Source of the DNA: an uncultured bacterium
GTDB lineage: Bacteria; Patescibacteriota; Minisyncoccia; Phycocordibacterales; GWA1-40-21
DNA length: 64,000 nucleotides
Assembly: GCA_903831595.1 (NCBI GenBank)
Contig: CAIKXY010000005.1
Coordinates: 839-64,838 of the forward strand
Reading direction: 5' to 3'
Part shown: positions 1 through 64,000 of the stretch, piece by piece
Position numbering within the stretch: the stretch's first letter is position 1
How the letters are laid out: every line of letters begins with the position of its first letter
Position numbers and translations under genes: made by a program
Notes under the pieces: generated by a model
What the model was told of the DNA's origin: nothing
What the model saw: the letters and a program-made list of their open reading frames with translations, nothing else
Database searches by the model: none

Positions 1-268
1 TTTGTATGCTTTTCTTTGTTAAAGCTCCGATGAATTTGCTGTAGGTTGTTCCATTTTCTCTTAGCATTGCGTTGATTCTGACATTCCACAATGTTCTGAA
101 ATCTCCCTTTTTGTCTCTTCTGTGGGCAAAAGCGTTTGCTCCTGCGTGCATTAAAGCTTCAATAGCTGCAGCTTCTTTGTTGCGTCTATTCAAACGATAA
201 CCCTTTGTCATTTTAAGGACGTTTCGTCTGCTTTTTGTTTTTAATACACCTCGTTTAACTCTTGTCAT
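1..268 (-). CDS. rplT: 50S ribosomal protein L20 (C-terminal part runs off the window start)
   Basis: Reverse-strand translation starting at the ATG at 266-268 gives MTRVKRGVLKTKSRRNVLKMTKGYRLNRRNKEAAAIEALMHAGANAFAHRRDKKGDFRTLWNVRINA..., a typical L20 N-terminus. It sits in the conserved infC-rpmI-rplT order. It is not in the ORF track because it is truncated by the window edge. Confidence 0.85.
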   Translation of the reverse strand, partial: MTRVKRGVLKTKSRRNVLKMTKGYRLNRRNKEAAAIEALMHAGANAFAHRRDKKGDFRTLWNVRINAMLRENGTTYSKFIGALTKKSIQ

Positions 269-292
269 TGTATTTTAGTATTTATTAATAAT

Positions 293-493
293 TTATTTCT
301 TAGCTTTAAACATCCCTGGTAAGAATCTTGCCTTTGCTTTGTTACTAAAATGTACATCATACATTCTTTTCTTTGCTTGGCTTTGGCTTCTGCTTTCTTT
401 TGCATTAAAATGATCTTGCCCAGCTCTTCTTCCTAGGATTTTTCCATTTTTTGTAACTTTTAATCTTTTTGTAAATGATTTATTTGTTTTCAT
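293..493 (-). CDS. rpmI: 50S ribosomal protein L35
   Basis: 66 aa, MKTNKSFTKRLKVTKNGKI..., basic; matches the L35 family pattern and lies between infC and rplT. Confidence 0.85.
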   Translation of the reverse strand: MKTNKSFTKRLKVTKNGKILGRRAGQDHFNAKESRSQSQAKKRMYDVHFSNKAKARFLPGMFKAKK

Positions 494-534
494 TGTTTTT
501 TTGGCTTTTAACTTTCAAACTTGAAACTTTCTAA

Positions 535-1074
535 CTACTTTTTTGCTCTCTCTATTGTGATTGTGATTCCTTTTGGACCTTTTTGTGGTGTTTCTGCTAT
601 TTTGTATTCTTCTGTAATAAGTTTCAAAATTCTTTCCAATCTTTCATTTAAGAAATTCTTATCTAAAAATTTGCCTCTACCCGAAAGAAAAAGGAGGATT
701 TTTACTCTATGTCCTTCCTTTAGCCACTCTGAAGCTTTTGCGGCTTTCATGATGAGATCATGCTCATCTGTAGCTATTTTCACCTGAACACTCTTAATTT
801 CTATGTTTTGAATCTTAGATTTAGAGTCTTTTAGTTTCTTCTTTTCAGTGTACTGAAATTTACCATAATCCATTATTTTTGCAATAGGAGGGACGGCATT
901 TGGTGATATTTCTATCAAATCTAAACCCATTTCCTCTGCTTTTTTTAAAGCATCACTTGGAGTCATTATACCTAGATTTTGACCGTCATCTGTGATGACG
1001 CGAATCTGAGGAGCTCTTATTTGATGATTTATTCTAACTCTTATTATCAATGTATTGTAATGAATTATGAGCAC
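535..1074 (-). CDS. infC: Translation initiation factor IF-3
   Basis: ...IRAPQIRVITDDGQNLGIMTPSDALKKAEEMGLDLIEISPNAVPPIAKIMDYGKF... matches IF-3 N- and C-domains. The track ORF opens with a non-ATG codon (GTG by my reading); the true start may be one of the nearby ATT/ATA codons, as IF-3 often uses AUU. Confidence 0.85.
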   Translation of the reverse strand: MLIIHYNTLIIRVRINHQIRAPQIRVITDDGQNLGIMTPSDALKKAEEMGLDLIEISPNAVPPIAKIMDYGKFQYTEKKKLKDSKSKIQNIEIKSVQVKIATDEHDLIMKAAKASEWLKEGHRVKILLFLSGRGKFLDKNFLNERLERILKLITEEYKIAETPQKGPKGITITIERAKK

Positions 1075-1077
1075 TAT

Positions 1078-1689
1078 TTATAGCACATTTTCCTTTTTAT
1101 GACAACATATTATTTCCCCAACGGTGAAGCAGATAAAGCCCAAACCAATACCAGCAAGCACATCTGAAGTCCAGTGAACAGAAAGATAGATTCTACTAAA
1201 AGCGACAAGTGGGAATATAATGAAAGTAATTATCTTAAAAATATTTTTTTGAAAGCCATTTTTTATTAGCGGTATTAAGAAAAAGATTGATGACAGAAGG
1301 AAAACAGTGGCGATAGTGGCGTGAGCAGAAGGGAAGCTAAAATCTTGTTCTAAAAATAAGCTTGGGCGGGGTATTTGAGTAATAAGTTTAATTATAAAAG
1401 GTAATAATGTTGCTAGCGCGGTAGCTATTGTAAATCTATAATAATATTTTCTATTCAATAATAATAAAAATAGTCCAAAAATGACAAAAATAATAATTGC
1501 CTCTATTGGATTTAATATTTTTGTAATTGAAAGCATAAATCCAGAAATAGCAGGGGATTGGTGGGCTATCATAAAGTTATTAATTGTATGGTCAAAATTA
1601 ATAACAAAAGAAAACTTGTTTAAAACAAGAAAAGTAATAATCAAAAAAACTGTTGTAAATACACACAGAATTCTTTTTTTATTTTTCAT
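1078..1689 (-). CDS. PAP2-family membrane phosphatase (undecaprenyl-diphosphatase/phosphatidic acid phosphatase type 2-like)
   Basis: Multi-TM protein with the three PAP2 motifs KLITQIPRPS (KxxxxxxRP), FPSAHA (PSGH-like) and SRIYLSVHWTSD (SRxxxxxHxxxD). Confidence 0.6.
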   Translation of the reverse strand: MKNKKRILCVFTTVFLIITFLVLNKFSFVINFDHTINNFMIAHQSPAISGFMLSITKILNPIEAIIIFVIFGLFLLLLNRKYYYRFTIATALATLLPFIIKLITQIPRPSLFLEQDFSFPSAHATIATVFLLSSIFFLIPLIKNGFQKNIFKIITFIIFPLVAFSRIYLSVHWTSDVLAGIGLGFICFTVGEIICCHKKENVL

Positions 1690-1792
1690 TCTTTTATTCT
1701 AGCATAATAATGGGCAAATAATTAAATGGGCCTTTGCTTAATAGCATAAATGTTTATATAATATACTTATTATTATTTATTAAAATAAAAAT

Positions 1793-2359
1793 ATGGGTTT
1801 TGAAAATTATTCACCAAGAGAAGAAGAAATTAGTTTGGCTGAAGATTCTATGACGAAAGAACAAAAAGGTATGGAAAATCAGAGGCAAGCGGATTATGAA
1901 AAGGAGAAAGAGAAGGGAATAAGGGGTGCAAAAAGTTTTAAAGAATTAGTTGATTTTATTGAAAAAATAGATGGGTTACAAGGCTCAGGTAGGTTATACA
2001 AATCAGTCGATTTAATGGGTTCTATTTTAATGGTTAGAGAGGGGAAAGCCGATGTTGCTAGTATTACAAGAGCGGGGGGACTTAGAGAAAAAGTAGTTGA
2101 ATTGCTTGGAAATAAAGAAACAGAAAATATAAAGATTAAAAAAGGACTATCAGGAATAAATAGCATCAATGAATTAAAAGTTTTTTTAAATGAAATGATG
2201 GAGGTTTCTGGTGAAAGAACTGATGATAAGGTGTATAGTGCAAAAAAGTTGATCGGTTATATTGAGCAAGCTGAACTAGGAAGTAAGGGTGACTTAAATG
2301 TAATTCCAAATACAGGTGGATTAAAGGATAAAGTTAAAGAATTATTGAAATACAATTAA
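1793..2359 (+). CDS. Hypothetical charged (Lys/Glu-rich) protein
   Basis: 188-aa ORF followed by an intrinsic terminator. No recognisable motif. Confidence 0.4.
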   Translation: MGFENYSPREEEISLAEDSMTKEQKGMENQRQADYEKEKEKGIRGAKSFKELVDFIEKIDGLQGSGRLYKSVDLMGSILMVREGKADVASITRAGGLREKVVELLGNKETENIKIKKGLSGINSINELKVFLNEMMEVSGERTDDKVYSAKKLIGYIEQAELGSKGDLNVIPNTGGLKDKVKELLKYN

Positions 2360-2360
2360 A

Positions 2361-2389
2361 CTAAAACCGCCTAAAATAGGCGGTTTTAG
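2361..2389 (+). terminator. Rho-independent terminator hairpin
   Basis: ctaaaaccgcctaaaataggcggttttag: GC stem CCGCC/GGCGG with a T-run. Confidence 0.5.
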
Positions 2390-2543
2390 TTTAGCAAAAC
2401 TATTTTGTTAGTCACACTAATTTAGTTGTTTTTTTGTGTATCGTTGTCTGTTCCAGCGCCTGCATTGAAAGTGCTATTTGGCTTTATAAGCGCAATTAAT
2501 CAATGTCTTATATATATTTAATAATTATCCACACTTTCATTAT

Positions 2544-2573
2544 TTGACAATATACCCCCAGGGGGTATTATAT
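2544..2573 (+). promoter_or_regulatory. Sigma70-like promoter with embedded CsoR-type operator palindrome
   Basis: TTGACA (2544-2549), then the perfect 17-nt palindrome ATACCCCCAGGGGGTAT (2552-2568), overlapping a TATTAT/TATACA -10-like hexamer just before the csoR ATG at 2578. Matches the ATACCnnnnGGGGTAT type of CsoR operator described in Firmicutes. Confidence 0.5.
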
Positions 2574-2577
2574 ACAT

Positions 2578-2841
2578 ATGAAACAAACAAAACAAACATT
2601 GATAAGAAGGTTAAAAATCATTGAAGGACAAATAAGAGGATTACAAGATATGCTCTATAAAGATTCATATTGTATCGATGTTATCACCCAAACCTCCGCC
2701 GTAAAAAATGCTCTTTCAGGAATAGAGGATGCGCTTATGGAAAATCATTTAAGTACTTGTGTTATTCATCAAATAAAAAAAGGTAAGGAAAATACAGCGA
2801 TAGAAGAAATTTTAAAAGTATATCGCACAAAAAGAAAATAA
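2578..2841 (+). CDS. csoR: Copper-sensing transcriptional repressor, CsoR/RcnR (DUF156) family
   Basis: 87 aa; LKIIEGQIRGLQDMLYKDSYCIDVITQTSAVKNALSGIEDALMENHLSTC is family-typical, with the Cys...His...Cys (C32/H57/C61) ligand pattern of Cu(I)-sensing CsoR. Confidence 0.7.
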   Translation: MKQTKQTLIRRLKIIEGQIRGLQDMLYKDSYCIDVITQTSAVKNALSGIEDALMENHLSTCVIHQIKKGKENTAIEEILKVYRTKRK

Positions 2842-2842
2842 T

Positions 2843-3448
2843 ATGAAGGAAAATAACAAATGTTGTGTTGAAACAAAATCTAATAAGGGAAACGGCTTAT
2901 TGTCGGGCATTTTGTATGGACTTCTACCACATTCTTTTTGTTTGGCTTTTGCATTCTTTTCAGTTATAGGAGCTATTACAGCAACAGCATTTCTAAAAAA
3001 CGTTTTACTGATTCCAAACATCTTTTTGTATCTTGTTATAATTTCTTTGATTTTAGCTACAGTATCAATATATTTTTATTTACAAAAAACTGATTGTTTG
3101 TGCAAAAGTGGAATTAAAAGTAAATGGAAATATATATCTACTATATATACATCAACAATTATTATTAATCTGGTATTTTTTTATGGTGTGATTCCAATGC
3201 TAGCAAATATAAATTCAAAGACGCAGCTTTCACAAAAGGGATTATCTGAAGTTTCACTAAAAGTAAATATTCCTTGTACTGGGCATTCATTTTTGATCAT
3301 ACAAGAGCTTAGAAAATGTGCTGGTGTAGATGATGTAACGTTTAATGTCCCAAATGTTTTTGATGTTACATATAATAAAAATAATACTTCACCACAGAAA
3401 ATTGCTGCAGCAGAAATTTTTAAAACTTATCCGGTGACAATACAATAA
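2843..3448 (+). CDS. Cys-rich 3-TM membrane protein with C-terminal ferredoxin-like (HMA-like) soluble domain; putative metal transport/handling protein
   Basis: N-terminal CC pair (NKCCVE), a CLC pair in a loop (TDCLCKSG), three predicted TM helices, then a ~90-aa C-terminal domain (VSLKVNIPCTGHSF...ELRKCAGVDDVTFNV...) reminiscent of MerP/CopZ folds. Start overlaps the csoR stop, so it is co-transcribed. Confidence 0.4.
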   Translation: MKENNKCCVETKSNKGNGLLSGILYGLLPHSFCLAFAFFSVIGAITATAFLKNVLLIPNIFLYLVIISLILATVSIYFYLQKTDCLCKSGIKSKWKYISTIYTSTIIINLVFFYGVIPMLANINSKTQLSQKGLSEVSLKVNIPCTGHSFLIIQELRKCAGVDDVTFNVPNVFDVTYNKNNTSPQKIAAAEIFKTYPVTIQ

Positions 3449-3487
3449 AATTAAAGGTCGAATTTAATAAATATTAAACACAAAACA

Positions 3488-3622
3488 ATGGCCGAAGAAA
3501 AAAAGAATAATACATGTAAGTGTCCATGCGATTGCAAATGTGAAGGAAAATGCGAATGTAAATGTGATTGTAAGGAATGTGCATGCAAAGAAAAATGTGA
3601 TCGTGATTGCGGATGCAAATAA
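3488..3622 (+). CDS. Metallothionein-like Cys-rich peptide (44 aa, 15 Cys), not in the ORF track
   Basis: Manual translation: MAEEKKNNTCKCPCDCKCEGKCECKCDCKECACKEKCDRDCGCK*. Consists of Cys-X-Cys repeats. It lies 40 nt after the membrane protein and is followed by a strong terminator. The antisense track ORF 3451..3648 is its shadow. Confidence 0.5.
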   Translation: MAEEKKNNTCKCPCDCKCEGKCECKCDCKECACKEKCDRDCGCK

Positions 3623-3633
3623 TAGGGGAGTAA

Positions 3634-3668
3634 CAAAAAAATCATCAAGCGCTTGATGATTTTTTTAA
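3634..3668. terminator. Bidirectional intrinsic terminator
   Basis: aaaaaaatcatcaagcgcttgatgattttttt: perfect 10-bp stem flanked by A- and T-runs. Serves the + strand metal operon and the - strand nitroreductase gene. Confidence 0.55.
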
Positions 3669-3686
3669 TTGTTTATAAATGAGATT

Positions 3687-4301
3687 TTATCTAAAATCAA
3701 ATAAATCTTTTTCACTAAAGCGAATTTTTGGTGATTTTATGTGAGTATCATTGTCACTTCTATATCCTATTGCTAAACAAAATTTTGGTTCTAGATTTTT
3801 TGGTAAATTTAATACCTTTTTATAATTCTTCGGTTCAAATCCTTCTATTGGGCAAGAATCAACTTTAAGTTCGGCACAAGCAGCCAAAGCAAATCCTAAA
3901 GCTATGTACGCCTGTTTTGCAGACCATTCAGATCCCATTTCTTTTACAAATTTATTAAACTCTTTACGATAGTCATATTCTGGGTCGTTAGTAATTTCTG
4001 TTAGTTTAGCCTCTTCAGCTAATCTCAAAAAATCATCCACTCTTTTTTTAGTGTCTAAATCTGCACTAAAAACTAAAAGATGTGAGCAGGTATCAATCTG
4101 GTCCTGGTTCCAAGCGTATGGTTTCAAAGTTTTTTTGAGTTCCACATTTTCAACAACAGTAATATGATATGGCTGAACACCAAATGCGCTTGGTGTCATG
4201 CGAATTGCCGTTAATATTTTTTCAAAAGTATCAGCGTCTATCTTTTTATCGTTGAACTCTTTTGTAGCATATCTCCAATTTAAATTTTCTATAAAACTCA
4301 T
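3687..4301 (-). CDS. NAD(P)H nitroreductase family protein
   Basis: WRYATKEF, SCPIEGF and overall nitroreductase-fold pattern; 204 aa. Confidence 0.75.
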   Translation of the reverse strand: MSFIENLNWRYATKEFNDKKIDADTFEKILTAIRMTPSAFGVQPYHITVVENVELKKTLKPYAWNQDQIDTCSHLLVFSADLDTKKRVDDFLRLAEEAKLTEITNDPEYDYRKEFNKFVKEMGSEWSAKQAYIALGFALAACAELKVDSCPIEGFEPKNYKKVLNLPKNLEPKFCLAIGYRSDNDTHIKSPKIRFSEKDLFDFR

Positions 4302-4353
4302 GTTTTGATTATAACAAAAAAGTAGTTATGAAAGAAGTTTGTTTTTAATTTTG

Positions 4354-4759
4354 TGGAGATGGGCGGAATCGAACCGCCGTGCAAATGATTGTTTCAAATA
4401 TTTCTACAAAGTCTAGTTGATTTATTTTACCTTGCGGTAATTTAAGATTATAAACTATAAATTAACAAAACATTTATAATCCGATTCTCTTATTTCATTT
4501 TGTGGCGAGAAAACACAAAATATATTCTGAAATTATTGCACTTCAACACCATCGCTCAGAATCAGTGGGTGAAATGTCGCTTAAGCTAAAGCGTAAGCGA
4601 AAGTAAGGTCTTTGACTCCAAAAAATGGAGAAACAATGCCAGCTACTTTTGATGAAATGTTTTTAGCATTTACATTTTCCTTGGTAGATTTAAGAGTTCA
4701 CAAGGTTGCTCTACTTTGCATACAAGAGACTTGACCAATTGTCTAGGCCGATCATCCCC
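4354..4759 (-). ncRNA. ssrA: tmRNA (transfer-messenger RNA)
   Basis: Reverse strand. 5' GGGGATG... pairs with 3' ...GGCGGTTCGATTCCGCCCATCTCCA (canonical T-arm GGTTCGATTCC and acceptor). An internal frame GCT AAA AAC ATT TCA TCA AAA GTA GCT GGC ATT GTT TCT CCA TTT TTT GGA GTC AAA GAC CTT ACT TTC GCT TAC GCT TTA GCT TAA encodes the tag AKNISSKVAGIVSPFFGVKDLTFAYALA*. It lies immediately downstream of smpB. Confidence 0.65.
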
Positions 4760-4760
4760 A

Positions 4761-5207
4761 TTATTCGTTTTTCAACGTCCTATTAATTTCTCTGTCAGAT
4801 TCACGTTTTTTTATTGTTTCGCGTTTATCTGACTTTCTTTTTCCTTTTGCAAGACCAAGTTCTACCTTAATCTTGTGGCCCATATTATACACTGAAAGTG
4901 CCACTATTGTCAAACCGTTTTGATTTTCTTTTCCTGACAAATATCGAAGTTCTTTTTTAGTAAGTAAAAGTTTTCTATTTCTCCTTTCATCATAATCTTT
5001 TGGGGTATTTTTGGGCTGTAGAGAAGTGACGGATGAACCAATTAAAAAAGCTTCTCCTCCGCGAATAACTACATAAGAACCATCAAGTGTCATTTGCCCA
5101 GCTTTAATTGCTTTCACTTCAAATCCTAGCAGTTCAATACCAGCCGTGATTTTTTCAAGGATTTCATAATTGAAATATGCTTTTCTATTTTCTGCGAATT
5201 TGGACAT
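4761..5207 (-). CDS. smpB: SsrA-binding protein SmpB
   Basis: 148 aa; KAYFNYEILEKITAGIELLGFEVKAIKAG...LLLTKKELRYL... is a typical SmpB. Confidence 0.85.
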   Translation of the reverse strand: MSKFAENRKAYFNYEILEKITAGIELLGFEVKAIKAGQMTLDGSYVVIRGGEAFLIGSSVTSLQPKNTPKDYDERRNRKLLLTKKELRYLSGKENQNGLTIVALSVYNMGHKIKVELGLAKGKRKSDKRETIKKRESDREINRTLKNE

Positions 5208-5247
5208 CGTGGTTTAATCTTAACAGAATAGTGGGGAATTGAGAAAT

Positions 5248-5282
5248 AAAAAAAGCGCCAACCTTGCGGTCGGCGCTTAAAG
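5248..5282 (-). terminator. Intrinsic terminator after the GC-rich lipoprotein gene
   Basis: aagcgccaaccttgcggtcggcgctt stem flanked by A/T runs, between the 5307 stop and the smpB start. Confidence 0.4.
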
Positions 5283-5306
5283 ATTTTATACAGTTCTCTA
5301 ACTGTT

Positions 5307-5840
5307 TTAATCTACCGGTAATTTGAAGGGTGAGGTCACTATTCTCGGTTCAATATAAACCGGCAGTACTTTTTTCCCCTTCGGGTCCTTCATCAGAACC
5401 CACGTTCCTTCAGCTGCAGCGGGGGAGAACAGACCATTTGGGTCCGCCTGGGCTATAACATAGTACCCCTGCGAGCTCCGCCATTCGAGCTTCTGCGGAT
5501 TCGTATACTGTGTAGCATACGGAATCCCGTAGCCGATGGTTTCACCCAAATATGTAAGTTTACCCCCGAGTGATGTCCGCCCAGATATTACTGTAGGGTT
5601 CATATTCTCTAGATACGTATAAGTAACTAGAGCATCTTGGTCCCTCAGTTCCAGAATGTCTTTCAGAATTTTTCTTTCTCTGAAGTTCTTGATTGAAGGC
5701 ATGCCGGTTTGTGCCGTTCCTTCCGCCAGCTGCTTTTCTTGCTGTTCTTTCTGTATGTCGTCGCTGGACTTTTGAAAGTCGCAGCCGCTTATAGCAAACA
5801 TAGCTACAAGCATAATTATAATCGTGGTAAACTTTTTCAT
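5307..5840 (-). CDS. Lipoprotein of unknown function (signal peptide plus lipobox AISGC)
   Basis: 177 aa, MKKFTTIIIMLVAMFAISGC... Distinctly higher GC than the neighbouring genes. Confidence 0.5.
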   Translation of the reverse strand: MKKFTTIIIMLVAMFAISGCDFQKSSDDIQKEQQEKQLAEGTAQTGMPSIKNFRERKILKDILELRDQDALVTYTYLENMNPTVISGRTSLGGKLTYLGETIGYGIPYATQYTNPQKLEWRSSQGYYVIAQADPNGLFSPAAAEGTWVLMKDPKGKKVLPVYIEPRIVTSPFKLPVD

Positions 5841-6223
5841 TTTGCCTCCTTTTGGCCAAATGGTATGCTGCTGGTCCTTTCACTCCTCAATTGAAGAATG
5901 AATGACCTGAGATCAGACGGCATCTTGTTTACATCATAATCTGCAGCTCTGTGCAGAATTATTGATGCAAGAGCGTCCTTATGCTCCGGCGCGGCTTTGA
6001 TGTATTCGAACTGCATATTCTGCAGTTCTTGGACCATGCCCTGGTTGTAGGACTTGGTCTGTTCAAAAACCTGCCTTCTTACTCCTTCCTGTGCCGGTGC
6101 AAACACCTTGTACAGGAAGAATTCGTTGCCGGTGGCAATCCATGTCATCGCTAGTACTAAAATAACTAAAGCGACAAACACTTTCACTACATTCTTTACA
6201 GCCTTTTTTTCTTCTGCATCCAT
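5837..6223 (-). CDS. N-terminally membrane-anchored protein of unknown function
   Basis: 128 aa with one TM (VFVALVILVLAMTWIA). Overlaps the lipoprotein gene start by 4 nt, so the two are translationally coupled. Also GC-rich. Confidence 0.45.
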   Translation of the reverse strand: MDAEEKKAVKNVVKVFVALVILVLAMTWIATGNEFFLYKVFAPAQEGVRRQVFEQTKSYNQGMVQELQNMQFEYIKAAPEHKDALASIILHRAADYDVNKMPSDLRSFILQLRSERTSSIPFGQKEAK

Positions 6224-6494
6224 TTTTTTATCCTCCTGCCCGATTGGGCTACTTTCTCAAATAACTTTCGCCTGCCATTATATACCATATTATCAATTTT
6301 GTCAAGTATTTTTTAAAACTATGTTTCGCTTCTTTTAAATATGATAAATAAGTGTTATATTACATTTCTATGGATCCCGTTAGAGATAGGGAATCTCTGA
6401 TTTCCGTCTAGTAAACTGGATTAAAAAGTTAAGCAGTAATTAATGTAATAATTCAGATTAAGGTTCAATACATAACACTTTAATCTCTAACCGG

Positions 6495-8462
6495 ATGGAT
6501 ATTATAAAAAGTAAAAAACCATTAAACAGAAAAACACCAAACAAAAGTAGGATTCCTGGTTTTGGTGGAAGTCCAATGAATTTGCTTACGAAAATCGCAA
6601 ACGCAATTTTGATTATCGTTTTTATTTCCATACTTTATTCAATGATTTTTCCTAGTGGAGATAAGCCAGAGCAAATTTCTCTTTCACAATTATCAAATGA
6701 TATTTCTTCTGGGTTAGTTCAAAAAGTTGAGGTTCAAGGTGATGCTTTAACAATTACTTACAACGCAACTTCAACAGCAACAAGTACAAAAGGTGTCGCA
6801 ATAATTAAAGAATCAAAAAAAGAAGAGGGTGTTGCTTTGACACAGTCGCTTTCAAATTACAAAGTTTCTGAAGTTGCACTTTCAAAGGTAAATATTGATA
6901 TTGGTTCAAGTACAGGTTTTAGTTATTGGTTCATGAATTTGGCCCCATTTATTATTCCTCTGTTATTGATAGGAGTATTTATTTGGATTCTTACAAGACA
7001 GATGAAAGGCGCAGGAGTACAAGCTTTATCTTTTGGGCAATCAAAAGCCAGGGTTATTTTGCCATCAGACAAAAAACAAAGAGTAACTTTTGCAGATGTC
7101 GCTGGAGCAAAAGAAGCAAAAGAAGAATTGGCAGAGGTTGTAGATTTTTTGAAAAATCCTAAAAAGTTTCTTGATATTGGGGCAAAGATTCCAAAAGGCA
7201 TTTTGCTTATGGGTGCGCCAGGAACAGGAAAAACACTACTCGCAAGGGCTGTCGCTGGGGAAGCTGGAGTCGCATTCTTTTCAATTTCTGGTTCTGAATT
7301 CGTAGAAATGTTTGTCGGAATCGGTGCAAGTAGAGTTCGCGACCTTTTCAAAATGGCAAAAAATACCGCTCCATCAATTATTTTTATAGATGAAATAGAT
7401 GCCGTTGGACGAGTACGAGGTGGTGGAATGGGTGGAGGAAATGATGAAAGAGAACAAACATTAAACCAAATTCTTGTCGAGATGGATGGATTTGAACAAA
7501 ATGAAAAAGTTATTGTCATGGCTGCTACAAACAGACCAGATGTTCTTGATTCAGCACTTTTGAGACCAGGCAGATTTGATAGAAGAGTTATAATTGATTT
7601 ACCAGATAGAAGTGATAGAGAGGCGATTTTGAAAGTTCACTCAAAAGAGAAACCATTTGCGGAAGATGTAAATTTGAGAACTATTGCAGAAAGAACACCC
7701 GGTTTTTCTGGAGCTGATTTGTTCTCGCTTATGAATGAAGGTGCAATTCTTGCCGCTCGTGAGGGAAGACAAAAAGTTTCTCAATTTGATCTTATTCGTT
7801 CAATAGAAAAAGTTATGATGGGGCCAGAAAGAAAAAGCCATTTGCTTTCTGCAAAAGAAAAAGAGATTACTGCTTACCACGAAGCTGGCCACGCGCTTGT
7901 TTCGTCGCTTCTTCCTTATGCTGACCCAGTTCATAAAATTTCTATTATCGCTCGTGGACGAGCTGGTGGTTATACTTTACATTTGCCATTTGAAGATAGG
8001 AGATTGCAATCGAAGAAAGAATTTTTGGATGATATTGCAGTTTCACTTGGTGGATATGTTACAGAAAAAATGATTTTCCATGACATTACAACGGGCCCAT
8101 CAAATGATTTACAAGTTTCAACTGCACTTGCGCGAGACATGGTTACAAAATATGGAATGTCTGAAAAAATGGGACCTATTGCACTTGAAGGCGAAGGTGG
8201 AAGAGCAATGTTTGGCCGTGGAGTAAATGATAAAGAGTATTCAGACAAAATAAACGCCGAAATTGACGCTGAAGTTTCTGAAATTATGAATTCAAATATG
8301 AGACGAGCTGAAAAATTAATTACAGACAATAGAAAAGCTCTCGATTCAATTGCAAAGAAATTAATTGAAGTTGAAACAATTGAAAGGGAAGAGTTTGAAA
8401 AACTTCTTGTATTAAATGGAATTGTGCCAAAAAAGAAAGAGAATATTGAACTACAGAAATAA
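6495..8462 (+). CDS. ftsH: ATP-dependent zinc metalloprotease FtsH
   Basis: Walker [27 protein letters not shown] region, zinc-binding HEAGHAL, N-terminal TM helices. The start may instead be the internal Met (MNLLTK, ~6576). Confidence 0.9.
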
Positions 8463-8468
8463 ATTACT

Positions 8469-8495
8469 AAAGGCGGTCACTTCTGACCGCCTTTA
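8469..8495 (+). terminator. Intrinsic terminator after ftsH
   Basis: aaaggcggtcacttctgaccgccttta: perfect stem GGCGGTCA/TGACCGCC. Confidence 0.5.
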
Positions 8496-8799
8496 TCCTT
8501 TCTGGGTGTACCTGGCCCCATTTTTTTGAAGCCAGTGTACCAATTTTTTGCTGTTATCTCTTGAAAAATCACCCGAAAGGGTATCCTCATTTACAAAAAT
8601 AATTCTTAAAGGAAAAATATTTTCTTTCATTTGAAACTCAAACAATTTTTCAATATTTCCGTTTATTGTAATTTCTACAATAAACTCATCTGTTAAAAAA
8701 GATACACAAAAAGTTGTGTTGAGCATAATTCCTCCTATGATAATGAAAGGACAGTTCTTTGAAATACTAACACAAAATAAATGTTTTGTTACTTAAAAT

Positions 8800-9055
8800 T
8801 ATGGCTCGTACATGTTGTAGCTATAACTTTTGCTTTTCGTGAACTCAAAGCAAAGTTACAGCCCGACCTCCCTCGCTTCGCTCAGTCCGGTCCGTACAGT
8901 GCAAAAGAAAATCACTCCTTAATGAAAGAGTGATTTTCAAATATTTTTATGTAGTCACGAGTTTTCTGCTCGTCGACACTCGCAGAAACTCTCGACCCCG
9001 CCTCATTTGTTCCGCAAGCTTGCGGAACATAATTCCGGCTCGTACATGTATTAGA
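8800..9055 (+). ncRNA. Candidate structured ncRNA, possibly a minimal RNase P RNA (rnpB). Low confidence.
   Basis: ~350 nt with no credible ORF between ftsH and tRNA-Ile. cagTCCGGtccgtACAGtGCA resembles the P4 5' strand (GAAAGTCCGGGCTCCATAGGGCA). ggaACATAAtTCCGGCTCGta resembles the P4 3' strand (ACAGAAcCCGGCTTA). The termini share the tacatgt palindrome and could pair as P1. A perfect 20-nt palindrome gttccgcaagcttgcggaac is internal, and a terminator hairpin follows. Confidence 0.25.
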
Positions 9056-9084
9056 AAACGCGGAGCAGTCCGCGTTTTCTATCA
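9056..9084. terminator. Bidirectional intrinsic terminator
   Basis: aaaacgcggagcagtccgcgtttt: 10-bp perfect stem with a GCAG loop, flanked by T/A runs. Confidence 0.45.
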
Positions 9085-9086
9085 TG

Positions 9087-9160
9087 TACGCCTGCCTGGA
9101 TTCGAACCAGGGACCCCAAAGGTATAAGCTTTGTGCTCTAACCAGCTGAGCTACAGGCGT
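9087..9160 (-). tRNA. tRNA-Ile with anticodon UAU (reads AUA)
   Basis: Reverse strand: ACGCCTG-TA-GCTCAGCTGGTTAGAGC-A-CAAAG-CTTATAC-CTTTG-GGGTC-CCTGGTTCGAATCCAGG-CAGGCGT-A. The cloverleaf folds cleanly with an Ile-type D-loop. Anticodon loop CTTATAC puts TAT at 34-36. Confidence 0.7.
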
Positions 9161-9359
9161 ATTATTTCGATATTTATTTTTTTTAATTTTACTACTTGGT
9201 AGCTGTGCTTTCTAGCCAAAACAGCTACAGGCGTATTAGCAATGATATTATCGCAAAAATTGTCTTTTAGCAATTTATTTAAACTTTATTTTACATTGAC
9301 ATATTTTCTGGGGGGGCTACAATTATACTGTAAAATTATTAATTAAATATTTTAAAAAT

Positions 9360-9998
9360 ATGTCTAAAAAATTTGAAGGTGCTAATGTTAATTATGAAGC
9401 AGTCAATACTTTCAATAATGCGGAAGAAGAGGCCAAAAAACAAAATACTAGCAGACCATTTATTGAGCGAGTAATAAATAAAAATAAAATTACTGCTATG
9501 GATATCTTACATGAAGAAGCTATTGAAATGGATAAAGATAGAACTGTAGATGAAGAAGAGACGGAAAAAATGCTTGGAATACTAGACGAAAAAGTAAAAT
9601 CTTATAATGTGAATGATAATAATATCGTAGACCTCAACGCTTATAATCCAAAGGAACTTGCTGATTTTATAAGCACGCCAGTAGAAGTATTTATTGTTAA
9701 AAAGGATGGGATACAGCAAGATGGAACAGCTGTGGGGATGTCACAGTGTGCGGAAAAAGACTGTGTTGGTCAAGAGGTGATTGATTTTATCAATTCTCAT
9801 TTAAATGGTTTTATGAGAGAGACACGCTGGAAAAGGGAAATTGATTTTCCTAAATATTCACCACCATCAAGACAAAGTTACTGGTCTGTGTTGGCTGGTG
9901 ATAAGGATGGTAAAAAGTTTTGGCTTTCAGCGATCAGTGGAGGCATGTATCAGATTAATGATGTAAGTGAAACAAGAATATATATGTTTAAAAAATAA
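9360..9998 (+). CDS. Hypothetical acidic protein
   Basis: 212-aa ORF with a promoter-like TTGACA-16-TACAAT at ~9296-9324 and a terminator right after the stop. No known motif. Confidence 0.45.
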   Translation: MSKKFEGANVNYEAVNTFNNAEEEAKKQNTSRPFIERVINKNKITAMDILHEEAIEMDKDRTVDEEETEKMLGILDEKVKSYNVNDNNIVDLNAYNPKELADFISTPVEVFIVKKDGIQQDGTAVGMSQCAEKDCVGQEVIDFINSHLNGFMRETRWKREIDFPKYSPPSRQSYWSVLAGDKDGKKFWLSAISGGMYQINDVSETRIYMFKK

Positions 9999-10027
9999 AA
10001 AAACCGCCATTAGGCGGTTTTTTTATT
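9997..10027. terminator. Bidirectional terminator between convergent genes
   Basis: aaaaaaaccgccattaggcggtttttttatt. Confidence 0.55.
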
Positions 10028-12182
10028 CAAAATGTATCTCAGCACTTTTTCTCTGCAACAGTTTTTCGTTAATAAGAGGATATTTTTTTAGTGTCTCATC
10101 TTCTTTTAAAAGTCGTTCAGCTTCATTTCGAGCAGCTTCAACCATTTTTATATTTTTTATTGCTTCCATACCAATATCTGAAATACCCCATTGTTTATTT
10201 CCAGAAAGTTCGCCTGGACCACGAAGTTTCAAATCAAATTCGGCAAGTTCAAATCCGTTTGAAGAATTTTTGAATGCTTTCAATCGCTGCATTGTTTTCT
10301 CAGTTTTACTTTCTGCAAAAATATAACAATATGCCTGATGATTGCTCCTTATTACTCTTCCACGAAGTTGATGAAGTTGTGCAAGACCAAATCTTTCCGC
10401 TCCCTCAATAATTATCACAGTTGCGTTTGGAACATTTACCCCGACTTCAACCACAGACGTTGCTACAAGAATTTGTATTTTTCCAGCTTTAAAATCATTC
10501 ATTATGTCTTCTTTTTCACCCTGTAACATTTTGCTGTGAAGTATTCCAATTTCATAATTTTGAAAAATATCTCGCTTTAATCTTTCAGCTTCTTCTTTTA
10601 CCGACTTTGCAATTATTGCCGATTCTTTTTCTAGGTCTGGCTCATCTATTCTTGGACAAATTACATAAACTTGTCTTCCTTCCACAAGTTTTTCTTTTAT
10701 TTTTGTATAAGTATTTTCTCTTTCATTCGGTAAAACAATTTCAGTAATGATTGGCTTGCGACCAGATGGCATTTGGTCAAGAAGTGTTAAATCTAAATCT
10801 CCAAAAACAGTGAGTGCAAGAGTGCGGGGAATTGGTGTCGCTGTCATAGATAACAAATGTGGATTCAATCCCTCCTTCCTTGTTATTTTTTGTCTCTGTG
10901 TTGTTCCAAATCTATGTTGTTCATCAATAATAGAATATGCAAGGTGTTTGAATTTTACTGACTTAGATATGAGCGCATGAGTTCCGATAAGAATTGGAAT
11001 TTCTCCATTCGCGACCCATTTTAGAAGTTGAGGTTTTGAAATTTTTGTCCAAGTTTTCGGGTTTACTTTTGACGGAAATTTTCTACATTCTTTTCCTGTA
11101 ATCAATCCGATATTAATATTTAAATATGTGAAATATTCTATAAAAGATTCAAAATGTTGCTTTGCCAAAATTTCGGTTGGTGCCATATAGGCCACTTGTA
11201 AGTTCCCAAAAGTTTGTCCTTTTGGCTTTGAAGTTACAATCGCAAATGCTGTTGCTGCTGCCACCGCTGTTTTTCCAGACCCAACATCACCTTCAAGAAG
11301 TCGTGCCATTGCATGACCACTTCTAAAATCGTTCATAATTTGGTCGATGGCATTATTTTGTGCTTCTGTTGCTTTAAATGGAAATCTTTCCACAAATTTT
11401 TCAATATCTTTTGCTGTTTTTTCTATTACATATGATGGATTTTTATTCCAAAGTATTTTGTCTTTCTTTTTTTGTAATTGAATGAAAAAAACTTCTTCAA
11501 AAGCAAAACGTTTTCGTGCAGAAAGTGCGTGGTCTTGTTTTTGTGGAGTGTGAATCCAGATGAGTGCGGTTTTTAGTGACGGTAGATTATATTTGTCCAA
11601 AATATAATCCGGGATAGAGTCTTCAAGTGTATCAATTATCCCAGAAGAAAATATTTTTTGTATTGCATGATAAAACCAGTTTGAAGTAATGCCACGGCTT
11701 TCTGGGTAGACTGGATAAAGGGAATGTGTCTCGTCATCTTCACCAAAAAGAGAATCTCCAACACCGATAGGGAGTTTAGCAATAGTCTCAATCTTCGGAT
11801 TTGATAAGTACAGTTCACCACGCCTTTCAGATACCTTTCCATCTGCTCGAACAAATGCTCCTTCGTGAATCATTTTTGCTATATATGGCTGGTGAAACCA
11901 CACAGCCTTTATTGTTCCTGTCTCATCTTCAATCTGGGCTTGTGCCATTGCAATCTTACTTTTAAAACCTTTACTGATTTTTAACCCAGATATTTTTCCA
12001 AAAATTACAGCTTTTCCCCCAACAGCTAAATCATCGATATTTCTTTTTTCAGAAGTATCGCCGTATCTTACTGGAAAATAATAAAGTAAATCCTCAATGG
12101 TTTTTATACCAAGTTTATTTAAAGCCTTTTTTTGTAACTCCATAAGGCGAAAATTCTTTTCAATTGGAAAATTCAAATCCAT
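10023..12182 (-). CDS. recG: ATP-dependent DNA helicase RecG
   Basis: 719 aa; wedge domain, Walker A GDVGSGKT, DEQHRFG, LSMTATPIPRTLA; typical RecG architecture. Confidence 0.9.
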   Translation of the reverse strand: MDLNFPIEKNFRLMELQKKALNKLGIKTIEDLLYYFPVRYGDTSEKRNIDDLAVGGKAVIFGKISGLKISKGFKSKIAMAQAQIEDETGTIKAVWFHQPYIAKMIHEGAFVRADGKVSERRGELYLSNPKIETIAKLPIGVGDSLFGEDDETHSLYPVYPESRGITSNWFYHAIQKIFSSGIIDTLEDSIPDYILDKYNLPSLKTALIWIHTPQKQDHALSARKRFAFEEVFFIQLQKKKDKILWNKNPSYVIEKTAKDIEKFVERFPFKATEAQNNAIDQIMNDFRSGHAMARLLEGDVGSGKTAVAAATAFAIVTSKPKGQTFGNLQVAYMAPTEILAKQHFESFIEYFTYLNINIGLITGKECRKFPSKVNPKTWTKISKPQLLKWVANGEIPILIGTHALISKSVKFKHLAYSIIDEQHRFGTTQRQKITRKEGLNPHLLSMTATPIPRTLALTVFGDLDLTLLDQMPSGRKPIITEIVLPNERENTYTKIKEKLVEGRQVYVICPRIDEPDLEKESAIIAKSVKEEAERLKRDIFQNYEIGILHSKMLQGEKEDIMNDFKAGKIQILVATSVVEVGVNVPNATVIIIEGAERFGLAQLHQLRGRVIRSNHQAYCYIFAESKTEKTMQRLKAFKNSSNGFELAEFDLKLRGPGELSGNKQWGISDIGMEAIKNIKMVEAARNEAERLLKEDETLKKYPLINEKLLQRKSAEIHFE

Positions 12183-12281
12183 CTAATTATTCTATCATTA
12201 CGATTAAAATTATCTATATGTGTTCAGTTTGACAAAATATTACTGCAGGAGTATCTTTTCTTGCAGTCGTTCATTTTTGCA

Positions 12282-12297
12282 GGTCACAAATGTGACC
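12282..12297. promoter_or_regulatory. Perfect 16-bp palindrome (putative operator) upstream of the ACP-like gene
   Basis: GGTCACAAATGTGACC, 16 nt upstream of the ATG, overlapping where a -10 would be. The RBS AAGGGGGA follows. Confidence 0.35.
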
Positions 12298-12312
12298 AAG
12301 GGGGATTAAAAT

Positions 12313-12579
12313 ATGACAAGATCTTGTATTGAAAAGAAGGTAAAGAGATGTCTAGAAGATTCATTCCAGTATAAAGCAGTTGGAAGTAAAAGAATTAAAG
12401 CTGGTACAGATTTTATTTGCGACCTAGGCTTTGATGCAAGTGATATGTCGGAACTTCTTTTTAGTTTAGATAAGAAGTTCGGTATAAGAATAAGAAAAAA
12501 TGATAAGGTAGAAACTTTTGGTGAGCTTGTCAGCAGTATATTGGTGGGTGTGACCAAAAGGCAGATATCAAAAACATAA
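12313..12579 (+). CDS. Acyl-carrier-protein-like small protein (phosphopantetheine-attachment-like motif with displaced Ser)
   Basis: 88 aa; DLGFDASDMSELLFSLDKKFGIRI aligns with the ACP signature [23 protein letters not shown], but the Ser is shifted (DAS instead of DSL). Confidence 0.5.
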   Translation: MTRSCIEKKVKRCLEDSFQYKAVGSKRIKAGTDFICDLGFDASDMSELLFSLDKKFGIRIRKNDKVETFGELVSSILVGVTKRQISKT

Positions 12580-12591
12580 ACTTAGTTAATG

Positions 12592-12625
12592 AAAAAGCCT
12601 CGACTTACGTCGAGGCTTTGTTTTT
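12592..12625 (+). terminator. Intrinsic terminator
   Basis: aaaaagcctcgacttacgtcgaggctttgttttt. Confidence 0.5.
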
Positions 12626-12676
12626 GTATTTTAAATTATGATATAATATTTGTATTAATAATTTAATTAATTTAAT

Positions 12677-13159
12677 ATGATTACATTAACAACGACAGCA
12701 ATTATCGTAAGAATAGCAATAGCTATTGGTCTAGGAATGGTTATCGGGCTCGAGAGAACCTTAACGGGCAAAACTGCTGGGATGAGAACATACGCAATGA
12801 TTACTCTTGGCGCGTCTCTTTTTGTGATTATTTCTGAAATTGTAATAGCATCTATCAATAATGCTTTAGTAGCAAGTCCTCTTGCTATACCAACAGCAGT
12901 TATTACCGGTATAGGTTTTATTGGTGCAGGTTTAATAATTTTCCAAGAGAATAAAATTACCGGGCTTACAACCGCAGCTGGTTTATGGGTTACCGCTGGG
13001 GTAGGAATAGCCTGTGGCTTTGGCCTTTATACTTTGGCAATAATTGCCACAATTGCTGTTTTGGTTATTTTTACCATAATGTTATTTATAGAAAATTCTT
13101 TTAGAAAACATTTTAATAAATTTGAACACGATAACGGAGAAGAAAAAATTCAAAGATAA
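12677..13159 (+). CDS. mgtC: MgtC/SapB family membrane protein
   Basis: GLERTLTGKTAGMRTYAMI matches the MgtC signature (GLERE...AGLRT); 4-5 TM, 160 aa. Confidence 0.7.
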   Translation: MITLTTTAIIVRIAIAIGLGMVIGLERTLTGKTAGMRTYAMITLGASLFVIISEIVIASINNALVASPLAIPTAVITGIGFIGAGLIIFQENKITGLTTAAGLWVTAGVGIACGFGLYTLAIIATIAVLVIFTIMLFIENSFRKHFNKFEHDNGEEKIQR

Positions 13160-13174
13160 AAAGAAAAACCGCTT

Positions 13175-14590
13175 TTAGGCCTTCTTGCGTAGGTAGGCGG
13201 TTTTTTGTTTTATAATTTTATTGAATTTTTCTCCACGATCAAATTCATTTTTAAATTTTTCAAAGCTTTTTGCAGAAGGGGAGAACAAAATAGTTTTTCC
13301 CCCAGTTATTTTTTTAAAGGCTAAATCTACACATGCTTCCAGTGTGTCTTTTACGGATATTTTTGAAATATCAATATCTTTACCAAGTTCAGTGAGCATT
13401 TTTTTTGTTGCACTTCCATCAAGTAAAATCATATTCTTAATCGGAAGATATTTTAAAGCAGTTTTTGCCCAATCTTTGTATTCAAGTCCTGCATCAGTTC
13501 CTCCACTTATCAAAATACAATTTTTAGAGCCAAATCGTTCTATCGCAGCCATCCCACCTTCTGGGGAAGTGGCCGAAGTATCATTGATTATCTTCGTTTT
13601 TCCAAATGTGGCGATAAGTTCTTGTCTATATTTTACTTGAGGTAAAGTTTTAATCTTTTTATTAATATCAGCCCATTTTATATTGTCTAGATATGCAACT
13701 AAAATAGCAGAAAGTAGATTTGCCAAATTATGTTTACCCCAAAACTCTACAAAATCTTCAATATCTAATACTTTTTCAACTTTTTTTGTTTGCAAATAGA
13801 TACTTCCATTTTGATAATAAATTCCTTTTGTATTTTCAGGTAATTTATTTAAAGAAAAAAACCAAACTTCTGCTTTCGGATTTTGTTTTAAGAAAAAGTT
13901 TGTCCATTCATTATCATAATTTAAAATTAATTTATCATTTTTTGATTGATTCTTAAAAACATTTGCTTTAACTTTCGCATAATTCTCTAAAGTTCCATGA
14001 CGGTTAAGATGATCAACAAAAATATTTGTAATTAGCGCAATGTGCGGCGCAGAGCTGAATCTTTCAAGTTGAAAAGAGGGGATTTCATTTACGACCATTT
14101 TACAAGTTTCGCTATCTGTTTTTGGGAGGATTTTTAAGAGCGGTTGGTCAGTAGAATTACCAGCTATAATTGCATTTTTCCCAAGCAAATATGCCGTCCA
14201 ATTTGTAGTTGTCGTTTTTCCCCTTGTCCCTGTGATTGCGACTATCGGTTTCTTGCAATTTTCATAAAATATTTTTGACTCATTATAAATAGGTTTATTT
14301 AATTTTTCGGCAAGCTGAACAAGTTGGTTTGTCTGTGGAACAGCCTGATTGATAACAATAATATCTGCATCAGCGACATTTTTTTCTTCGCATTTTTCAA
14401 AAAAATAATTTACTTTACCTTTTATTTGTTTTATTGAATCATTAAAATATTCTTTTGGCTTTGAATCAGTAATAGAAAGTTTCGCACCATTTTTCAATAG
14501 CCAATTTGCAGTGGTAACTCCACCACCCAAAATTCCAAGCCCCACAAGCAAAACCTTTTTGTTTTTGAATTTGTTTTTTGTTATAGACAT
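13175..14590 (-). CDS. murD: UDP-N-acetylmuramoyl-L-alanine--D-glutamate ligase (Mur ligase family)
   Basis: N-terminal Rossmann KKVLLVGLGILGGG, GTRGKTTTTNWTAYLL P-loop, Mur ligase middle and C domains; 471 aa. Confidence 0.8.
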   Translation of the reverse strand: MSITKNKFKNKKVLLVGLGILGGGVTTANWLLKNGAKLSITDSKPKEYFNDSIKQIKGKVNYFFEKCEEKNVADADIIVINQAVPQTNQLVQLAEKLNKPIYNESKIFYENCKKPIVAITGTRGKTTTTNWTAYLLGKNAIIAGNSTDQPLLKILPKTDSETCKMVVNEIPSFQLERFSSAPHIALITNIFVDHLNRHGTLENYAKVKANVFKNQSKNDKLILNYDNEWTNFFLKQNPKAEVWFFSLNKLPENTKGIYYQNGSIYLQTKKVEKVLDIEDFVEFWGKHNLANLLSAILVAYLDNIKWADINKKIKTLPQVKYRQELIATFGKTKIINDTSATSPEGGMAAIERFGSKNCILISGGTDAGLEYKDWAKTALKYLPIKNMILLDGSATKKMLTELGKDIDISKISVKDTLEACVDLAFKKITGGKTILFSPSAKSFEKFKNEFDRGEKFNKIIKQKTAYLRKKA

Positions 14591-14639
14591 TTTATTTTCT
14601 AATGCGGTGTCTATTGTACAAAATTCGAACTTATTTTGA

Positions 14640-14830
14640 AAGCAATCCGACTAAGCGCACGCGCGGAGCGCGTGGTGGCTCGAAACTAAGCCGAGGCAAA
14701 GCGAAAATCTTTTTTTCTGGGGGGAAGGGATTTTTCGCTTTGCCTCGGCTGAATTTCCGCCCGCAGGAGGGGTTTGGGGAGGAATGCGGGCTGGATTCAC
14801 TTTCGGATTTTTTGTGGCGGGCTTAGATGT
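14640..14830. other. GC-rich, highly structured non-coding element of unknown function (ncRNA, MITE-like repeat or regulatory region)
   Basis: In an AT-rich context. Hairpins: CACGCGCggaGCGCGTG; a ~21-bp stem GCCGAGGCAAAGCGAAAATC...GATTTTTCGCTTTGCCTCGGC; GCCCGCA...TGCGGGC. The track ORF 14602..14826 here is probably spurious. Confidence 0.3.
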
Positions 14831-14906
14831 GATATTAATAACAATATCTGATATACTTTATCTACTAAGTCGAGACAATATATTTTATCAAAAATAATCA
14901 TATTTT

Positions 14907-15380
14907 ATGGAAATAGACAAAAGACCTTTTTATATTTGGGCAGCGGTATTACTTGGAAATATTGGCATAATTTTCGCTGTTGTTTTGATGAACATTTCTG
15001 ATTTTAGTTCCTTATTCCTCGAACCGTGGTTTTTTATAACACTAGGCATTTCTCTTTTTGTATCAATTGTCCCTGTTCTGATTTCTAAATCAAACAGTAG
15101 ATTGAAAAATCGTTTTGGATATGGAATCCCTGTTTTATTATTACTACCACTTATATATTTTGTGTACGATTATTACACATGCACTGGTAAATTTTGCCAA
15201 ATCGCCCCACTTTTCTTTGGTTGGGCTTTCGGTCTATCACCAATTATTTTTGCCATTTTCTACACCATAGGTATATTTGCTAGAAAATATAGTATAAAAT
15301 TTATTTTATCAGTACTATGGATTGAAGTAATTTTACTTGTAGGTTCTGCCTTATACTTTGGTTTCTCTGTTCTCAATTAA
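14907..15380 (+). CDS. Hypothetical integral membrane protein (4-5 TM)
   Basis: 157 aa, hydrophobic throughout. Confidence 0.4.
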   Translation: MEIDKRPFYIWAAVLLGNIGIIFAVVLMNISDFSSLFLEPWFFITLGISLFVSIVPVLISKSNSRLKNRFGYGIPVLLLLPLIYFVYDYYTCTGKFCQIAPLFFGWAFGLSPIIFAIFYTIGIFARKYSIKFILSVLWIEVILLVGSALYFGFSVLN

Positions 15381-15415
15381 AATAAATTTTCTGTTAGCAC
15401 CACCCCTCCATAAGT

Positions 15416-16087
15416 TTATTTTTGTATATTGAATCCAATGATTTCAAAATCGTTTGGATTATTTACTGCCACCGAAAATAAATAGTCTGGAGTTATTATT
15501 TTTGGTGCATTGGAAACATGAATTATGTTTTCATCAAACAATTGTTTGAAAATAAGGTCGGCACAGGTTGCTTTTTTGTATCCCTGTTTAGGGAGTCCGA
15601 AAATATAATCTGAATCTTCCGCAATATTTATCAAATTACTTTTTATCGCATCTAATTTCAGAGAATAATTTTTAGGTCTAATGATAATAAAATTATTCAC
15701 ATCAAAATTTAGCCAATCACTTTTTGACAGTATTCCAATTTGTATATCATCTTTAGAATTTTTTTCAGTACCAACCGCTTCAACTAATTGATCATCACCC
15801 AGATAAAATGCGGAGTGTGTAAAGTAAGGGTGAGCAAATTTATCGACAAGCCAAGTTCGCTTGGTTATGTACCTGCGAATTAAAATATCACCAGGCAACA
15901 ATTTGCAATCAATTATCTTTTTACACAGAGGCACTGTGTTACTCAAAGAGTTTGAGATTTGATCTAGTGATAGTCTAAAAATACTATTATAAAATTCATG
16001 GTATAGATAAAGGCTAAATATAAGAAAAGATAAAATAGTTCCAATTATAACTATTAATGATAACTTTAGAATAGTATTTTTAGACAT
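15416..16087 (-). CDS. Membrane-anchored protein, possibly a permuted papain-like (NlpC/P60-LRAT/C92-type) amidase
   Basis: N-terminal TM; His-containing block FTHSAFYLGDDQLVEAVG precedes a C-terminal Cys block KKATCADLIF (His-before-Cys order of permuted papain folds). Weak, motif-level only. Confidence 0.3.
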   Translation of the reverse strand: MSKNTILKLSLIVIIGTILSFLIFSLYLYHEFYNSIFRLSLDQISNSLSNTVPLCKKIIDCKLLPGDILIRRYITKRTWLVDKFAHPYFTHSAFYLGDDQLVEAVGTEKNSKDDIQIGILSKSDWLNFDVNNFIIIRPKNYSLKLDAIKSNLINIAEDSDYIFGLPKQGYKKATCADLIFKQLFDENIIHVSNAPKIITPDYLFSVAVNNPNDFEIIGFNIQK

Positions 16088-16224
16088 TTAATATGCTATA
16101 AATGAATTTACATAATTTCCAAAATTAGATCAAGAGACAATTATAAATTTAATAAAATAATTTGTTTGGTCATATTTTGAATTTTTTTGTATAAGCCCTC
16201 CACAAAAAATCCGATTTCGTTTTC

Positions 16225-16316
16225 TGGCGGAGAGGGCGAGATTCGAACTCGCGGAACCGTTTAACGGGTTCACCTCTTTAGCAAAGAGGTACATTAGACC
16301 ACTCTGACACCTCTCC
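16225..16316 (-). tRNA. tRNA-Ser (anticodon GCU), type II with long variable arm, CCA encoded
   Basis: Reverse strand: GGAGAGG-TG-TCAGAGTGGTCTAATGTA-CCTCT-TTGCTAA-AGAGG-TGAACCCGTTAAACGGTTC-CGCGAGTTCGAATCTCGC-CCTCTCC-G-CCA. Confidence 0.85.
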
Positions 16317-16433
16317 ATACATTAGGTATCAACTCAAAAAGATTATCACATTTTTGTACTTATTTCTAGTTATTTAAAGTCTTAAAGAAAATGATTTCCC
16401 GAATTATATTTACTAGGGTATACTCTTTTATAT

Positions 16434-17579
16434 ATGTTAAATCATAAAACTGGTATAAAAAAAATTATTGAAAAAAGAACAGAACGGGGAAGTAGTTACC
16501 TAGATGTATTAAAATCGATATATGGAGCAGATCCAAGAGAGGTTTGGGAAGTATACAAAAAATATAATAATATAGGCGTTAAAAAAATTGGTATAACAAA
16601 TTATTATTTAAAATACCCTGAGCCCCACCCCGCTTATTCTCAGTGGAGAATTACTAAAGATTCAACAAAAATTATTTTATCGAAGATTTTAGAAAAAAAG
16701 TATAAGAATGTTTGTTTTTTAGGGTGCCCAATTTTAGGAATAGAATTTTCAAAATTAAAACAAGGCAATGTAAAAATTTTAGATATTGATAAGTATGTTT
16801 TGGATGAAGCTTCGAAATTTGCAGATGTAGTAATTTATAATATAAGTGGAAGTGTCCCAACAAAATTAATAAATAAATTTGAGTGCGTAGTTTGTGATCC
16901 ACCCTGGTATTATGATGACATCTCGCTTTTTGTTAAAAGGGCTGCTGATTTGGTAAAAACAGGAGGAACAATTTATTTATCTTTACCAGGTATTCTTACC
17001 AAACCGTCGATCATAGAAGAAAGGTTGAAATTTCAGAAATTGTTAAGCAATCTAAAATTGATAATAACAGAATTGCAATCTATTGTAGATTATGAAGTTC
17101 CGCCTTTTGAGTACATGGCTTATAGGGATATTCCTGCTTTTTCAGGTGAAGTGTGGCGAAAAGGTGATTGGGTAAAAATAAAAAAAAGTGGCAATGCTAA
17201 TACAAAAATATCAAATATATATCACGCACAAGATTGGGATGAATATTCTTATGGTAAAAAGAGAATTTTTATAAAAAATAAAAAAGAAACAGATAAATAT
17301 GAAAAACCAAAAATAATTTCTTTGATTCAAGGCAACATACTAAACTCAGTAAGCAAAAGAAACCCCATTGTTAAAAAAATAGATATTTGGACAACTAGAA
17401 ATGCGATTCTTAATATAAAAACGGGCTGGAGTGTTATAAAAACAATATTTGAAAATATTGAAAAAAATAATACTGAAATTATTAATGCAGTTTCTAAAAA
17501 GTATCATTTGAATACTAAAAAGGTTTGTTTGGAATGTACTGACACAATTAAACTTTTGAAAAAAATAATCACTATATAA
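16434..17579 (+). CDS. Putative SAM-dependent methyltransferase with DPPW catalytic motif (MT-A70/N6-adenine-amino-MTase-like), solitary
   Basis: Rossmann-like VCFLGCPILG ... KILDID ... VVCDPPWYYDD (motif IV D/N-PP-Y/W). No adjacent restriction gene. 381 aa with a ~200-aa uncharacterised C-terminal extension. Confidence 0.45.
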   Translation: MLNHKTGIKKIIEKRTERGSSYLDVLKSIYGADPREVWEVYKKYNNIGVKKIGITNYYLKYPEPHPAYSQWRITKDSTKIILSKILEKKYKNVCFLGCPILGIEFSKLKQGNVKILDIDKYVLDEASKFADVVIYNISGSVPTKLINKFECVVCDPPWYYDDISLFVKRAADLVKTGGTIYLSLPGILTKPSIIEERLKFQKLLSNLKLIITELQSIVDYEVPPFEYMAYRDIPAFSGEVWRKGDWVKIKKSGNANTKISNIYHAQDWDEYSYGKKRIFIKNKKETDKYEKPKIISLIQGNILNSVSKRNPIVKKIDIWTTRNAILNIKTGWSVIKTIFENIEKNNTEIINAVSKKYHLNTKKVCLECTDTIKLLKKIITI

Positions 17580-17603
17580 TTTTTCGGCTTTTTAATGTGC
17601 AAG

Positions 17604-17638
17604 AGAAAATCCTATCACCCTCTTTGCACCAGCTTCGC
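17604..17638. repeat. Direct repeat copy 1 (35 bp perfect): duplicated 3' end of comFC
   Basis: agaaaatcctatcaccctctttgcaccagcttcgc is identical to 21718..21752. On the minus strand the surrounding ~70 nt read VSKTLSEAGAKRVIGFSLAH* after an in-frame stop, a pseudo-3'-end of comFC. Confidence 0.7.
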
Positions 17639-17787
17639 TCAAGGTTTTTGACACTTTACTCACCTATGATACCATTACAAATATAGAAGTCGAAAACCAG
17701 TTAAATCTAGCCATTAAGACACTGAAGAAAATAGTTAAAACATTGGAAGTAAATATATGAGATTTAGTAGATTAACTTTTTAAATAT

Positions 17788-20700
17788 ATGCGAGAAAGTT
17801 TTTCAACATCAGAACAATTCTTAAAAAAGCAAGCGAGGCAAGAAATTGAAGAAGGAATTGCCGAGTATTTGGCTTCGCCTAGAAGCAAGAATGGTATGCG
17901 CACCGAACTTGCTGAGACTTTTGAATTAGAAAGATCAGAACAACCACTTAGTCGTGAGGAGGTGGAAAAAGAAATAGAAGGTTTTGTAGGTAGAAATTTA
18001 GAAGTATTACTACCATTATTTCTGTCACAAGAACAGGACAACGACAAATTGATAAAAATTTTTGGTTTGATGAATAAAGAAATAGGATTATTTGGAGCAA
18101 ACTATTATATTCGTGAGAAAGATGGTAAATCAGCTATTTTTATAACTAATGAATATTATCCCGAAGGCACACTAGATGATGTAAGTCCAAGTGATTTGTT
18201 CGCTCTCGCCTATGCGAAAGAAAATATTCGAGTGGATTCAAAAAGAGAAACAGGAATATATGGTGGAATGACTCCCCATCGATATTATCTCAAGTCAAAG
18301 AAGCGCTACCTTTGTGTAAATGACTTTGGTATGCGGGTTTGGAATGAGGAAGAGGAAAAGATGGATCAGGGCGATATTACCAATGTCACGCCATTTATTC
18401 AAACAGTAAAACAACAAATAGATAGGATGGTAGAAAATCTTCAGGTTGTTTCAAATTTGGATTATGAAAAAATTCAAAAGGAATTACAAGAAGCCGCAAA
18501 ACAAACAGCGGGGGTGCAATACCTTGATGATGAACAACAACAGGTAGTTGATAGACGATTGCAAGAACAGTTAGTGCAGAATCTTGCTCGTCGTTTTGCG
18601 GAAAATAAAAAGGATATGGACTTAGTGCTTGGTGCAGTGCCAGCTCGAAAAGTTAGGGATCATTTGCATTTTAATTTTGATAAAATCGCAAAAAAATACG
18701 GTTTTGTTGGTAATGATCCAGAGAAAGACTATCAATCATTTGATCAAAATTCACCAAGACTAAATAAATTACTTAGAGAACCAACGGAACAGGAAAGGGC
18801 AGGTGTTTCTTTTGATTTTTTTTACTCTGATTTTTATCAGAAGCCGGTAATTGTTGCGGGACATCTAGATAAAGACTCGGTTATTTCAGAAGCATGTTCT
18901 GGGGTAAAAGAAGTTCTTGCTAGAAGAGCAGTAGAAAATGATCCAAAAACAAAAGAATTATTTGACCGTGCTCGTTGCAATAGGGGTGGTGGAAGCCCAT
19001 ATTTCTATCCCGACCATCAAATCTATGACTTTATTAAAACTGTTGGTATAGAACGTGCTCAACAAATATTAGAATCAGATGATAGGAATATCTCCGAACA
19101 GATGGCTGGTTTTGAAATGCTTAAAGCCATGAGATATGATATTTCTAAATTTGAACCTGATCAACTTAAAAAACAGCTTCATCAGGCGTACACCCTTAAA
19201 CGTTCCGGTCTGTTGCGTTATTTGGAAGAAAGAAACAAAACTAAAATAGAGCAAGGACTAGAAAAACTTGGAGCGAAAGCCGTTGGTAAACACTGGCTCG
19301 AGCTTATAGGGGTGCGAGGTGCACGAGATCAATTTCGAGAAGGTAAACGAATGTATTGGTTGGGGAAACAAGTTTGGATGCACAATCCAAATCGCACCGA
19401 AGAAGATCGATTTTATAAAAACGATTATTATGTAAAATGGGATAGATATGATTTGACGAAAGCCGATGTTTCCGAAGAAAAATTTAATGAATATATAGAA
19501 GAACAAAAAAGCATCATTGTTGCTCTTCTAGGGCAAGGCTCTGAAGGTGTTTATCACTATGGAGAACAAAAATATCAAGGGAAATCAGCGACACTTGGTC
19601 TGATTATCAAAGCACTCGAACAGGGGAATGATATTCGCGGTGTGGCTTTGGCACACGACAAACAACGCTATCTTGAGGGTATAATCAGCGGAAAAGTTAA
19701 AAACGATCTTGCATTTGCTACAGAAGATTGGCCAGAGGATTGGCATAATGTAGTCTCACCAGAAGAAATAAAACTTTATTACGAATATGCAAATGATTAT
19801 ATTTTGATTGACCCGAATGGTATTACAAAATATGCAGCATGGCGCGCAACCAGCGAAGGAAAAGAGTGGAATAAAGTTTTCAAAGAAACTCCAAAAGAAA
19901 AAAATGATTTAGATTTTCGTATTTGTCTGGGAACTCAAACAGAAGAAGTGCGTGGATGGTACAAGGGTGCCGCGGAACATGTTGGTGGTGAAGCAATGAA
20001 AAATTACCTTTTGCGTTTCAATACCACTCACGGAGCAGATGGGCGCACAGCAAATTGGCATGACGTACTTTTGTGGTGTTCTAATATTCAAAAACTTGAA
20101 GCTGGAGATGCAAGGTCAATTCTGTTGAGTATTGAAACAATGAATGACAATCAGGAGTTTATCAATCTCTTGCCTAGATACAGCAAAGATCGCGACTCGC
20201 TAAAAAACAGTGGACCAGTTCAGTCATTGCGTGAACTTAAAAAACGTATTTTGGCGATTGAATCAAATGTCGATCTCTCTAAATTTTCACCAGAACTTAT
20301 TTCAATTACTTCGGCGCCGGGTTTTAATCTTGTGGAACTAGAATCAATGTATAAAAGAGATGGTTTTCAAGATTTAATCGATGGTAAATTAGATAAAGAA
20401 CAGCCATTTCAACCATATTCAAGAACTTTTGCTGGGCGAGAGCTCACCGAAGCATTGCACGATGGACTAGGATCACAGAAACAAAAAATTAGAGGAACAG
20501 CAAAAGATCCAAAAGGGTTGTTTTTCGCTTTGAATCAGTTAGTAAAAGGCAGAGAACTTGGCGGTAAAAATATGACCGCGCTTGATTTGCTCAACTATGT
20601 TCCAATAGATTTAGAGGGGGATGTCATCCGTTTATTGCGTGAACAGCAAGTTGATATTGGTCCAATTGTTGAAGCAAAAATTCATGCGAAATCTGATCCA

Positions 20701-21660
20701 GAAGGATGGGTGTGCGGTAATTATACAGATTGTTGTATGCCGTTTGGTTCTAGCAATAATAATGATTACATGTTTAATCGTTCCACTCAATACTTTACGA
20801 TCAAATATAACGGCAGAATTGTTGCTCAATCAGTGGTAGTTGATTCTCGTGATCAAGAAAAGAATGAGGATGTAGTTGTATTGGACAATATTGAAGTTGC
20901 CAATAACTATAAAAATCTTTCACCATTGCTCTCAAATGTGTATCAAACATTTTGGACGGAATACACGAGTAAGGCGGTAAAAGTTGGCGCTGGCTATTCT
21001 GACTTAATTCCGCCTGGTGGAAAACTAGAACAAAATCACTATCGAGCGAAAACTAACCTTGGCTATTCCGACGCTAGAGGCTCGCAGATTTATGATCTTC
21101 CTAAACGACGAGGTGTTGAGTCAATGGATAAGGTGGTAACATTCGCAAATCTTTCTGAGAAAGATGTAGAACTTATTGCAGAGATGGAGTCAGAAGCTTA
21201 TCCTGAGGGTATGGCTCAAGGCAAGGAGCATATCATGGGTATATTACAAAAACAAAGGGATTTGGAAGTACCAGGAGCCGCTTCAAGTTTCTTGGTTCGC
21301 CAAGGGCGAGAGCCGGCTGGATATCTTTTAGTTTTGCCGGAAGAATCAGAGGTGAAAAGCGGTGAAAGAGTCGCTCATATCTATGACATGGTGGTCATGC
21401 CAAAGTTTAGAGGATCTTTGATTGCGCGCAAAATGATGGAAAGAATCATTGATGTCGCTTCTGCCTACGGGGTGGCCATTGAAGCGGAAGCACGAGCGAG
21501 TACATCTTACGCTTTGCTGATGAACGAACGGATAAGAAAATGGTTTGAGAGCAAGGGGCTTTACCTTACAAAAAACGAAAAGCTTCCGCAGTATCTTGGT
21601 GGCGAAGATTTTTACTTTGTTCGCTTTGAAAATAGGCAGAATCCAGAAGCGACAATATAG
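17788..21660 (+). CDS. Giant (1290 aa) cytoplasmic protein with C-terminal GNAT-type N-acetyltransferase module(s); cargo of the repeat-flanked insertion
   Basis: Single uninterrupted ORF. C-terminal ~170 aa (...IYDMVVMPKFRGSLIARKMMERIIDVASAYGVAIEAEA...) is a classic GNAT motif A/B. A second GNAT-like block lies upstream (VVLDNIEVANNYKNLSPLL...). The N-terminal ~1000 aa have no motif I recognise. GC visibly higher than the flanks. Confidence 0.6.
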   Translation: MRESFSTSEQFLKKQARQEIEEGIAEYLASPRSKNGMRTELAETFELERSEQPLSREEVEKEIEGFVGRNLEVLLPLFLSQEQDNDKLIKIFGLMNKEIGLFGANYYIREKDGKSAIFITNEYYPEGTLDDVSPSDLFALAYAKENIRVDSKRETGIYGGMTPHRYYLKSKKRYLCVNDFGMRVWNEEEEKMDQGDITNVTPFIQTVKQQIDRMVENLQVVSNLDYEKIQKELQEAAKQTAGVQYLDDEQQQVVDRRLQEQLVQNLARRFAENKKDMDLVLGAVPARKVRDHLHFNFDKIAKKYGFVGNDPEKDYQSFDQNSPRLNKLLREPTEQERAGVSFDFFYSDFYQKPVIVAGHLDKDSVISEACSGVKEVLARRAVENDPKTKELFDRARCNRGGGSPYFYPDHQIYDFIKTVGIERAQQILESDDRNISEQMAGFEMLKAMRYDISKFEPDQLKKQLHQAYTLKRSGLLRYLEERNKTKIEQGLEKLGAKAVGKHWLELIGVRGARDQFREGKRMYWLGKQVWMHNPNRTEEDRFYKNDYYVKWDRYDLTKADVSEEKFNEYIEEQKSIIVALLGQGSEGVYHYGEQKYQGKSATLGLIIKALEQGNDIRGVALAHDKQRYLEGIISGKVKNDLAFATEDWPEDWHNVVSPEEIKLYYEYANDYILIDPNGITKYAAWRATSEGKEWNKVFKETPKEKNDLDFRICLGTQTEEVRGWYKGAAEHVGGEAMKNYLLRFNTTHGADGRTANWHDVLLWCSNIQKLEAGDARSILLSIETMNDNQEFINLLPRYSKDRDSLKNSGPVQSLRELKKRILAIESNVDLSKFSPELISITSAPGFNLVELESMYKRDGFQDLIDGKLDKEQPFQPYSRTFAGRELTEALHDGLGSQKQKIRGTAKDPKGLFFALNQLVKGRELGGKNMTALDLLNYVPIDLEGDVIRLLREQQVDIGPIVEAKIHAKSDPEGWVCGNYTDCCMPFGSSNNNDYMFNRSTQYFTIKYNGRIVAQSVVVDSRDQEKNEDVVVLDNIEVANNYKNLSPLLSNVYQTFWTEYTSKAVKVGAGYSDLIPPGGKLEQNHYRAKTNLGYSDARGSQIYDLPKRRGVESMDKVVTFANLSEKDVELIAEMESEAYPEGMAQGKEHIMGILQKQRDLEVPGAASSFLVRQGREPAGYLLVLPEESEVKSGERVAHIYDMVVMPKFRGSLIARKMMERIIDVASAYGVAIEAEARASTSYALLMNERIRKWFESKGLYLTKNEKLPQYLGGEDFYFVRFENRQNPEATI

Positions 21661-21705
21661 AATAATCCTACCCAAAATCAGCTGTCGGGAAGCCGCTTTA
21701 GATTT

Positions 21706-22362
21706 CTAGTGTGCTACAGAAAATCCTATCACCCTCTTTGCACCAGCTTCGCGTAGAGTTTTTGAAGCTTCATTCATAGTAGTTCCAGTAGTAATGACAT
21801 CATCTATTAAAATAATATTTCTATTTTGTACTAATTCTTTATTTGCGTAAAAACATCCTTTTAAATTTTTTAACCTTTCATTTTTATTTTTTAACTCAGA
21901 CTGATGGGGTGTCTCTTTTATTTTTATTAAAGCACCAAGCACAATATCAAAATTTTTTCCTTCGTCAATTTTATATATTTCTTTTGCAATAAGTTCACTT
22001 TGATTATATCCTCGCTGTCTTAAATTATTTTTATGCATCGGTATTGGTATAAGTAGAGGATTATTAAAATTTGAGAACGCCATTTCATCTGTCACATTTT
22101 CCAAAATGAATTCATACAATAAATTCGAAAATTTATTCAATATCATCTTGTTTTTATTGTATTTTATGGCCCAAATAGCCTTTCTGGAAATTTTATTTTT
22201 ATATTGAAATATGGCTTTATATTTACTATTTTTTATTTCATTAGCTTCAGGAACACTATTTTGTATGTCCATTTCGGACATATTTTCTATTTCAACTATT
22301 CCAAAATCTTTTGGCAGGATTAGATCTAATATAGTATTTATAAATTTGATAATTTTCTCCAT
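21706..22362 (-). CDS. comFC: ComF family protein (ComFC-like phosphoribosyltransferase-domain competence protein)
   Basis: C-terminal PRTase motif IILIDDVITTGTTMNEASKTLREAGAKRVIGFSVAH; 218 aa; no N-terminal zinc finger. Divergent to the pil operon. Confidence 0.75.
   Translation of the reverse strand: MEKIIKFINTILDLILPKDFGIVEIENMSEMDIQNSVPEANEIKNSKYKAIFQYKNKISRKAIWAIKYNKNKMILNKFSNLLYEFILENVTDEMAFSNFNNPLLIPIPMHKNNLRQRGYNQSELIAKEIYKIDEGKNFDIVLGALIKIKETPHQSELKNKNERLKNLKGCFYANKELVQNRNIILIDDVITTGTTMNEASKTLREAGAKRVIGFSVAH
21718..21752. repeat. Direct repeat copy 2 (35 bp perfect), inside the 3' end of the intact comFC CDS
   Basis: Encodes REAGAKRVIGFS of ComFC on the minus strand. Imperfect homology with copy 1 extends another ~15 nt (AGnTTTTTGA). 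Confidence 0.7.
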
Positions 22363-22573
22363 CCCAGTACAAAATTTTACTTATTAATCTAGGCGACCTT
22401 TTGGTATTTTACCTTCGATTATTTTTAATAAATTGCTTGACCTATATGAATTTTTAACAGGACAGGTTTTGTTTGTTGAATGACTTATTTTCTATGTTAT
22501 AATATCATATATAAATAATGACAGACTAATTATTTTTTTTTAAATAATTTAAATCGTTCTTATATTTTATATT

Positions 22574-23689
22574 ATGAGCAATCCAATTTCAGATTTTTTC
22601 AATTCAATTTTTACACCAAAAGAGTCAAGAGTCCTTGGTATTGATATTGGTTCATCCTCAATTAAAGTAGTTCAACTTAAAAAAAAGGGTGGCAAAGCCG
22701 TTCTAGAAACATACGGGGAAATAGCCCTTGGTCCTTATGCAGGGACAGATCTTGGTAGATCAACCGTTCTTCCTCCAGAAAAAATCTCAGAGGCCATAAA
22801 AGATTTGCTAAAAGAATCAAACACTACAACAATTGATAGCGGATTGTCTATCTCAATCGGTGCTAGTTTTATTGTTTTTATAAAAATGCCTACATCTGAA
22901 CAGAGTCATTATGCCGAAATGGTTCCAATTGAGGCAAGAAAGTATATTCCAGTTCCAATATCAGAAGTTACACTTGATTGGTGGGCAATACCAAAGGATC
23001 AAGACACAGTATCAGAATTTCAAAATGGTCAAATAATTGAAGATGATAAAATGACCGAGATATTATTGATTGTTATAAACAATGAAGCTTTAAATAAGAA
23101 CATTGAAATACAAAAAAATGTTGGTCTACAAACTAGTTTTTCTGAAGTTGAAATTTTTAGCGCAATGAGAGCTGGGGTTGAGCCTAGTATTGCGCCACAA
23201 ATAATCATGGATTTTGGTGCTGGGAGCACAAAAGTTTTTGTTGTTGAAAGGGGAGTATTGAAAGCCTCACACGTCATCAATAGAGGTTCACAAGATATTA
23301 CCTTAGCAATATCAAAATCAATGAATTTATCATTTGAAGAGGCCGAAAAAATAAAAATTAGAGAAGGAATCGTAAGTTCAGATAAAAATGGAATATCTGA
23401 AATATCATCTATTACTATTGATTATATATTATCAGAGACAGGGAGATTTATTATGAATTATTACAAAAAATCTAATAAAAAAATCAGCAAAATTATTCTA
23501 ACTGGTGGTGGATCTTTACTTAGGGGACTAAGAGAAAAAGCACAAAATTCTTTTGAAACATCTGTTGAGGTAGCGGACCCATTTGCTAAGGTTGAATACC
23601 CAGCTTTTTTAGATGATGTGTTAAAAACTGCTGGTCCAGAGTTTACAGTTGCTATTGGTATAGCGATTAGGAAACTTCAGGATATTTAG
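22574..23689 (+). CDS. pilM: Type IV pilus assembly protein PilM (actin-like ATPase fold)
   Basis: RVLGIDIGSSSIKVVQLKKKGGKAVLETYGEIALG... is a PilM/FtsA-like N-terminus; 371 aa. Confidence 0.8.
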   Translation: MSNPISDFFNSIFTPKESRVLGIDIGSSSIKVVQLKKKGGKAVLETYGEIALGPYAGTDLGRSTVLPPEKISEAIKDLLKESNTTTIDSGLSISIGASFIVFIKMPTSEQSHYAEMVPIEARKYIPVPISEVTLDWWAIPKDQDTVSEFQNGQIIEDDKMTEILLIVINNEALNKNIEIQKNVGLQTSFSEVEIFSAMRAGVEPSIAPQIIMDFGAGSTKVFVVERGVLKASHVINRGSQDITLAISKSMNLSFEEAEKIKIREGIVSSDKNGISEISSITIDYILSETGRFIMNYYKKSNKKISKIILTGGGSLLRGLREKAQNSFETSVEVADPFAKVEYPAFLDDVLKTAGPEFTVAIGIAIRKLQDI

Positions 23690-23775
23690 TTGTCACTTAA
23701 TCAACACTTAGTATTGTATTGTTTTTTATTTTTAATGTATAATATACCTAGAGTAGAATCAAAATTCTTATATTT

Positions 23776-24390
23776 ATGGAACCAAAATATCAAACATCTT
23801 TTATTCCAAAAAAGCCAATAACCGCAACAGGACAAGTAAGGTCTGGTGGCACGAGTTTGTTATTGTTGGTGTCGATAATTATCTTTCTTGTATCTTTAGG
23901 TTTGGGCGGTTACGTACTATTAGAAAAAAATATCTTAATTCAAAAAATAAGCGCTGATCAAGCTACGATTGAAACAAACAAAAGCGGTTTAGTCTCCGAC
24001 TCCATAACGGTTGAAAGTTTGGTACAGTTAAATTCTAGAATAAATGTAGCCAAAGTTTTACTATCTAAGCATGTTGCTATTTCTCCAATTTTTAATTTTT
24101 TACAAACTGCTACGCTTAAAAGCGTAAGGTTTAAAAATTTTACTTTTAGTGCTGCTACCAAAAATACTGATGGCACGACAAAGATTTCTGTACAGATGTC
24201 CGGTGTTGCTAAAGACTGGGAAACAGTTGCGTCTCAAGCTGATGAATTTGGCAAAACAGACTACAACAAAATAATCACTGAGCCAAAAGTATCAAATTTG
24301 GGTTTAAATATTGATGGTAGTGTTTCGTTTTTGTTTACAGCTTATGTAACAACAGATTATTTAAAATATTCTAATAATATGAATAATTAA
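23776..24390 (+). CDS. pilN: PilN-like pilus assembly protein (single N-terminal TM)
   Basis: 204 aa; TM LLLLVSIIIFLVSLGLGGYVLL then a periplasmic domain; position after pilM. Confidence 0.5.
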   Translation: MEPKYQTSFIPKKPITATGQVRSGGTSLLLLVSIIIFLVSLGLGGYVLLEKNILIQKISADQATIETNKSGLVSDSITVESLVQLNSRINVAKVLLSKHVAISPIFNFLQTATLKSVRFKNFTFSAATKNTDGTTKISVQMSGVAKDWETVASQADEFGKTDYNKIITEPKVSNLGLNIDGSVSFLFTAYVTTDYLKYSNNMNN

Positions 24391-24391
24391 C

Positions 24392-24967
24392 ATGAACTTA
24401 ATCTTACCACTTATTTTAATAGCGTCATCAATTGCAGTGTTTTTTGGATATGTTGACCCAAATTATAAAGGTAATGGTACGCAAAATAGCTCCGATTATT
24501 CAAAAGCGGGTGTAGTTTTTTTGCAAAGTGAATTGACTAAATACAGTGATATATTAAATTCATCAACAAAAATTATTTCCCAAAGAGATAGTCTGGTTGC
24601 AAAGAAAAACACAATTAGTGATGCAAATACTTCAAGATTAGAAAGGCTACTTCCAAATAATATTGATAATATAAGACTTATTATTGAAATAAGCAAAATC
24701 GCTGAAGGCAGGAGTTTGACGGTCAAAAACGTTTCAGTAGGAGATATGGCAAAAACAACTAGTACAAACATTGGTCCTGACAACTCACTTTATGGAACAA
24801 TGTCGCTGAAGTTTACAGTAAATTCATCCTATAATAATTTTATTAATTTTTTACAAGACCTAGAAAGTAACCTTCGTCTGCTTGATATTACTGATATCAG
24901 TTTTACATCAACAGATTCTGGTTTTTATGATTTTAGTATAAGTTTAAATACATACTGGTTAAAATAA
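24392..24967 (+). CDS. pilO: PilO-like pilus assembly protein
   Basis: 191 aa; N-terminal TM; synteny pilM-N-O. Confidence 0.45.
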   Translation: MNLILPLILIASSIAVFFGYVDPNYKGNGTQNSSDYSKAGVVFLQSELTKYSDILNSSTKIISQRDSLVAKKNTISDANTSRLERLLPNNIDNIRLIIEISKIAEGRSLTVKNVSVGDMAKTTSTNIGPDNSLYGTMSLKFTVNSSYNNFINFLQDLESNLRLLDITDISFTSTDSGFYDFSISLNTYWLK

Positions 24968-25012
24968 AAGATAGACTAATGAATATAAGAATCAATAAAT
25001 ACAAATACAAAG

Positions 25013-25363
25013 ATGAAAAATAAAATAATAACACTGATAATAGCAATATTGATAATCCTGTTGGGGTATTGGTATTTAACAAAAACCGATGTATCCACAT
25101 CGTATTTAGTTGTAGATACGAAAACCGCTGATTCAATGGATGCAAAATACATCTATAATATCCTACAAAAAATGTCGCAAGTAACTCTAGATGACTCAAT
25201 TTTTTCTAGCAATGCTTTTCAGAGTTTAAAAGATAATACTGCTACTTTAGCCACACAACTTGTTGGTAGGAATAATCCGTTTGCTCCAACAGGTAATGAT
25301 ATAAGTATCCCAGGGCAAACGATACAAAGTGTTACGGCTTCATCATCATTGAGAAAACAATAA
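25013..25363 (+). CDS. Small membrane-anchored protein in the pilus operon (PilP-position; function unknown)
   Basis: 116 aa with one N-terminal TM. Confidence 0.3.
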   Translation: MKNKIITLIIAILIILLGYWYLTKTDVSTSYLVVDTKTADSMDAKYIYNILQKMSQVTLDDSIFSSNAFQSLKDNTATLATQLVGRNNPFAPTGNDISIPGQTIQSVTASSSLRKQ

Positions 25364-25465
25364 CGTGTTAATAATTTATTTATTACGGAATTAAGATACT
25401 TTTTTGTTATTGATTATCGTTTAATATCAGACTAAGTTACCAATCATTTAATTGTCTAAAACCAG

Positions 25466-27187
25466 ATGAATATATTAGAAAATTTAGTAAATAAAAATAT
25501 AATTAGCAAATCTGACTCTATCAAGATAGAAAAACAAGTAAATGCTTCTGACAAAACAGTTGAACAGGTTCTGGAAGAAATTGGAATTCCTACAAAAACT
25601 GTCCTTGATGTCAAATCAGAGTATTATAATGTACCCTTGTTTAATTTAGATGGTTACACAGTACCTTTTTCAATACTAAAATATATATCTGAAGATGCAG
25701 CCGATCATTATAGATTTGTGCCACTTGCTATAAAAGATAACGTGCTCGAAATTGGTATGGTTGACCCAGACAATATTGAATCAAGAGATGCGCTAACCTT
25801 CATTTTGAGTAAGTTGAATATGCCATATAAAATATACGTTATTTTGGAAAAAGATTTTAAGAAAGTGGCCGAAAGTTACAAGGGACTATCTGGGGAAGTC
25901 AGCAGAGCTCTTACAGAAATTGATACAAATATAGACGATGATTTAGATGCAGTTGAAATATTGAAAAGCGATAGTTCAAGTTTTGGAAAAATTGAGACAA
26001 AAATTATTGAAGATGCTCCAGTTACAAAAATTGTTGCGACTATTCTTCGTTATGCAACTGATGGTAATGCCTCAGATGTGCACATTGAACACATGAAGGA
26101 CAAAGTGAGGGTAAGATTTCGAGTTGATGGCATTCTAAATACTAGCTTGGTACTTCCAACCGAAGTACATTCTGCGGTTGTTGCAAGAATCAAAATTCTT
26201 TCTAACATGAAACTTGATGAAAAAAGAAAACCGCAAGATGGAAGATTCTCAGCAAAAATAGAAGGAAGAAAAGTAGATTTTAGAGTATCAACTTTCCCGG
26301 CATATTACGGAGAAAAAGTTGTGATGAGAATTTTAGACCAAGAAAAAGGGGTTCAACCTTTGGACCAGATGATGCTTTCTCCTAGACATTTAAAAATGAT
26401 TCGAGAAGCGATGACGAGGCCATACGGTATGATTCTTATTTCTGGCCCAACTGGTTCTGGTAAAACGACGACTCTTTATGCCATGTTGAATGAAATAAAT
26501 AAAGATGAGAAAAATGTTTTAAGTCTGGAAGATCCAATAGAATATAACATTGAAGGCATGAGCCAATCACAAGTTTTCCCAGAGATCGGGTATGATTTCG
26601 CAAGTGGTTTAAGAACTACACTTAGGCAAGATCCAGATGTTATCATGGTTGGGGAAATCAGAGACAAAGAAACTGCACAACTTGCTGTTCAGGCTGCTTT
26701 GACCGGACACTTAGTCTTTTCAACAATACACACAAATACAGCCTGTGGAGTTATTCCAAGACTTATTGATATGGGAGTTGATCCTTATCTTATTTCGCCG
26801 ACACTTATTTTGACTATGGCACAAAGATTGGTAAGCAAAATTTGTCCGGACACTGGGAAACCAATGCCGATTGAAGGAAGTTTAAAAACAATGGTGGAAA
26901 AACAATTTGCTGATTTACCAGATGGATACAGAGATGAAATCCCTAAAGTAAAAGAAATCCTTGAAGCCGAACCAACAGCTCAATGTCCATCGGGTACTCG
27001 TGGGAGAGTCGCTGTATTTGAAATGTTTAAAATGAATCCAGAAATTGAGCAGATTATATTACATAATCCAATAGAATCAGAGGTATATAAAATCGCTAGA
27101 AAAAACGGTCTTGTCACAATGAAAGAGGATGCTATTATTAAAGCTATGCAAAAAATTATTCCTTTCCAGGAAGTTAATGAACTATAA
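25466..27187 (+). CDS. pilB: Type IV pilus assembly ATPase PilB (GspE family)
   Basis: Walker A SGPTGSGKTTTLYAML, Asp box, His box, tetracysteine-like CPDTG...CPSG region; 573 aa. Confidence 0.9.
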   Translation: MNILENLVNKNIISKSDSIKIEKQVNASDKTVEQVLEEIGIPTKTVLDVKSEYYNVPLFNLDGYTVPFSILKYISEDAADHYRFVPLAIKDNVLEIGMVDPDNIESRDALTFILSKLNMPYKIYVILEKDFKKVAESYKGLSGEVSRALTEIDTNIDDDLDAVEILKSDSSSFGKIETKIIEDAPVTKIVATILRYATDGNASDVHIEHMKDKVRVRFRVDGILNTSLVLPTEVHSAVVARIKILSNMKLDEKRKPQDGRFSAKIEGRKVDFRVSTFPAYYGEKVVMRILDQEKGVQPLDQMMLSPRHLKMIREAMTRPYGMILISGPTGSGKTTTLYAMLNEINKDEKNVLSLEDPIEYNIEGMSQSQVFPEIGYDFASGLRTTLRQDPDVIMVGEIRDKETAQLAVQAALTGHLVFSTIHTNTACGVIPRLIDMGVDPYLISPTLILTMAQRLVSKICPDTGKPMPIEGSLKTMVEKQFADLPDGYRDEIPKVKEILEAEPTAQCPSGTRGRVAVFEMFKMNPEIEQIILHNPIESEVYKIARKNGLVTMKEDAIIKAMQKIIPFQEVNEL

Positions 27188-27193
27188 AATATT

Positions 27194-27571
27194 ATGAATG
27201 ATAAAAATAAAATTTTGCTAGTTGATGATGATTCCTTCTTGCTTAGCATGTATTCAATGAAATTTGAAAAAAGTGGATTTGAGGTTAAAGCAGCAACAAA
27301 TGGTACAGAGGCAATCGACTTATTAAAAAATGGATACAAGCCGGATGTCTTAATTATGGATTTAGTTATGCCAATAATGGATGGTTTTACACTTTACGAA
27401 AATGTAAAAAAAGAAAACTTAGCTCCTGGGGCTCTTGCTGTAATGCTTACAAATCAGAGCACGGCTGCAGATATAAATAGGGCCAAAGAATTAGGTGTAA
27501 GTAGTTTTATTGTAAAGGCTACAACTATACCATCTGAAGTTGTTGATGAAGTAAAAAAGATAATAAAATAG
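27194..27571 (+). CDS. Single-domain response regulator (CheY-like receiver, PilH-like)
   Basis: ILLVDDDSFLLSM...DVLIMDLVMPIMDGFTL...; phospho-acceptor Asp and conserved Lys context; 125 aa. Confidence 0.8.
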   Translation: MNDKNKILLVDDDSFLLSMYSMKFEKSGFEVKAATNGTEAIDLLKNGYKPDVLIMDLVMPIMDGFTLYENVKKENLAPGALAVMLTNQSTAADINRAKELGVSSFIVKATTIPSEVVDEVKKIIK

Positions 27572-27709
27572 TTTATTTTGTATGTAAATAAATTGTTTTT
27601 ATTGTATAATAGTAAGGTAACAATAAAATATTAAGAAATATTTTAATAATTAATTCAGCCCAGCTAGATATTAAAAGTCGCATAATAATTAATAGCCAAA
27701 ATTTTTATA

Positions 27710-28774
27710 ATGATGGATTACAAGAAAGAATTAAATGATTTAATAAAAACTGTATTTCAAGAAGGTGCTTCTGATTTACACCTTTCTGAGGGTAAGAGAC
27801 CAACCATTAGAGTTTCTGGTATGCTTTTGCCACTTGTAAAAAGAGATATTATAACAAACGAAGCCATTAGTGGTATTTTATCTGAGCTAGTCACAAAAGA
27901 AAATAAAGAATATTTTTTGAAAAATAAAGAATTAGATTTTTCATATGGTACGGACAATGGAGAAAGATTCAGAGGAAATGCTTACTTCCAACAGGGGATG
28001 ATTAGTATTGCACTTAGGTTGATATCAAAAAAAATTAGAGGGCTAAATGAATTAAATCTTCCAGATATATTAAAATCATTTGCCGACAAGCCACAAGGTT
28101 TTTTCTTGGTAGTCGGACCAGTTGGTCATGGAAAAACAACAACACTTGCTGCAATGATAGAAAGCATTAATGAAAGTCGTGCTGAACACATAATTACCAT
28201 TGAAGATCCAATAGAATATATTTATGAACCAAAGAAATCTATTATAGACCAAAGGGAGGTTAGAATAGATACGGAGGATTTCCAAAGTGCTATGAAAAGC
28301 ATGTTTCGAGAAGATGTTGACGTTGCACTTATAGGTGAGATGAGAGGTCCGGAAACTATTTCTACTGCGGTTACCGCTGCTGAAACAGGACATTTAGTTT
28401 TTTCAACGTTACATACAAATGGTGCTGCACAAACAATTAGTAGGATTATTGACTCATTTCCAGGTGAACAGCAAGAACAAATTAGAATACAACTTGCTGG
28501 AAGTTTGACTGGTATTTTTTCACAAAGACTTGTTCCAAGAATTTCAGGCGGTTTGATCCCAGCATATGAATTACTAATAAATAATAATGCGGTTGCAAAT
28601 TTGATTAGAGAAAATAGAATTCATGAAATAAATTCCGTTATAGAAACTTCATCTCAAGATGGGATGATAGATATGAACCGATGTTTGGCAGAGTTGGTGG
28701 CAAAGGGAGAAATAACTGTAGAAAGCGCATACACATTTTCTACAGATGCAAAGATTCTTGAAAGAATGATGTAA
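27710..28774 (+). CDS. pilT: Twitching motility / pilus retraction ATPase PilT
   Basis: GPVGHGKTTTLAAMIE, AIRNLIRE-like ANLIRENRIHEI; 354 aa. Confidence 0.9.
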   Translation: MMDYKKELNDLIKTVFQEGASDLHLSEGKRPTIRVSGMLLPLVKRDIITNEAISGILSELVTKENKEYFLKNKELDFSYGTDNGERFRGNAYFQQGMISIALRLISKKIRGLNELNLPDILKSFADKPQGFFLVVGPVGHGKTTTLAAMIESINESRAEHIITIEDPIEYIYEPKKSIIDQREVRIDTEDFQSAMKSMFREDVDVALIGEMRGPETISTAVTAAETGHLVFSTLHTNGAAQTISRIIDSFPGEQQEQIRIQLAGSLTGIFSQRLVPRISGGLIPAYELLINNNAVANLIRENRIHEINSVIETSSQDGMIDMNRCLAELVAKGEITVESAYTFSTDAKILERMM

Positions 28775-28788
28775 ATAATAATACAAAA

Positions 28789-29997
28789 ATGACATTTAAA
28801 TACAAAGCTTTAGACCAAAATAATTCACAAAAAGACGGTGTTATTGAAGCCGTTAGTATCGATGTAGCAATTGACGCTTTACAAAAAAGAGGATTGTCAA
28901 TCGTATCGATCAAACCAGAAGAAGAATCAAAAGGTGGTTTGTTTGGAGACATATCTTTATTTGAGAGGGTTTCCAATAAAGATGTTGTTATTCTTTCTAG
29001 ACAAATGGCAACATTGTTTGAAGCTCAAGTGCCAGCGCTTCGGGTCTTTCAGCTATTGGCTACGCAATCAGAAAATAAATTATTAAGAAGAAGACTCAAA
29101 GAAGTTGTGGATGATTTGCAGGGAGGTAATAGCATTTCCGCTTCATTGGCCAAACACCCAGATGTTTTTTCTCCGTTTTATATAAACATGGTAAAGTCAG
29201 GTGAAGAATCAGGAAAGCTTGATCAAACCTTTATTTATCTTGCTGACCACTTAGAAAGAACATACGAAGTGACTTCCAAGGTAAAAACAGCACTTATATA
29301 TCCAGCTTTCGTTATTTTTACTTTTGTAGCTGTTATGGTGCTTATGCTTGTAGTAGTTATACCAAAAATCAGCGGAATATTAAAAGATTCAGGTCAGGCT
29401 GTTCCGGTTTACACCAAAATTGTTATGGGTCTTTCGGATTTTTTTGTTAGTTACGGAATATTTTTACTTATCGGTATTATCATTGGGGGTTTCTTCCTAT
29501 GGAGATATTTACGTACCGAAAAAGGTAGATTAGCATTTGATGATTTAAAAATATCAACACCAGTTATAAAAAATCTATATTCAAAGCTCTATCTTTCGAG
29601 AATTGCCGACAACATGAATACAATGCTTGCATCTGGTATTCCTATGGTCAGGGGTTTAGATTTGACTGCTTCAGTTGTAGACAATTTAGTTTTTAAAAAC
29701 ATTTTGGATAAAACCTCTGAAGATGTAAAAGGTGGGAGTTCGGTATCTGGCGCGTTAGAAAAACACGATAAAATTCCTGGGATCTTTGTTCAGATGGTGA
29801 AGATTGGAGAGGAAACAGGACAGCTTGGAAATATTTTAAAAACGTTAGCAAATTTTTACAGAAGAGAGGTTACGAATTCTATCGATTCAATCGTAAGTCT
29901 TATTGAGCCAGCAATGATTGTGCTTTTGGGTCTTGGTGTCGCCTTCTTGCTCGCCTCAGTTCTCGTACCTATTTATAGTATATCTTCGGGGATGTAG
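28789..29997 (+). CDS. pilC: Type IV pilus inner-membrane platform protein PilC (GspF family)
   Basis: Two GspF repeats, 3 TM, 402 aa. Confidence 0.85.
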   Translation: MTFKYKALDQNNSQKDGVIEAVSIDVAIDALQKRGLSIVSIKPEEESKGGLFGDISLFERVSNKDVVILSRQMATLFEAQVPALRVFQLLATQSENKLLRRRLKEVVDDLQGGNSISASLAKHPDVFSPFYINMVKSGEESGKLDQTFIYLADHLERTYEVTSKVKTALIYPAFVIFTFVAVMVLMLVVVIPKISGILKDSGQAVPVYTKIVMGLSDFFVSYGIFLLIGIIIGGFFLWRYLRTEKGRLAFDDLKISTPVIKNLYSKLYLSRIADNMNTMLASGIPMVRGLDLTASVVDNLVFKNILDKTSEDVKGGSSVSGALEKHDKIPGIFVQMVKIGEETGQLGNILKTLANFYRREVTNSIDSIVSLIEPAMIVLLGLGVAFLLASVLVPIYSISSGM

Positions 29998-30418
29998 GCT
30001 CGCCCGTTTTCTACTTTTTTAAACATGAAAATTTTTTGCTAAAAATTTTCTCTGCTCGTCGTCACCACTCCTACGAAGGTTTTAAAAATGAGATAACTCG
30101 CTCGCTAGTGGAAATGTGTTTAGCCCTGCGGAACAATTATGAAGAGATGTATATAAAAAACATAATCAAACCTTATTTGACGAGGGTCCTCAAAATTCAT
30201 AATCGCTTTGCTCATTGAATTTTAGAACTTATCCACACCCCTTTTCTTTTTTTATACTGAGGGTGTATAATATATAAGTAAACTTAATCTCTAGGCATAG
30301 AGATTGAAATGTTTTTGACGGAAGTATTCTACCTTGAGCAAGTATGAAGATGGCCGAATACAAAACATAAGTTAAATTTATTAGTGAATTGATTTTTATC
30401 GATAAAAATTAAAAAATT

Positions 30419-30886
30419 ATGAAAAAAGGTTTTACATTAATTGAACTTTTGGTGGTCATTGCCATCATCGGTATTCTTTCTTCTGTCGTCTTGGCTTCTT
30501 TGAATACTGCAAGAAGTAAGGGTAATGATGCTGCAACCCAATCACAATTGGCTGGGGCTCGTGCTCAGGCCGAAATTTTTGCGAATGGTGGTTCTTACGG
30601 CGGAGTTTGTGCTGCTACAGCAGCAAGTAATGGTTTGGCTGGTATTTTGGCTGGTGCCGCAAACAGTTCTGGTGCAACTGTCCAGATTCATTCTGCAAAT
30701 CCTCCAGCACTGGCCGGAGGTGCAGCATATGTTACTTGTCATGATACGGCTAGTGCAGTCGCATCAGCATGGGTAGCGGAAGCTCCACTTAAGGGCCAGA
30801 CTGGTAAATACTGGTGTGTAGACAGTACGGGAGCTAGCAGACTAGAGAGTGCGCCTATGGTTGCTAATGCAACATCCTGTATATAA
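30419..30886 (+). CDS. pilA: Major type IV pilin (class III prepilin signal)
   Basis: MKKGFTLIELLVVIAIIGILSSVVLASL: G-1/F+1/E+5 prepilin motif. Cys pair near the C-terminus (CHDT...CVDST). 155 aa, Ala/Gly-rich. Confidence 0.8.
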   Translation: MKKGFTLIELLVVIAIIGILSSVVLASLNTARSKGNDAATQSQLAGARAQAEIFANGGSYGGVCAATAASNGLAGILAGAANSSGATVQIHSANPPALAGGAAYVTCHDTASAVASAWVAEAPLKGQTGKYWCVDSTGASRLESAPMVANATSCI

Positions 30887-30918
30887 AATTTAGCGAGTTT
30901 CAGATTCAAAGTAAACAA

Positions 30919-30941
30919 AAACCGCCAAAGGCGGTTTTTGT
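30919..30941 (+). terminator. Intrinsic terminator after pilA
   Basis: aaaaccgccaaaggcggtttttg. Confidence 0.5.
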
Positions 30942-31144
30942 TTTCATTTTTTTAATAAAAAAGTTATAATTCACCCGTAAAGTTTTTGTCAACTTTATTG
31001 AATATTGGGATTTTTCTATTATTACGCTTAACAAATAATATGTTATAATTTACTCAAGTTTAGATAGTCGCAAAAACATAGAATTTGTCCTTATACCAAC
31101 TTCAGCCTTAGAGTTTATAAATAAAAATTAAGTAATTCACATTT

Positions 31145-31720
31145 ATGATTATTGACTCAGTAAAACCTATTGTAAAATACCAAAATCATTCTAAAAGAAT
31201 GAGAGTAAAGTTGGTACGCGGATTTACTTTAGTAGAAATAATAATTGTTATTGCTATTATGGCTGTTTTGACAGCTGTTGTATATTCTTCCTTTGATGCT
31301 TCAAAAGCTCAGAGTAGAGACCGGCAAAGAGTTTCAGATATTAGTGTTATTCAGCTTGCACTTGAACAATATTTTAATAAAAATGGTGTATACCCAGTAA
31401 CTTTGGGGGAACTAAAAAATCCAGACAGAACCACCGGTAAAGCATATTTATCAGAAATACCACAAGGTCCAACCGCAGCAGATGAATATAGCAGTAGTTA
31501 TTTTCCAATAACAAAGACAAAAGACTCTGACAAATGTATTTCCTACCAATTATGGACTCAATTTGAGAGGAATAATTCATATCTAAATTCAAAAAAGGGG
31601 TTTGACTCGGTTCATTTACCTACATCTTTTTTTGAATGTGTCGGCGAGGATAACACTACTCATAACAGTATAAGTGCATCATCACCTGAAAATACTTTGG
31701 TTTATGATGTAATGCCATAA
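31145..31720 (+). CDS. Minor pilin / prepilin-type N-terminal cleavage-methylation domain protein
   Basis: RGFTLVEIIIVIAIMAVLTAVV; the real start is probably the internal Met of MRVKLVRGFTLVEII (~31199). Confidence 0.6.
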   Translation: MIIDSVKPIVKYQNHSKRMRVKLVRGFTLVEIIIVIAIMAVLTAVVYSSFDASKAQSRDRQRVSDISVIQLALEQYFNKNGVYPVTLGELKNPDRTTGKAYLSEIPQGPTAADEYSSSYFPITKTKDSDKCISYQLWTQFERNNSYLNSKKGFDSVHLPTSFFECVGEDNTTHNSISASSPENTLVYDVMP

Positions 31721-31723
31721 AAA

Positions 31724-32518
31724 ATGTTACTAACAAACATAATTATTATTTTTATATTTGGAACAATAATCGGCAGTTTTCTCAATGTCTTTGTTATTAG
31801 ATATAACACTGGCGTGTCTTTTGTAACAGGGAGATCACGATGTCTCTCTTGCAGTAAAGATTTGCATTGGTATGAACTTCTACCACTATTTAGTTTTTTG
31901 ATGCTTCGAGGGAAATGTTTGAAGTGTAAAAGTAAAATTTCGTACCAATATCCTATTGTTGAAGGACTCACGGGAATAATTTTTACAGGAATATTTTTGA
32001 CTTTTGGTCTGATACCAATCTTGCCCCTATATTTAATCGTTGCGTCTTTGCTTATCGCTATGTCGGTATACGATTTTAAACATAAGATTATTCCAGATGG
32101 AATGGTCTATACTTTCGTTGCCATGTCTTTTATTGTTATGTGTCTTACGCACCCATTAGGACAATTATTTAGCTTACCTCTATCTTTAGATTTACTCGCC
32201 GGACCTATTCTTTTTGCCTTTTTTGCGTTTTTTTGGCTTGTGTCGGGTGGAAAATGGATGGGATTTGGTGATGCGAAGCTTGCACTTGGAGTCGGGTTTT
32301 TATTAGGATTTTCCGGTGGAACGTTTGCAATAATGCTTGCGTTTTGGGTTGGCGCGATATTTAGTTTGATAATAATTTTTTTACAAAAAATAAAAATATC
32401 AAATCTTAAGTTATCATTAAAAAGTGAAATACCATTTGCTCCATTTATAATATTTGGTATTTTTATACAACTTTTAACTTCTTTGAGTTTCCAGAGTTTA
32501 ATAAATTTTATAAAATAG
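31724..32518 (+). CDS. pilD: Prepilin peptidase PilD (A24 family)
   Basis: Zn-binding CLSCSKDL...CLKCKSK tetracysteine, 6-8 TM, catalytic Asp context (VYDFKHKIIPD, GFGDAKL). Confidence 0.8.
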   Translation: MLLTNIIIIFIFGTIIGSFLNVFVIRYNTGVSFVTGRSRCLSCSKDLHWYELLPLFSFLMLRGKCLKCKSKISYQYPIVEGLTGIIFTGIFLTFGLIPILPLYLIVASLLIAMSVYDFKHKIIPDGMVYTFVAMSFIVMCLTHPLGQLFSLPLSLDLLAGPILFAFFAFFWLVSGGKWMGFGDAKLALGVGFLLGFSGGTFAIMLAFWVGAIFSLIIIFLQKIKISNLKLSLKSEIPFAPFIIFGIFIQLLTSLSFQSLINFIK

Positions 32519-32519
32519 C

Positions 32520-33173
32520 ATGCTTAGTTTTTATAAAAAACAAAAAATAAATAAGAAAACCGGGTTTACTTTAGTTGAGTTGTTAGTTACTATTACTATC
32601 TTTGTAATACTTTCAGGTGTTGTTTTGATTAATTCAAATTCATTTGATAGTACAGTTTTGTTAAATAATTTTAGTTATGACATCGCACTAACAATTAAAC
32701 AAGCACAATCATACGGGGTAAATGTTAGAGAGGATAATTCTGGAAATTTCAGCTCGTCAACGGGCGTCTATTTTAACACAAAGATTGACCAGTCGGGATA
32801 TGGTAGTCTCATGAATTTTATACTTTTTACAGATATTGATAATGATAAAATTTATAAAAATCAAAATGTAAACGTTTGTGTTATGGGGGGTATTGGAAAC
32901 CTTGAATGTATCCAAAAATATTCTATGAGAAACGGTACTCACATAGATAGTATTTGTGCAGGAAAAGATGATAGCACTTGTGATAACAATATCACAGCGC
33001 TCTCAATAATATTTACAAGACCAAGCCTAGCGGCAAATATATATATAGATAATGAACCCCAACAAATTCCAGATAATAGAAAGAATTATGCTAAAATTAC
33101 TCTCGCAGCCTCAAGTGGGGCGACAACGAGTGTGGTTGTTACTTCTGCTGGACAAATATATGTAAAAAAGTAG
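32520..33173 (+). CDS. Minor pilin-like protein
   Basis: KTGFTLVELLVTITIFVILSGVVL prepilin motif. Confidence 0.6.
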   Translation: MLSFYKKQKINKKTGFTLVELLVTITIFVILSGVVLINSNSFDSTVLLNNFSYDIALTIKQAQSYGVNVREDNSGNFSSSTGVYFNTKIDQSGYGSLMNFILFTDIDNDKIYKNQNVNVCVMGGIGNLECIQKYSMRNGTHIDSICAGKDDSTCDNNITALSIIFTRPSLAANIYIDNEPQQIPDNRKNYAKITLAASSGATTSVVVTSAGQIYVKK

Positions 33174-33188
33174 AAACTAATAAATTAA

Positions 33189-33785
33189 ATGGTAAAAACA
33201 AAATCAAAAAATAATAAAAACTCTGGGTTTTCACTTGTTGAAATGCTTGTGGCAATTGCAGTATTTATGTCTATTATGACCATAGCTATAAGTGCACTCA
33301 TTACGATTATTAGTGCAAATAAAAAAGCCCAAGCGATAAAAAATACTGTTGATAGTGTGAATTTTGCTATGGAAACTATTTCTAGAGACATGAGAGTTGG
33401 TACGAATTATAGTTGCATCGTCGAAGGCACTGCAAAAGGAGATTGTCCTGAGGGCAGCAATTCTGTTCAATATACAAACAGCGAAGAAAAAACAATTGTG
33501 TACACATTTAATAAAGACACTGGGTTACCGGTGATTTCAGAAACAAAACCTGATTTGCCTGACCCCACAGCTCTTATTTCAAGAGACTCAAATATAAATA
33601 TTGATAATATGACCTTTTATGTTATTGGGGCAAATTGTGAATCGGGGACAGGTGATACCTGTGAAGGCAAAAAAACTCAACCAAGGGTTATTATAGATAT
33701 TTCAGGAAGAGTTTCAATAAATGGTAGTAGTGATGTATCAACGTTCGATTTACAAACGAGTATTTCCCAAAGGTCAAGACAATAA
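33189..33785 (+). CDS. Minor pilin-like protein
   Basis: NSGFSLVEMLVAIAVFMSIMTIAI prepilin motif. Confidence 0.6.
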   Translation: MVKTKSKNNKNSGFSLVEMLVAIAVFMSIMTIAISALITIISANKKAQAIKNTVDSVNFAMETISRDMRVGTNYSCIVEGTAKGDCPEGSNSVQYTNSEEKTIVYTFNKDTGLPVISETKPDLPDPTALISRDSNINIDNMTFYVIGANCESGTGDTCEGKKTQPRVIIDISGRVSINGSSDVSTFDLQTSISQRSRQ

Positions 33786-33789
33786 AACA

Positions 33790-34482
33790 ATGAAATATTT
33801 TTCAATACAAAATTATAAAGATAATATTAATCGCTATTTAAGAAGTCATACTAGTAGTGCTGCGGGTTTTACACTTGTAGAATCGCTTGTCGCAATTTCG
33901 ATTCTTATGATCGCCATTGCGAGCCCAATGTATTTGGCACAAAAAAGTTTGTCTAGTGCGACTTTATCCAAAGACCAAATGGTGGCAACTTTCTTAGCGC
34001 AAGATGCAATCGAAGCAGTAAGAAACATAAGAGATCAGATAGCTGTGAGTTCAACTGGGGGAGATTGGTTAGGAACATTATTATCCCCATGTATTTGTAC
34101 AAGTCCCGCAGGTTGTAATTTTGATTCTCTAAATGTAGAACTTTGTGTTATTGATTCTACAACTCCAAATTGGAATGCTTCTAGTATATATAGACCAAAT
34201 AAATTATCTGATGCAATACTAAAAATTTCAAATAGTATTGGTGGAAATTTTCTAAAATATGATTATAATTTAGAAAATTTGCCATCATGTGTAAATAACC
34301 CAAATACAAATTGTAGTATGGATTCAAAATTTACTAGATATATAAATATTAAAAAGGATCCAGCAAATTCTGGAAATCAAAATGAAGCGGTTGTAAACGT
34401 TAGAGTTTCCTGGGATTCTTCACTAGGCCCACAAAAAGTAGATATTCAAGATTTTTTATATAATTTTTCTGAAAATTTATAA
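33790..34482 (+). CDS. Minor pilin-like protein (start re-called at the internal ATG ~33790)
   Basis: AAGFTLVESLVAISILMIAIASPM prepilin motif. The track ORF start at 33721 overlaps the upstream gene in another frame. Confidence 0.55.
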   Translation: MKYFSIQNYKDNINRYLRSHTSSAAGFTLVESLVAISILMIAIASPMYLAQKSLSSATLSKDQMVATFLAQDAIEAVRNIRDQIAVSSTGGDWLGTLLSPCICTSPAGCNFDSLNVELCVIDSTTPNWNASSIYRPNKLSDAILKISNSIGGNFLKYDYNLENLPSCVNNPNTNCSMDSKFTRYINIKKDPANSGNQNEAVVNVRVSWDSSLGPQKVDIQDFLYNFSENL

Positions 34483-34676
34483 ACTGGTTTTGTTCCAACA
34501 ATGTACATGAATAAAATATTTAAACAATAATTATTGGCATATAATATTTATACTATTGCTTTACTTTAATATTAGTTGTATAGTATGAGAAGGTATGTTT
34601 CTATTTTTAAATAAGAACACATGAAGTTCTTTGTAAATTATTATCAAATTTGATTTTATAAGCCAAAGGAGGCTTT

Positions 34677-35573
34677 ATGAAAAAAATAGTATTAATAATT
34701 CTATCTTTTTTATTTATTGTTGGATGTAATAAAAACATTGCCGGACCACAGATACTGACATCAGTCAGCATATCTCCGAACAATGTTTCAGTTGTTATCG
34801 GTGGGACTCTACAGTTTACTGCAACAGCAAAAGACCAAGGCGGGAATCAGATGAGCGCAACTTTTGTTTGGACAAGTTCAAACAATGCAGTTGCTACCAT
34901 TGATTCGAACGGTTTGCTTACCGCTGTGTCTGCGGGAGTAATAACTATTTCAGTAGCGGCTGGTGGAAGCGTAACCAATTCTACGTCAGTTACGGTGACG
35001 ACAGCTACACCAGTACTAACATCTTTTACTATTACCCCACTTAACACATCTGTTGCAGTTGGGGGAACAGTTCAATATGTTGGTTATCCAAAAGACCAAT
35101 ATGGAAATAATTTCAATACGACGGTAAGTTGGGCAAGTTCAAATATAACTGTGGGGACAATAAGTCAAACGGGAGGTTTATTTTCAGGAGTTTCAGCAGG
35201 AATAAGTACAATAACTGGAACGGCGGGTGGAACTGTATCAGCAACAACAAATGTTACCGTAACTTCTTCAAGTCTTCACAATTACCAACTATTTGTCACT
35301 GGAACTACAGATAGTTCAATTGACATATGTGTTGGTAAGAGACTTAAAGTTGAGACAAAGACATGGGTAAGGACGACTTACTCAATTGATTCAGCACATT
35401 CTTATATTTGGAGTTCCGATGTAGTACAAATAGACGAAGTGACCGAGAAGTTTCATATGGAAGGGGTATGCGCAGCACAGGCTACTTCATTAGTTATATA
35501 TCGAGATGGAGTATCAGTTTCTACGGGTAATACTCCAGCAGGAGTGGTGTTTTTTTGGAACTCTATAAATTAG
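34677..35573 (+). CDS. Lipoprotein with tandem bacterial Ig-like (Big_2) domains
   Basis: Lipobox LFIVGC. Three repeats of the ...VSISPNNVSVVIGGTLQFTATAKDQGGN...WTSSNNAVATIDSNGLLTAVSAGVITI... type. Within the pilus locus; possible pilus-associated adhesin. Confidence 0.55.
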   Translation: MKKIVLIILSFLFIVGCNKNIAGPQILTSVSISPNNVSVVIGGTLQFTATAKDQGGNQMSATFVWTSSNNAVATIDSNGLLTAVSAGVITISVAAGGSVTNSTSVTVTTATPVLTSFTITPLNTSVAVGGTVQYVGYPKDQYGNNFNTTVSWASSNITVGTISQTGGLFSGVSAGISTITGTAGGTVSATTNVTVTSSSLHNYQLFVTGTTDSSIDICVGKRLKVETKTWVRTTYSIDSAHSYIWSSDVVQIDEVTEKFHMEGVCAAQATSLVIYRDGVSVSTGNTPAGVVFFWNSIN

Positions 35574-35670
35574 TAGTTCCTGGGCCGGGTAGTTTAATCG
35601 CTACTCGGCTCTTTCTTTTGTTTTTTTATAATAAAAAAGTTATAATTGAGTCGTAAATCAGTCGTATTTT

Positions 35671-36207
35671 ATGTATATAAATAATATAAAAAGGAAAAAC
35701 TCTGTTTTAAAATCAAAATCTGGTTTTGCTATGCTTTTTGCTGTACTTCTTGCCAGTTTTCTTATTACCCTCGGTGTTTCCATATTTAGTGTTTCCTTAA
35801 AGGAAATACAGATGGCTACTGCAGTTAGAGATTCTCAGGTCGCATATTATGCGGCTGATTCTGCTCGCGAATGTGCACTCTATTGGGACGTAAAAGCCGG
35901 TGCATTTCCTGCCTGTTTAAATAGTGAATGCTCAAATGAACCCACTACAATACAACCAACATGTAACGGAATAGTTACAGATGGTCTTCAATTTTTTAAG
36001 GACAATTATACATACTCAACTTACTATAAAGATTTTTTTAAGTTTATTGCAAATTCATCAACATCGCCAATCGCAGATATAAGTATTACTAAAACATTTG
36101 ACCCAGATAATAAAATCATAAAAACAACAATTTCAGCCTTTGGCCACAACACATCAATTCTTGGCAGGAGAGTTGAAAGAGGAATTCAGACAACTAATAA
36201 TTATTAG
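35671..36207 (+). CDS. PilX-like pilus assembly protein (PilX N-terminal domain; prepilin-like motif lacking Glu+5)
   Basis: SGFAMLFAVLLASFLITLGVSIFSVSLKEIQMATAVRDSQVAYYAADSA resembles the PilX_N domain. Confidence 0.5.
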   Translation: MYINNIKRKNSVLKSKSGFAMLFAVLLASFLITLGVSIFSVSLKEIQMATAVRDSQVAYYAADSARECALYWDVKAGAFPACLNSECSNEPTTIQPTCNGIVTDGLQFFKDNYTYSTYYKDFFKFIANSSTSPIADISITKTFDPDNKIIKTTISAFGHNTSILGRRVERGIQTTNNY

Positions 36208-36210
36208 TAG

Positions 36211-38241
<2,031 letters not shown>

Positions 38242-38243
38242 TA

Positions 38244-38268
38244 AAAAAGTGGCTTGTAACCACTTTTT
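38244..38268. terminator. Bidirectional terminator
   Basis: aaaaagtggcttgtaaccactttttt. Confidence 0.5.
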
Positions 38269-38271
38269 TGT

Positions 38272-38559
38272 CTATCTTATATGAAATGATTCCCTAGCTT
38301 TTACTCCCTCTGGATGATAACCAGTATTGTGTATTGCTCCATTTTTAATTGTATACCATGCGTTTGGTTGTGCTCCAGCTTCGTGGTGTGCAGTCGTATA
38401 CATTTTGTCTCCTCTTATCTTAAAATCTGGCAATGCCGCATTACCACCCTGCGGATGATAAATAGTTCTGTAAACAGCATTACCTCTAACCTCGTATTGG
38501 GGTTTCATCGTGTGTACAGTTTGACCATACTTAGACGCATAAATCTTTTTTATTTCCAT
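38272..38559 (-). CDS. Small hypothetical protein with three ~25-aa internal repeats (Y-x-T/I-Y-H-P-x-G pattern)
   Basis: VYRTIYHPQGGNA / MYTTAHHEAGAQPNA / IHNTGYHPEGVKA. 95 aa. Unknown family. Confidence 0.3.
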   Translation of the reverse strand: MEIKKIYASKYGQTVHTMKPQYEVRGNAVYRTIYHPQGGNAALPDFKIRGDKMYTTAHHEAGAQPNAWYTIKNGAIHNTGYHPEGVKARESFHIR

Positions 38560-38669
38560 AATTTTTTACATTAATTATAATAATTGCGGTTATTTACAAT
38601 AATATTGGGCCTAGTGTAAAATATTGGCTATGATATAATTTTAATTATTATTAACAAATAAAATTATAT

Positions 38670-39722
38670 ATGCTAAATAAATTTTTTAATGTCCTACTTA
38701 TATTTATACCAATAACAATTATTGCGCACTTATTAAATTTACCCGCAATTTTTGTATTTATTTTATCCGCAATATCAATTATACCACTAGCAAAATATAT
38801 TGGCGAGGCTACAGAAGAATTGACCGTTTATACCGGACCAGCTTTGGGTGGTTTTCTAAATGCAACTTTTGGAAATGCTACGGAATTAATTATTGGTATC
38901 TTTGCTTTGCAGGCAGGACTTACAGAAGTTGTAAAAGCATCACTTACAGGTTCTATTTTAGGAAATCTTCTTTTGGTTTTGGGTACAGCAGTATTCTTTG
39001 GAGGAATAAAAAGACCAAAGCAGACATTTAACGGTGTTGCGGCAAAAGCTAGTGCATCTACATTGCTTTTGGCGGCGATTGCACTTGTCATACCTGCGAT
39101 ATTTCTCCAAACTTCAAAAATTTCAGCTACCGGTGGGGTAATAGAGAAGTTGAGCGTATTAGTTGCCATCATCATGATTCTTTCATATTTAGCAAGTTTA
39201 ATTTTTTCACTTGTTACACATAAGCACTTATACACAGAAGATGTTGGAAAGTATGAAGCAAAGTGGAGTATTAAAAAAAGTATAATAATACTCTTGATAT
39301 CAACAGTCGCTGTGGCGTTCATGAGCGAAATTTTAGTTGGCTCAATTGAACCATTAGTTGCAAGTTTTGGTTGGACTGAATTATTTATTGGTGTTATTTT
39401 TGTTGCAATTATTGGTAATGCTGCAGAACATACATCTGCAATAACGATGGCGATTAAGGGGAAAATGGATCTTGCACTTCAAGTTTCAATGGGTTCTGCA
39501 ACCCAGATTGCTATGTTTGTCGCTCCGGCCCTTGTATTAATTAGTTTGTTTTTCCCCACAAACATGAGCCTAGTTTTTAATACTTTTGAGCTTGTTTCAA
39601 TTATTTTTTCAGTATTCATTGTTAATGCAATAATAGAAGACGGTGAATGTAATTGGTTTGAGGGAGTTCAGCTTGTAATGGCGTATATTATTATCGCCGT
39701 GGCTTTCTTTTTCCATCCATAA
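38670..39722 (+). CDS. Ca2+/H+ antiporter (CaCA/ChaA family)
   Basis: Two alpha-repeat signatures, GNATELIIGIFA and GNAAEHTSAITMA; 10-11 TM; 350 aa. Confidence 0.8.
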   Translation: MLNKFFNVLLIFIPITIIAHLLNLPAIFVFILSAISIIPLAKYIGEATEELTVYTGPALGGFLNATFGNATELIIGIFALQAGLTEVVKASLTGSILGNLLLVLGTAVFFGGIKRPKQTFNGVAAKASASTLLLAAIALVIPAIFLQTSKISATGGVIEKLSVLVAIIMILSYLASLIFSLVTHKHLYTEDVGKYEAKWSIKKSIIILLISTVAVAFMSEILVGSIEPLVASFGWTELFIGVIFVAIIGNAAEHTSAITMAIKGKMDLALQVSMGSATQIAMFVAPALVLISLFFPTNMSLVFNTFELVSIIFSVFIVNAIIEDGECNWFEGVQLVMAYIIIAVAFFFHP

Positions 39723-39728
39723 TTAATA

Positions 39729-40136
39729 ATGAAACACATCAAAAATTTATCGTTGGTTCTTTTGTGTATTGATTACCGCTTTTGGCCTCAAGCATTACCT
39801 ATATTAAAAGAAAAATATGGTGATTTTGATTTGATTGAAATCGCTGGGTCAAGTAAAAATATAACCTCACCTTTAGAAGAGGAGGACAGGATTACTTTAT
39901 TAGAAAACATTGGATTATCAATAAAACTGCATCATCCGCACAAATTAATTTTAACCAATCATACAGATTGTGGGGCTTATGGTGGAAGTAAAAAATTTAA
40001 ATCACAAGATGAGGAAGTAGAATTTCATAAAAAGGAATTAATAAATGCTAAATCGATTATTTCTAAAAAGTTTCCAACTTTATCTATTGAAACAGAACTT
40101 TTTACTTTAAAAGGGGATAAAGTTGAATTAGTTTAG
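39729..40136 (+). CDS. Small protein with beta-carbonic-anhydrase-like Cys/His motifs (CxDxR ... HxxCG)
   Basis: LLCIDYRFW and NHTDCGAYGG at the spacing expected for the beta-CA zinc ligands, but only 135 aa. Tentative. Confidence 0.3.
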   Translation: MKHIKNLSLVLLCIDYRFWPQALPILKEKYGDFDLIEIAGSSKNITSPLEEEDRITLLENIGLSIKLHHPHKLILTNHTDCGAYGGSKKFKSQDEEVEFHKKELINAKSIISKKFPTLSIETELFTLKGDKVELV

Positions 40137-40175
40137 AATATTTCTTTTTGTCATTTAAAATGCTATATTATTTCT

Positions 40176-40460
40176 ATGTTAGAGATTAAAGATATAGAAA
40201 AACTAGCCAAATTGGCAAGGATCGAACTTTCATTAGAAGAAAAAGAGAAACTACTAAAAGAAGTAGATCCAATTTTGGGATATGTTGCACAACTAAAAGA
40301 GGTTGTGTCAGTTGTCGGCGAAGAAAAAAAAGCTGGTGAACTACGAAATGTTGTTAGAAATGATGAAAATCCAAATGAAACTGGAATAAATACAAAAAAT
40401 ATTGTTGCTGATATGCCAGCTTCGCAAGACGATTATTTGAAAGTTGAAAAAATATTATAA
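40176..40460 (+). CDS. gatC: Asp/Glu-tRNA(Asn/Gln) amidotransferase subunit C
   Basis: MLEIKDIEKLAKLARIELSLEEKEKLLKEVDPILGYVAQLKEV; 94 aa; directly upstream of gatA. Confidence 0.8.
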   Translation: MLEIKDIEKLAKLARIELSLEEKEKLLKEVDPILGYVAQLKEVVSVVGEEKKAGELRNVVRNDENPNETGINTKNIVADMPASQDDYLKVEKIL

Positions 40461-40464
40461 AAAT

Positions 40465-40956
40465 ATGAAAATAAAAATTTTTACTGCTGGGGGGACAATC
40501 GATAAAGAATATTCAGAAGTCAAAGGAACATTGAATTTTTCTTTTGGTAAACAGGCTGTTATGGAAATGGCTGGCGGTAAAATTAAGTTAAATTTTGATT
40601 ATGATGTTGAAAGCCTACTGGCAAAAGACAGTTTAAATATGACAAATGCCGATAGACTATTAATAAAAAAAGCATGTAAAAGTGTAGTAGAAAATAAAAT
40701 ATTGATTACTCATGGTACAGACACAATGATAAAAACTGCAAAATTATTAAGTAGCATAAAGGGCAAGGCGATTGTTTTGACAGGAGCTTCCCAGCCCTAC
40801 AAATTTAGAGAATCTGACGCAGAATTTAATATTGGTGTAGCAATTGGGGCACTAAATATTTTAGAAGAAGGTGTTTATATTGCTATGAATGGTAGGATTT
40901 ATAAATGGAATGAATGTGAAAAATTAAATGATGGAAGATTTGTTGAGAAACAATAA
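40465..40956 (+). CDS. Single-domain L-asparaginase-like protein (asparaginase N-terminal catalytic domain only), embedded between gatC and gatA
   Basis: MKIKIFTAGGTIDK (catalytic Thr motif TGGTI), ITHGTDTM (second Thr motif), VLTGASQP; ~164 aa. Overlaps the gatA start by ~29 nt. Start re-called to the Met before the TGGTI motif. Confidence 0.6.
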   Translation: MKIKIFTAGGTIDKEYSEVKGTLNFSFGKQAVMEMAGGKIKLNFDYDVESLLAKDSLNMTNADRLLIKKACKSVVENKILITHGTDTMIKTAKLLSSIKGKAIVLTGASQPYKFRESDAEFNIGVAIGALNILEEGVYIAMNGRIYKWNECEKLNDGRFVEKQ

Positions 40957-42379
40957 CATGATTGATTTAATAAATATTACAATTAAAAAAGCTCACGATT
41001 CACTTGTAAAAGGTGAATATACTGCTGTTGAATTGGCTAGAGCATATTTGGATCAAATAAAAAAGTTTGACAAAGATATTCACGCATATCTTTCTGTTTT
41101 TGATGATGCTATCGAACAGGCAAAAAAAGCAGATGAAATAATAAAAAGTGGAAAAGCCGGAATGCTTACGGGGATCCCAATTGCTGTAAAAGATAATATT
41201 TTAATAAAAGATAAAATTGCAACTTCGGCATCTAAAATCTTAGAAAATTATGTTGCGACTTATGATGCAACTGTTATAGAAAAACTAAAAAATGAAGGCG
41301 TGGTTTTTCTTGGAAAAACAAATATGGATGAGTTTGCAATGGGTGGCTCAACTGAAAATTCTGCTTATGGTCCAACAAAAAATCCTCATGATTTAGAAAG
41401 GGTTCCAGGAGGTTCTTCTGGTGGTTCTGCGGCCTCAATAGCTGGAAATATGGCTCTTGTAGCTCTTGGTTCTGACACTGGTGGCTCTATCAGACAGCCA
41501 GCAAGCTTTTGTGGCATTGTCGGTTTAAAGCCTACTTATGGGGCAGTTTCAAGATATGGCGTTATGGCCATGGGTTCGTCACTAGACCAGATAGGTCCAT
41601 TTGGAAAAACTGTTGAGGATGCTGAAATTCTTTTTGATGTGATAAAAGGACAAGACAAAATGGATAGCACATCAATAGAAAGGCCAAAGTTAAAAGTTGA
41701 AAGCAAAAAACTAAAAATCGGAGTGCCAAGAGATTTTCTCAAAATTGGTGGAATTGATAAAGATATAATTATAAATTTTGAAGAATCTTTAGAGAAACTA
41801 AAAAAACTTGATCATGAAATCGTTGATATTGAATTGCCAAATTTAAAATATTCTTTGGCGGTTTATTACGTCATTGTTCCAGCTGAAGTCTCTTCAAACA
41901 TGGCACGATATGATGGTATGCGTTATGGAAAAAGAGTTTCTGGGAGTACGGGAATTGAAGATTATTTTCTTTCAAGACAGGCTGGACTTGGTAGGGAAGT
42001 TAAAAGGAGAATTATATTAGGAACCTATGTTCTTTCTTCTGGTTATTATGATGCATATTACAACAAAGCAAACATTGTTCGCGAAATAATTAAAGAAGAT
42101 TATAAAAAAGCATTTAAAAAAGTTGATGTTATTGCTACTCCAACTGCGCCAAATGTTGCATTTAAAATTGGAGAAAAAATTGATGATCCACTACAAATGT
42201 ATCTTGAAGATATTTTTACTGTTCCTATAAACTTAGCTGGGGTTCCTGCAATCTCAATTCCTTCAGGTACGAAAAAAATTGGTGCGAAAGATTTACCAAT
42301 GGGGATTCAGTTTATTGCTGATTATGGCAGAGAAGATAAACTTTTCTTTATAGGTAAAAACTTCTTGGGAGAATTATAA
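40928..42379 (+). CDS. gatA: Glutamyl-tRNA(Gln) amidotransferase subunit A
   Basis: Amidase signature GGSSGGSAASIA, Ser-cisSer-Lys triad context; 483 aa. Confidence 0.9.
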   Translation: MMEDLLRNNNMIDLINITIKKAHDSLVKGEYTAVELARAYLDQIKKFDKDIHAYLSVFDDAIEQAKKADEIIKSGKAGMLTGIPIAVKDNILIKDKIATSASKILENYVATYDATVIEKLKNEGVVFLGKTNMDEFAMGGSTENSAYGPTKNPHDLERVPGGSSGGSAASIAGNMALVALGSDTGGSIRQPASFCGIVGLKPTYGAVSRYGVMAMGSSLDQIGPFGKTVEDAEILFDVIKGQDKMDSTSIERPKLKVESKKLKIGVPRDFLKIGGIDKDIIINFEESLEKLKKLDHEIVDIELPNLKYSLAVYYVIVPAEVSSNMARYDGMRYGKRVSGSTGIEDYFLSRQAGLGREVKRRIILGTYVLSSGYYDAYYNKANIVREIIKEDYKKAFKKVDVIATPTAPNVAFKIGEKIDDPLQMYLEDIFTVPINLAGVPAISIPSGTKKIGAKDLPMGIQFIADYGREDKLFFIGKNFLGEL

Positions 42380-42398
42380 AAAGTGGTATAATATTAAT

Positions 42399-43043
42399 AT
42401 GGCAGAAAAAAAAGAAGTAAAATCCGGTTTATCATTAGCAGCTTTTGAAATTATAGTAATTTTATCATTAGTTATTGGTCTAGCATCAATTGGTTATGAC
42501 TGGATAACTAAAAATATTGGCGGATTAAAGCCGGTCTATTATAAGATTATTTTTGCTATAATTAATTTTTATGCCAGATTTACTATTTTTTCTATTTTTT
42601 TGTCTTTTTTTCTCATAATTTTAGTTATCATATATATAATTAAAGAAAAAGAAGTAAGAAAAAAAATTATGGCAAAAGTATTGCCAAATGGTGCACAAGC
42701 AAAAATTCATTTAGATAGTGTTATCGTAGAAAATCCAAAGTGGAAATTAGTTGAAGCGCACATTAACTCTGATGATGCTAGTAAGTGGAGACTTGCAATA
42801 CTAGAAGCAGATATTATTTTGAATGATCTTCTAGACAGTCTGCAATTACATGGTGAAAGTATAGGTGATAAATTGAAAAATATTGAGCAAAGCGATTTTA
42901 ATAATCTTGAACAAGCATGGGAAGCACACAAAATAAGAAATGCCATTGCTCACCAAGGGTCAGAATTTTTACTCACACAGAAAGAGGCAAAACGAGTTAT
43001 TAAATTATATCAGTCAGTTTTTGACGAATTTGAAATAATTTAG
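42399..43043 (+). CDS. Membrane-anchored protein with C-terminal HEPN-like (Rx4H, DUF4145-like) domain
   Basis: Two N-terminal TM helices. The C-terminal alpha-helical region contains WEAHKIRNAIAHQGSE (R-x4-H HEPN motif). Motif-level evidence only. Confidence 0.3.
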   Translation: MAEKKEVKSGLSLAAFEIIVILSLVIGLASIGYDWITKNIGGLKPVYYKIIFAIINFYARFTIFSIFLSFFLIILVIIYIIKEKEVRKKIMAKVLPNGAQAKIHLDSVIVENPKWKLVEAHINSDDASKWRLAILEADIILNDLLDSLQLHGESIGDKLKNIEQSDFNNLEQAWEAHKIRNAIAHQGSEFLLTQKEAKRVIKLYQSVFDEFEII

Positions 43044-43111
43044 GTCATAATTTTTCGATGGCCACTATATAATCCTTGCTTTTTTGGCTTTCGTGTTGTA
43101 AAGTAAAATAC

Positions 43112-43182
43112 AGCGGGGTAGAGTAGCAGTAATTCGCCAGGCTCATAACCTGGAGACGCTCGTGCAATTCGAGCCCCCGCAA
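43112..43182 (+). tRNA. Initiator-like tRNA-Met (anticodon CAU) with non-canonical D- and T-loops; possibly a pseudogene
   Basis: aGCGGGG-TAGAGTAGCAGTAATTCG-CCAGG-CTCATAA-CCTGG-AGA-CGCTCG-TGCAATT-CGAGC-CCCCGC-AA. A1/A72 unpaired like bacterial initiator C1xA72. GGCTCATAACC anticodon arm as in tRNA-fMet. But the D-loop lacks GG18-19 and the T-loop reads TGCAATT (G at position 55). Confidence 0.5.
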
Positions 43183-43187
43183 CATTT

Positions 43188-43231
43188 AATGAAAAGCTGA
43201 ATTCTGCTTTATAGAATTCAGCTTTTCATTT
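43188..43231 (+). terminator. Long perfect hairpin terminator (18-bp stem)
   Basis: aatgaaaagctgaattctgctttatagaattcagcttttcatt followed by tgtttttc. Confidence 0.5.
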
Positions 43232-43336
43232 GTTTTTCATAAAAAAAATGTTATATTAATTTTGTCAAAAGCATGTCGACGTAGCTGTTTTGGTTAGAAA
43301 GCACGTTTACAAATTTACAACAGAATATAGATATAT

Positions 43337-43410
43337 GTCGACGTAGCTCAGTTGGCTAGAGCATAGCACTCATAAAGCTAAGGTCGGTGGTTCGATTCCA
43401 CCCGTCGACA
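43337..43410 (+). tRNA. Elongator-type tRNA-Met (anticodon CAU; could alternatively be lysidine-modified tRNA-Ile2)
   Basis: GTCGACG-TA-GCTCAGTTGGCTAGAGC-A-TAGCA-CTCATAA-AGCTA-AGGTC-GGTGGTTCGATTCCACC-CGTCGAC-A; G1-C72 paired. Confidence 0.8.
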
Positions 43411-43467
43411 CAAAGAAAAATATTGTAGAAACGACATTTTTCTGTTATTGTTTTGTTTGCAATAAAT

Positions 43468-43541
43468 GCGGTTGTAGCTCAGTTGGTTAGAGCGCTCCCC
43501 TGTCACGGGAGAGGTCACCGGTTCGAATCCGGCCAGCCGCG
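43468..43541 (+). tRNA. tRNA-Asp (anticodon GUC)
   Basis: GCGGTTG-TA-GCTCAGTTGGTTAGAGC-G-CTCCC-CTGTCAC-GGGAG-AGGTC-ACCGGTTCGAATCCGGC-CAGCCGC-G. Confidence 0.85.
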
Positions 43542-43545
43542 CAAT

Positions 43546-43572
43546 TAAAAAACTCCCACCGGGAGTTTTTAA
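43546..43572 (+). terminator. Intrinsic terminator after tRNA-Asp
   Basis: aaaaactcccaccgggagttttt. Confidence 0.5.
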
Positions 43573-43573
43573 T

Positions 43574-43760
43574 TACGTGACTGGAACGAGTGATGTTATC
43601 ACTCGTGTCCGGGTTCGAAGCCCCATTGAGTCAATTTTATAAATGCAATGAAATAAAATAGCCAATGGGGGTACTGACCCTTTAAGGGTCGAATATCCGG
43701 CCAGTTTAATTTAAAAAACTTATTGAGTCGAAGGTGGAGAAACTCCGGCCAGCCGATTTA
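43574..43760 (+). pseudogene. Cluster of degenerate tRNA-like fragments (pseudo-tRNAs / partial duplicates of the tRNA-Asp 3' end)
   Basis: 43576-43634 folds as acceptor-like TGACTGG/ATTGAGTCA plus hairpin CGAGTG-ATGTTAT-CACTCG (anticodon-like GTT) plus a weak T-arm (GGGTTCGAAGCCCC), but has no D-arm. 43686-43704 (GGGTCGAATATCCGGCCAG) and 43741-43754 (TCCGGCCAGCCG) repeat the T-arm/acceptor 3' half of tRNA-Asp (CCGGTTCGAATCCGGCCAGCCGCG). Confidence 0.35.
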
Positions 43761-43784
43761 CATAATTCATGATATAATTTTTTC

Positions 43785-44193
43785 TATGAAAGGTGACAGA
43801 GGAACAGCATTAGTTTGTAAGGAAAATAAATTTTTAATGATTTTTCGTTGCAAAAATAATAGTGAGTACTATGTTTTACCTGGCGGTCATGTTGAAGATG
43901 GCGAGACATCAGAAGAAGCGACGATTCGTGAGTTATTTGAAGAGACATCAATTATCGCTGAAGTTGATAAAAAAATAATTACTTTTAAAGATGCAAATGG
44001 AAGAACACATCAAATTTTTTTATGTAAATACATTTCGGGCACTCCTAAAATGTCAGATAATAGTGTTGAAGTAGAAAGGGCCTCGGAAGTAAATATCTAC
44101 AAGCCCATGTGGGTTGATAAATACGAAATAAAAAGTTTTAGTATTTGGCCTGAAGAAACAAAGAAGTATTTAATAGATTACTTTAATAAATAG
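43785..44193 (+). CDS. Nudix hydrolase (start re-called to the internal ATG)
   Basis: Nudix box GGHVEDGETSEEATIRELFEETSI. The track ORF 43723..44193 begins inside the tRNA-fragment region with a non-ATG start. Confidence 0.75.
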
Positions 44194-44259
44194 TTTGTAC
44201 TAAAAACTCTAAACCATGTAGATCGTAGTAATTTTTTGTCAAAATATATTTTATCACAC

Positions 44260-45027
44260 TTAGAATAGCCCTTTAATAAAATTGCCAATTTTATTAAAAA
44301 TATTAGTAGTTGATTTTGAAGCTGAGGTCGTTGCTATTATTCCGCGATCTAATATTACCGTTGCTACTGCTGACGAACTACTAATTTTACCTTGCACCAT
44401 AAGGTAATCACCAAGCGCTATGTTCGATACCAATATTTCGCCATTTTTCTTTAAAATTTTTGCGCTTGTCGCATCAATTGAAAAAGATGTGCTATTTCTA
44501 TCTTTAATAATTATCGTTGAATTATTAATCGAAGTAACTGTTCCAATGATCACTGGTTGACTGCCGCTATTATTTGCTAATGTTGATGTTGAATTTTGTT
44601 TTTGATTATTATTTGATATTACTTTCACCTTACTATTAATCGTAGCAATATCACGAATTATATTTGCAATAATTTTTTTATTACCATCTGCTACTCCTTG
44701 TACAAATAATGTGTCACCAACTGCAATTTCAGAAATTGAACTCGTTGCGTTATTAATTAAAACCGAGGCATTAGTAGCATCAACTACATGTGTCGTGGTC
44801 GCTATGACTGGCAATTGATTTTTTGTTTTAGCCGAAGTTCCTTGTTTAATATATAACAAAATATTATTGCCGTTTATAGAAGATACAGTTCCTAAAATTA
44901 TGGTTGTTGTAGATTTTTGAGGCAAGACTTTATTTTTTTTAATAATTGCAAAAGCAGATGTTGTTATAATAGAAAAAACAAATGTTGTTAATATTAAGCC
45001 AAAAAGAATTTTTATTTTTTTATTCAT
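44260..45027 (-). CDS. Secreted protein with two ~100-aa internal repeats (unknown function)
   Basis: Signal peptide MNKKIKILFGLILTTFVFSIITTSAFA. Repeated blocks IILGTVSSINGNNILLYIKQG...VGDTLFVQGV and VIIGTVTSINNSTIIIKDRN...LGDYLMVQGK. Confidence 0.4.
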   Translation of the reverse strand: MNKKIKILFGLILTTFVFSIITTSAFAIIKKNKVLPQKSTTTIILGTVSSINGNNILLYIKQGTSAKTKNQLPVIATTTHVVDATNASVLINNATSSISEIAVGDTLFVQGVADGNKKIIANIIRDIATINSKVKVISNNNQKQNSTSTLANNSGSQPVIIGTVTSINNSTIIIKDRNSTSFSIDATSAKILKKNGEILVSNIALGDYLMVQGKISSSSAVATVILDRGIIATTSASKSTTNIFNKIGNFIKGLF

Positions 45028-45398
45028 ATATTTTTTTAATAAACTAACTATTTATAAAGCAATTATACACAAAAACATTATAAAAGTGAACATTTGGGCA
45101 AAGTAATCAATAATTTAAACTAAAATCCAAATAAATTCTTAATGAAATTATCAATTATAAAAAAGAAAAACGGCATTTTTCCTTGAGTATCTGTGCTTGT
45201 TTCATTTACTTTAATGCTTATTGACTAAGCTAAAACTGGATTTCTGTTTAGTGTTGATCTTTGGTTATAGATGCATTATGTTAAAAATCAATAACGTCTG
45301 TGTTCTATAAATGATACGATAAAATTTGTATTTTGGGTGCAAACAAAATTTTTTCTTTGCAAAAAAGCCAAAAATCGCTTAATATTCAATCTGTTTAA

Positions 45399-45471
45399 GC
45401 CATTGTAGCTCAGTCGGTAGAGCACGTCATTGGTAATGACGAGGTCACCGGTTCGATCCCGGTCAATGGCT
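45399..45471 (+). tRNA. tRNA-Thr (anticodon GGU)
   Basis: GCCATTG-TA-GCTCAGTCGGTAGAGC-A-CGTCA-TTGGTAA-TGACG-AGGTC-ACCGGTTCGATCCCGGT-CAATGGC-T. Confidence 0.85.
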
Positions 45472-45608
45472 CACGAGCATAGCGAGTGGGCACATTGAGC
45501 GAGCCAACTGCTTGGCTCGCGACAGGGAGCGAAAGATCTTTCCGTACCGAACGCAGTGAGGTGGAAAGATACTCGCCACGATAGGTGGAGATCCCGGTCA
45601 ATGGCTCA
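45472..45608 (+). repeat. 114-nt GC-rich structured insert bracketed by a 20-nt direct repeat of the tRNA-Thr(GGU) 3' end
   Basis: GATCCCGGTCAATGGCTCAC at 45455-45474 (inside the tRNA) recurs at 45589-45608. The intervening GC-rich segment contains hairpins GCGAGCCAActgcTTGGCTCGC and the palindrome GGAAAGATCTTTCC. The track ORF 45410..45622(-) is spurious. Confidence 0.4.
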
Positions 45609-45617
45609 CAAGCTTTT

Positions 45618-45690
45618 GCCAAAGTAGCTCAGTTGGTAGAGCGGCGGTATCGTAAACCGCAGGTCGCCAGTTCGATCCTGGCCTTTGGCT
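45618..45690 (+). tRNA. tRNA-Thr (anticodon CGU)
   Basis: GCCAAAG-TA-GCTCAGTTGGTAGAGC-G-GCGGT-ATCGTAA-ACCGC-AGGTC-GCCAGTTCGATCCTGGC-CTTTGGC-T. Confidence 0.85.
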
Positions 45691-45691
45691 C

Positions 45692-46567
45692 ATGAAGGAG
45701 GATATAAATAAAAAAATTCAAGAATTGGAAAAAGAGATGTTGTCTCCAGATTTTTGGTCTGACAAAAATCACGCTCAAACGGTTTTAAAACAAATTGCCA
45801 AATTGAAAGATGAACTTTTTGGGAAAGATAAATACAATAATGGTGACGCAATTATGACAATTTATTCTGGCGCTGGTGGAGATGATGCTGAAGATTTTTC
45901 AAGAATTCTACTTGAAATGTATATAAAATTTTTTGCAAAAAGAAATTGGAGCTCAACAGTTTTGGATGAAGTTGAAAACGACCATGGAGGTTATAGAAAC
46001 ATTACGCTAGAAATTTCTGGGAAAAATGCATATGGAGATTTGAAAGGGGAAGCTGGGGTACATCGTCTGGTAAGACTTTCTCCATTTAATGCAAAAAGTT
46101 TAAGACAAACTTCTTTTTCTATGGTTGAGGTTTCGCCAAAAATTGAAAAGGATTCAAGTATTGAATTATCTGAAAAAGATTTGAAATTTGAAATGTCAAA
46201 AGCCGGTGGTCCTGGTGGGCAAAATGTAAATAAAAGAGAGACAGCCGTAAAAGTAATTCATATTCCAACAGGTATTTCTGTCCGTGCGACGAGTGAAAGA
46301 ACCCAACAAAAAAATAAAGAAAAGGCCATGCAGATTTTAAAGGGTAAACTTTACGCACATTATGAAAAAGAAAATGCCGATAAAGAAAAAGGTTTGTTTA
46401 TAAGCAAGTCAACATCAATTGAATGGGGAAATCAGATTCGTTCTTATGTTTTTCACCCTTATAAAATGATTAAAGACCACAGAACTGATGCTGAGACAAA
46501 TAATATTGATAAAGTTTTAAATGGTGAGCTCGATGAATTTATTGAGGCAGAGAAAAGTTTAAATTAG
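45692..46567 (+). CDS. prfB: Peptide chain release factor 2, compact form without N-terminal extension or programmed frameshift site
   Basis: SPF tripeptide (RLSPFNA), GGQ motif SKAGGPGGQNVNKRETAVKVIHIPTGI; 291 aa. Starts 2 nt after the tRNA-Thr gene. Confidence 0.85.
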   Translation: MKEDINKKIQELEKEMLSPDFWSDKNHAQTVLKQIAKLKDELFGKDKYNNGDAIMTIYSGAGGDDAEDFSRILLEMYIKFFAKRNWSSTVLDEVENDHGGYRNITLEISGKNAYGDLKGEAGVHRLVRLSPFNAKSLRQTSFSMVEVSPKIEKDSSIELSEKDLKFEMSKAGGPGGQNVNKRETAVKVIHIPTGISVRATSERTQQKNKEKAMQILKGKLYAHYEKENADKEKGLFISKSTSIEWGNQIRSYVFHPYKMIKDHRTDAETNNIDKVLNGELDEFIEAEKSLN

Positions 46568-46571
46568 AGAT

Positions 46572-46609
46572 AAAAAGGCGGTTTTGCTTCGCAAAACCGC
46601 CTTTTTATC
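46572..46609 (+). terminator. Intrinsic terminator
   Basis: aaaaaggcggttttgcttcgcaaaaccgcctttttatc. Confidence 0.5.
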
Positions 46610-47326
46610 TTGTCTCTGTATGCCATGAGTGATATAATCTATCCAATGATTGTCTTTGATAAAGTTACAAAAATATATCCTGATGGCACAAAAGCACTTG
46701 AGCAGGCTAGTATAATTATTGAACCAAAGGAGTTTGTATCCATCGTTGGTCATTCTGGGGCAGGAAAAACAACTCTAGTGAAAATGCTTTTAGCAGAAGA
46801 AATACCTACATCAGGCAAGATTTTTTATGAATCAGTCGATGTAAATAAGCTAAAGAAACACGAAATCCACCACTATAGGAGAAAGATTGGCACCGTTTTT
46901 CAGGATTTTAGATTATTACCAAATAAAACCGTTTACGAAAATATTTCTTTTGCAATGGAAATGTCTGGAAGGGAGGAAGAAGAAATTTCTGCCGATGTTC
47001 CACATGTTTTGGAGCTGGTTGATTTAACAAACAAGGCGTACAATTTTCCACACGAGCTTTCAGGTGGAGAAAAACAAAGAGTCGCAATCGCCCGTGCAAT
47101 TGTGAATCAACCAGATATTATTATTGCCGATGAACCAACAGGAAACTTAGATCCTGTAAACACAAATGACATTATACAAATATTAAAAAAGATAAATGAT
47201 CTTGGTACAACCATTATTTTGACAACTCACAATAAGGGGGTTATTGATTCGCTCGGAAGAAGAGTTATAACAATGGAAAAAGGAAAGGTCATCCGTGATG
47301 ATAAGACGGGCAGATATGTTTTATAG
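46610..47326 (+). CDS. ftsE: Cell division ATP-binding protein FtsE
   Basis: Walker A GHSGAGKTT, ABC signature LSGGEKQRVAIARA, Walker B IIIADEPTGNLD; 238 aa. Confidence 0.9.
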   Translation: MSLYAMSDIIYPMIVFDKVTKIYPDGTKALEQASIIIEPKEFVSIVGHSGAGKTTLVKMLLAEEIPTSGKIFYESVDVNKLKKHEIHHYRRKIGTVFQDFRLLPNKTVYENISFAMEMSGREEEEISADVPHVLELVDLTNKAYNFPHELSGGEKQRVAIARAIVNQPDIIIADEPTGNLDPVNTNDIIQILKKINDLGTTIILTTHNKGVIDSLGRRVITMEKGKVIRDDKTGRYVL

Positions 47327-47342
47327 TTGATATAATATAATT

Positions 47343-48275
47343 ATGATTTGGCTTGCAACAAAAAGAATATTTAAATCAGGATTACAAAATTTTATTAGAA
47401 ATGGTTTTGTTTCGCTGTCTTCTATTTTAGTCATGACGGTAACCCTTTTTATACTTACATCAATTATTTTACTAGGAGGGTTTTTAAATTACAGTCTGGA
47501 TCAAGTAAAAAGCAAGGTTGATGTGAATGTTTATTTTATTACAACGGCATCAGAAAATGATATTTTATCCGTTAAAAAATCTTTAGAAGCTTTACCAGAA
47601 GTTTCATCCGTTGAATATATCTCAAGTGACCTTGCATTGGCAAATTTTAAAGATAAACACCAGAATGACAATCTCACATTGCAAGCGCTAGAACAACTTG
47701 GCGCTAATCCACTTGGAGCTACTTTAAACATTAAAGCAAAAGATCCATCACAGTATGCTGGAATTGCAAAATATTTGTCTGACGCAAGTGATGGCACCCT
47801 CTCTCAAAATGGCCCTACTATAATAGATAAAGTAAATTATGCTCAAAATAAAGTCGTTATAGACCGACTGTCAAAAATTATTGATTCAGTAAATGTTTTG
47901 GGTATTTGGTTTGCAATTATTTTTATCCTAATTTCAATCATTGTTACTTTTAACACAATTCGTCTCACTATTTTTATCGCTCGTGACGAAATATCAGTCA
48001 TGCGTCTTGTTGGTGCATCCAGCACCTATGTAAAAGGCCCGTTTATTGTTAGCGGGCTTTTGTGCGGTATTATTTCAGCAATAATTATTTTACTAGGTTT
48101 TGCTCTTCTTACTTTTGCAATTAATCATTATTACGGCGCATATTTTATGGGATTTGATTTGTTTGCATATTATCTAAATCATTTCTTAGCTATATTTAGC
48201 TCAATCTTTGGTGCAGGAATTATTTTTGGTTCTATCGCAAGTTATCTTGCTGTGCAGAAGTATTTGAAAAATTAG
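47343..48275 (+). CDS. ftsX: Cell division permease FtsX
   Basis: Follows ftsE; 4 TM with a large periplasmic loop between TM1 and TM2; 310 aa. Confidence 0.8.
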   Translation: MIWLATKRIFKSGLQNFIRNGFVSLSSILVMTVTLFILTSIILLGGFLNYSLDQVKSKVDVNVYFITTASENDILSVKKSLEALPEVSSVEYISSDLALANFKDKHQNDNLTLQALEQLGANPLGATLNIKAKDPSQYAGIAKYLSDASDGTLSQNGPTIIDKVNYAQNKVVIDRLSKIIDSVNVLGIWFAIIFILISIIVTFNTIRLTIFIARDEISVMRLVGASSTYVKGPFIVSGLLCGIISAIIILLGFALLTFAINHYYGAYFMGFDLFAYYLNHFLAIFSSIFGAGIIFGSIASYLAVQKYLKN

Positions 48276-48362
48276 TTTAAAATATAAATAATAATTTTAA
48301 GTTTCAGTATTTAAATATTTTTAGCTTGAATAATTACTATTTTTCAAGTATTCTTTATTTAT

Positions 48363-48436
48363 TGCGGGATCGTCTAATGGTAGGACATATGCCTCTGGAG
48401 CATGGAATCTTGGTTCGAGCCCAAGTCCCGCAGCCA
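48363..48436 (+). tRNA. tRNA-Gln (anticodon CUG), CCA encoded
   Basis: TGCGGGA-TC-GTCTAATGGTAGGAC-A-TATGC-CTCTGGA-GCATG-GAAT-CTTGGTTCGAGCCCAAG-TCCCGCA-G-CCA. The track ORF 48326..48700 is spurious. Confidence 0.8.
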
Positions 48437-48713
48437 GCTCGAGCGACGCTCAAGTCGCGTCGTCGCAACGTATTTTTAGCTCTGCATAGAGCGATGGGAC
48501 TTGGAATAGAACCGACGACGAAAGTTAGCCGCAAATTTCCGCTCGTTAGACTCCAAGTCTGGCAGCAAAAGGTAGTTATCTCGCTTGAAGTAAGTCACTT
48601 ATTATTACTACTTAATATTGTTAATACAACAGAAAGTGTGCGAAGTAGCCGAACAATTTACTTGTTTTTTCTTTATAAAGAAGTTATTATTTGTTTTTAA
48701 ATTATCCAAATAT

Positions 48714-49148
48714 ATGGACCTAACAATTTCAGTAAAAGATTCTATGCTAAATGTCAGAGTTGTCATACTTGCTCGCACAAAAAATGGCTATTTGTTTTCA
48801 AAACATCCAGAGGGTTATTTATATTTTATTGGTGGAAGAATAAAGATAAATGAAAATTCAGAAGAAGCAGCAAAAAGAGAATTTTTAGAAGAAACAGGCA
48901 TTAATATTAGCAAAGTTAATTTTAAAACCACACTCGAGAATTTTTTTGTTTTTGAGAATAATAAGAAATTTCATGAAATATGTTTTTTTTATGAAGTACT
49001 TGGTGAACTAAAGGTAAATGTTAATAAATTTAATATTGTAGAGTGTCCTATTTCGGAATTTGAAAAAACTGATATTAGGCCAAAAATTATGAAAGATTAT
49101 ATTTTGTCAAACGATAATAAACCTCATATCATCTATAAAGATTACTAA
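48714..49148 (+). CDS. Nudix hydrolase (start re-called to MDLTISVK...)
   Basis: Nudix box GGRIKINENSEEAAKREFLEETGI. Confidence 0.7.
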   Translation: MDLTISVKDSMLNVRVVILARTKNGYLFSKHPEGYLYFIGGRIKINENSEEAAKREFLEETGINISKVNFKTTLENFFVFENNKKFHEICFFYEVLGELKVNVNKFNIVECPISEFEKTDIRPKIMKDYILSNDNKPHIIYKDY

Positions 49149-49165
49149 AAAACACAAAAAGTACT

Positions 49166-49801
49166 ATGAAAAAAATTTATTTTGTCAGACATGGTGAATG
49201 CGAAGGAAATATAGGTCCAATTCGTTCATCAGAAGAGTCGCCACTGACAAAAAATGGACAAAAGCAAGCAAGTATTGTTGCAAAAAGATGTGCAAAACTT
49301 CCAATCGAAGTGATTATTTGTAGTTCAATGGTGCGGACAAGGCAAACCGCGGATATTATTTTGAAGAAGGTTAAAAAACCAATTGAATATTCGGATTTGT
49401 TCGTTGAAAGGCGAAGAGCAAAAGAGGCATATAATATACCAAAAGATGATCCAATAGGTTTAAAAGCGGAAAAAAATTATTTTGCTTACTTTCATGTTCC
49501 CGGCTATCGTTATTCTGATGAAGAAAATTTTGATGATTTAAAAAAGAGAGCAGCAAAAGCATTAAAATTATTGGAAGATAGACCTGAGGAAGAAATTTTA
49601 GTAGTTACGCACGGTTTTTTTATGAGAGTTGTTATGGCGTATGCACTATTTGGTAAAAAGCTCACCGGAGATGAATGTGCGAAATTTGTTCACAAACTTC
49701 ATATGGAAAATACTGGAATTACAGTTTTTGGATATGATAAAAAGCAAAAATTCTCGCCTTGGTGGCTCTGGATTTGGAATGACCATGCGCATTTGGATTA
49801 G
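49166..49801 (+). CDS. Histidine phosphatase superfamily (phosphoglycerate-mutase-like) protein
   Basis: N-terminal RHGE catalytic motif (IYFVRHGECEGN); 211 aa. Confidence 0.75.
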   Translation: MKKIYFVRHGECEGNIGPIRSSEESPLTKNGQKQASIVAKRCAKLPIEVIICSSMVRTRQTADIILKKVKKPIEYSDLFVERRRAKEAYNIPKDDPIGLKAEKNYFAYFHVPGYRYSDEENFDDLKKRAAKALKLLEDRPEEEILVVTHGFFMRVVMAYALFGKKLTGDECAKFVHKLHMENTGITVFGYDKKQKFSPWWLWIWNDHAHLD

Positions 49802-49854
49802 TTTTTGCAAAATCAGAGAATAGTCAAAAAGTTAAAAAATGCTAATATTGTCGT

Positions 49855-50271
49855 ATGAAAAACGACAGGAAAATCATTTTTAATATTAAAGAAAAGAGAG
49901 GGAAGCCTAAAGCTTTTCTCAATAAACTTTTAGTTAAATGGCAGAAAAAACTGCAGATGACTGATTGGAAGCTTGATTTGCAAATAGTTGATTTCAAAAG
50001 AACAGATTATCGTCAAAGTGGAGATTTTGTGGCTAATCTAAAGAAAAAAACCGCATCAATTCTTATTACGTGGAATCCGTTTAGAGGAGACGAAGAATAT
50101 ACACTTGTCCATGAATTGGTTCACGTATTGCTATATGATTATGATAAATCTTGCGAAAATGAGTTAATAAAAAATAAAGTTTCAAAAGCTAAACACGATT
50201 TGTATTTAGAAAAACTCGAAAATTTAGCTCATCATTTAACAAGAATATTATTAGGTCGTTCCGATAGATAA
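49855..50271 (+). CDS. Small hypothetical protein with HExxH motif (possible zinc metallopeptidase fold)
   Basis: LVHELVHVLLYDY; 138 aa. Confidence 0.3.
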   Translation: MKNDRKIIFNIKEKRGKPKAFLNKLLVKWQKKLQMTDWKLDLQIVDFKRTDYRQSGDFVANLKKKTASILITWNPFRGDEEYTLVHELVHVLLYDYDKSCENELIKNKVSKAKHDLYLEKLENLAHHLTRILLGRSDR

Positions 50272-50277
50272 AAAATT

Positions 50278-51234
50278 ATGTCATACCAATATTTATCAAT
50301 AATAGAATCTGAATACAATTTGAAAGGACCACTTGCATCAAAGCTTATTCATGATGGTCCAGATAATTACGTTTACATTGTTACAGATGCAAATAGTAAA
50401 AAATATGCATTACGTGTAAATAAAAGATTAGGGAAAAAAGTCTCATTTGAGCTCGAAGTACTTGTTGCTCTTGCACAAAAAGGTTTAAATGTTACACGAC
50501 CAATAGAAAATAAATCTAAAGAATATTTTGTATTAATTGATAATAGACAGGTAGTTCTTTTTGATTTTATTGATGGTACACAGGTTGAAAAACTTGATAC
50601 TGAACATTTAGAAACAGATGTAATTGAGCGTGGGGCAAGAAAATTTGGAGAGTTTCATACTTTTACAAACAATATGAAAGTTGAAACTGTTCCAAATCGC
50701 AATATTTTTACAGAATATGACCGTTTATTTGCCCTTGATACAGATTCGCTCAAAAAATTTACTGATTATCAAATTTTATTAAAACAAGTAAAAACTTTTT
50801 ATTCTGAGGCTCAATTAAAGATTAAAGAAGGAAAAGAATTGTACGGAGTTATTCATAACGATTACCGAATTCAGAATTTAATTTATACAAAAAATGATTG
50901 TTATATAATTGACCTAGATTGGGCTTGCTACGGGCCAATTTTAAAGGATTTGGGGCTCGCAATTGCTGAGTGGTCTATGTATAAAAAAGATACTGGTCCA
51001 TCAAAATTATCAATCTATAGATTTATCAATGCCTATAATGAAACTGCACCAAAAATTGTAGCTTACGATAAAGAGCTTATTTTTTGGATATGTTTTGCTT
51101 GTTTATCAGATACATGCACCTTTATTGCTGATGTGGTCCAAAATAATTATAAATATGGTGATATTGCGATAAATGATGTGAATCAGTGTTATATGTACAG
51201 AAAGTTTAAATGTTTTTATAAAGAATTAAAATAA
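50278..51234 (+). CDS. Phosphotransferase-family (APH/choline-kinase-like) small-molecule kinase
   Basis: Brenner motif VIHNDYRIQNLIY and IIDLDWACYG (DxD Mg-binding); 318 aa. Confidence 0.6.
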   Translation: MSYQYLSIIESEYNLKGPLASKLIHDGPDNYVYIVTDANSKKYALRVNKRLGKKVSFELEVLVALAQKGLNVTRPIENKSKEYFVLIDNRQVVLFDFIDGTQVEKLDTEHLETDVIERGARKFGEFHTFTNNMKVETVPNRNIFTEYDRLFALDTDSLKKFTDYQILLKQVKTFYSEAQLKIKEGKELYGVIHNDYRIQNLIYTKNDCYIIDLDWACYGPILKDLGLAIAEWSMYKKDTGPSKLSIYRFINAYNETAPKIVAYDKELIFWICFACLSDTCTFIADVVQNNYKYGDIAINDVNQCYMYRKFKCFYKELK

Positions 51235-51238
51235 AGCT

Positions 51239-51919
51239 ATGAAATTATTTTTACATGGTGGAGGTGGTGGAAGAAAAGATTCAGTCGAATTAGACAAGAA
51301 ATTTGTTTCAGTTTTGGATTTATCTAAGCCTATTTTATATATTCCAATTGCTATTGATACTAGTAAATATCCTTATCCAGGTTGTTTATTATGGATTTCT
51401 GATCTGTTTAGCACATTGGGGGTTAGTAAAATAATAATGTGGACGGAGGATGATCTGAAAAACAAAACTGAAAAAGATTTTGAACAATTTGGTGGAGTAT
51501 ATATTGGTGGGGGAAATACTTTTAAATTATTAAAGGAATTAAAAGAATTTGGAACATTTGAAATTATAAAAAAACTAGCACAAAAAGATATTCCGATATG
51601 TGGGGGAAGTGCAGGTGCGATTATTTTATCAAAAACAATTATTCCAGCACTTTCTGCTGATCCAAATGATGTTGGTTTGAAAGATTTTTCGGCATTAAAT
51701 TTACTTCAAGATTATGATGTTTGGTGTCATTATAATCAATCAATGAACAACGATATAAAAACATATATGAAAGAATATGGTTTGAAAAAAATAATCGCAA
51801 TTCCTGAAGACGCTGGTTTATTTATGAGTGAATATGGGATTGAGGCCGTTGGTCCAAATATTATTACTTTGTTTTCAGATAAAGATAAAATATTTAAACC
51901 TGGAGAATATATTTTATAA
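51239..51919 (+). CDS. Peptidase S51 family (dipeptidase E / cyanophycinase-like)
   Basis: VYIGGGNTFKLL and nucleophile context ICGGSAGAIIL; 226 aa. Confidence 0.6.
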   Translation: MKLFLHGGGGGRKDSVELDKKFVSVLDLSKPILYIPIAIDTSKYPYPGCLLWISDLFSTLGVSKIIMWTEDDLKNKTEKDFEQFGGVYIGGGNTFKLLKELKEFGTFEIIKKLAQKDIPICGGSAGAIILSKTIIPALSADPNDVGLKDFSALNLLQDYDVWCHYNQSMNNDIKTYMKEYGLKKIIAIPEDAGLFMSEYGIEAVGPNIITLFSDKDKIFKPGEYIL

Positions 51920-51930
51920 CAATAACAAAA

Positions 51931-53256
51931 ATGATTAAAATTAAGCTTGATAGAAAGGGAAAAAATATTGGTTTTGATATAGATGAAACCTACAGAACCG
52001 CGATTCTTGGGGAAAATGGGATAGGGAAATCAACAATCTTAAAATCAATCGCAGAAAAAACAGCTGTTGAAGACTGGGTGAGCATTCACGTACCAGCAAA
52101 AAATAAAATTTTGTATTTTTCTCAAGTTGAGAAAACAGATTTACCAATTTCAGGGGGCGAACACACAAAAAAAAGAATAGAAGAATTATTTTCAAAAAAA
52201 GCTGATATTTATGTTCTAGATGAGCCAACAAACAACCTTGATAAGAAAAACGTTGAATGGCTGAAAAAATATATTATTACGAACAAAATTAAAATCATAT
52301 TTTCAAGTCACGATATTCAGTTTATTGATGACATTGCTGAAACTATTTTTTATTTAGACTCAAAAAGTGTAGAAAAATCTAAAGAAACTTGTTCTTCATA
52401 TTTGATTACCCGCAAAAAGAAAGTAGAAAGAGCTTTTGTTGAATACGAAATGAACTTGAAGAAACATGATGCACTAGTAAAATCGGCCAAAGCATTAAAA
52501 GAAAAAAGTGACGCTGGTACAAAATGGGTCTGTGAAGACAAGGTCTTACAAGGCTTTAAAAGGGAAATGGCTGGAAAACATGGAAGTTCAGAAGCCAGAA
52601 GAATGAAAGAAAGAGCAGAAAATATTGATGTAAAAGAGCCAGAATTTGATCCAATACCAATAGTTGTATTAGAAAGTAATGGAAAACTAAAAAATATATT
52701 ATTTAGCATTTCTTCAAAAACATTACATGGAGAAAAAGTAAGTTTTTCTGTCCGTGCTGATAGCAAAATAATTTTGACAGGAGAAAATGGTTCTGGAAAA
52801 ACAACTTTTATTAAAAAAGTCATTGCTTACTTAAATAAAAACATTGAAATAAGTAATGAAGATTCTTTTAGCACAAATTGCCAGTTTTCACATTATTATA
52901 TTTCACAAAAATGGTATGAAGAGATTGACGAGAAAACAGCAAAAGAGTATTTGAAAGCATTTGATTTGAGTGAACAGGATATGTACCGCTCTATGTCATA
53001 CAATAATTTAGACGAAAAATATTTGAATAGAAAATTCAAGGATTTATCTATGGGTATCAGAATAAAAATTTTACTTGGGGCGCTTTCTCTAAAAAAATAT
53101 GATTTAATAATTTGGGATGAGCCAACAAACCATCTTGACGTTATGACACAATATATTTTGCACCAAGCTTTTGTTGATTATAATGGCGCTTTGATTATCA
53201 TAACGCATGATAGTAAGCTTTTAAGTGACGAAAGATTTACTAGAATTAAGGTTTAA
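51931..53256 (+). CDS. ABC-F-like protein: two ABC ATPase domains, no transmembrane domain
   Basis: Walker A GENGIGKST and GENGSGKTT; signature-like ISGGEHTK; Walker B YVLDEPTNNLD and IIWDEPTNHLD; 441 aa. Confidence 0.6.
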   Translation: MIKIKLDRKGKNIGFDIDETYRTAILGENGIGKSTILKSIAEKTAVEDWVSIHVPAKNKILYFSQVEKTDLPISGGEHTKKRIEELFSKKADIYVLDEPTNNLDKKNVEWLKKYIITNKIKIIFSSHDIQFIDDIAETIFYLDSKSVEKSKETCSSYLITRKKKVERAFVEYEMNLKKHDALVKSAKALKEKSDAGTKWVCEDKVLQGFKREMAGKHGSSEARRMKERAENIDVKEPEFDPIPIVVLESNGKLKNILFSISSKTLHGEKVSFSVRADSKIILTGENGSGKTTFIKKVIAYLNKNIEISNEDSFSTNCQFSHYYISQKWYEEIDEKTAKEYLKAFDLSEQDMYRSMSYNNLDEKYLNRKFKDLSMGIRIKILLGALSLKKYDLIIWDEPTNHLDVMTQYILHQAFVDYNGALIIITHDSKLLSDERFTRIKV

Positions 53257-53258
53257 AA

Positions 53259-53765
53259 ATGGAAATAAAATCAACTTACACTAGTAGCGATGGTAGAAAA
53301 ATTGACTATATTTATTATGAAGGCGTTGCTGCTACAGAAGATTTAGAAAATAAAAAACTAAATGTGGTCCAGATGTTTTGTTTTTATGGTGACAAAATGG
53401 TTTTAGTTTATGAAAAAAAGGGAAATAGATGGACTCCACCAGGAGGCTCAATTGAAGCAGGGGAAAAATACGAAGAAGCAGTTGTACGTGAAATAAAAGA
53501 AGAAACAAATATGAAGGTTTTATATCAGGAACTTATCGGATTTTGTGATTTTTATGAACCAGCTGGAATTACAAGGACAACTCGTTCGTTTTGTATCGTT
53601 GAACCATATGGCCCATTTGTTTCTGACCCAGATGGAGATATTGCAGAAATAAAATTTATTGACCCAAAGGATTATAAGCAATATTTTGATTGGAAGGAAA
53701 TAGGTGACAGAATTGTAAAAAAAGCAGTTGAGTTGAATAATAAAAATAATTTAATAAATATTTAA
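53259..53765 (+). CDS. Nudix hydrolase
   Basis: PGGSIEAGEKYEEAVVREIKEETNM Nudix box; 168 aa. Confidence 0.7.
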   Translation: MEIKSTYTSSDGRKIDYIYYEGVAATEDLENKKLNVVQMFCFYGDKMVLVYEKKGNRWTPPGGSIEAGEKYEEAVVREIKEETNMKVLYQELIGFCDFYEPAGITRTTRSFCIVEPYGPFVSDPDGDIAEIKFIDPKDYKQYFDWKEIGDRIVKKAVELNNKNNLINI

Positions 53766-53784
53766 ATTATGGTAAAATACAGCA

Positions 53785-54189
53785 ATGGAAACCACAGAGA
53801 AAAAACCAGATAAGAATAATAAGATATTTTATATAGTGATATTCTCACTTATCGTTATTTCTGTCGCAGTGACCTTTGTTAAAATAGTTGTTTTAAAAGA
53901 TTACCAAATAGTCAGCCAAGTTTCTTGTGACCCAAAAATAGAAAAATGTTTTGCAATAAAATGTGACCCAGCTACAGACGATACTTGTTCTTCTGCTTCA
54001 TCTTCCGCTGAGCGAACAACATATTACAAAAATATTAGTAAGAAAGCCGAGACAATTTATCTTTGTGAACAAACTACCGAAAAAATTGGTTGTAATGAAG
54101 AATTAGCTTGCACGACGGGGGAGAAGGATTGCACATATACATATTGCAATCCATCCGCGCTGACAGATGGTGAGAAATGCTCTGAGTAG
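53785..54189 (+). CDS. Small Cys-rich (11 Cys) membrane-anchored/secreted protein
   Basis: N-terminal TM then a Cys-rich ectodomain (SCDPKIEKCFAIKCDP...CNEELACTTGEKDCTYTYCNP...); 134 aa. Confidence 0.35.
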   Translation: METTEKKPDKNNKIFYIVIFSLIVISVAVTFVKIVVLKDYQIVSQVSCDPKIEKCFAIKCDPATDDTCSSASSSAERTTYYKNISKKAETIYLCEQTTEKIGCNEELACTTGEKDCTYTYCNPSALTDGEKCSE

Positions 54190-54370
54190 ACAAATAATAT
54201 AAACGTGATAATATATAAATATGTTTAATAAAACAATAAAACTTAACAGCTCACATACTAGCCTCTTGTAGAAAGGGGTGCATTTGATTTTTCTTTAGTT
54301 TCAATATCAAAGACCCCATCTGCAAGGGGCTTTTTTTATTGTAAAAATTACTAAATTAAAATTAAATCAA

Positions 54371-55249
54371 ATGAAAACAAATAAATTAAGAATCGCATTA
54401 CCAGCTGGAAGTTTAAAAGAATCTACTTTTGAGTTTCTAAAAAAAGCTGGTTACAAAATAAGTGTTAGTGAAAGATCATATTTTCCGATAATAGATGATG
54501 TAGAAATTGAATGTATGCTTATTCGAGCACAAGAAATTTCTAGATATGTTGAAGCGGGAAAATTCGATGTCGGCATTACTGGAAAAGATTGGATATTAGA
54601 AAATGGTAGTGATGTTAAAGAAATAGCTGAATTAAAATACTCTAAAAAGAGTATGAATCCGGCAAGTCTTGTTATTGCTGTACCTGAAGCATCAAAAATA
54701 AATAATATTAATAATTTAAATGGCAAAACAATAGCAACAGAACTTGTAAATGTCACGAATAAATTCCTAAAAGAAAACAATATAAAAGCCGATGTAGAAT
54801 TTTCTTGGGGTGCGACAGAGGCAAAAACTCCATATTTAGTAGACGCAATCGCAGAGCTTTCAGAAAGTGGTGCATCTTTAAAAGCCAATAGATTGAAGGT
54901 AATCGGTACGGTTATGCAATCAACTACAAGAATAATTGCAAACAAATCAAGTTATAAAGATAATTGGAAAAGACAAAAAATCGATACATTTGCAGCATTG
55001 ATTAAAAGTGCCCTTGATGCTGAAAGTATGGTTGGATTAAAAATGAATGCTCCAAAAAATATGATTAGTAAAATTATTGATTCAATTTCTTCATTAAGAA
55101 AACCTACCGTTTCAAATTTATCTGATGAAAAATGGTGTTCAATTGAAACGATTCTTTCGGAAGAAAATGTTAGAAATATTATTCCAATAGTTAAAAAACT
55201 TGGTGCAGAAGGAATAGTTGAGTATCCAATTAATAAAATAATATATTAA
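54371..55249 (+). CDS. hisG: ATP phosphoribosyltransferase, long form (HisG)
   Basis: [23 protein letters not shown]...[12 protein letters not shown]...; 292 aa, consistent with the long form carrying a C-terminal regulatory domain. Confidence 0.75.
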
Positions 55250-55251
55250 TT

Positions 55252-55581
55252 ATGAAAATTAAACCAAACTTTAAAAAAAGAAACGGATTAGTGCCAGTAA
55301 CTACACAAGATGCTAAAAGTGGAGAAGTACTTATGCTGGCTTATGCAGACCAAATGGCATACAAAATGACTATTAAAACAGGCCTTGCTACATACTATTC
55401 AACTTCACGAAATGAAATATGGGTAAAAGGAAAAACAAGTGGTGATATCCAAATTGTAAAAGAAGTTCTTATAGATTGTGATGAGGATGCTTTGCTATAT
55501 AAAGTTTGCCAAAAAGGAAAAGGTGCCTGTCACACAGGAAATAGGTCGTGTTTTTTTAGAAACTTAAAAAATAATAAATAA
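55252..55581 (+). CDS. hisI: Phosphoribosyl-AMP cyclohydrolase (HisI)
   Basis: [59 protein letters not shown]...[10 protein letters not shown] matches the HisI metal-binding Cys/His cluster. Confidence 0.75.
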
Positions 55582-55582
55582 T

Positions 55583-56131
55583 ATGAAAAATATAAGAAAA
55601 TATCAGATAGGTGTAATGGGTTCGGCCGCGGACTTAAATTATTCAAAAGAATTAGAACAAATAGCATATGATGTAGGCAAGGAAATTGCTCTATCAGGAA
55701 ATATCACCGTCTATGGTGCCGAAAAAGATTACGATTCTCTTTCCACCGCCGCTTCAAGAGGCGCAAAAAGTGCCAATGGTATTACTGTTGGTGTAACTTA
55801 TGGAAAAGGAAAAGATATTTGGGATAAAGATGGAAATACGGATATTCTTGTTTCAACTGGTATGGATAGAGGAGGAGGAAGGGAATTTGTTCTTGTGAAT
55901 TCTTGCGATGCAATAATTGCAGTGTCTGGCGGTTCGGGCACTTTAACTGAAATTGCAATTGCATACCAGTCAAATATTCCTACTGTTGTAATTGGTGGCA
56001 CTGGAGGTTGGGCTGATAAACTTGCTGATACATATCTAGATAATAGAAAAAGGTTATTAAATATCAAAGCAAATAATGCAAAAGAAGCGGTAGGGAAAGT
56101 ATTGAAAGAAATAAAAATAGTCGAGAAATGA
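55583..56131 (+). CDS. LOG-family / TIGR00725-type Rossmann-fold protein (putative nucleotide phosphoribohydrolase)
   Basis: GGGREFVLVNSCDAIIAVSGGSGTLTEIAIA (PGGxGTxxE motif); 182 aa. Confidence 0.65.
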   Translation: MKNIRKYQIGVMGSAADLNYSKELEQIAYDVGKEIALSGNITVYGAEKDYDSLSTAASRGAKSANGITVGVTYGKGKDIWDKDGNTDILVSTGMDRGGGREFVLVNSCDAIIAVSGGSGTLTEIAIAYQSNIPTVVIGGTGGWADKLADTYLDNRKRLLNIKANNAKEAVGKVLKEIKIVEK

Positions 56132-56155
56132 TTAATTGTACAGATAACTTTATTA

Positions 56156-57523
56156 ATGTATAATTTTATCAATTGTAAAAACAAAAAAATGACTAAACAA
56201 AAATATATAAATCCAGAACTAGAAAGCGGTTTCAGAGATTATTTGCCAGAGGAAATGATTGTTCGCCAAATGATGTGCGACAAAGTTCGTGCAATTTTTG
56301 AACGCTTTGGTTTTCTGCCTTTGGATACTCCTGGTATAGAAAAAGAGGAGGTTTTGACAGGTGGTGATGCCAATTTTACCAAGCAGATTTTTCGTGCTGG
56401 CCTAAAAGGAGGTAATGAAAATTTGGCCCTAAGATTTGACCTTACAGTGCCACTCGCCAGAGTTGTATCTCTATATCAAGACAAGCTCCCAAGGCCATTT
56501 AAGCGCTATCAGATGGGTAAATGCTGGAGGGGTGAGCGACCACAAGCTGGCCGTTTTCGAGAATTTATGCAATTTGATGCCGATATTGTTGGCTCAGCAA
56601 GAATGAGTGCAGACGCCGAAATTATTTCACTTATGTATGAAGTAATGACCGAGCTTGGTCTAAAAAACTTTTTGATCAGAATAAATAATCGCAAAATCCT
56701 AAATGGGCTAAGCGACTTTATTGGTTATGATAGTAAATCAAATGCTGATGTTTTACGCATTATTGATAAACTTGAAAAAATTGAGTGGGACGGTGTTGTA
56801 AAAGAATTGAAAGAAGTTGTGAAGCTTGATGATAGTCAGATAAATAAGCTCAAACAATTTTTGGATTTGCGTGAGCTATCATCTGCAGAAATAATAAATA
56901 AAATTTCTCAATTAATGAGCAATTCAATCGTGGCGATGGAAGGAATAAATGAATTAGTTGAAATGACAAAAAATATTTCAGCTCTTGGCGTGCCAGAACA
57001 GTCTTGGAAAATAGATCTTTCGATAGCACGCGGACTCGGCTATTATACTGCAACAGTTTTTGAAACAATTCTTACAGATTTACCATCCATAGGCAGTGTT
57101 TTCTCAGGTGGAAGATACGATGATTTAGTTTCAAGATTTAGTGCCCAAAATATTCCAGCTGTAGGGGCTTCTGTGGGTGTAGATAGATTATTCGTTGCTA
57201 TGGAAAAGCTTCGACTTATAAAAAAGAGTAAAACTTTTGTAAAAGCTGTAGTTCTCAATTTTGATAAAGAAGCTGAAGATTATTGTCAAAAAATAGTTAC
57301 GATGTTGAGAAAAAATAATATTGATTCAGAAATTTATTTAGGAAAAGAAGTAAATTTAAAAGGCCAATTGTCATACGCTTTAACTCAAGAAATCCCGGTC
57401 GTTTTGATAGCAGGGGATAAAGAAAAACAAACCAACACTGTGCAGATAAAAAATGTTGTATCTCGAGAACAAAAGGAAGTTCATTTTGAAGATGTAGTAA
57501 AGATTGTAGAAAAATTAATATAA
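56156..57523 (+). CDS. hisS: Histidyl-tRNA synthetase
   Basis: Class II motifs LRFDLTVPLAR, RYQMGKCWRGERPQAGRFREFMQFDADI, GGRYDDLVS; C-terminal anticodon-binding domain; 455 aa. Confidence 0.85.
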   Translation: MYNFINCKNKKMTKQKYINPELESGFRDYLPEEMIVRQMMCDKVRAIFERFGFLPLDTPGIEKEEVLTGGDANFTKQIFRAGLKGGNENLALRFDLTVPLARVVSLYQDKLPRPFKRYQMGKCWRGERPQAGRFREFMQFDADIVGSARMSADAEIISLMYEVMTELGLKNFLIRINNRKILNGLSDFIGYDSKSNADVLRIIDKLEKIEWDGVVKELKEVVKLDDSQINKLKQFLDLRELSSAEIINKISQLMSNSIVAMEGINELVEMTKNISALGVPEQSWKIDLSIARGLGYYTATVFETILTDLPSIGSVFSGGRYDDLVSRFSAQNIPAVGASVGVDRLFVAMEKLRLIKKSKTFVKAVVLNFDKEAEDYCQKIVTMLRKNNIDSEIYLGKEVNLKGQLSYALTQEIPVVLIAGDKEKQTNTVQIKNVVSREQKEVHFEDVVKIVEKLI

Positions 57524-57527
57524 ATAC

Positions 57528-58229
57528 ATGGTAAATAAAGATTCTCAGGTTGTTACATTTGTTATTGATAAAGAAATAGACATTAAGAACCACTTTATTG
57601 CTCTCAATGCTTATAAGCAAGCTAAGGGGCGTGGAATTATTTATAACAAAGAAGATATTTCAGAGGCTCTTTTGTTATTAAAATCAGATGATGAAATTAG
57701 GATTCAGATTGAAAAAACGATTGAACAGTATTATAAGCAAGATAAGAAACTCCAATCTCTTGCTGATGATATAAATAAGGAGTGGATAAAAATTGAAAAG
57801 GACGTTATACAAAAATTAGAAGGAATACATAAATTTCCTTTTCCATATAAATCGGTAAAAGGTGTTTTATCTTCAGCAAATAGTTACGGATACAATACTC
57901 AAGAATGCTGGTTTGCTACGAGTATGCGCGGTAACAAGTTTCTTTGCATTGATGTTGCCACACATGAGCTTATGCATTTTATGTTCCATAAATATTATGA
58001 AAAAATTTGTTACGACAAAGGACTAAATAAAGATCAGATTTGGCACGTAAAAGAATCATTTTCTGTTTTATTAAATATTGAATTCAAAGAGTTTAGATTT
58101 CAAAGTGATAATGGTAAAAATTCACCTACACACATTAAATTAAGGGAAATAATAAAAAATTCTTGGGAGAAATGTAACGATTTTAGTAAGTGTCTGGATG
58201 AGGCAATTGCCTATATAAAAAATAATTAA
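57528..58229 (+). CDS. Hypothetical protein with HExxH motif
   Basis: VATHELMHFMFHKYY; 233 aa; no family recognised. Confidence 0.3.
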   Translation: MVNKDSQVVTFVIDKEIDIKNHFIALNAYKQAKGRGIIYNKEDISEALLLLKSDDEIRIQIEKTIEQYYKQDKKLQSLADDINKEWIKIEKDVIQKLEGIHKFPFPYKSVKGVLSSANSYGYNTQECWFATSMRGNKFLCIDVATHELMHFMFHKYYEKICYDKGLNKDQIWHVKESFSVLLNIEFKEFRFQSDNGKNSPTHIKLREIIKNSWEKCNDFSKCLDEAIAYIKNN

Positions 58230-58334
58230 ATAATAAACGAAGCCCTCTTTCGTTTTTTTATCGGTGTTTATTATTAGTTTTACTTTGACTAGCGTTATTA
58301 AATAAGATATATTTTAAAATGTAATTATCAAATA

Positions 58335-59792
58335 ATGAAAAAGGAAAAACCAACGATAATGATATACAGCTCCCTTACAAGGAAGAAGGAACCATTTTTT
58401 TCTATTGTTGATGGTGAATTAAAAATGTATGCTTGTGGCATAACTCCATATGATGAAATTCATATAGGACATGCTAGACAGGCCGTTATTTACGATATTA
58501 TAAGATTATATTATGAGTATCTCGGTTATAAAGTTAAATATGTAAGGAATTTTACTGATATTGATGACAAGATCATCAAAAGAGCAAATGATGAAGGAAA
58601 GGAAAGCTCTCAAATTTGTGAGTTTTATATCAAAGAAAATTATAAAGATTTGGAGTTACTTAAAGTGGGAAAGGCTACTTATGAACCAAAAGTTACTGAA
58701 TGTATTAATGATATTATTGAATATATACAAAAACTAATAAGTAAAGAGTTCGCGTATGTAAATAATGGTGAGGTCTTTTTTAGTGTTGAGAAATTTGCCA
58801 AGTATGGTCAACTTTCAAACCGAAAAAAGGATGAGTTAATTAATTCAGAAGATTCACCAAACAAGAGAAGTAATAATGATTTTGTTTTATGGAAACCAAA
58901 TAAAATAGGTGAACCTTATTGGGAATCTCCATGGTCAAAAGGTAGACCCGGATGGCATATTGAATGTTCGGTTATGGCAAATAAGTATCTTGGTGACGAA
59001 ATTGATATTCATGGTGGTGGTATTGATCTTATCTTTCCACACCATGAAAATGAAATTGCCCAAAGCGAGGCATATTCAGGGAAAAAATTTGCTAGATACT
59101 GGGTGCACAATGGTTTAGTAATGATAAATGGAACTAAAATGAGTAAAAGTTTGGGCAATTTTCTAACAGTTAAAGATGCATTAAAAGAGTATTTTCCAGA
59201 GGAAATTCGTTATGCGATCTTGACTCACAATTATGGCTCAAATATTGATTTTTCCAAAGATTTGTTTTTGAATGCTCGTAAGAGAATGTATTATTTTTAC
59301 ATCACACTTTTAAATATGTACAAAATTATTGAGAGTACTGACGAGGAAATAAGTAGCAATTTTGTTCCTGAGATGGCAGATCTTGAGAAAAAATTTGTAG
59401 AGTTTATGAATGATAATTTTAATACTCCTAAAGTAATTGCAGAAATAACGAATATTTTTAAAGAATTAAATAAAATTATACACTCTAATAAAATTATTTT
59501 AGGAGAGAAGAAAGGTATTTTTAAGTCATTTTTAAAAAACCTTCACCCTATTTCTAAAGTTTTAAGACTTTTTGAGGAAGATCCAAGAAGATATCTCACA
59601 AGATTTAATGATAAAATTCTTAAAGATAGAAATTTAAATGAAAACTATCTTAACTCTAAATTGAAAGATTATCTATCTGCTAAATTAGTTAAAGATTACA
59701 GTAAAACCGATAATATAAAGGACGAACTAAAACTCCATGGAATTTCTGTTCAAGATTCATCTGAATCAGTCAGTTGGGAATTTATTTTTTAA
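58335..59792 (+). CDS. cysS: Cysteinyl-tRNA synthetase
   Basis: HIGH (ITPYDEIHIGHARQ), KMSKS (TKMSKSLGN), Zn ligands (C..H..C), CysRS anticodon-binding domain; 485 aa. Confidence 0.9.
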   Translation: MKKEKPTIMIYSSLTRKKEPFFSIVDGELKMYACGITPYDEIHIGHARQAVIYDIIRLYYEYLGYKVKYVRNFTDIDDKIIKRANDEGKESSQICEFYIKENYKDLELLKVGKATYEPKVTECINDIIEYIQKLISKEFAYVNNGEVFFSVEKFAKYGQLSNRKKDELINSEDSPNKRSNNDFVLWKPNKIGEPYWESPWSKGRPGWHIECSVMANKYLGDEIDIHGGGIDLIFPHHENEIAQSEAYSGKKFARYWVHNGLVMINGTKMSKSLGNFLTVKDALKEYFPEEIRYAILTHNYGSNIDFSKDLFLNARKRMYYFYITLLNMYKIIESTDEEISSNFVPEMADLEKKFVEFMNDNFNTPKVIAEITNIFKELNKIIHSNKIILGEKKGIFKSFLKNLHPISKVLRLFEEDPRRYLTRFNDKILKDRNLNENYLNSKLKDYLSAKLVKDYSKTDNIKDELKLHGISVQDSSESVSWEFIF

Positions 59793-59872
59793 TTAGAATT
59801 GCTCTAAGCCTGCTATTGAAAGATAGCGGGTTTTTTACTTGTTTTATGATAATATTATGTATAATAATAAAT

Positions 59873-60460
59873 ATGAAAATTGAGAAAAATATTGAGGTGG
59901 AATTGAGAGCTTTGATAGATGAAGAACAATTTATTGAATTAAATTGTTTTTTAGCAAAGAATGGAAAATATTTAGGTGAGGATCACAAAGATTCGCACTT
60001 TTTTATTTTGCCTGACAAATTGCTAAAAGTTACGGACAATATTTCGAAAAATAACGCAAAAATATCATTAAAACTTCAAAAAATTGGCCTTGGAAGTGAT
60101 TTTGAGGAGATTGATGTAAACTTTTATCGTGAAGATGCCGACAAGATTATAAAAATATTTAAACTCCTTGGTTTTACAAACCATATGTATTCTTATCAAA
60201 ATCGACATAATTATTTGTATAAGAATATAGAATTTGCAATTAAGTACACTCAAAGTTGGGGTTTCCACTGCGAAATGGAAATAATGGTAAATAGTAAGAA
60301 AGAGGTTCCTAATGCATTAAAAGAAATGGGAGTAGTGGCTAAGGAACTAGGTTTAAAGATAATGTCTGATGATGAATTGAAGGTGTTTATTGAAAAAATT
60401 CGAGCTGGTTGGAATAGGGGCGCATACACAAAGGAGGAAATAAAAAGTAAGAAGCTGTAA
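59873..60460 (+). CDS. Hypothetical protein, possibly a CYTH-like domain (start re-called to MKIEKNIEVELRA)
   Basis: N-terminal IEVELRALI resembles the CYTH ExExK/R motif. The track ORF 59774..60460 begins inside the cysS 3' end. Confidence 0.3.
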   Translation: MKIEKNIEVELRALIDEEQFIELNCFLAKNGKYLGEDHKDSHFFILPDKLLKVTDNISKNNAKISLKLQKIGLGSDFEEIDVNFYREDADKIIKIFKLLGFTNHMYSYQNRHNYLYKNIEFAIKYTQSWGFHCEMEIMVNSKKEVPNALKEMGVVAKELGLKIMSDDELKVFIEKIRAGWNRGAYTKEEIKSKKL

Positions 60461-60512
60461 ATAACGAAGGGGAATCCTCATAGTTTCGGCATATTCCATA
60501 GGGATTGACAAA

Positions 60513-60547
60513 ATCATAAAAAAGGTATATAATTGTAAGTAGATTAA
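60513..60547 (+). promoter_or_regulatory. Perfect consensus sigma70 promoter (TTGACA-17-TATAAT) followed by a 5'-UTR hairpin
   Basis: ttgacaaaatcataaaaaaggtatataat, then GGCCGGTCacagGACCGG and the RBS AAAGGGGG before the ATG at 60631. Confidence 0.45.
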
Positions 60548-60630
60548 AAAGGGGCCGGTCACAGGACCGGTTTGTTGTTTAACAAGAAGTAAAAATACAA
60601 AAAATTCTCTAAAAGAGAAAGGGGGCGAAA

Positions 60631-61266
60631 ATGGATATTCAGAGCATTCTGAAAACTCTGTTCTGGATACTTATCGTCTCCGGAACGGTGTACTACTTCA
60701 CCAAGTCAATTAGGAAGCTTTTGGTGGTTGCCGGAGGGTTTACCGCATTCGAATCATGGAATGCTTTCCTAGACCTTGGTGTATGGCCAATCGTTCAGGG
60801 CTTATTTGGAATTTTTGGTGCACTTGGTATGATAATATTAACGTCAATCGGAAATTTTATCATACTCAAGCTGTATCAAAAGTCTAAAGAAGACTGGTTG
60901 GGCATTACCATAATAGACGATGTGGTGAAAAAGGGTTTAGAAGTTCGGCGAGTTTATAAGACAAATAGTGGTTCAAAAAAACTACTCTATGTCATGCCGG
61001 CTTTTGGATTCTGGGTAGTAGAGAAAATAATTAGTGTACGGTTAATTCCGTTTATTATTCTCTCTATCTACGATTCTTTCGTTGCAACTGCTTATTACTT
61101 GCAGCGGGAGAACGGCACAGTCAAAGTTGTACTCAAAAAGAAAGATTACTTAGTTTTTATTTTGAGTACGATATTGAGCTGTGAGGTGTGGGCACTCGCA
61201 ATTGAGTGGCTTACACTCCCAGCATTCAAGAATGTCTGGGGTATTTTTACAAAAATATTTAGTTAA
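60631..61266 (+). CDS. Hypothetical integral membrane protein (GC-richer than surroundings)
   Basis: 211 aa, ~5 TM; followed by terminator aaagggcgggaggattaattatcttcacgcccttt (61267-61305). Confidence 0.4.
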   Translation: MDIQSILKTLFWILIVSGTVYYFTKSIRKLLVVAGGFTAFESWNAFLDLGVWPIVQGLFGIFGALGMIILTSIGNFIILKLYQKSKEDWLGITIIDDVVKKGLEVRRVYKTNSGSKKLLYVMPAFGFWVVEKIISVRLIPFIILSIYDSFVATAYYLQRENGTVKVVLKKKDYLVFILSTILSCEVWALAIEWLTLPAFKNVWGIFTKIFS

Positions 61267-61338
61267 AAAGGGCGGGAGGATTAATTATCTTCACGCCCTT
61301 TGTTTTTTTCTATTTTATAGCTATAATTAAAGCTAATT

Positions 61339-62094
61339 ATGACCATAGACGATATATACACGCCAATAAACGAGGCTAAAAAAGAAATAGAAAAAAGATG
61401 GAATGATGTTGAGCTTAAGAAAAAAGTGTCAGACTATTTAGGAAAAGATTTTCCGGAAGTTTTTAAGAAAGAACCAAGGGCCATTCTGTCTAGAGGTATT
61501 TTAACACCTAATTTTGAAACGAAATATTTTCTTGATATACTTGATATTGTTGATTTAAAGCCGATATGTTTAGAATTTTACGGAGATAAATTTTGTTCTC
61601 AAAATAAAGACAAAATTCATCTTGGAAAACTAGTTTTTTTACATGATAATAAAAAAGGGATTAATGTTACAACCAAAAGGACAATTATTGATTTTAAAAA
61701 ATCTGAAAACAAAATCTTTAAGGAGATAAGAACCTTACAGGACAAAAGCTTTACCGAATTTCACCATAATTTATATATTAGGCAGTATAAAAAACTTTTT
61801 GACATATTTGATATTTCTGTATTTAAAGATAATGGAGAAAGTGCAAAGGAGGTTTACAAAAAAATTTTTGGTCTCTGCTTAGTTAATGGTATTTTATTTG
61901 AAAATTTTATTGCCAAGGAAAATGAACACGAGAAAAAATTTACTGAAAATGTTGTTCTGCCGGCTTTTGAGTTTGTTGTTAGTAAATTTCATGTAAAACC
62001 TTTAGTTGTTCCACTTTTGCCATTAAAAAATGTTGAGAAAGAGGCCTGGGATTGGTATCCTAGTCATTTAGAAAAAGAAATAGATAATTTATAA
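61339..62094 (+). CDS. Hypothetical protein
   Basis: 251-aa ORF with no recognised motif. Confidence 0.35.
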   Translation: MTIDDIYTPINEAKKEIEKRWNDVELKKKVSDYLGKDFPEVFKKEPRAILSRGILTPNFETKYFLDILDIVDLKPICLEFYGDKFCSQNKDKIHLGKLVFLHDNKKGINVTTKRTIIDFKKSENKIFKEIRTLQDKSFTEFHHNLYIRQYKKLFDIFDISVFKDNGESAKEVYKKIFGLCLVNGILFENFIAKENEHEKKFTENVVLPAFEFVVSKFHVKPLVVPLLPLKNVEKEAWDWYPSHLEKEIDNL

Positions 62095-62115
62095 AATAAA
62101 TAATTAAAAATAAAA

Positions 62116-63747
62116 ATGGATCACAATTTAATTACAAATCTTGGCAACTGTGTAACTTCAACTCTAAGTATGCTAAATGGGGATCTTAGAATGTTATATT
62201 ACTCACATATTCCAGTAATTATCATTTCTTTATTTATGGGTTTTTTTGTTTTAATTAAAGGTAAGGGAAAGTTATTGTCTAGGATTTTCTTTTATTTATC
62301 ATTAATGTTTGTAATTTGGTCTGTTTTAGATTTGTTCACATGGCTAGATACAGATACTAGAATAGTGATGTTTACATGGGCTATTGCTGGACTAGTAGAA
62401 CTTCTTTTCTATGTTTTAAGTTTTTATTTAATATATGTATTTATAGAAAAAAAAGATATTTCTTTTAAATATAAAATATTAGGAGGGGTTATTTTATTAC
62501 CCATAATTGTAATGATTCCTACAATATTTAATTTATCAGGATTTAATTTTGATGGGTGCTATGCATTAGAAAGTAACTATTCTGTATATTATAAATATTT
62601 TATTGAAATAATTTTATCTATTTCAATTATAATTTTTTCTTTAATAAAAATTAAGCAAGCAGATAGGGTATTTAGAAAACAGATAACACTTATGTTTACT
62701 GGTATTACTTTATTTTTACTTTCATTTTTTTCTGCAATATTTGTAAGCAATTATTTATCAGATCAAGGAATTTTAACGGGTTTTTCTTTTGAATTTTACG
62801 GTTTATTGGGATCTTTGATTTTTATGATATTTCTTGCTTATCTCATTGTTAAATTCAAAGCTTTTGATATCAAACTTCTTGGTGCACAGGCACTTGTTTG
62901 GTCATCAATAATATTAATCGGTTCACAATTTTTCTTTATACAAAATACGACAAATAAAATTCTTACGGCAATTACACTTGTAATATCTGCAGTTTTAGGT
63001 TTTGTACTAGTTCGTGGTGTAAAAAAAGAGATTGCTTTGCGTGAGCAAGTTCAAGTTGCAAATGATGGGCAGAAAAATCTTATTCACATTATGAACCATC
63101 AGATTAAAGGCTATTTGGGTATTAACAAAAATATTTTTGCGGAACTTTTGACAGATGATTATGGTAAAGTCCCAGAAGAGGCAAAAGATTTGATTGCAAA
63201 GGGTCTTGAAAATTCTGAAGGTGGAGTAAAATACGTTACTGGTATTTTGAAGGGTAATAGTGCAGAAAGCGGTTCACTTGCTTTTGATATGAAGTCAGTT
63301 GATTTCAAAGAAATAGTCTCTGGTGTTGTTGAAAAAATAAAAGGAGCGATTGAAAAGAAGGGTTTGAAACTTAATATTGATATTGCAAATGGCACATATA
63401 ATATTTTAGGTGATACTACCCAACTTGGAGAAGCTGTTAGAAACCTGATAGAGAACTCTATGCACTATACACCAAGTGGAGAAATATCAATTTGTTTGAA
63501 ACAGACTGGTGGAAAAGTCTTTTTGTCTGTAAAAGATACTGGTGTAGGAATAAAAGCAGAAGATAGAAATAAATTGTTTAAAGCAGGGGGAGTGGGTAGC
63601 GAATCTATAAAAATAAATGTAAACAGCTCTGGATACGGTTTGGCTTTTGTAAAAGGTGTTATAGAAAAACATAATGGGAAAGTTTGGTTTGAATCTGCTG
63701 GAGCCGGAAAGGGGAGCACTTTCTTTGTGGAGTTACCGGTGAAATAG
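62116..63747 (+). CDS. Sensor histidine kinase with 7-8 TM N-terminal sensor domain
   Basis: H-box NHQIKGYLGI; N/G1/G2 boxes (NLIENSMHYT, DTGVGI, GYGLAFVKGVIEKHNGKVWFESAGAGKGSTFFVELP); 543 aa. No cognate response regulator adjacent. Confidence 0.8.
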   Translation: MDHNLITNLGNCVTSTLSMLNGDLRMLYYSHIPVIIISLFMGFFVLIKGKGKLLSRIFFYLSLMFVIWSVLDLFTWLDTDTRIVMFTWAIAGLVELLFYVLSFYLIYVFIEKKDISFKYKILGGVILLPIIVMIPTIFNLSGFNFDGCYALESNYSVYYKYFIEIILSISIIIFSLIKIKQADRVFRKQITLMFTGITLFLLSFFSAIFVSNYLSDQGILTGFSFEFYGLLGSLIFMIFLAYLIVKFKAFDIKLLGAQALVWSSIILIGSQFFFIQNTTNKILTAITLVISAVLGFVLVRGVKKEIALREQVQVANDGQKNLIHIMNHQIKGYLGINKNIFAELLTDDYGKVPEEAKDLIAKGLENSEGGVKYVTGILKGNSAESGSLAFDMKSVDFKEIVSGVVEKIKGAIEKKGLKLNIDIANGTYNILGDTTQLGEAVRNLIENSMHYTPSGEISICLKQTGGKVFLSVKDTGVGIKAEDRNKLFKAGGVGSESIKINVNSSGYGLAFVKGVIEKHNGKVWFESAGAGKGSTFFVELPVK

Positions 63748-63763
63748 GAAATAGTTTAAAAGT

Positions 63764-63803
63764 TCACCCTGTTAAATAGAATTCAAATTTAACAGGGTAA
63801 AAG
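63764..63803. terminator. Terminator hairpin
   Basis: ttcaccctgttaaatagaattcaaatttaacagggtaaaa (12-bp stem). Confidence 0.45.
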
Positions 63804-63837
63804 TTATAAAGTTGAAAGAAAGAATAGATAAAACATA

Positions 63838-64000
63838 ATGGAAAAAATAAAACCAGAAGATTTTCAAAAAGACGGCTTAGTAATAGAATCTGATAGGGTT
63901 TTGATTTATTCAAAAATGGTATGCCCTTTGGATTGCAAGTATTGTTTTGCTGGAGATTTAAACAGCAATAAAAATAATGATAATGTATATTTATCTTCAA
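63838..64000 (+). CDS. Radical-SAM-like protein, N-terminal fragment (runs off the window end)
   Basis: MEKIKPEDFQKDGLVIESDRVLIYSKMVCPLDCKYCFAG...: CxxxCxxC (CPLDCKYC) cluster typical of the radical SAM 4Fe-4S site. The minus-strand track ORF 63764..64000 is probably spurious. Confidence 0.4.
   Translation, partial: MEKIKPEDFQKDGLVIESDRVLIYSKMVCPLDCKYCFAGDLNSNKNNDNVYLSS

What the first reader, a model, noticed from the sequence alone, without database searches (positions are those of the whole stretch)
3488..3622. Unannotated 44-aa Cys-X-Cys metallothionein-like ORF (34% Cys) absent from the ORF track
Manual translation gives MAEEKKNNTCKCPCDCKCEGKCECKCDCKECACKEKCDRDCGCK*. It has 15 Cys, arranged almost entirely as C-X-C with K/E/D spacers, like eukaryotic metallothionein beta-domains rather than known bacterial SmtA/MymT. 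It has an RBS-distance ATG and a terminator immediately downstream, and it shares a strand and operon with csoR. The six-frame track only reports its antisense shadow (3451..3648, -). Peptides like this are routinely missed by length cut-offs.
Basis: seen in the sequence. Interest (0 to 1): 0.7.

Follow-up and report, generated by a model that had tools for sequence, protein, structure and literature searches.

The report
Copper-regulated metallothionein-like gene in Patescibacteria
A 44-residue, one-third-cysteine peptide gene is real and conserved in many ultra-small (CPR/Patescibacteria) bacteria; it is the last gene of a copper-sensor operon, in the slot where related lineages carry a copper-export pump, so it is most likely a new family of bacterial copper-binding metallothionein.

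Summary
The ORF at 3488-3622 (+) exists and translates as reported, but it has 14 Cys (31.8 %), not 15, and no Shine-Dalgarno site; this genome rarely uses them. It is not a chance ORF. 74 distinct loci from Patescibacteria MAGs and metagenomes carry a 26-61-aa Cys-rich ORF (about 31 % Cys, CxC spacing, virtually no aromatic residues or His). In each it follows the same membrane-protein gene on the same strand, and a terminator follows it. dN/dS is 0.0-0.38. The operon is: promoter with a palindromic CsoR operator, Cu(I)-type csoR, a 3-TM protein with an HMA-fold domain, the Cys-rich ORF, then the terminator. In 54 sister loci (other CPR groups, DPANN archaea) a CPC-type CopA copper ATPase occupies the slot of the Cys-rich ORF. 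No Pfam, NCBIfam, PDB or literature match was found. Best reading: a CsoR-derepressed Cu(I)-thionein that sequesters copper. That makes it a new, sequence-unrelated bacterial metallothionein family. Metal binding and expression are untested. A conserved non-coding motif, AAAGGTCGAA, precedes the ORF and is unexplained.

The parts
2544..2571 (+). Sigma-70-type promoter, TTGACA (2544-2549) - 16 nt - TATTAT (2566-2571). Its -10 box ends 6 nt before the csoR ATG, so the mRNA is leaderless or nearly so.
   Evidence: Promoter scan gives 11 of 12 matches; sequence read. The TSS is inferred, not shown.
2552..2568 (.). CsoR-type operator, the perfect palindrome ATACCCCC-A-GGGGGTAT. It lies in the promoter spacer and overlaps the -10 box.
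   Evidence: Sequence. ACCC..GGGT palindromes lie upstream of csoR in 33 of 107 loci by a strict regex. The 15 other loci printed each carry a TACCT..AGGT(A/G)-type palindrome just after the -10. Binding is inferred from knowledge of G/C-tract CsoR/RicR operators.
2578..2841 (+). csoR: an 87-aa Cu(I)-sensing repressor of the CsoR/RcnR family with the ligand triad C32/H57/C61.
   Evidence: PF02583, 87.9 bits. Best PDB matches are Cu-CsoRs 4M1P, 4ADZ and 2HH7, with C/H/C aligned to Mtb C36/H61/C65. All 99 distinct regulators in related loci keep C..H...C.
2843..3448 (+). The 'anchor': a 201-aa membrane protein with three TM helices and a C-terminal HMA-fold domain. Conserved residues are C7C8, H30, C33, C85xC87 and C145xGH148. 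It has no Pfam family.
3453..3462 (+). Conserved non-coding motif AAAGGTCGAA between the anchor stop codon and the Cys-rich ORF. Function unknown.
   Evidence: Present in 54 of 72 distinct loci, plus about 12 one-base variants, and only where a Cys-ORF follows. 44 of 61 AAGGTCGA occurrences in 879 kb sit directly upstream of a Cys-ORF. It is unique in the window. No Rfam match.
3488..3622 (+). Metallothionein-like gene: 44 aa, 14 Cys, almost all in C-x-C register with K/E/D spacers, and an internal 12-nt (CxCx) periodicity at 3526-3573.
   Evidence: TRF period 12 x 4. Conservation. Selection.
3635..3666 (.). Intrinsic-terminator hairpin A7-TCATCAA-GCGC-TTGATGA-T7. It is symmetric, so it can serve as a bidirectional terminator shared with the convergent nitroreductase gene (3687-4301, -).
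   Evidence: Fold dG -12.9 kcal/mol, z -3.37. A hairpin plus T-run lies after 70 of 71 homologous ORFs.

Best explanation
The ORF is a genuine protein-coding gene for a cytoplasmic, metallothionein-type peptide. It is the last cistron of a three-gene, copper-responsive operon: csoR, a membrane HMA protein, then the MT-like gene.

Proposed mechanism:
1. At low Cu(I), CsoR sits on the palindrome ATACCCCC-A-GGGGGTAT, which overlaps the promoter, and blocks transcription.
2. When cytosolic Cu(I) rises, it binds the C32/H57/C61 site. CsoR leaves the DNA and a (near) leaderless tricistronic mRNA is made, ending at the hairpin after the small ORF.
3. The peptide is translated without an SD site, as most genes of this genome are. 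Its 14 thiolates wrap Cu(I) into Cu-thiolate clusters (roughly 8-10 Cu(I) by analogy with known Cu-thioneins), buffering and sequestering copper.
4. The 3-TM/HMA protein, with conserved Cys/His on both faces and within TM1, passes Cu(I) to or from the peptide.

In sister lineages the same csoR-anchor module drives a CopA Cu(I)-export ATPase. In this Parcubacteria-type lineage the 135-bp sink gene occupies the pump's position.

Shown here: the gene is real and under purifying selection; the operon order; the Cu-type sensor residues; the operator palindrome; the HMA fold; the MT/CopA alternation.
Inferred: Cu(I) binding, stoichiometry, induction, direction of transfer, and topology.
For: The gene is real.
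- 73 distinct Cys-rich ORFs of 26-61 aa lie downstream of the anchor gene on the same strand. The anchor there is only 43-81 % identical to the window's.
- Nearly invariant Cys columns and the consensus M..K.C.CG..C.C.CGC...K.C.CGP.C.CGC.K.
- dN/dS is 0.0-0.38 in 17 ungapped pairs (3 more were dS-saturated). Differences by codon position are 95/57/215.
- Window against its closest relative: dN 0.09, dS 1.23.
- Both Cys codons are used: TGT 367, TGC 549.
- The antisense shadow frame is interrupted in 14 of 73 relatives.
- A terminator follows 70 of 71 ORFs.

MT character.
- The family is 31.4 % Cys, rich in K/G/E/D/N, with Y 0.1 %, H 0.2 % and no F or W.

Copper link.
- The regulator's best matches are structurally characterised Cu(I)-CsoRs, with the C/H/C ligands aligned.
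- The triad is kept in all 99 regulators.
- A GC palindrome sits in the promoter.
- The anchor has an HMA fold like CopZ, MerP and ATP7B metal-binding domains.
- Of 150 distinct loci, 74 have the MT-like ORF after the anchor and 54 have a P1B ATPase there instead. Three of these were Pfam-confirmed, and 47 of 48 carry the CPC motif.
- Only 4 switches between the two states occur on the anchor tree.

Precedent. M. tuberculosis MymT is a small, originally unannotated Cu(I) metallothionein (PMC7558416).
Against: - There is no experimental or omics evidence here for transcription, translation or metal binding.
- No significant sequence similarity to any known MT exists. The MT assignment therefore rests on composition, Cys pattern and context.
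- Metal specificity is inferred from the regulator and from CopA in sister loci. CxC-rich peptides also bind Zn, Cd, Hg and Ag.
- The window peptide has lost one otherwise conserved Cys (R39).
- Whether MT-bearing genomes lack CopA elsewhere is unknown; only about +/-3 kb per locus was examined. One MT locus (L087) has a divergent P1B-like ATPase.
- The anchor's topology comes only from the positive-inside rule. It places the HMA domain outside the cell, which complicates a simple chaperone-to-MT hand-off.
- dN/dS cannot by itself exclude the antisense frame whose wobble positions coincide with the sense frame.
Confidence: 0.72

Rival explanations
1. It is a real Cys-rich peptide, but its main role is not copper storage. 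It might bind another thiophilic metal (Zn, Cd, Hg, Ag), or act as a thiol/redox or (per)sulfide buffer that happens to sit under CsoR-family control.
For: The composition is compatible with Zn/Cd-thioneins. CsoR-family members also sense Ni/Co, formaldehyde or persulfide (RcnR and FrmR hits). The anchor resembles MerP/MerT logic. Several sister loci carry an ArsP_1 permease instead of CopA.
Against: The regulator carries the Cu(I)-type C-H-C triad in all 99 variants and matches Cu-CsoR structures best. The alternative occupant of the slot is overwhelmingly a CPC-type (Cu(I)) ATPase.
Confidence: 0.13
2. It is a transient Cu(I) shuttle or adaptor for the membrane HMA protein rather than a sink. 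For example, it could feed copper to the anchor for passive export, or receive copper imported by a MerT/MerP-like relay.
For: The anchor gene and the ORF are strictly adjacent in 74 loci. The anchor has conserved cytoplasmic CC and CxC motifs, His/Cys within TM1 and an HMA domain. In CopA loci the anchor overlaps copA, like a chaperone gene.
Against: 14 to 21 Cys per peptide is far more than a one-site chaperone needs. No energy-coupling module for export is present. Repeat expansion of CxCx units (26-61 aa) fits selection for capacity.
Confidence: 0.1
3. It is a precursor of a secreted or modified peptide (a RiPP or bacteriocin-like product).
For: Small size. One member gives a meaningless E = 7.2 hit to a bacteriocin-precursor model.
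Against: No maturase, protease or ABC exporter is conserved nearby; flanks outside the three genes differ between loci. There is no leader/core organisation and no signal peptide. The conserved partners are a copper sensor and a metal-binding membrane protein.
Confidence: 0.03
4. It is not a gene: a chance ORF in a TG-rich tandem repeat, or the real gene is the 65-aa antisense ORF 3451-3648 (-).
For: TRF finds a 12-nt period inside it. Antisense frames are mostly open because Cys/Lys/Glu/Gly codons have no stop-forming complements. The shadow frame shares wobble positions with the sense frame.
Against: Chance P is about 7e-12. The ATG, stop, length class and Cys columns are conserved over deep divergence. 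The antisense frame has stops in 14 of 73 relatives and would have to start inside the terminator hairpin. Operon and terminator context are conserved.
Confidence: 0.02

Closest known systems
MymT, the Cu(I) metallothionein of Mycobacterium tuberculosis (RicR/CsoR-family regulon)
   Same: It is a small Cys-rich cytoplasmic peptide originally missed by annotation, induced by copper and needed for Cu resistance (PMC7558416). From my own knowledge, it is controlled by RicR, a CsoR-family repressor. The window regulator's best NCBIfam hit is the RicR model, but far below its cut-off (71 vs 175 bits).
   Different: No sequence relationship was detected: no NCBIfam, Pfam or PDB hit. The CPR peptides have about 31 % Cys in a regular CxC register and no His. 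They are the last cistron of the sensor's own operon and are always paired with a 3-TM/HMA protein. They occur in Patescibacteria, not actinobacteria.
Eukaryotic CxC-type (copper) metallothioneins: fungal Cu-MTs such as Neurospora CuMT and yeast Cup1, the mammalian MT beta-domain, and Drosophila MtnA (Pfam PF02067)
   Same: About 30 % Cys, dominant C-x-C spacing with G/K/S/D/E spacers, no aromatic residues or His, length 25-60 aa. 10 of 71 family members give weak hits to PF02067 (best E 0.032).
   Different: The hits are below every curated threshold, and the window peptide hits nothing, so this is convergence of pattern, not demonstrable homology. The regulation is bacterial (a CsoR operator, not Ace1/MTF-1). 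The resemblance to named fungal and mammalian sequences is recalled from memory, not tested.
SmtA/BmtA bacterial metallothioneins (Pfam PF02069) and Pseudomonas pseudothioneins
   Same: They are bacterial, small, Cys-containing metal-buffering proteins under a metal-sensing repressor.
   Different: Canonical bacterial MTs are about 60 aa with about 16 % Cys (PMC13578184). From my own knowledge, SmtA/BmtA have a zinc-finger-like fold with His ligands and aromatic residues, mainly handle Zn/Cd and are controlled by SmtB. No HMM match was found here.
csoR-copZ-copA and copY-cupA-copA copper-efflux operons (Bacillus, Streptococcus)
   Same: The operon logic is the same: a copper-sensing repressor, then an HMA-type or membrane-anchored copper-binding accessory protein, then the effector. 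54 sister loci here literally read anchor-copA, 20 of them with a detected csoR upstream.
   Different: In the window the effector is a 44-aa thiolate sink instead of an ATP-driven pump. The accessory protein is an integral 3-TM protein with CxGH instead of MxCxxC.
Csp1/Csp3 copper storage proteins
   Same: They have the functional role proposed here: high-capacity Cys-thiolate Cu(I) storage in bacteria (PMC7558416).
   Different: Csps are pre-folded four-helix-bundle tetramers of about 120 aa. The CPR peptide is a short, probably metal-folded chain.

Membership tests
Metallothionein (operational superfamily definition) | Low molecular mass (<10 kDa) | tested here: met
   44 aa in the window; homologues are 26-61 aa.
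Metallothionein (operational superfamily definition) | High Cys content (about 15-35 %) arranged in CxC / CxxC / CC motifs | tested here: met
   14 of 44 residues (31.8 %); family mean 31.4 %; almost all in CxC register.
Metallothionein (operational superfamily definition) | Few or no aromatic residues and His | tested here: met
   None in the window peptide. In the family, Y is 0.1 %, H 0.2 %, and there is no F or W.
Metallothionein (operational superfamily definition) | Binds several metal ions in metal-thiolate clusters | not testable with these tools
   This needs peptide chemistry (ESI-MS, UV/CD, luminescence).
Metallothionein (operational superfamily definition) | Metal-responsive expression | not testable with these tools
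   Only indirect evidence: same operon as a Cu(I)-type CsoR, with a palindromic operator in the promoter.
Bacterial MT, SmtA/BmtA (Pfam PF02069 Metallothio_Pro) | Match to the family HMM; zinc-finger-like core with His ligands | tested here: not met
   No hit at E<=1 for the window peptide, nor at E<=10 for any of 71 members. The peptide has no His.
Eukaryotic MT Pfam families (PF00131, PF02067, PF01439, PF05522 and others) | Score above the gathering threshold | tested here: not met
   Window peptide: 0 families. Best in the family is E 0.032 for PF02067 (10 of 71 members) and for PF05522 (1 member); both are sub-threshold.
MymT-type mycobacterial MT | Sequence similarity to MymT | not tested
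   I held no verified MymT sequence. No NCBIfam model of any kind matched the peptides, and there was no PDB hit.
Cu(I)-sensing CsoR (CsoR/RcnR family, PF02583), for the regulator gene | HMM match, the x-C-H-C ligand set, and a GC-rich palindromic operator | tested here: met
   87.9 bits against a cut-off of 22.8. C32/H57/C61 align with the ligands of 2HH7, 4M1P and 4ADZ. Palindrome at 2552-2568.
HMA domain (PF00403), for the C-terminal domain of the anchor protein | Ferredoxin-like beta-alpha-beta-beta-alpha-beta fold | tested here: met
HMA domain (PF00403), for the C-terminal domain of the anchor protein | HMM match and the canonical MxCxxC metal site | tested here: not met
   The window protein gives no Pfam hit; 13 of 66 relatives hit HMA. 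The motif is an invariant C145-x-G-H148 instead.
RiPP precursor peptide | Conserved adjacent maturation or export genes | tested here: not met
   Flanking genes outside csoR-anchor-ORF are not conserved and are housekeeping genes.

The most novel reading that the evidence does not exclude
A large branch of Patescibacteria (Parcubacteria/Paceibacteria type) has swapped the roughly 2.2-kb ATP-driven CopA exporter of an ancestral csoR-anchor-copA operon for a roughly 0.13-kb eukaryote-like Cu-thionein gene. The result would be a pump-free, sequestration-only copper defence suited to minimal genomes. In this reading the conserved 3-TM/HMA protein works as a MerT/MerP-like thiol relay that hands Cu(I) across the membrane to the high-affinity cytoplasmic sink. 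A dedicated cis-element (AAAGGTCGAA, in some lineages with a hairpin whose loop is ACGUCGCGAAA) would tune expression of the small cistron.
Probability: 0.3. Interest if true: 0.8.

Novelty: new variant of a known kind. Interest (0 to 1): 0.62.

Why it matters
Characterised bacterial metallothioneins are few: SmtA/BmtA, MymT and the pseudothioneins (PMC13578184, PMC7558416). None has the Cys density or CxC regularity of eukaryotic MTs.

This finding adds a widespread, sequence-unrelated family in the Candidate Phyla Radiation, a group whose stress physiology is almost unknown. It also gives that family a clear regulatory and genomic context.

The alternation with CopA at one operon position is a natural experiment on how genome-reduced cells handle copper, by sink or by pump.

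The peptides are short enough to synthesise, so the hypothesis can be tested directly without culturing the organisms.

Gene callers missed several 36-40-aa members. This is a concrete case of functional small genes lost to length cut-offs.

Tried and rejected
Searches with no result:
- Word-indexed protein search with the peptide: no candidates. With the 71-sequence profile: 4170 candidates, none at E<=0.01.
- The exact peptide is not in the 15-billion-protein collection.
- Exhaustive phmmer against 1.84 billion representatives: 0 hits. Short, compositionally biased queries are penalised, so these negatives are weak.
- Pfam, NCBIfam and PDB sequence searches gave no significant hit for the peptide or its profile.
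- Rfam found nothing in the intergenic region.
- The afdb50 fold library was not available.
- The TM part of the anchor matched no Pfam family, MerT included, and no solved fold.
- Six literature searches found no report of metallothioneins in Patescibacteria/CPR.

Ideas considered and rejected:
- SD-dependent initiation: 0 of 73 ORFs have an SD.
- A sigma-70 promoter in the 39-nt spacer: the spacing of the candidate hexamers is wrong (my own reading).
- AAAGGTCGAA as a general signal: it occurs once in 64 kb.
- Read-through fusion of the anchor with the ORF: they are in frame in the window, but two stops intervene and spacer lengths in relatives are not multiples of 3.
- A CsoR operator in the long spacers: 0 of 24.
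- A Cys-codon leader or attenuator: nothing lies downstream but a terminator.
- A RiPP precursor: no conserved enzymes.
- Codon-position bias as proof against the antisense ORF: the shadow frame shares wobble positions, so I relied on stops, start/stop conservation and context instead.

Full report
**1. The observation**

The peptide has 14 cysteines (31.8 %), not 15. Position 39 is Arg (CGT) where the nearest relatives have Cys.

It is the most Cys-rich of the 462 six-frame ORFs of at least 30 aa in the window. The next has 17 % and the mean is 2.7 %. From base composition, the chance of 14 or more Cys codons in 43 is about 7e-12. Tandem Repeats Finder sees a 12-nt period (CxCx units) at 3526-3573, the kind of internal duplication common in metallothioneins.

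There is no Shine-Dalgarno-like site 6-16 nt upstream, so the 'RBS-distance ATG' is not confirmed. This is the norm for the genome: only 4 of 55 long ORFs have one.

A 14-bp hairpin flanked by A7 and T7 follows at 3635-3666 (dG -12.9 kcal/mol, z -3.4). It also faces the convergent nitroreductase gene at 3687-4301 (-). The consensus scan missed the hairpin because it has too few G-C pairs.

The same contig occurs in three public assemblies, including the MAG GCA_903954215.1. Their gene callers did call the 44-aa gene, and the DNA is identical.

**2. Is it a gene?**

The peptide is too short and too biased for the protein databases. The word-indexed search, the exact look-up and the exhaustive phmmer all returned nothing. 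I therefore used the upstream 201-aa membrane protein as an anchor. It has 67 homologues. Scanning metagenome and GTDB genome contigs with their alignment gave 160 loci.

A six-frame scan found a Cys-rich ORF immediately downstream of the anchor gene, on the same strand, in every close locus with enough sequence. There are 73 distinct peptides of 26-61 aa, 8-210 nt after the anchor stop. They share:
- an N-terminal M-x-(E/D)-K-K;
- nearly invariant Cys columns;
- the consensus C.CG..C.C.CGC...K.C.CGP.C.CGC.K.

Family composition is 31.4 % Cys, then K, G, E, D and N, with essentially no aromatic residues or His.

Evidence for purifying selection:
- In 17 ungapped pairs dN/dS is 0.0-0.38 (3 more pairs were saturated at synonymous sites), and differences fall 95/57/215 on codon positions 1/2/3.
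- The window against its closest relative gives dN 0.09 and dS 1.23.
- Both Cys codons are used freely (367 TGT, 549 TGC), so it is the amino acid, not the DNA word, that is conserved.

The antisense 'shadow' ORF shares wobble positions with the sense frame, so codon-position bias alone cannot exclude it. However, that frame carries stops in 14 of 73 relatives. In the window it would have to start inside the terminator hairpin.

The only broken sense frame is in L055, with a frameshift in an A7 run. A hairpin plus T-run follows 70 of 71 ORFs. The gene is real.

**3. Context**

Upstream lies TTGACA-16-TATTAT (11 of 12 matches). The perfect palindrome ATACCCCC-A-GGGGGTAT (2552-2568) sits in the spacer and overlaps the -10 box. 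The csoR ATG is 6 nt after the -10, which implies a (near) leaderless mRNA.

The regulator is a CsoR/RcnR-family protein (PF02583, 87.9 bits). Its best solved relatives are Cu(I)-CsoRs from Geobacillus, Streptomyces and M. tuberculosis. C32, H57 and C61 align with the copper ligands. All 99 distinct regulators in the related loci keep C...H...C, and comparable GC palindromes flank their promoters.

Conserved residues in the anchor are C7C8 (95 %), H30 and C33 (invariant), C85xC87 (about 80 %), and C145xGH148 (C and H invariant). The K/R-rich N-terminus and TM2-TM3 loop suggest that the CC and CxC motifs face the cytoplasm and the HMA domain faces outward. This topology is inference only. The layout recalls MerT plus MerP, but the MerT HMM does not match.

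Genes outside the trio differ from locus to locus, and no peptide-maturation genes are present.

**4. The telling comparison**

Where the anchor gene is not followed by the Cys-rich ORF, it is followed by a P1B-type ATPase, often with a 4-nt overlap. These loci come from Microgenomates, WWE3, other CPR groups, DPANN archaea and Methanofastidiosa. The ATPase has an N-terminal HMA domain, and three examples were Pfam-confirmed. 47 of 48 carry the CPC motif of Cu(I) exporters.

Counts over 150 distinct loci:

| Gene after the anchor | Loci |
|---|---|
| MT-like ORF | 74 |
| CopA-like ATPase | 54 |
| Other (some an ArsP_1 permease) | 13 |
| Too short to tell | 9 |

On a neighbour-joining tree of the anchor, the two states switch only four times over 139 leaves. 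The small ORF therefore occupies the position of a copper pump in an otherwise conserved copper operon. I regard this as the strongest functional evidence available without experiments.

**5. Mechanism proposed**

- Copper-free CsoR occludes the promoter.
- Cu(I) binding releases it.
- The tricistronic mRNA ends at the hairpin after the small ORF.
- The peptide folds around Cu(I) as thiolate clusters and buffers or sequesters it.
- The anchor relays Cu(I) to or from the peptide.

The stoichiometry (about 8-10 Cu) is an analogy from known Cu-thioneins, not a result.

Rivals are scored in the report sections: another metal or a thiol buffer, a shuttle rather than a sink, a RiPP precursor, or not a gene at all.

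**6. Comparison with what is known**

- The peptides meet the operational criteria of metallothioneins that can be tested in silico: size, Cys content and pattern, and lack of aromatic residues and His.
- They match no curated MT family. There is nothing for the window peptide, and at best E 0.03 to the dipteran family PF02067 in 10 of 71 members. The only PDB matches are meaningless (E about 3.6).
- They differ from canonical bacterial MTs, which are about 60 aa with about 16 % Cys (PMC13578184).
- The closest functional analogue is MymT, a small, initially unannotated Cu(I) MT (PMC7558416).
- Six full-text searches found no report of metallothioneins in Patescibacteria.

I therefore rate this as a new variant of a known kind: a new MT family in a new operon context, not a member of any existing sequence family.

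**7. Unexplained**

A non-coding motif, AAAGGTCGAA (window 3453-3462), lies just after the anchor stop and 25-35 nt (or more) before the small ORF.
- It is present in 54 of 72 loci, plus about 12 one-base variants, and only where the ORF is present.
- 44 of 61 AAGGTCGA occurrences in 879 kb are at this position. The rest are at chance level.
- It occurs once in the window.
- It is often followed by TTATTAA.

Some lineages insert a hairpin there with the conserved loop ACGUCGCGAAA, and 4 of its 12 pairs show compensatory changes. It matches no Rfam family.

It may be a processing site, a protein-binding site or a translation enhancer for the SD-less small cistron. I could not decide between these.

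**8. Verdict**

Metal binding and expression remain to be shown. Interest 0.62.

Noticed in passing
window 3453-3462 (and 3464-3478); the same position in L005, L010, L015, L037, L041, L084 and others: A conserved non-coding motif, AAAGGTCGAA, usually followed by TTATTAA or a short AT hairpin, lies between the anchor stop codon and the Cys-rich ORF. It is specific to loci that have the ORF, unique in the window, and has no Rfam match. Function unknown.
   Followed up: partly
L018 about 3640-3690, and L021, L022, L025, L047, L095, L097, L020, L033, L091 (spacer between anchor and Cys-ORF): Long-form spacers carry an inserted hairpin (stem TAATAGTTTT / AAAACTATTA) with a conserved 11-nt loop, ACGTCGCGAAA. 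4 of 12 pairs show compensatory changes. This may be a structured RNA element upstream of the small ORF.
   Followed up: partly
L053, L063-L065, L068, L071, L079, L108, L112, L114-L121 and others, immediately after the anchor gene: In CPR lineages other than the Parcubacteria type, and in DPANN and Methanofastidiosa archaea, the anchor gene is followed by a CPC-type CopA ATPase, often with a 4-nt overlap. In a few loci (L076, L101, L134) an ArsP_1 permease with an N-terminal CC(H)H motif follows instead.
   Followed up: yes
L055 1713-1840: This is the only homologue with a broken frame. The ATG is out of frame with the Cys-rich part because of a length change in an A7 run near the N-terminus. 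It could be a sequencing error, a pseudogene or slippage. Poly-A runs are common at the 5' end of these ORFs, including A7 in the window at 3497-3503.
   Followed up: partly
L032 135-257 (+), L061 1150-1269 (+), L026/L089 1867-2001 (-): Additional Cys-rich small ORFs of a second type lie upstream of csoR in some loci. An example is MADEKKCSCGCDYDCECGCGCNKDGCKCTPECECKHHEEE, with a C-terminal His pair. They are preceded by TTTGAC(C/T)GGTT and followed by terminators.
   Followed up: no
window 2578-2841, compared with the regulators of L007-L113: The CsoR of the window, L004 and L005 belongs to a different subclade (30-45 % identity to the others). Its operator lies inside the promoter spacer. 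The other MT loci use a regulator with an ATACCTACCCCCCAGGTAT-type operator just downstream of the -10. The regulator therefore seems to have been exchanged while the rest of the operon stayed.
   Followed up: partly
window, whole (55 long ORFs); for example 42399, 47343, 4301(-), 2578: The genome is SD-poor: 4 of 55 long ORFs have an SD-like site. Several genes have a TATAAT-like box ending 5-8 nt before the ATG, which suggests widespread leaderless or very short-leader mRNAs.
   Followed up: partly
L166 about 4646-4768 and L168 between 4612 and 4985: Public gene calls skipped the 36-40-aa MT-like ORFs in these assemblies, while 44-45-aa ones (L001, L164) were called. Annotation of this family is inconsistent and depends on length.
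   Followed up: yes
window 5200-6300: A GC-rich patch (43-47 % against about 31 % background) covers two minus-strand genes: 5307-5840, a lipoprotein-like 177 aa, and 5837-6223, 128 aa. It may have been horizontally acquired.
   Followed up: no
window 4351-4759 (-) and 4761-5207 (-): The tmRNA gene (Rfam 100 bits) lies directly next to smpB, two genes downstream of the finding.
   Followed up: no
L087 676-2529 (-): One MT-type locus has a 617-aa P-type ATPase on the opposite strand upstream of csoR. It lacks an N-terminal HMA domain and has SCA in place of the CPC motif. Its metal specificity is unclear.
   Followed up: no
L063 3324-3479, L103 about 1127-1285, L071 3600-3812, L080: Small CxxC-containing ORFs sit between the anchor and copA in some loci. 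One type is 52 aa (MKRKIYSCPICGLKYKEKKWAKKCEEWCKKHKSCNLE...). Another is a 66-71-aa protein; the L071 copy gives a sub-threshold match to DUF1858 (25 bits against a cut-off of 32).
   Followed up: no

What the first reader, a model, noticed from the sequence alone, without database searches (positions are those of the whole stretch)
45455..45608. 20-nt direct repeat of the tRNA-Thr(GGU) 3' end bracketing a 114-nt GC-rich structured insert
GATCCCGGTCAATGGCTCAC (the last 17 nt of the tRNA plus 3 flanking) is repeated exactly 134 nt downstream. The intervening 114 nt are GC-rich, contain a perfect 9-bp hairpin (GCGAGCCAA/TTGGCTCGC) and the 14-nt palindrome GGAAAGATCTTTCC, and are followed directly by the next tRNA. 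This is an attL-insert-attR geometry with a miniature insert. It could be a remnant of an excised or deleted integrative element, a tiny non-autonomous mobile element, or a processed spacer ncRNA co-transcribed with the tRNAs.
Basis: seen in the sequence. Interest (0 to 1): 0.55.

Follow-up and report, generated by a model that had tools for sequence, protein, structure and literature searches.

The report
Miniature structured element in tRNA gene ends
The repeat and its GC-rich insert are one copy of an apparently undescribed, widespread family of 120-200-base, protein-less, highly folded elements that sit in the 3' end of bacterial tRNA genes and carry both a spare copy and an antisense copy of that tRNA end.

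Summary
An exact 20-nt repeat (45455-45474, 45590-45609) brackets a 115-nt insert with GC 0.58 in a genome of about 0.28.

It is not a one-off scar. The 24-nt hairpin core recurs in at least 120 metagenome contigs and at least 120 species genomes: CPR/Patescibacteria, Burkholderiales, Gammaproteobacteria, Elusimicrobia, Chlamydiae, Verrucomicrobia. It almost always lies 0-60 nt behind a tRNA gene, of 39 different anticodons.

Each unit contains:
- a copy of the tRNA from T-loop position 56/57 to its 3' end;
- a trailer hairpin;
- A', antisense to the acceptor 3' strand;
- a 9-bp hairpin H;
- T', antisense to the T-stem and T-loop;
- covarying hairpins P3 and P4.

A second copy of the tRNA 3' end (DR2) follows each unit.

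A' and T' track whichever tRNA is adjacent. The tRNA-sense strand is the folded one. A relative has an empty site, and tandem arrays occur. No gene, Rfam family, phage or plasmid is associated, and five literature searches found no description.

Best reading (about 0.5): a non-autonomous, site-specific insertion element of tRNA T-loops that acts as a folded single strand and is mobilised in trans. Main rival: a processed or cis-acting tRNA-trailer RNA. The window holds a second member behind tRNA-Asp.

The parts
45399..45472 (+). tRNA-Thr(GGU). Its last 17-18 nt (from T-loop G57) are repeat copy 1.
   Evidence: ARAGORN; Rfam tRNA 71.9 bits.
45455..45474 (+). DR1: the tRNA from T-loop G57 to its 3' end, plus CAC. 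Inferred to be the element-borne replacement copy.
   Evidence: Exact 20-mer found twice, with no shuffle reaching two matches. Family-wide, the repeat starts at position 56/57.
45474..45486 (+). Trailer mini-hairpin CGAGCAUAGCGAG. It caps the DR1/A' helix and takes the place that an intrinsic-terminator-like hairpin occupies in 37 of 103 other units.
45486..45497 (+). A' (GUGGGCACAUUG): antisense to the acceptor 3' strand plus trailer (45464-45474). One G.U pair and one bulged A.
   Evidence: Fold. Family-wide, A' is about 72% Watson-Crick to the adjacent tRNA.
45499..45520 (+). Hairpin H: GCGAGCCAA-CUGC-UUGGCUCGC, preceded by GA and followed by G.
   Evidence: At least 120 metagenome and at least 120 genome loci carry it. 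All 9 pairs covary across the variants. CM R1 gives 53.1 bits, but this sequence is in the training set.
45521..45533 (+). T' (GACAGGGAGCGAA): antisense to T-loop plus T-stem 3' strand (tRNA 54-66, window 45452-45464). 11 of 13 are Watson-Crick.
   Evidence: Direct reading. Family-wide pairing is 87-100% per position at 54-62. T' is found downstream of 191 of 349 tRNAs against 21 in the upstream control.
45536..45570 (+). P3: stem AUCUUUCC/GGAAAGAU, with an apex carrying the CGAACGCAGUGAG tandem-G.A mini-hairpin.
   Evidence: RNAalifold: 8 pairs, 7 of them (all but 57-93) with double compensatory changes.
45576..45588 (+). P4: CCAC-GAUAG-GUGG hairpin, one nt upstream of DR2.
   Evidence: The stem covaries across alignment A1 (CGAC/GUCG, CGGC/GCCG, GCUA/UAGC, UUCUC/GAGAA...). 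The loop (G)GUA(G) is conserved (read by eye).
45590..45609 (+). DR2: second copy of tRNA positions 57-73 plus CAC. Inferred to be the displaced original 3' end.
   Evidence: In the orthologues DR2 drifts (L056, L072, L243) while T' stays complementary to the tRNA.
45618..45691 (+). tRNA-Thr(CGU), the downstream neighbour. No terminator-like site lies between the two tRNAs.
43543..43755 (+). Second family member, behind tRNA-Asp (43468-43542). Parts: terminator 43547-43570, A' 43575-43584, variant hairpin ACGAGUGAU-GUU-AUCACUCGU 43586-43606, T' 43607-43619, P3 43620-43671, P4 43676-43690, degenerate DR2 43693-43704, and a 12-nt repeat 43744-43755.
   Evidence: CM R1 gives 29 bits, E = 4e-6, but this sequence is in the training set.

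Best explanation
The 135-nt unit (45455-45589) is a member of a family of small, protein-less, site-specific insertion elements of bacterial tRNA genes.

What is shown:
- Each unit begins with a copy of the tRNA from T-loop position 56/57 to the 3' end. This copy now completes the tRNA gene.
- Next comes its own trailer hairpin, which often looks like a terminator.
- Next comes an antisense copy of that same tRNA segment. A conserved 9-bp hairpin H splits it into A' and T'.
- A folded domain (P3, P4) follows.
- A second copy of the tRNA 3' end, DR2, lies just behind the unit.
- The tRNA-sense strand is the one that folds.
- A' and T' match whichever tRNA is adjacent.
- Units occur in tandem, and an orthologous site in a relative is empty.

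What is inferred:
- The element moves as a folded single strand, probably DNA and possibly RNA.
- In that strand the tRNA-end copy pairs with A'/T'. This presents a duplex, target-like site with H as a side branch.
- T' also reaches the host-side T54-T55, so it reads across the insertion point.
- A trans-acting enzyme exchanges or joins strands within the T-loop (55|56 to 56|57). The enzyme is not identified; candidates are a tyrosine recombinase acting as on attC or CTX-phage attP, or an HUH/Y1 transposase as for IS200/IS605-type elements.
- The element's tRNA end replaces the host's, so the tRNA stays intact.
For: - Family size and host range: the H core occurs in at least 120 metagenome contigs and at least 120 species genomes. 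The tRNA-adjacent copies in named genomes are CPR 41, Betaproteobacteria 12, Elusimicrobia 7, Gammaproteobacteria 4, Chlamydiae 4 and Verrucomicrobia 2.
- tRNA linkage: 178 of 247 hairpins face a tRNA 3' end, mostly within 60 nt, covering 39 anticodons.
- Repeat boundaries: the repeat starts at position 56/57 in 68 of 93 units and ends at the tRNA 3' end.
- Antisense segment: T' pairs with tRNA 54-62 at 87-100% per position across 101 units with different T-arms. It is found behind 191 of 349 tRNAs against 21 in the upstream control.
- Which copy T' follows: where DR2 and the tRNA differ, T' matches the tRNA 40 times and DR2 twice.
- Empty site: L244/L245 have the same tRNA-Thr/tRNA-Thr/prfB order without the element. 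Orthologous filled sites are L056, L072 and L243.
- Arrays: tandem arrays occur, and one mixes two subfamilies behind a single tRNA (L185).
- Same body, different targets: var domains at least 88% identical sit behind different tRNAs, with A'/T' matched to each.
- Covariation: H has 9 of 9 pairs with double changes, and none of 500 shuffles reached the observed value on any measure. P3 has 7 of 8 pairs with double changes.
- Strand: the plus strand folds better in 89 of 100 units (p = 3e-16). G.U pairs number 274 against 170, and all six G.U pairs in H are plus-sense.
- DNA-like features: hairpin loops are dominated by c(GNA)g triloops (46) with few GNRA (9) and no UNCG. Also, 37 of 103 units have a terminator-like hairpin plus T-run before A'. 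Both favour a DNA-level role.
Against: - No recombinase, transposase or reverse transcriptase is encoded in or recurrently next to the units, nor among 40 of the 66 window ORFs tested. The catalyst is therefore purely hypothetical.
- No free, circular or cargo-carrying form was seen.
- The family is absent from 2.9 million viral contigs and from the phage and plasmid collections.
- The Thr copy is orthologously retained in at least four lineages whose RF2 proteins are only 85-91% identical, and var types follow host phylum. Movement is therefore rare, or the element is domesticated.
- DR2 is better conserved than the neighbouring spacer in the orthologues. That is more than a neutral scar would show.
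- The var domain has elaborate conserved internal loops with tandem G.A pairs. These are more typical of a functional RNA or RNP than of a simple recombination site.
- In the window nothing terminator-like separates the element from the flanking tRNAs, so here it is probably transcribed.
Confidence: 0.5

Rival explanations
1. It is a functional RNA module of tRNA transcripts: a structured 3'-trailer or spacer RNA made from the tRNA promoter.

Either A'/T' pair with the second tRNA-end copy (DR2) to form a tRNA-like acceptor/T helix. In that case the tRNA-processing enzymes (RNase P, RNase Z, exonucleases) would cut out a stable small RNA.

Or A'/T' compete with the tRNA's own 5' strands for its 3' half. 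In that case they would control tRNA maturation.

Under this reading the repeats are functional parts of the RNA, not insertion scars.
For: - The element is always co-oriented with, and immediately behind, a tRNA.
- In the window it lies between two tRNAs with no terminator-like site.
- It is GC-rich in an AT-rich genome.
- Plus-sense G.U pairs and covarying helices are present.
- Junction and loop nucleotides are conserved.
- The MFE of the whole stretch nests the element as an insertion in the T-loop, with the tRNA 5' strands paired to DR2.
- The copy is retained in orthologues, and DR2 is conserved above spacer level.
- Many tRNAs in one genome carry one; in this window Thr and Asp clearly do, and Ile and Gln show partial features.
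Against: - 37 of 103 units have a terminator-like hairpin plus T-run between the tRNA and A'.
- DR2 changes are not compensated in T' (40 against 2).
- Loops are GNA triloops rather than GNRA/UNCG.
- No Rfam family matches.
- This reading does not by itself explain the empty site, the arrays of different subfamilies behind one tRNA, or the exact duplication of the tRNA end.
- It is not exclusive of mobility.
Confidence: 0.27
2. It is the guide-RNA part of an RNA-guided system encoded elsewhere in the genome.

The var domain (and H) would be a protein-binding scaffold. The adjoining tRNA-derived segment would be the guide: either DR2 directly 3' of the scaffold, as in omega-RNAs of IS200/IS605 elements, or the split A'/T' pair flanking a hairpin, as in bridge-RNA loops. 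The guide would direct a nuclease or recombinase to tRNA T-loop DNA.
For: - DR2 (about 20 nt) abuts the structured scaffold exactly where an omega-RNA guide would lie.
- The repeat boundary is fixed 3' of a conserved short motif (TTC).
- A'/T' track the target.
- T' spans the insertion point, including the host-side T54-T55, which pair in 100-101 of 101 units.
- Tandem-G.A internal loops suggest protein binding.
- The comparison with omega-RNA and bridge RNA rests on my own knowledge of those systems.
Against: - No TnpB, IscB or IS110-type gene is adjacent in any of about 240 loci.
- No Rfam omega-RNA-type family matches.
- A' and T' both pair with the same strand contiguously, unlike bridge-RNA loops.
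- The guide would match the cell's own essential tRNA genes.
Confidence: 0.12
3. It is a one-off scar: the remnant of a large prophage or island that integrated at tRNA-Thr and was almost entirely deleted. Alternatively, it is a chance or slippage duplication of the tRNA end.
For: The attL/attR-like geometry. Repeats from the T-loop to the tRNA 3' end are typical of integrase att sites (own knowledge).
Against: - Hundreds of homologous units of the same small size occur across phyla, with conserved and covarying architecture.
- No distant second repeat or cargo was found in 169 cases.
- The internal antisense copy of the target is unexplained by simple deletion.
Confidence: 0.02

Closest known systems
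tRNA-gene-targeting integrative elements (prophages, ICEs, genomic islands with tyrosine integrases, 'T-loop' sublocation class)
   Same: - A direct repeat runs from the T-loop to the tRNA 3' end.
- The element supplies a replacement 3' end, so the tRNA stays intact.
- The displaced native end lies downstream.
- Tandem arrays form at one tRNA.
- Sites are filled in some relatives and empty in others.
The class description is from my own knowledge.
   Different: - Units are only 120-200 nt, with no integrase or cargo and no large relatives.
- The family is absent from the viral, phage and plasmid collections.
- It carries a split antisense copy of the att segment.
- It has a conserved, covarying single-strand fold.
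Folded single-stranded DNA recombination sites: integron attC sites and the CTX-phage attP(+) hairpin
   Same: - An imperfect inverted repeat folds in one specific strand into a duplex that mimics the target site.
- It has a variable terminal hairpin and extra-helical features.
- After integration both arms lie at one end of the insert.
- Arrays of units occur.
The attC and CTX mechanisms are from my own knowledge.
   Different: - The target is a tRNA T-loop, not attI or dif.
- There is no GTTRRRY/RYYYAAC core.
- No IntI gene is nearby.
- A large extra structured domain (P3/P4 or longer) is present.
- The side branch is a conserved 9-bp hairpin rather than single extra-helical bases.
Non-autonomous hairpin elements moved in trans as single strands: IS200/IS605-derived PATEs and REP/REPIN elements with RAYT
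   Same: - They are small, protein-less, GC-rich and hairpin-dense.
- They are strand-specific.
- They persist for a long time vertically, with multiple copies per genome.
- They recognise the target by base pairing between a segment next to a hairpin and the cleavage site.
- They insert 3' of a short motif without a classical target duplication.
The mechanisms are from my own knowledge.
   Different: - Known guides are 4-5 nt; here complementarity is about 12 plus about 8 nt.
- Those families have no known tRNA specificity and do not carry the target gene's 3' end.
- No Y1 transposase was identified here.
Transposon-end guide RNAs (omega-RNA of TnpB/IscB; IS110 bridge RNA)
   Same: A structured scaffold lies directly next to a target-derived segment of about 20 nt, and guide segments flank a hairpin.
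   Different: - No effector gene is adjacent.
- No Rfam match was found.
- Both antisense arms read one strand.
- The target is an essential host gene.

Membership tests
Any Rfam 15 RNA family (including hammerhead, hairpin, twister, pistol, hatchet and HDV ribozymes, omega-RNA/HEARO, SRP, 6S, YrlA) | A covariance-model match at or near the gathering score | tested here: not met
   The window region was scanned at E up to 10. A further 26 related loci were scanned at E up to 0.1 or 0.05. Only tRNA and tRNA-derived matches appeared, and nothing matched in the element.
tRNA-targeting integrative element (tyrosine-integrase att sites) | Direct repeats consisting of the tRNA segment from the anticodon loop or T-loop to the 3' end | tested here: met
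   The repeat starts at position 56/57 in 68 of 93 units and ends at the tRNA 3' end within 2 nt in most. In the window it is 45455-45474 and 45590-45609.
tRNA-targeting integrative element (tyrosine-integrase att sites) | An integrase gene and cargo lie between the repeats (kilobase-sized element) | tested here: not met
   Units are 120-200 nt. No distant second repeat was found in 169 cases. No recurrent neighbouring protein family was found. One XerC/D-like cluster occurs in 5 of about 240 loci and looks syntenic with tRNA-Arg.
tRNA-targeting integrative element (tyrosine-integrase att sites) | Presence/absence polymorphism at the same tRNA in relatives | tested here: met
   Filled: the window, L056, L072 and L243. 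Empty: L244/L245, which have the same gene order.
Integron attC / CTX-type folded ssDNA site | An imperfect inverted repeat that folds in one preferred strand, conserved in structure rather than sequence | tested here: met
   The DR1/A'-T' helix and H fold on the plus strand. The plus strand is more stable in 89 of 100 units. G.U pairs are plus-sense only in H. H covaries at 9 of 9 pairs.
Integron attC / CTX-type folded ssDNA site | The conserved core GTTRRRY/RYYYAAC (attC) or a dif-like core, and an IntI or Xer target | tested here: not met
   The core here is the T-loop, GTTCGAA or GTTCGAT. The fourth base is C, not a purine. The target is a tRNA gene.
IS200/IS605-type non-autonomous element (PATE) / REPIN | A Y1 (HUH) transposase or RAYT gene in the same genome, and subterminal hairpins it recognises | not tested
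   Only 40 of the 66 window ORFs were scanned. None is a transposase. Whole genomes were not available.
IS200/IS605-type non-autonomous element (PATE) / REPIN | Insertion at a fixed short motif, strand-specific, without a target-site duplication made by the transposase | tested here: inconclusive
   The junction is fixed after TT(C) of the T-loop, and the strand is fixed. The repeat ends at the tRNA end, as expected if the element carries it. The mechanism itself is unobserved.
Retron ncRNA | Flanking inverted repeats a1/a2 that enclose msr-msd, next to a reverse-transcriptase gene | tested here: not met
   No reverse-transcriptase gene is adjacent. The inverted repeat encloses only the trailer hairpin.
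New family defined here (tRNA-end element with split antisense arms) | The order: tRNA, trailer hairpin, A', GA, 9-bp hairpin, G, T' (antisense to 54-65), P3/P4 domain, repeat of tRNA 56/57 to the 3' end | tested here: met
   All parts are present in the window copy. CM R1 gives 53.1 bits, though the window copy is a training member. It aligns with 14 other short-subtype units.

The most novel reading that the evidence does not exclude
This would be a new class of nucleic-acid-guided, protein-less mobile element. Its split antisense arms (A' and T', flanking hairpin H) would act as a re-targetable guide that reads the T-loop and acceptor end of a chosen tRNA gene. Insertion would be carried out either by a still-unknown trans-acting enzyme family shared by CPR, PVC, Elusimicrobia and Proteobacteria, or by the folded element itself acting as a ribozyme or DNA-structure catalyst.
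Probability: 0.2. Interest if true: 0.95.

Novelty: new variant of a known kind. Interest (0 to 1): 0.8.

Why it matters
If this is right, many uncultured bacteria carry a compact element that has been overlooked. The hosts include the Candidate Phyla Radiation, Chlamydiae, Elusimicrobia and Burkholderiales. In this window at least two of eight tRNA genes carry a clear copy.

The element rewrites the 3' end of essential tRNA genes, and its target specificity appears to be written in about 20 nt of antisense sequence. That has three consequences:
- It makes a new site-specific insertion chemistry testable, whether a single-strand recombination site or a guide-directed one.
- It would explain a class of GC-rich 'orphan' intergenic regions in AT-rich genomes.
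- It matters for tRNA gene annotation and for att-site and genomic-island prediction, which would score these repeats as island boundaries.

If it is instead a processed RNA, it is a new widespread tRNA-linked ncRNA class.

Tried and rejected
- Rfam at permissive thresholds, on the window region and 26 related loci: no family matched.
- Hammerhead or hairpin-ribozyme reading of the three-way junction: the junction has only GA and G, with no CUGAUGA/GAAA core, and there was no Rfam hit.
- The closing helix GCGAGU/ACUCGC predicted for the insert alone: it is not conserved in the orthologues L072 and L017, so it was dropped.
- A large integrative element with a distant second repeat: none found.
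- Recurrent neighbouring genes: only housekeeping clusters were seen. A four-helix-bundle ORF and a XerC/D-like ORF recur only with particular tRNA-Arg loci, which is synteny.
- Phage or plasmid origin: no hits.
- The exact tRNA T-arm/acceptor 22-mer in 185,579 species genomes: 0 hits, so the first genome scan was uninformative.
- Literature searches by sequence and by descriptors (one search failed on syntax): nothing describing such elements.
- Retron, H/ACA-like pocket, K-turn, tRNA-mimic for aminoacylation, and archaeal-type BHB intron: all considered from memory. None fits the anatomy. There is no reverse transcriptase, no unpaired target pocket, a 1-nt rather than 3-nt bulge, no T-loop in the mimic and no bulge-helix-bulge.
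- 'Templated rewriting' of the guides: the near-identical var domains behind different tRNAs can also be explained by strong constraint on var plus a few adaptive changes in T'. This was left open.
Full report
**1. The observation**

The window carries tRNA-Thr(GGU) at 45399-45472 and tRNA-Thr(CGU) at 45618-45691 (Rfam tRNA 71.9 and 66.6 bits). The 20-mer GATCCCGGTCAATGGCTCAC occurs exactly twice in the 64 kb, at 45455-45474 and 45590-45609. No dinucleotide shuffle reached two matches.

- The spacing is 135 nt.
- The insert is 115 nt (45475-45589).
- The next tRNA begins 8 nt after the second copy.

The repeat runs from T-loop G57 to the discriminator plus CAC. The insert has GC 0.53-0.59, against 0.16-0.30 around it. 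It folds better than shuffles: z = -2.7 alone, and -5.2 together with the tRNA and second repeat.

The 9-bp hairpin is real (45499-45520). The '14-nt palindrome' is really a 12-nt GAAAGATCTTTC, and it is not the pairing that comparative data support.

**2. It is one copy of a large family**

The hairpin 24-mer has no other copy in the window and none in 2.9 million viral contigs.

Of 247 hairpins, 178 face the 3' end of a tRNA gene, mostly 0-60 nt away. These tRNAs have 39 different anticodons. Many of the remaining hairpins lie at contig ends or have odd loops and are probably chance palindromes.

Named hosts of tRNA-adjacent copies:

| Host group | Copies |
|---|---|
| CPR/Patescibacteria | 41 |
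| Betaproteobacteria/Burkholderiales | 12 |
| Elusimicrobia | 7 |
| Gammaproteobacteria | 4 |
| Chlamydiae | 4 |
| Verrucomicrobia | 2 |
| unclassified | 12 |

The window organism is a Paceibacterota-like CPR bacterium, judging from RF2 homologues.

**3. Anatomy**

Reading 5' to 3' on the tRNA strand, each locus contains:
1. The tRNA.
2. A trailer. It is either an intrinsic-terminator-like hairpin with a T-run (37 of 103 units) or a small CGARCGNAGYGAG-type hairpin, as in the window.
3. A', complementary to the acceptor 3' strand and trailer.
4. The dinucleotide GA.
5. Hairpin H (9 bp, 4-nt loop, most often CUGC).
6. A single G.
7. T', complementary to the T-stem 3' strand and the whole T-loop.
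8. AAG.
9. A structured 'var' domain.
10. A direct repeat of the tRNA 3' part (DR2).

Boundaries and sizes:
- The repeat starts at tRNA position 56 in 56 of 93 units, and at 57 in 12.
- It ends at the tRNA 3' end within 2 nt in most single units. Longer repeats turn out to be tandem arrays with a diverged second unit.
- Unit length is mostly 120-200 nt.

Pairing of T' with the adjacent tRNA is 87-100% per position for 54-62 across 101 non-redundant units with many different T-arms. In about 11% of units, positions 57/58 are opposed by GA, giving tandem G.A pairs.

In a scan of all 349 tRNAs in the fetched loci, 191 have such a T' within 170 nt downstream. Only 21 do in the upstream control.

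The window copy is a short subtype. Its var domain is P3 (45536-45570) plus P4 (45576-45588).

**4. Structure is selected, on the tRNA-sense strand**

- In 15 short-subtype units, RNAalifold recovers H and P3. Seven of the 8 P3 pairs show double compensatory changes. For example, the window has AUCUUUCC/GGAAAGAU where L072 has GCUUUUCC/GGAAAAGC.
- P4 covaries by eye (CCAC/GUGG, CGAC/GUCG, GCUA/UAGC, UUCUC/GAGAA...), with a conserved (G)GUA(G) loop.
- H is not invariant. Behind other tRNAs in the same loci, the same position holds 9-bp hairpins of different sequence, such as GCAAGCCAA/UUGGCUUGC, GCCCCUCAA/UUGAGGGGC, GCAGAUGAA/UUCAUCUGC, and the window's own Asp copy ACGAGUGAU/AUCACUCGU.
- On 21 H variants, 96.8% of cells pair, against 75.8% in shuffles. 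All 9 pairs have double changes, and none of 500 shuffles reached the observed value on any measure.
- A caveat on that test: the variants were chosen for having a hairpin. Twenty-seven of 36 non-canonical sites had one.
- All six G.U pairs in H are G.U on the plus strand, so they would be A.C mismatches on the minus strand.
- The plus strand folds more stably in 89 of 100 units (mean -87.3 against -79.5 kcal/mol, p = 3e-16) and has more G.U pairs (274 against 170).

**5. Evidence that it is an insertion**

- Orthologous loci (tRNA-Thr(GGU), element, tRNA-Thr(CGU), prfB) exist in L056, L072 and L243.
- A relative with RF2 85% identical (L244/L245) has the same two tRNAs and prfB, with only a 19-nt spacer between the tRNAs.
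- Tandem arrays occur (L023, L102, L211). L185 carries an H-less unit and then a canonical-H unit behind a single tRNA-Leu.
- Var domains at least 88% identical sit behind different tRNAs, with A'/T' matched to each. Examples are Ser/Thr, Val/Tyr/Met and Pro/Ser. L230 has two units in one Burkholderiales contig that differ by 1 nt in var.
- Var types follow host phylum.
- Where DR2 differs from the tRNA, T' pairs with the tRNA base 40 times and with the DR2 base twice.
- T' also pairs with T54-T55, which lie outside the repeat.

Together with the repeat ending at the tRNA 3' end, this says the unit is: tRNA 56/57-to-3'-end copy, trailer, A', H, T', var. DR2 is then the displaced native end. 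This is an inference.

**6. What is not there**

- No protein family recurs next to the units. The best cluster covers 12 of about 240 loci, and all clusters are housekeeping genes.
- A XerC/D-like gene recurs in 5 loci, 4 of them at tRNA-Arg(UCG), which looks like synteny.
- No distant second repeat, and therefore no cargo-bearing version, was found.
- No integrase, transposase or reverse transcriptase is among 40 of the 66 window ORFs.
- No Rfam family matches.
- There are no hits in phage or plasmid collections.
- Five literature searches returned no description.

**7. DNA or RNA?**

Points favouring DNA:
- Of 168 predicted hairpin loops in var domains, 46 are GNA triloops, typically c(GNA)g (for example GCGAAGC). 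Only 9 are GNRA and none is UNCG. Shuffled sequences gave no GNA triloops.
- From established knowledge, d(GCGAAGC)-type mini-hairpins are exceptionally stable in DNA, whereas structured RNAs favour GNRA and UNCG loops.
- A third of the units have a terminator-like hairpin before A'.

Points favouring RNA:
- The window copy lies between two tRNAs with no terminator-like site.
- The var domain has conserved internal loops with tandem G.A pairs.
- DR2 is more conserved than the neighbouring spacer in the four orthologues.

I cannot decide this in silico.

**8. Mechanism**

My best-supported model (confidence about 0.5) is a non-autonomous site-specific insertion element.
- Shown: the anatomy, the strand bias, the target-matching, the polymorphism and the arrays.
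- Inferred: the single strand folds so that the tRNA-end copy pairs with A'/T', giving a target-like duplex with H as a side branch. A trans-acting enzyme exchanges strands in the T-loop at 55|56 to 56|57. The integrated order (both arms at the left end, separated by a short loop) is what integration of a folded single-stranded circle would give. I base that on the known CTX-phage and attC mechanisms.
- Alternative catalyst: an IS200/IS605-like 'guide next to a hairpin' recognition of a TTC motif.

Rivals:
- A processed or cis-acting tRNA-trailer RNA (0.27).
- The guide-RNA half of a trans-encoded RNA-guided system (0.12).
- A one-off scar (0.02).

**9. Comparison and novelty**

The repeat geometry meets the defining feature of tRNA-targeting integrative elements, but the integrase and cargo feature is tested and not met. 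The one-strand fold meets the structural feature of attC/CTX sites, but their core motifs are not met. Membership in IS200/IS605-type families could not be tested, because whole genomes were not available.

I therefore file it as a new variant of a known kind: a miniature, structured, tRNA-end-replacing element. The open possibility is that the split antisense arms are a true programmable guide.

**10. Other copies in the window**

- tRNA-Asp (43468-43542) is followed by a full member with a different H sequence (43543-43755).
- tRNA-Ile(-) and tRNA-Gln are followed by GC-rich structured segments with partial features of the family.

Noticed in passing
window 43543-43755 (+), behind tRNA-Asp 43468-43542: A second full member of the same element family, with a different 9-bp hairpin (ACGAGTGAT-GTT-ATCACTCGT, 43586-43606). 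It also has a bidirectional terminator-like trailer, T' GTCCGGGTTCGAA, P3, P4, a degenerate repeat at 43693-43704 and a 12-nt repeat of the tRNA end at 43744-43755.
   Followed up: yes
window 8803-9085 (-), behind tRNA-Ile(UAU) 9086-9160: A GC-rich structured stretch. It has a hairpin with the family's CUGC loop (AAACGCGGA-CUGC-UCCGCGUUU, 9056-9077; CM 12.5 bits, E = 0.3). It has a var-like segment GAGCCGGAAUU..GAGGCGGGGUCGAG..CUCGUGAC (8954-9041). It has a 13-nt direct repeat ACATGTACGAGCC at 9037-9049 and 8803-8815. It is probably a diverged relative lacking a clear T'.
   Followed up: partly
window 48437-48560 (+), behind tRNA-Gln(CUG) 48363-48436: A GC-rich trailer containing GGGACTTGG (within 48493-48513). 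This is antisense to the tRNA's T-stem 3' strand and acceptor start, and it follows a small hairpin. It may be another, more diverged tRNA-end element. The overlapping ORF 48326-48697 has no Pfam match.
   Followed up: partly
window about 16190-16224 (-), behind tRNA-Ser(GCU) 16225-16316: A short segment, TGTGGAGGGC, resembles the complement of the tRNA acceptor end (GCCCTCTCCGCCA). No hairpin or repeat is present. It is possibly a remnant.
   Followed up: no
L243 1157-1361: In a relative, the orthologous tRNA-Thr(GGU) is split in its anticodon loop by an insertion of about 200 nt. The insertion has a weak group I intron match (RF00028, 23 bits, E = 0.002, below gathering score). So this one tRNA gene carries both an intron and the 3'-end element. 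ARAGORN does not call this tRNA.
   Followed up: partly
L131, L172, L185, L201, L039 (for example L172 about 2060-2222, minus strand): An 'H-less' sister subfamily. It has a continuous antisense copy of the tRNA 3' half, followed by CGGGAAGGGGGTCGGGGAAAC..GTTTCCCCGTGGCGGA.. and then a repeat of the tRNA end. It is also absent from Rfam. In L185 it sits in tandem with a canonical-H unit.
   Followed up: partly
window 4353-4759 (-) and 4764-5207 (-): tmRNA (tag AKNISSKVAGIVSPFFGVKDLTFAYALA) lies directly next to smpB. No tRNA-end element or repeat lies behind the tmRNA gene.
   Followed up: partly
window 45692-46564 (+): The release-factor-2 gene starts immediately after tRNA-Thr(CGU), with the ATG overlapping the tRNA's last bases. 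It is a single 291-aa ORF (PCRF + RF-1 domains in its homologues) with no programmed frameshift. ftsE/ftsX-like genes follow.
   Followed up: partly
window 17788-21657 (+): A 1290-aa ORF whose only Pfam match is a C-terminal GNAT acetyltransferase domain. Three separate NUDIX-domain ORFs are also present (43723-44190, 48618-49145, 53259-53762).
   Followed up: no
L032 2900-3271 and 7 other loci: A small ORF that looks, by eye, like a four-helix-bundle '23S rRNA intervening-sequence protein' recurs about 200 nt from elements at tRNA-Arg(CCG) loci. It lies upstream of the tRNA, not inside the element, so it is probably synteny.
   Followed up: partly
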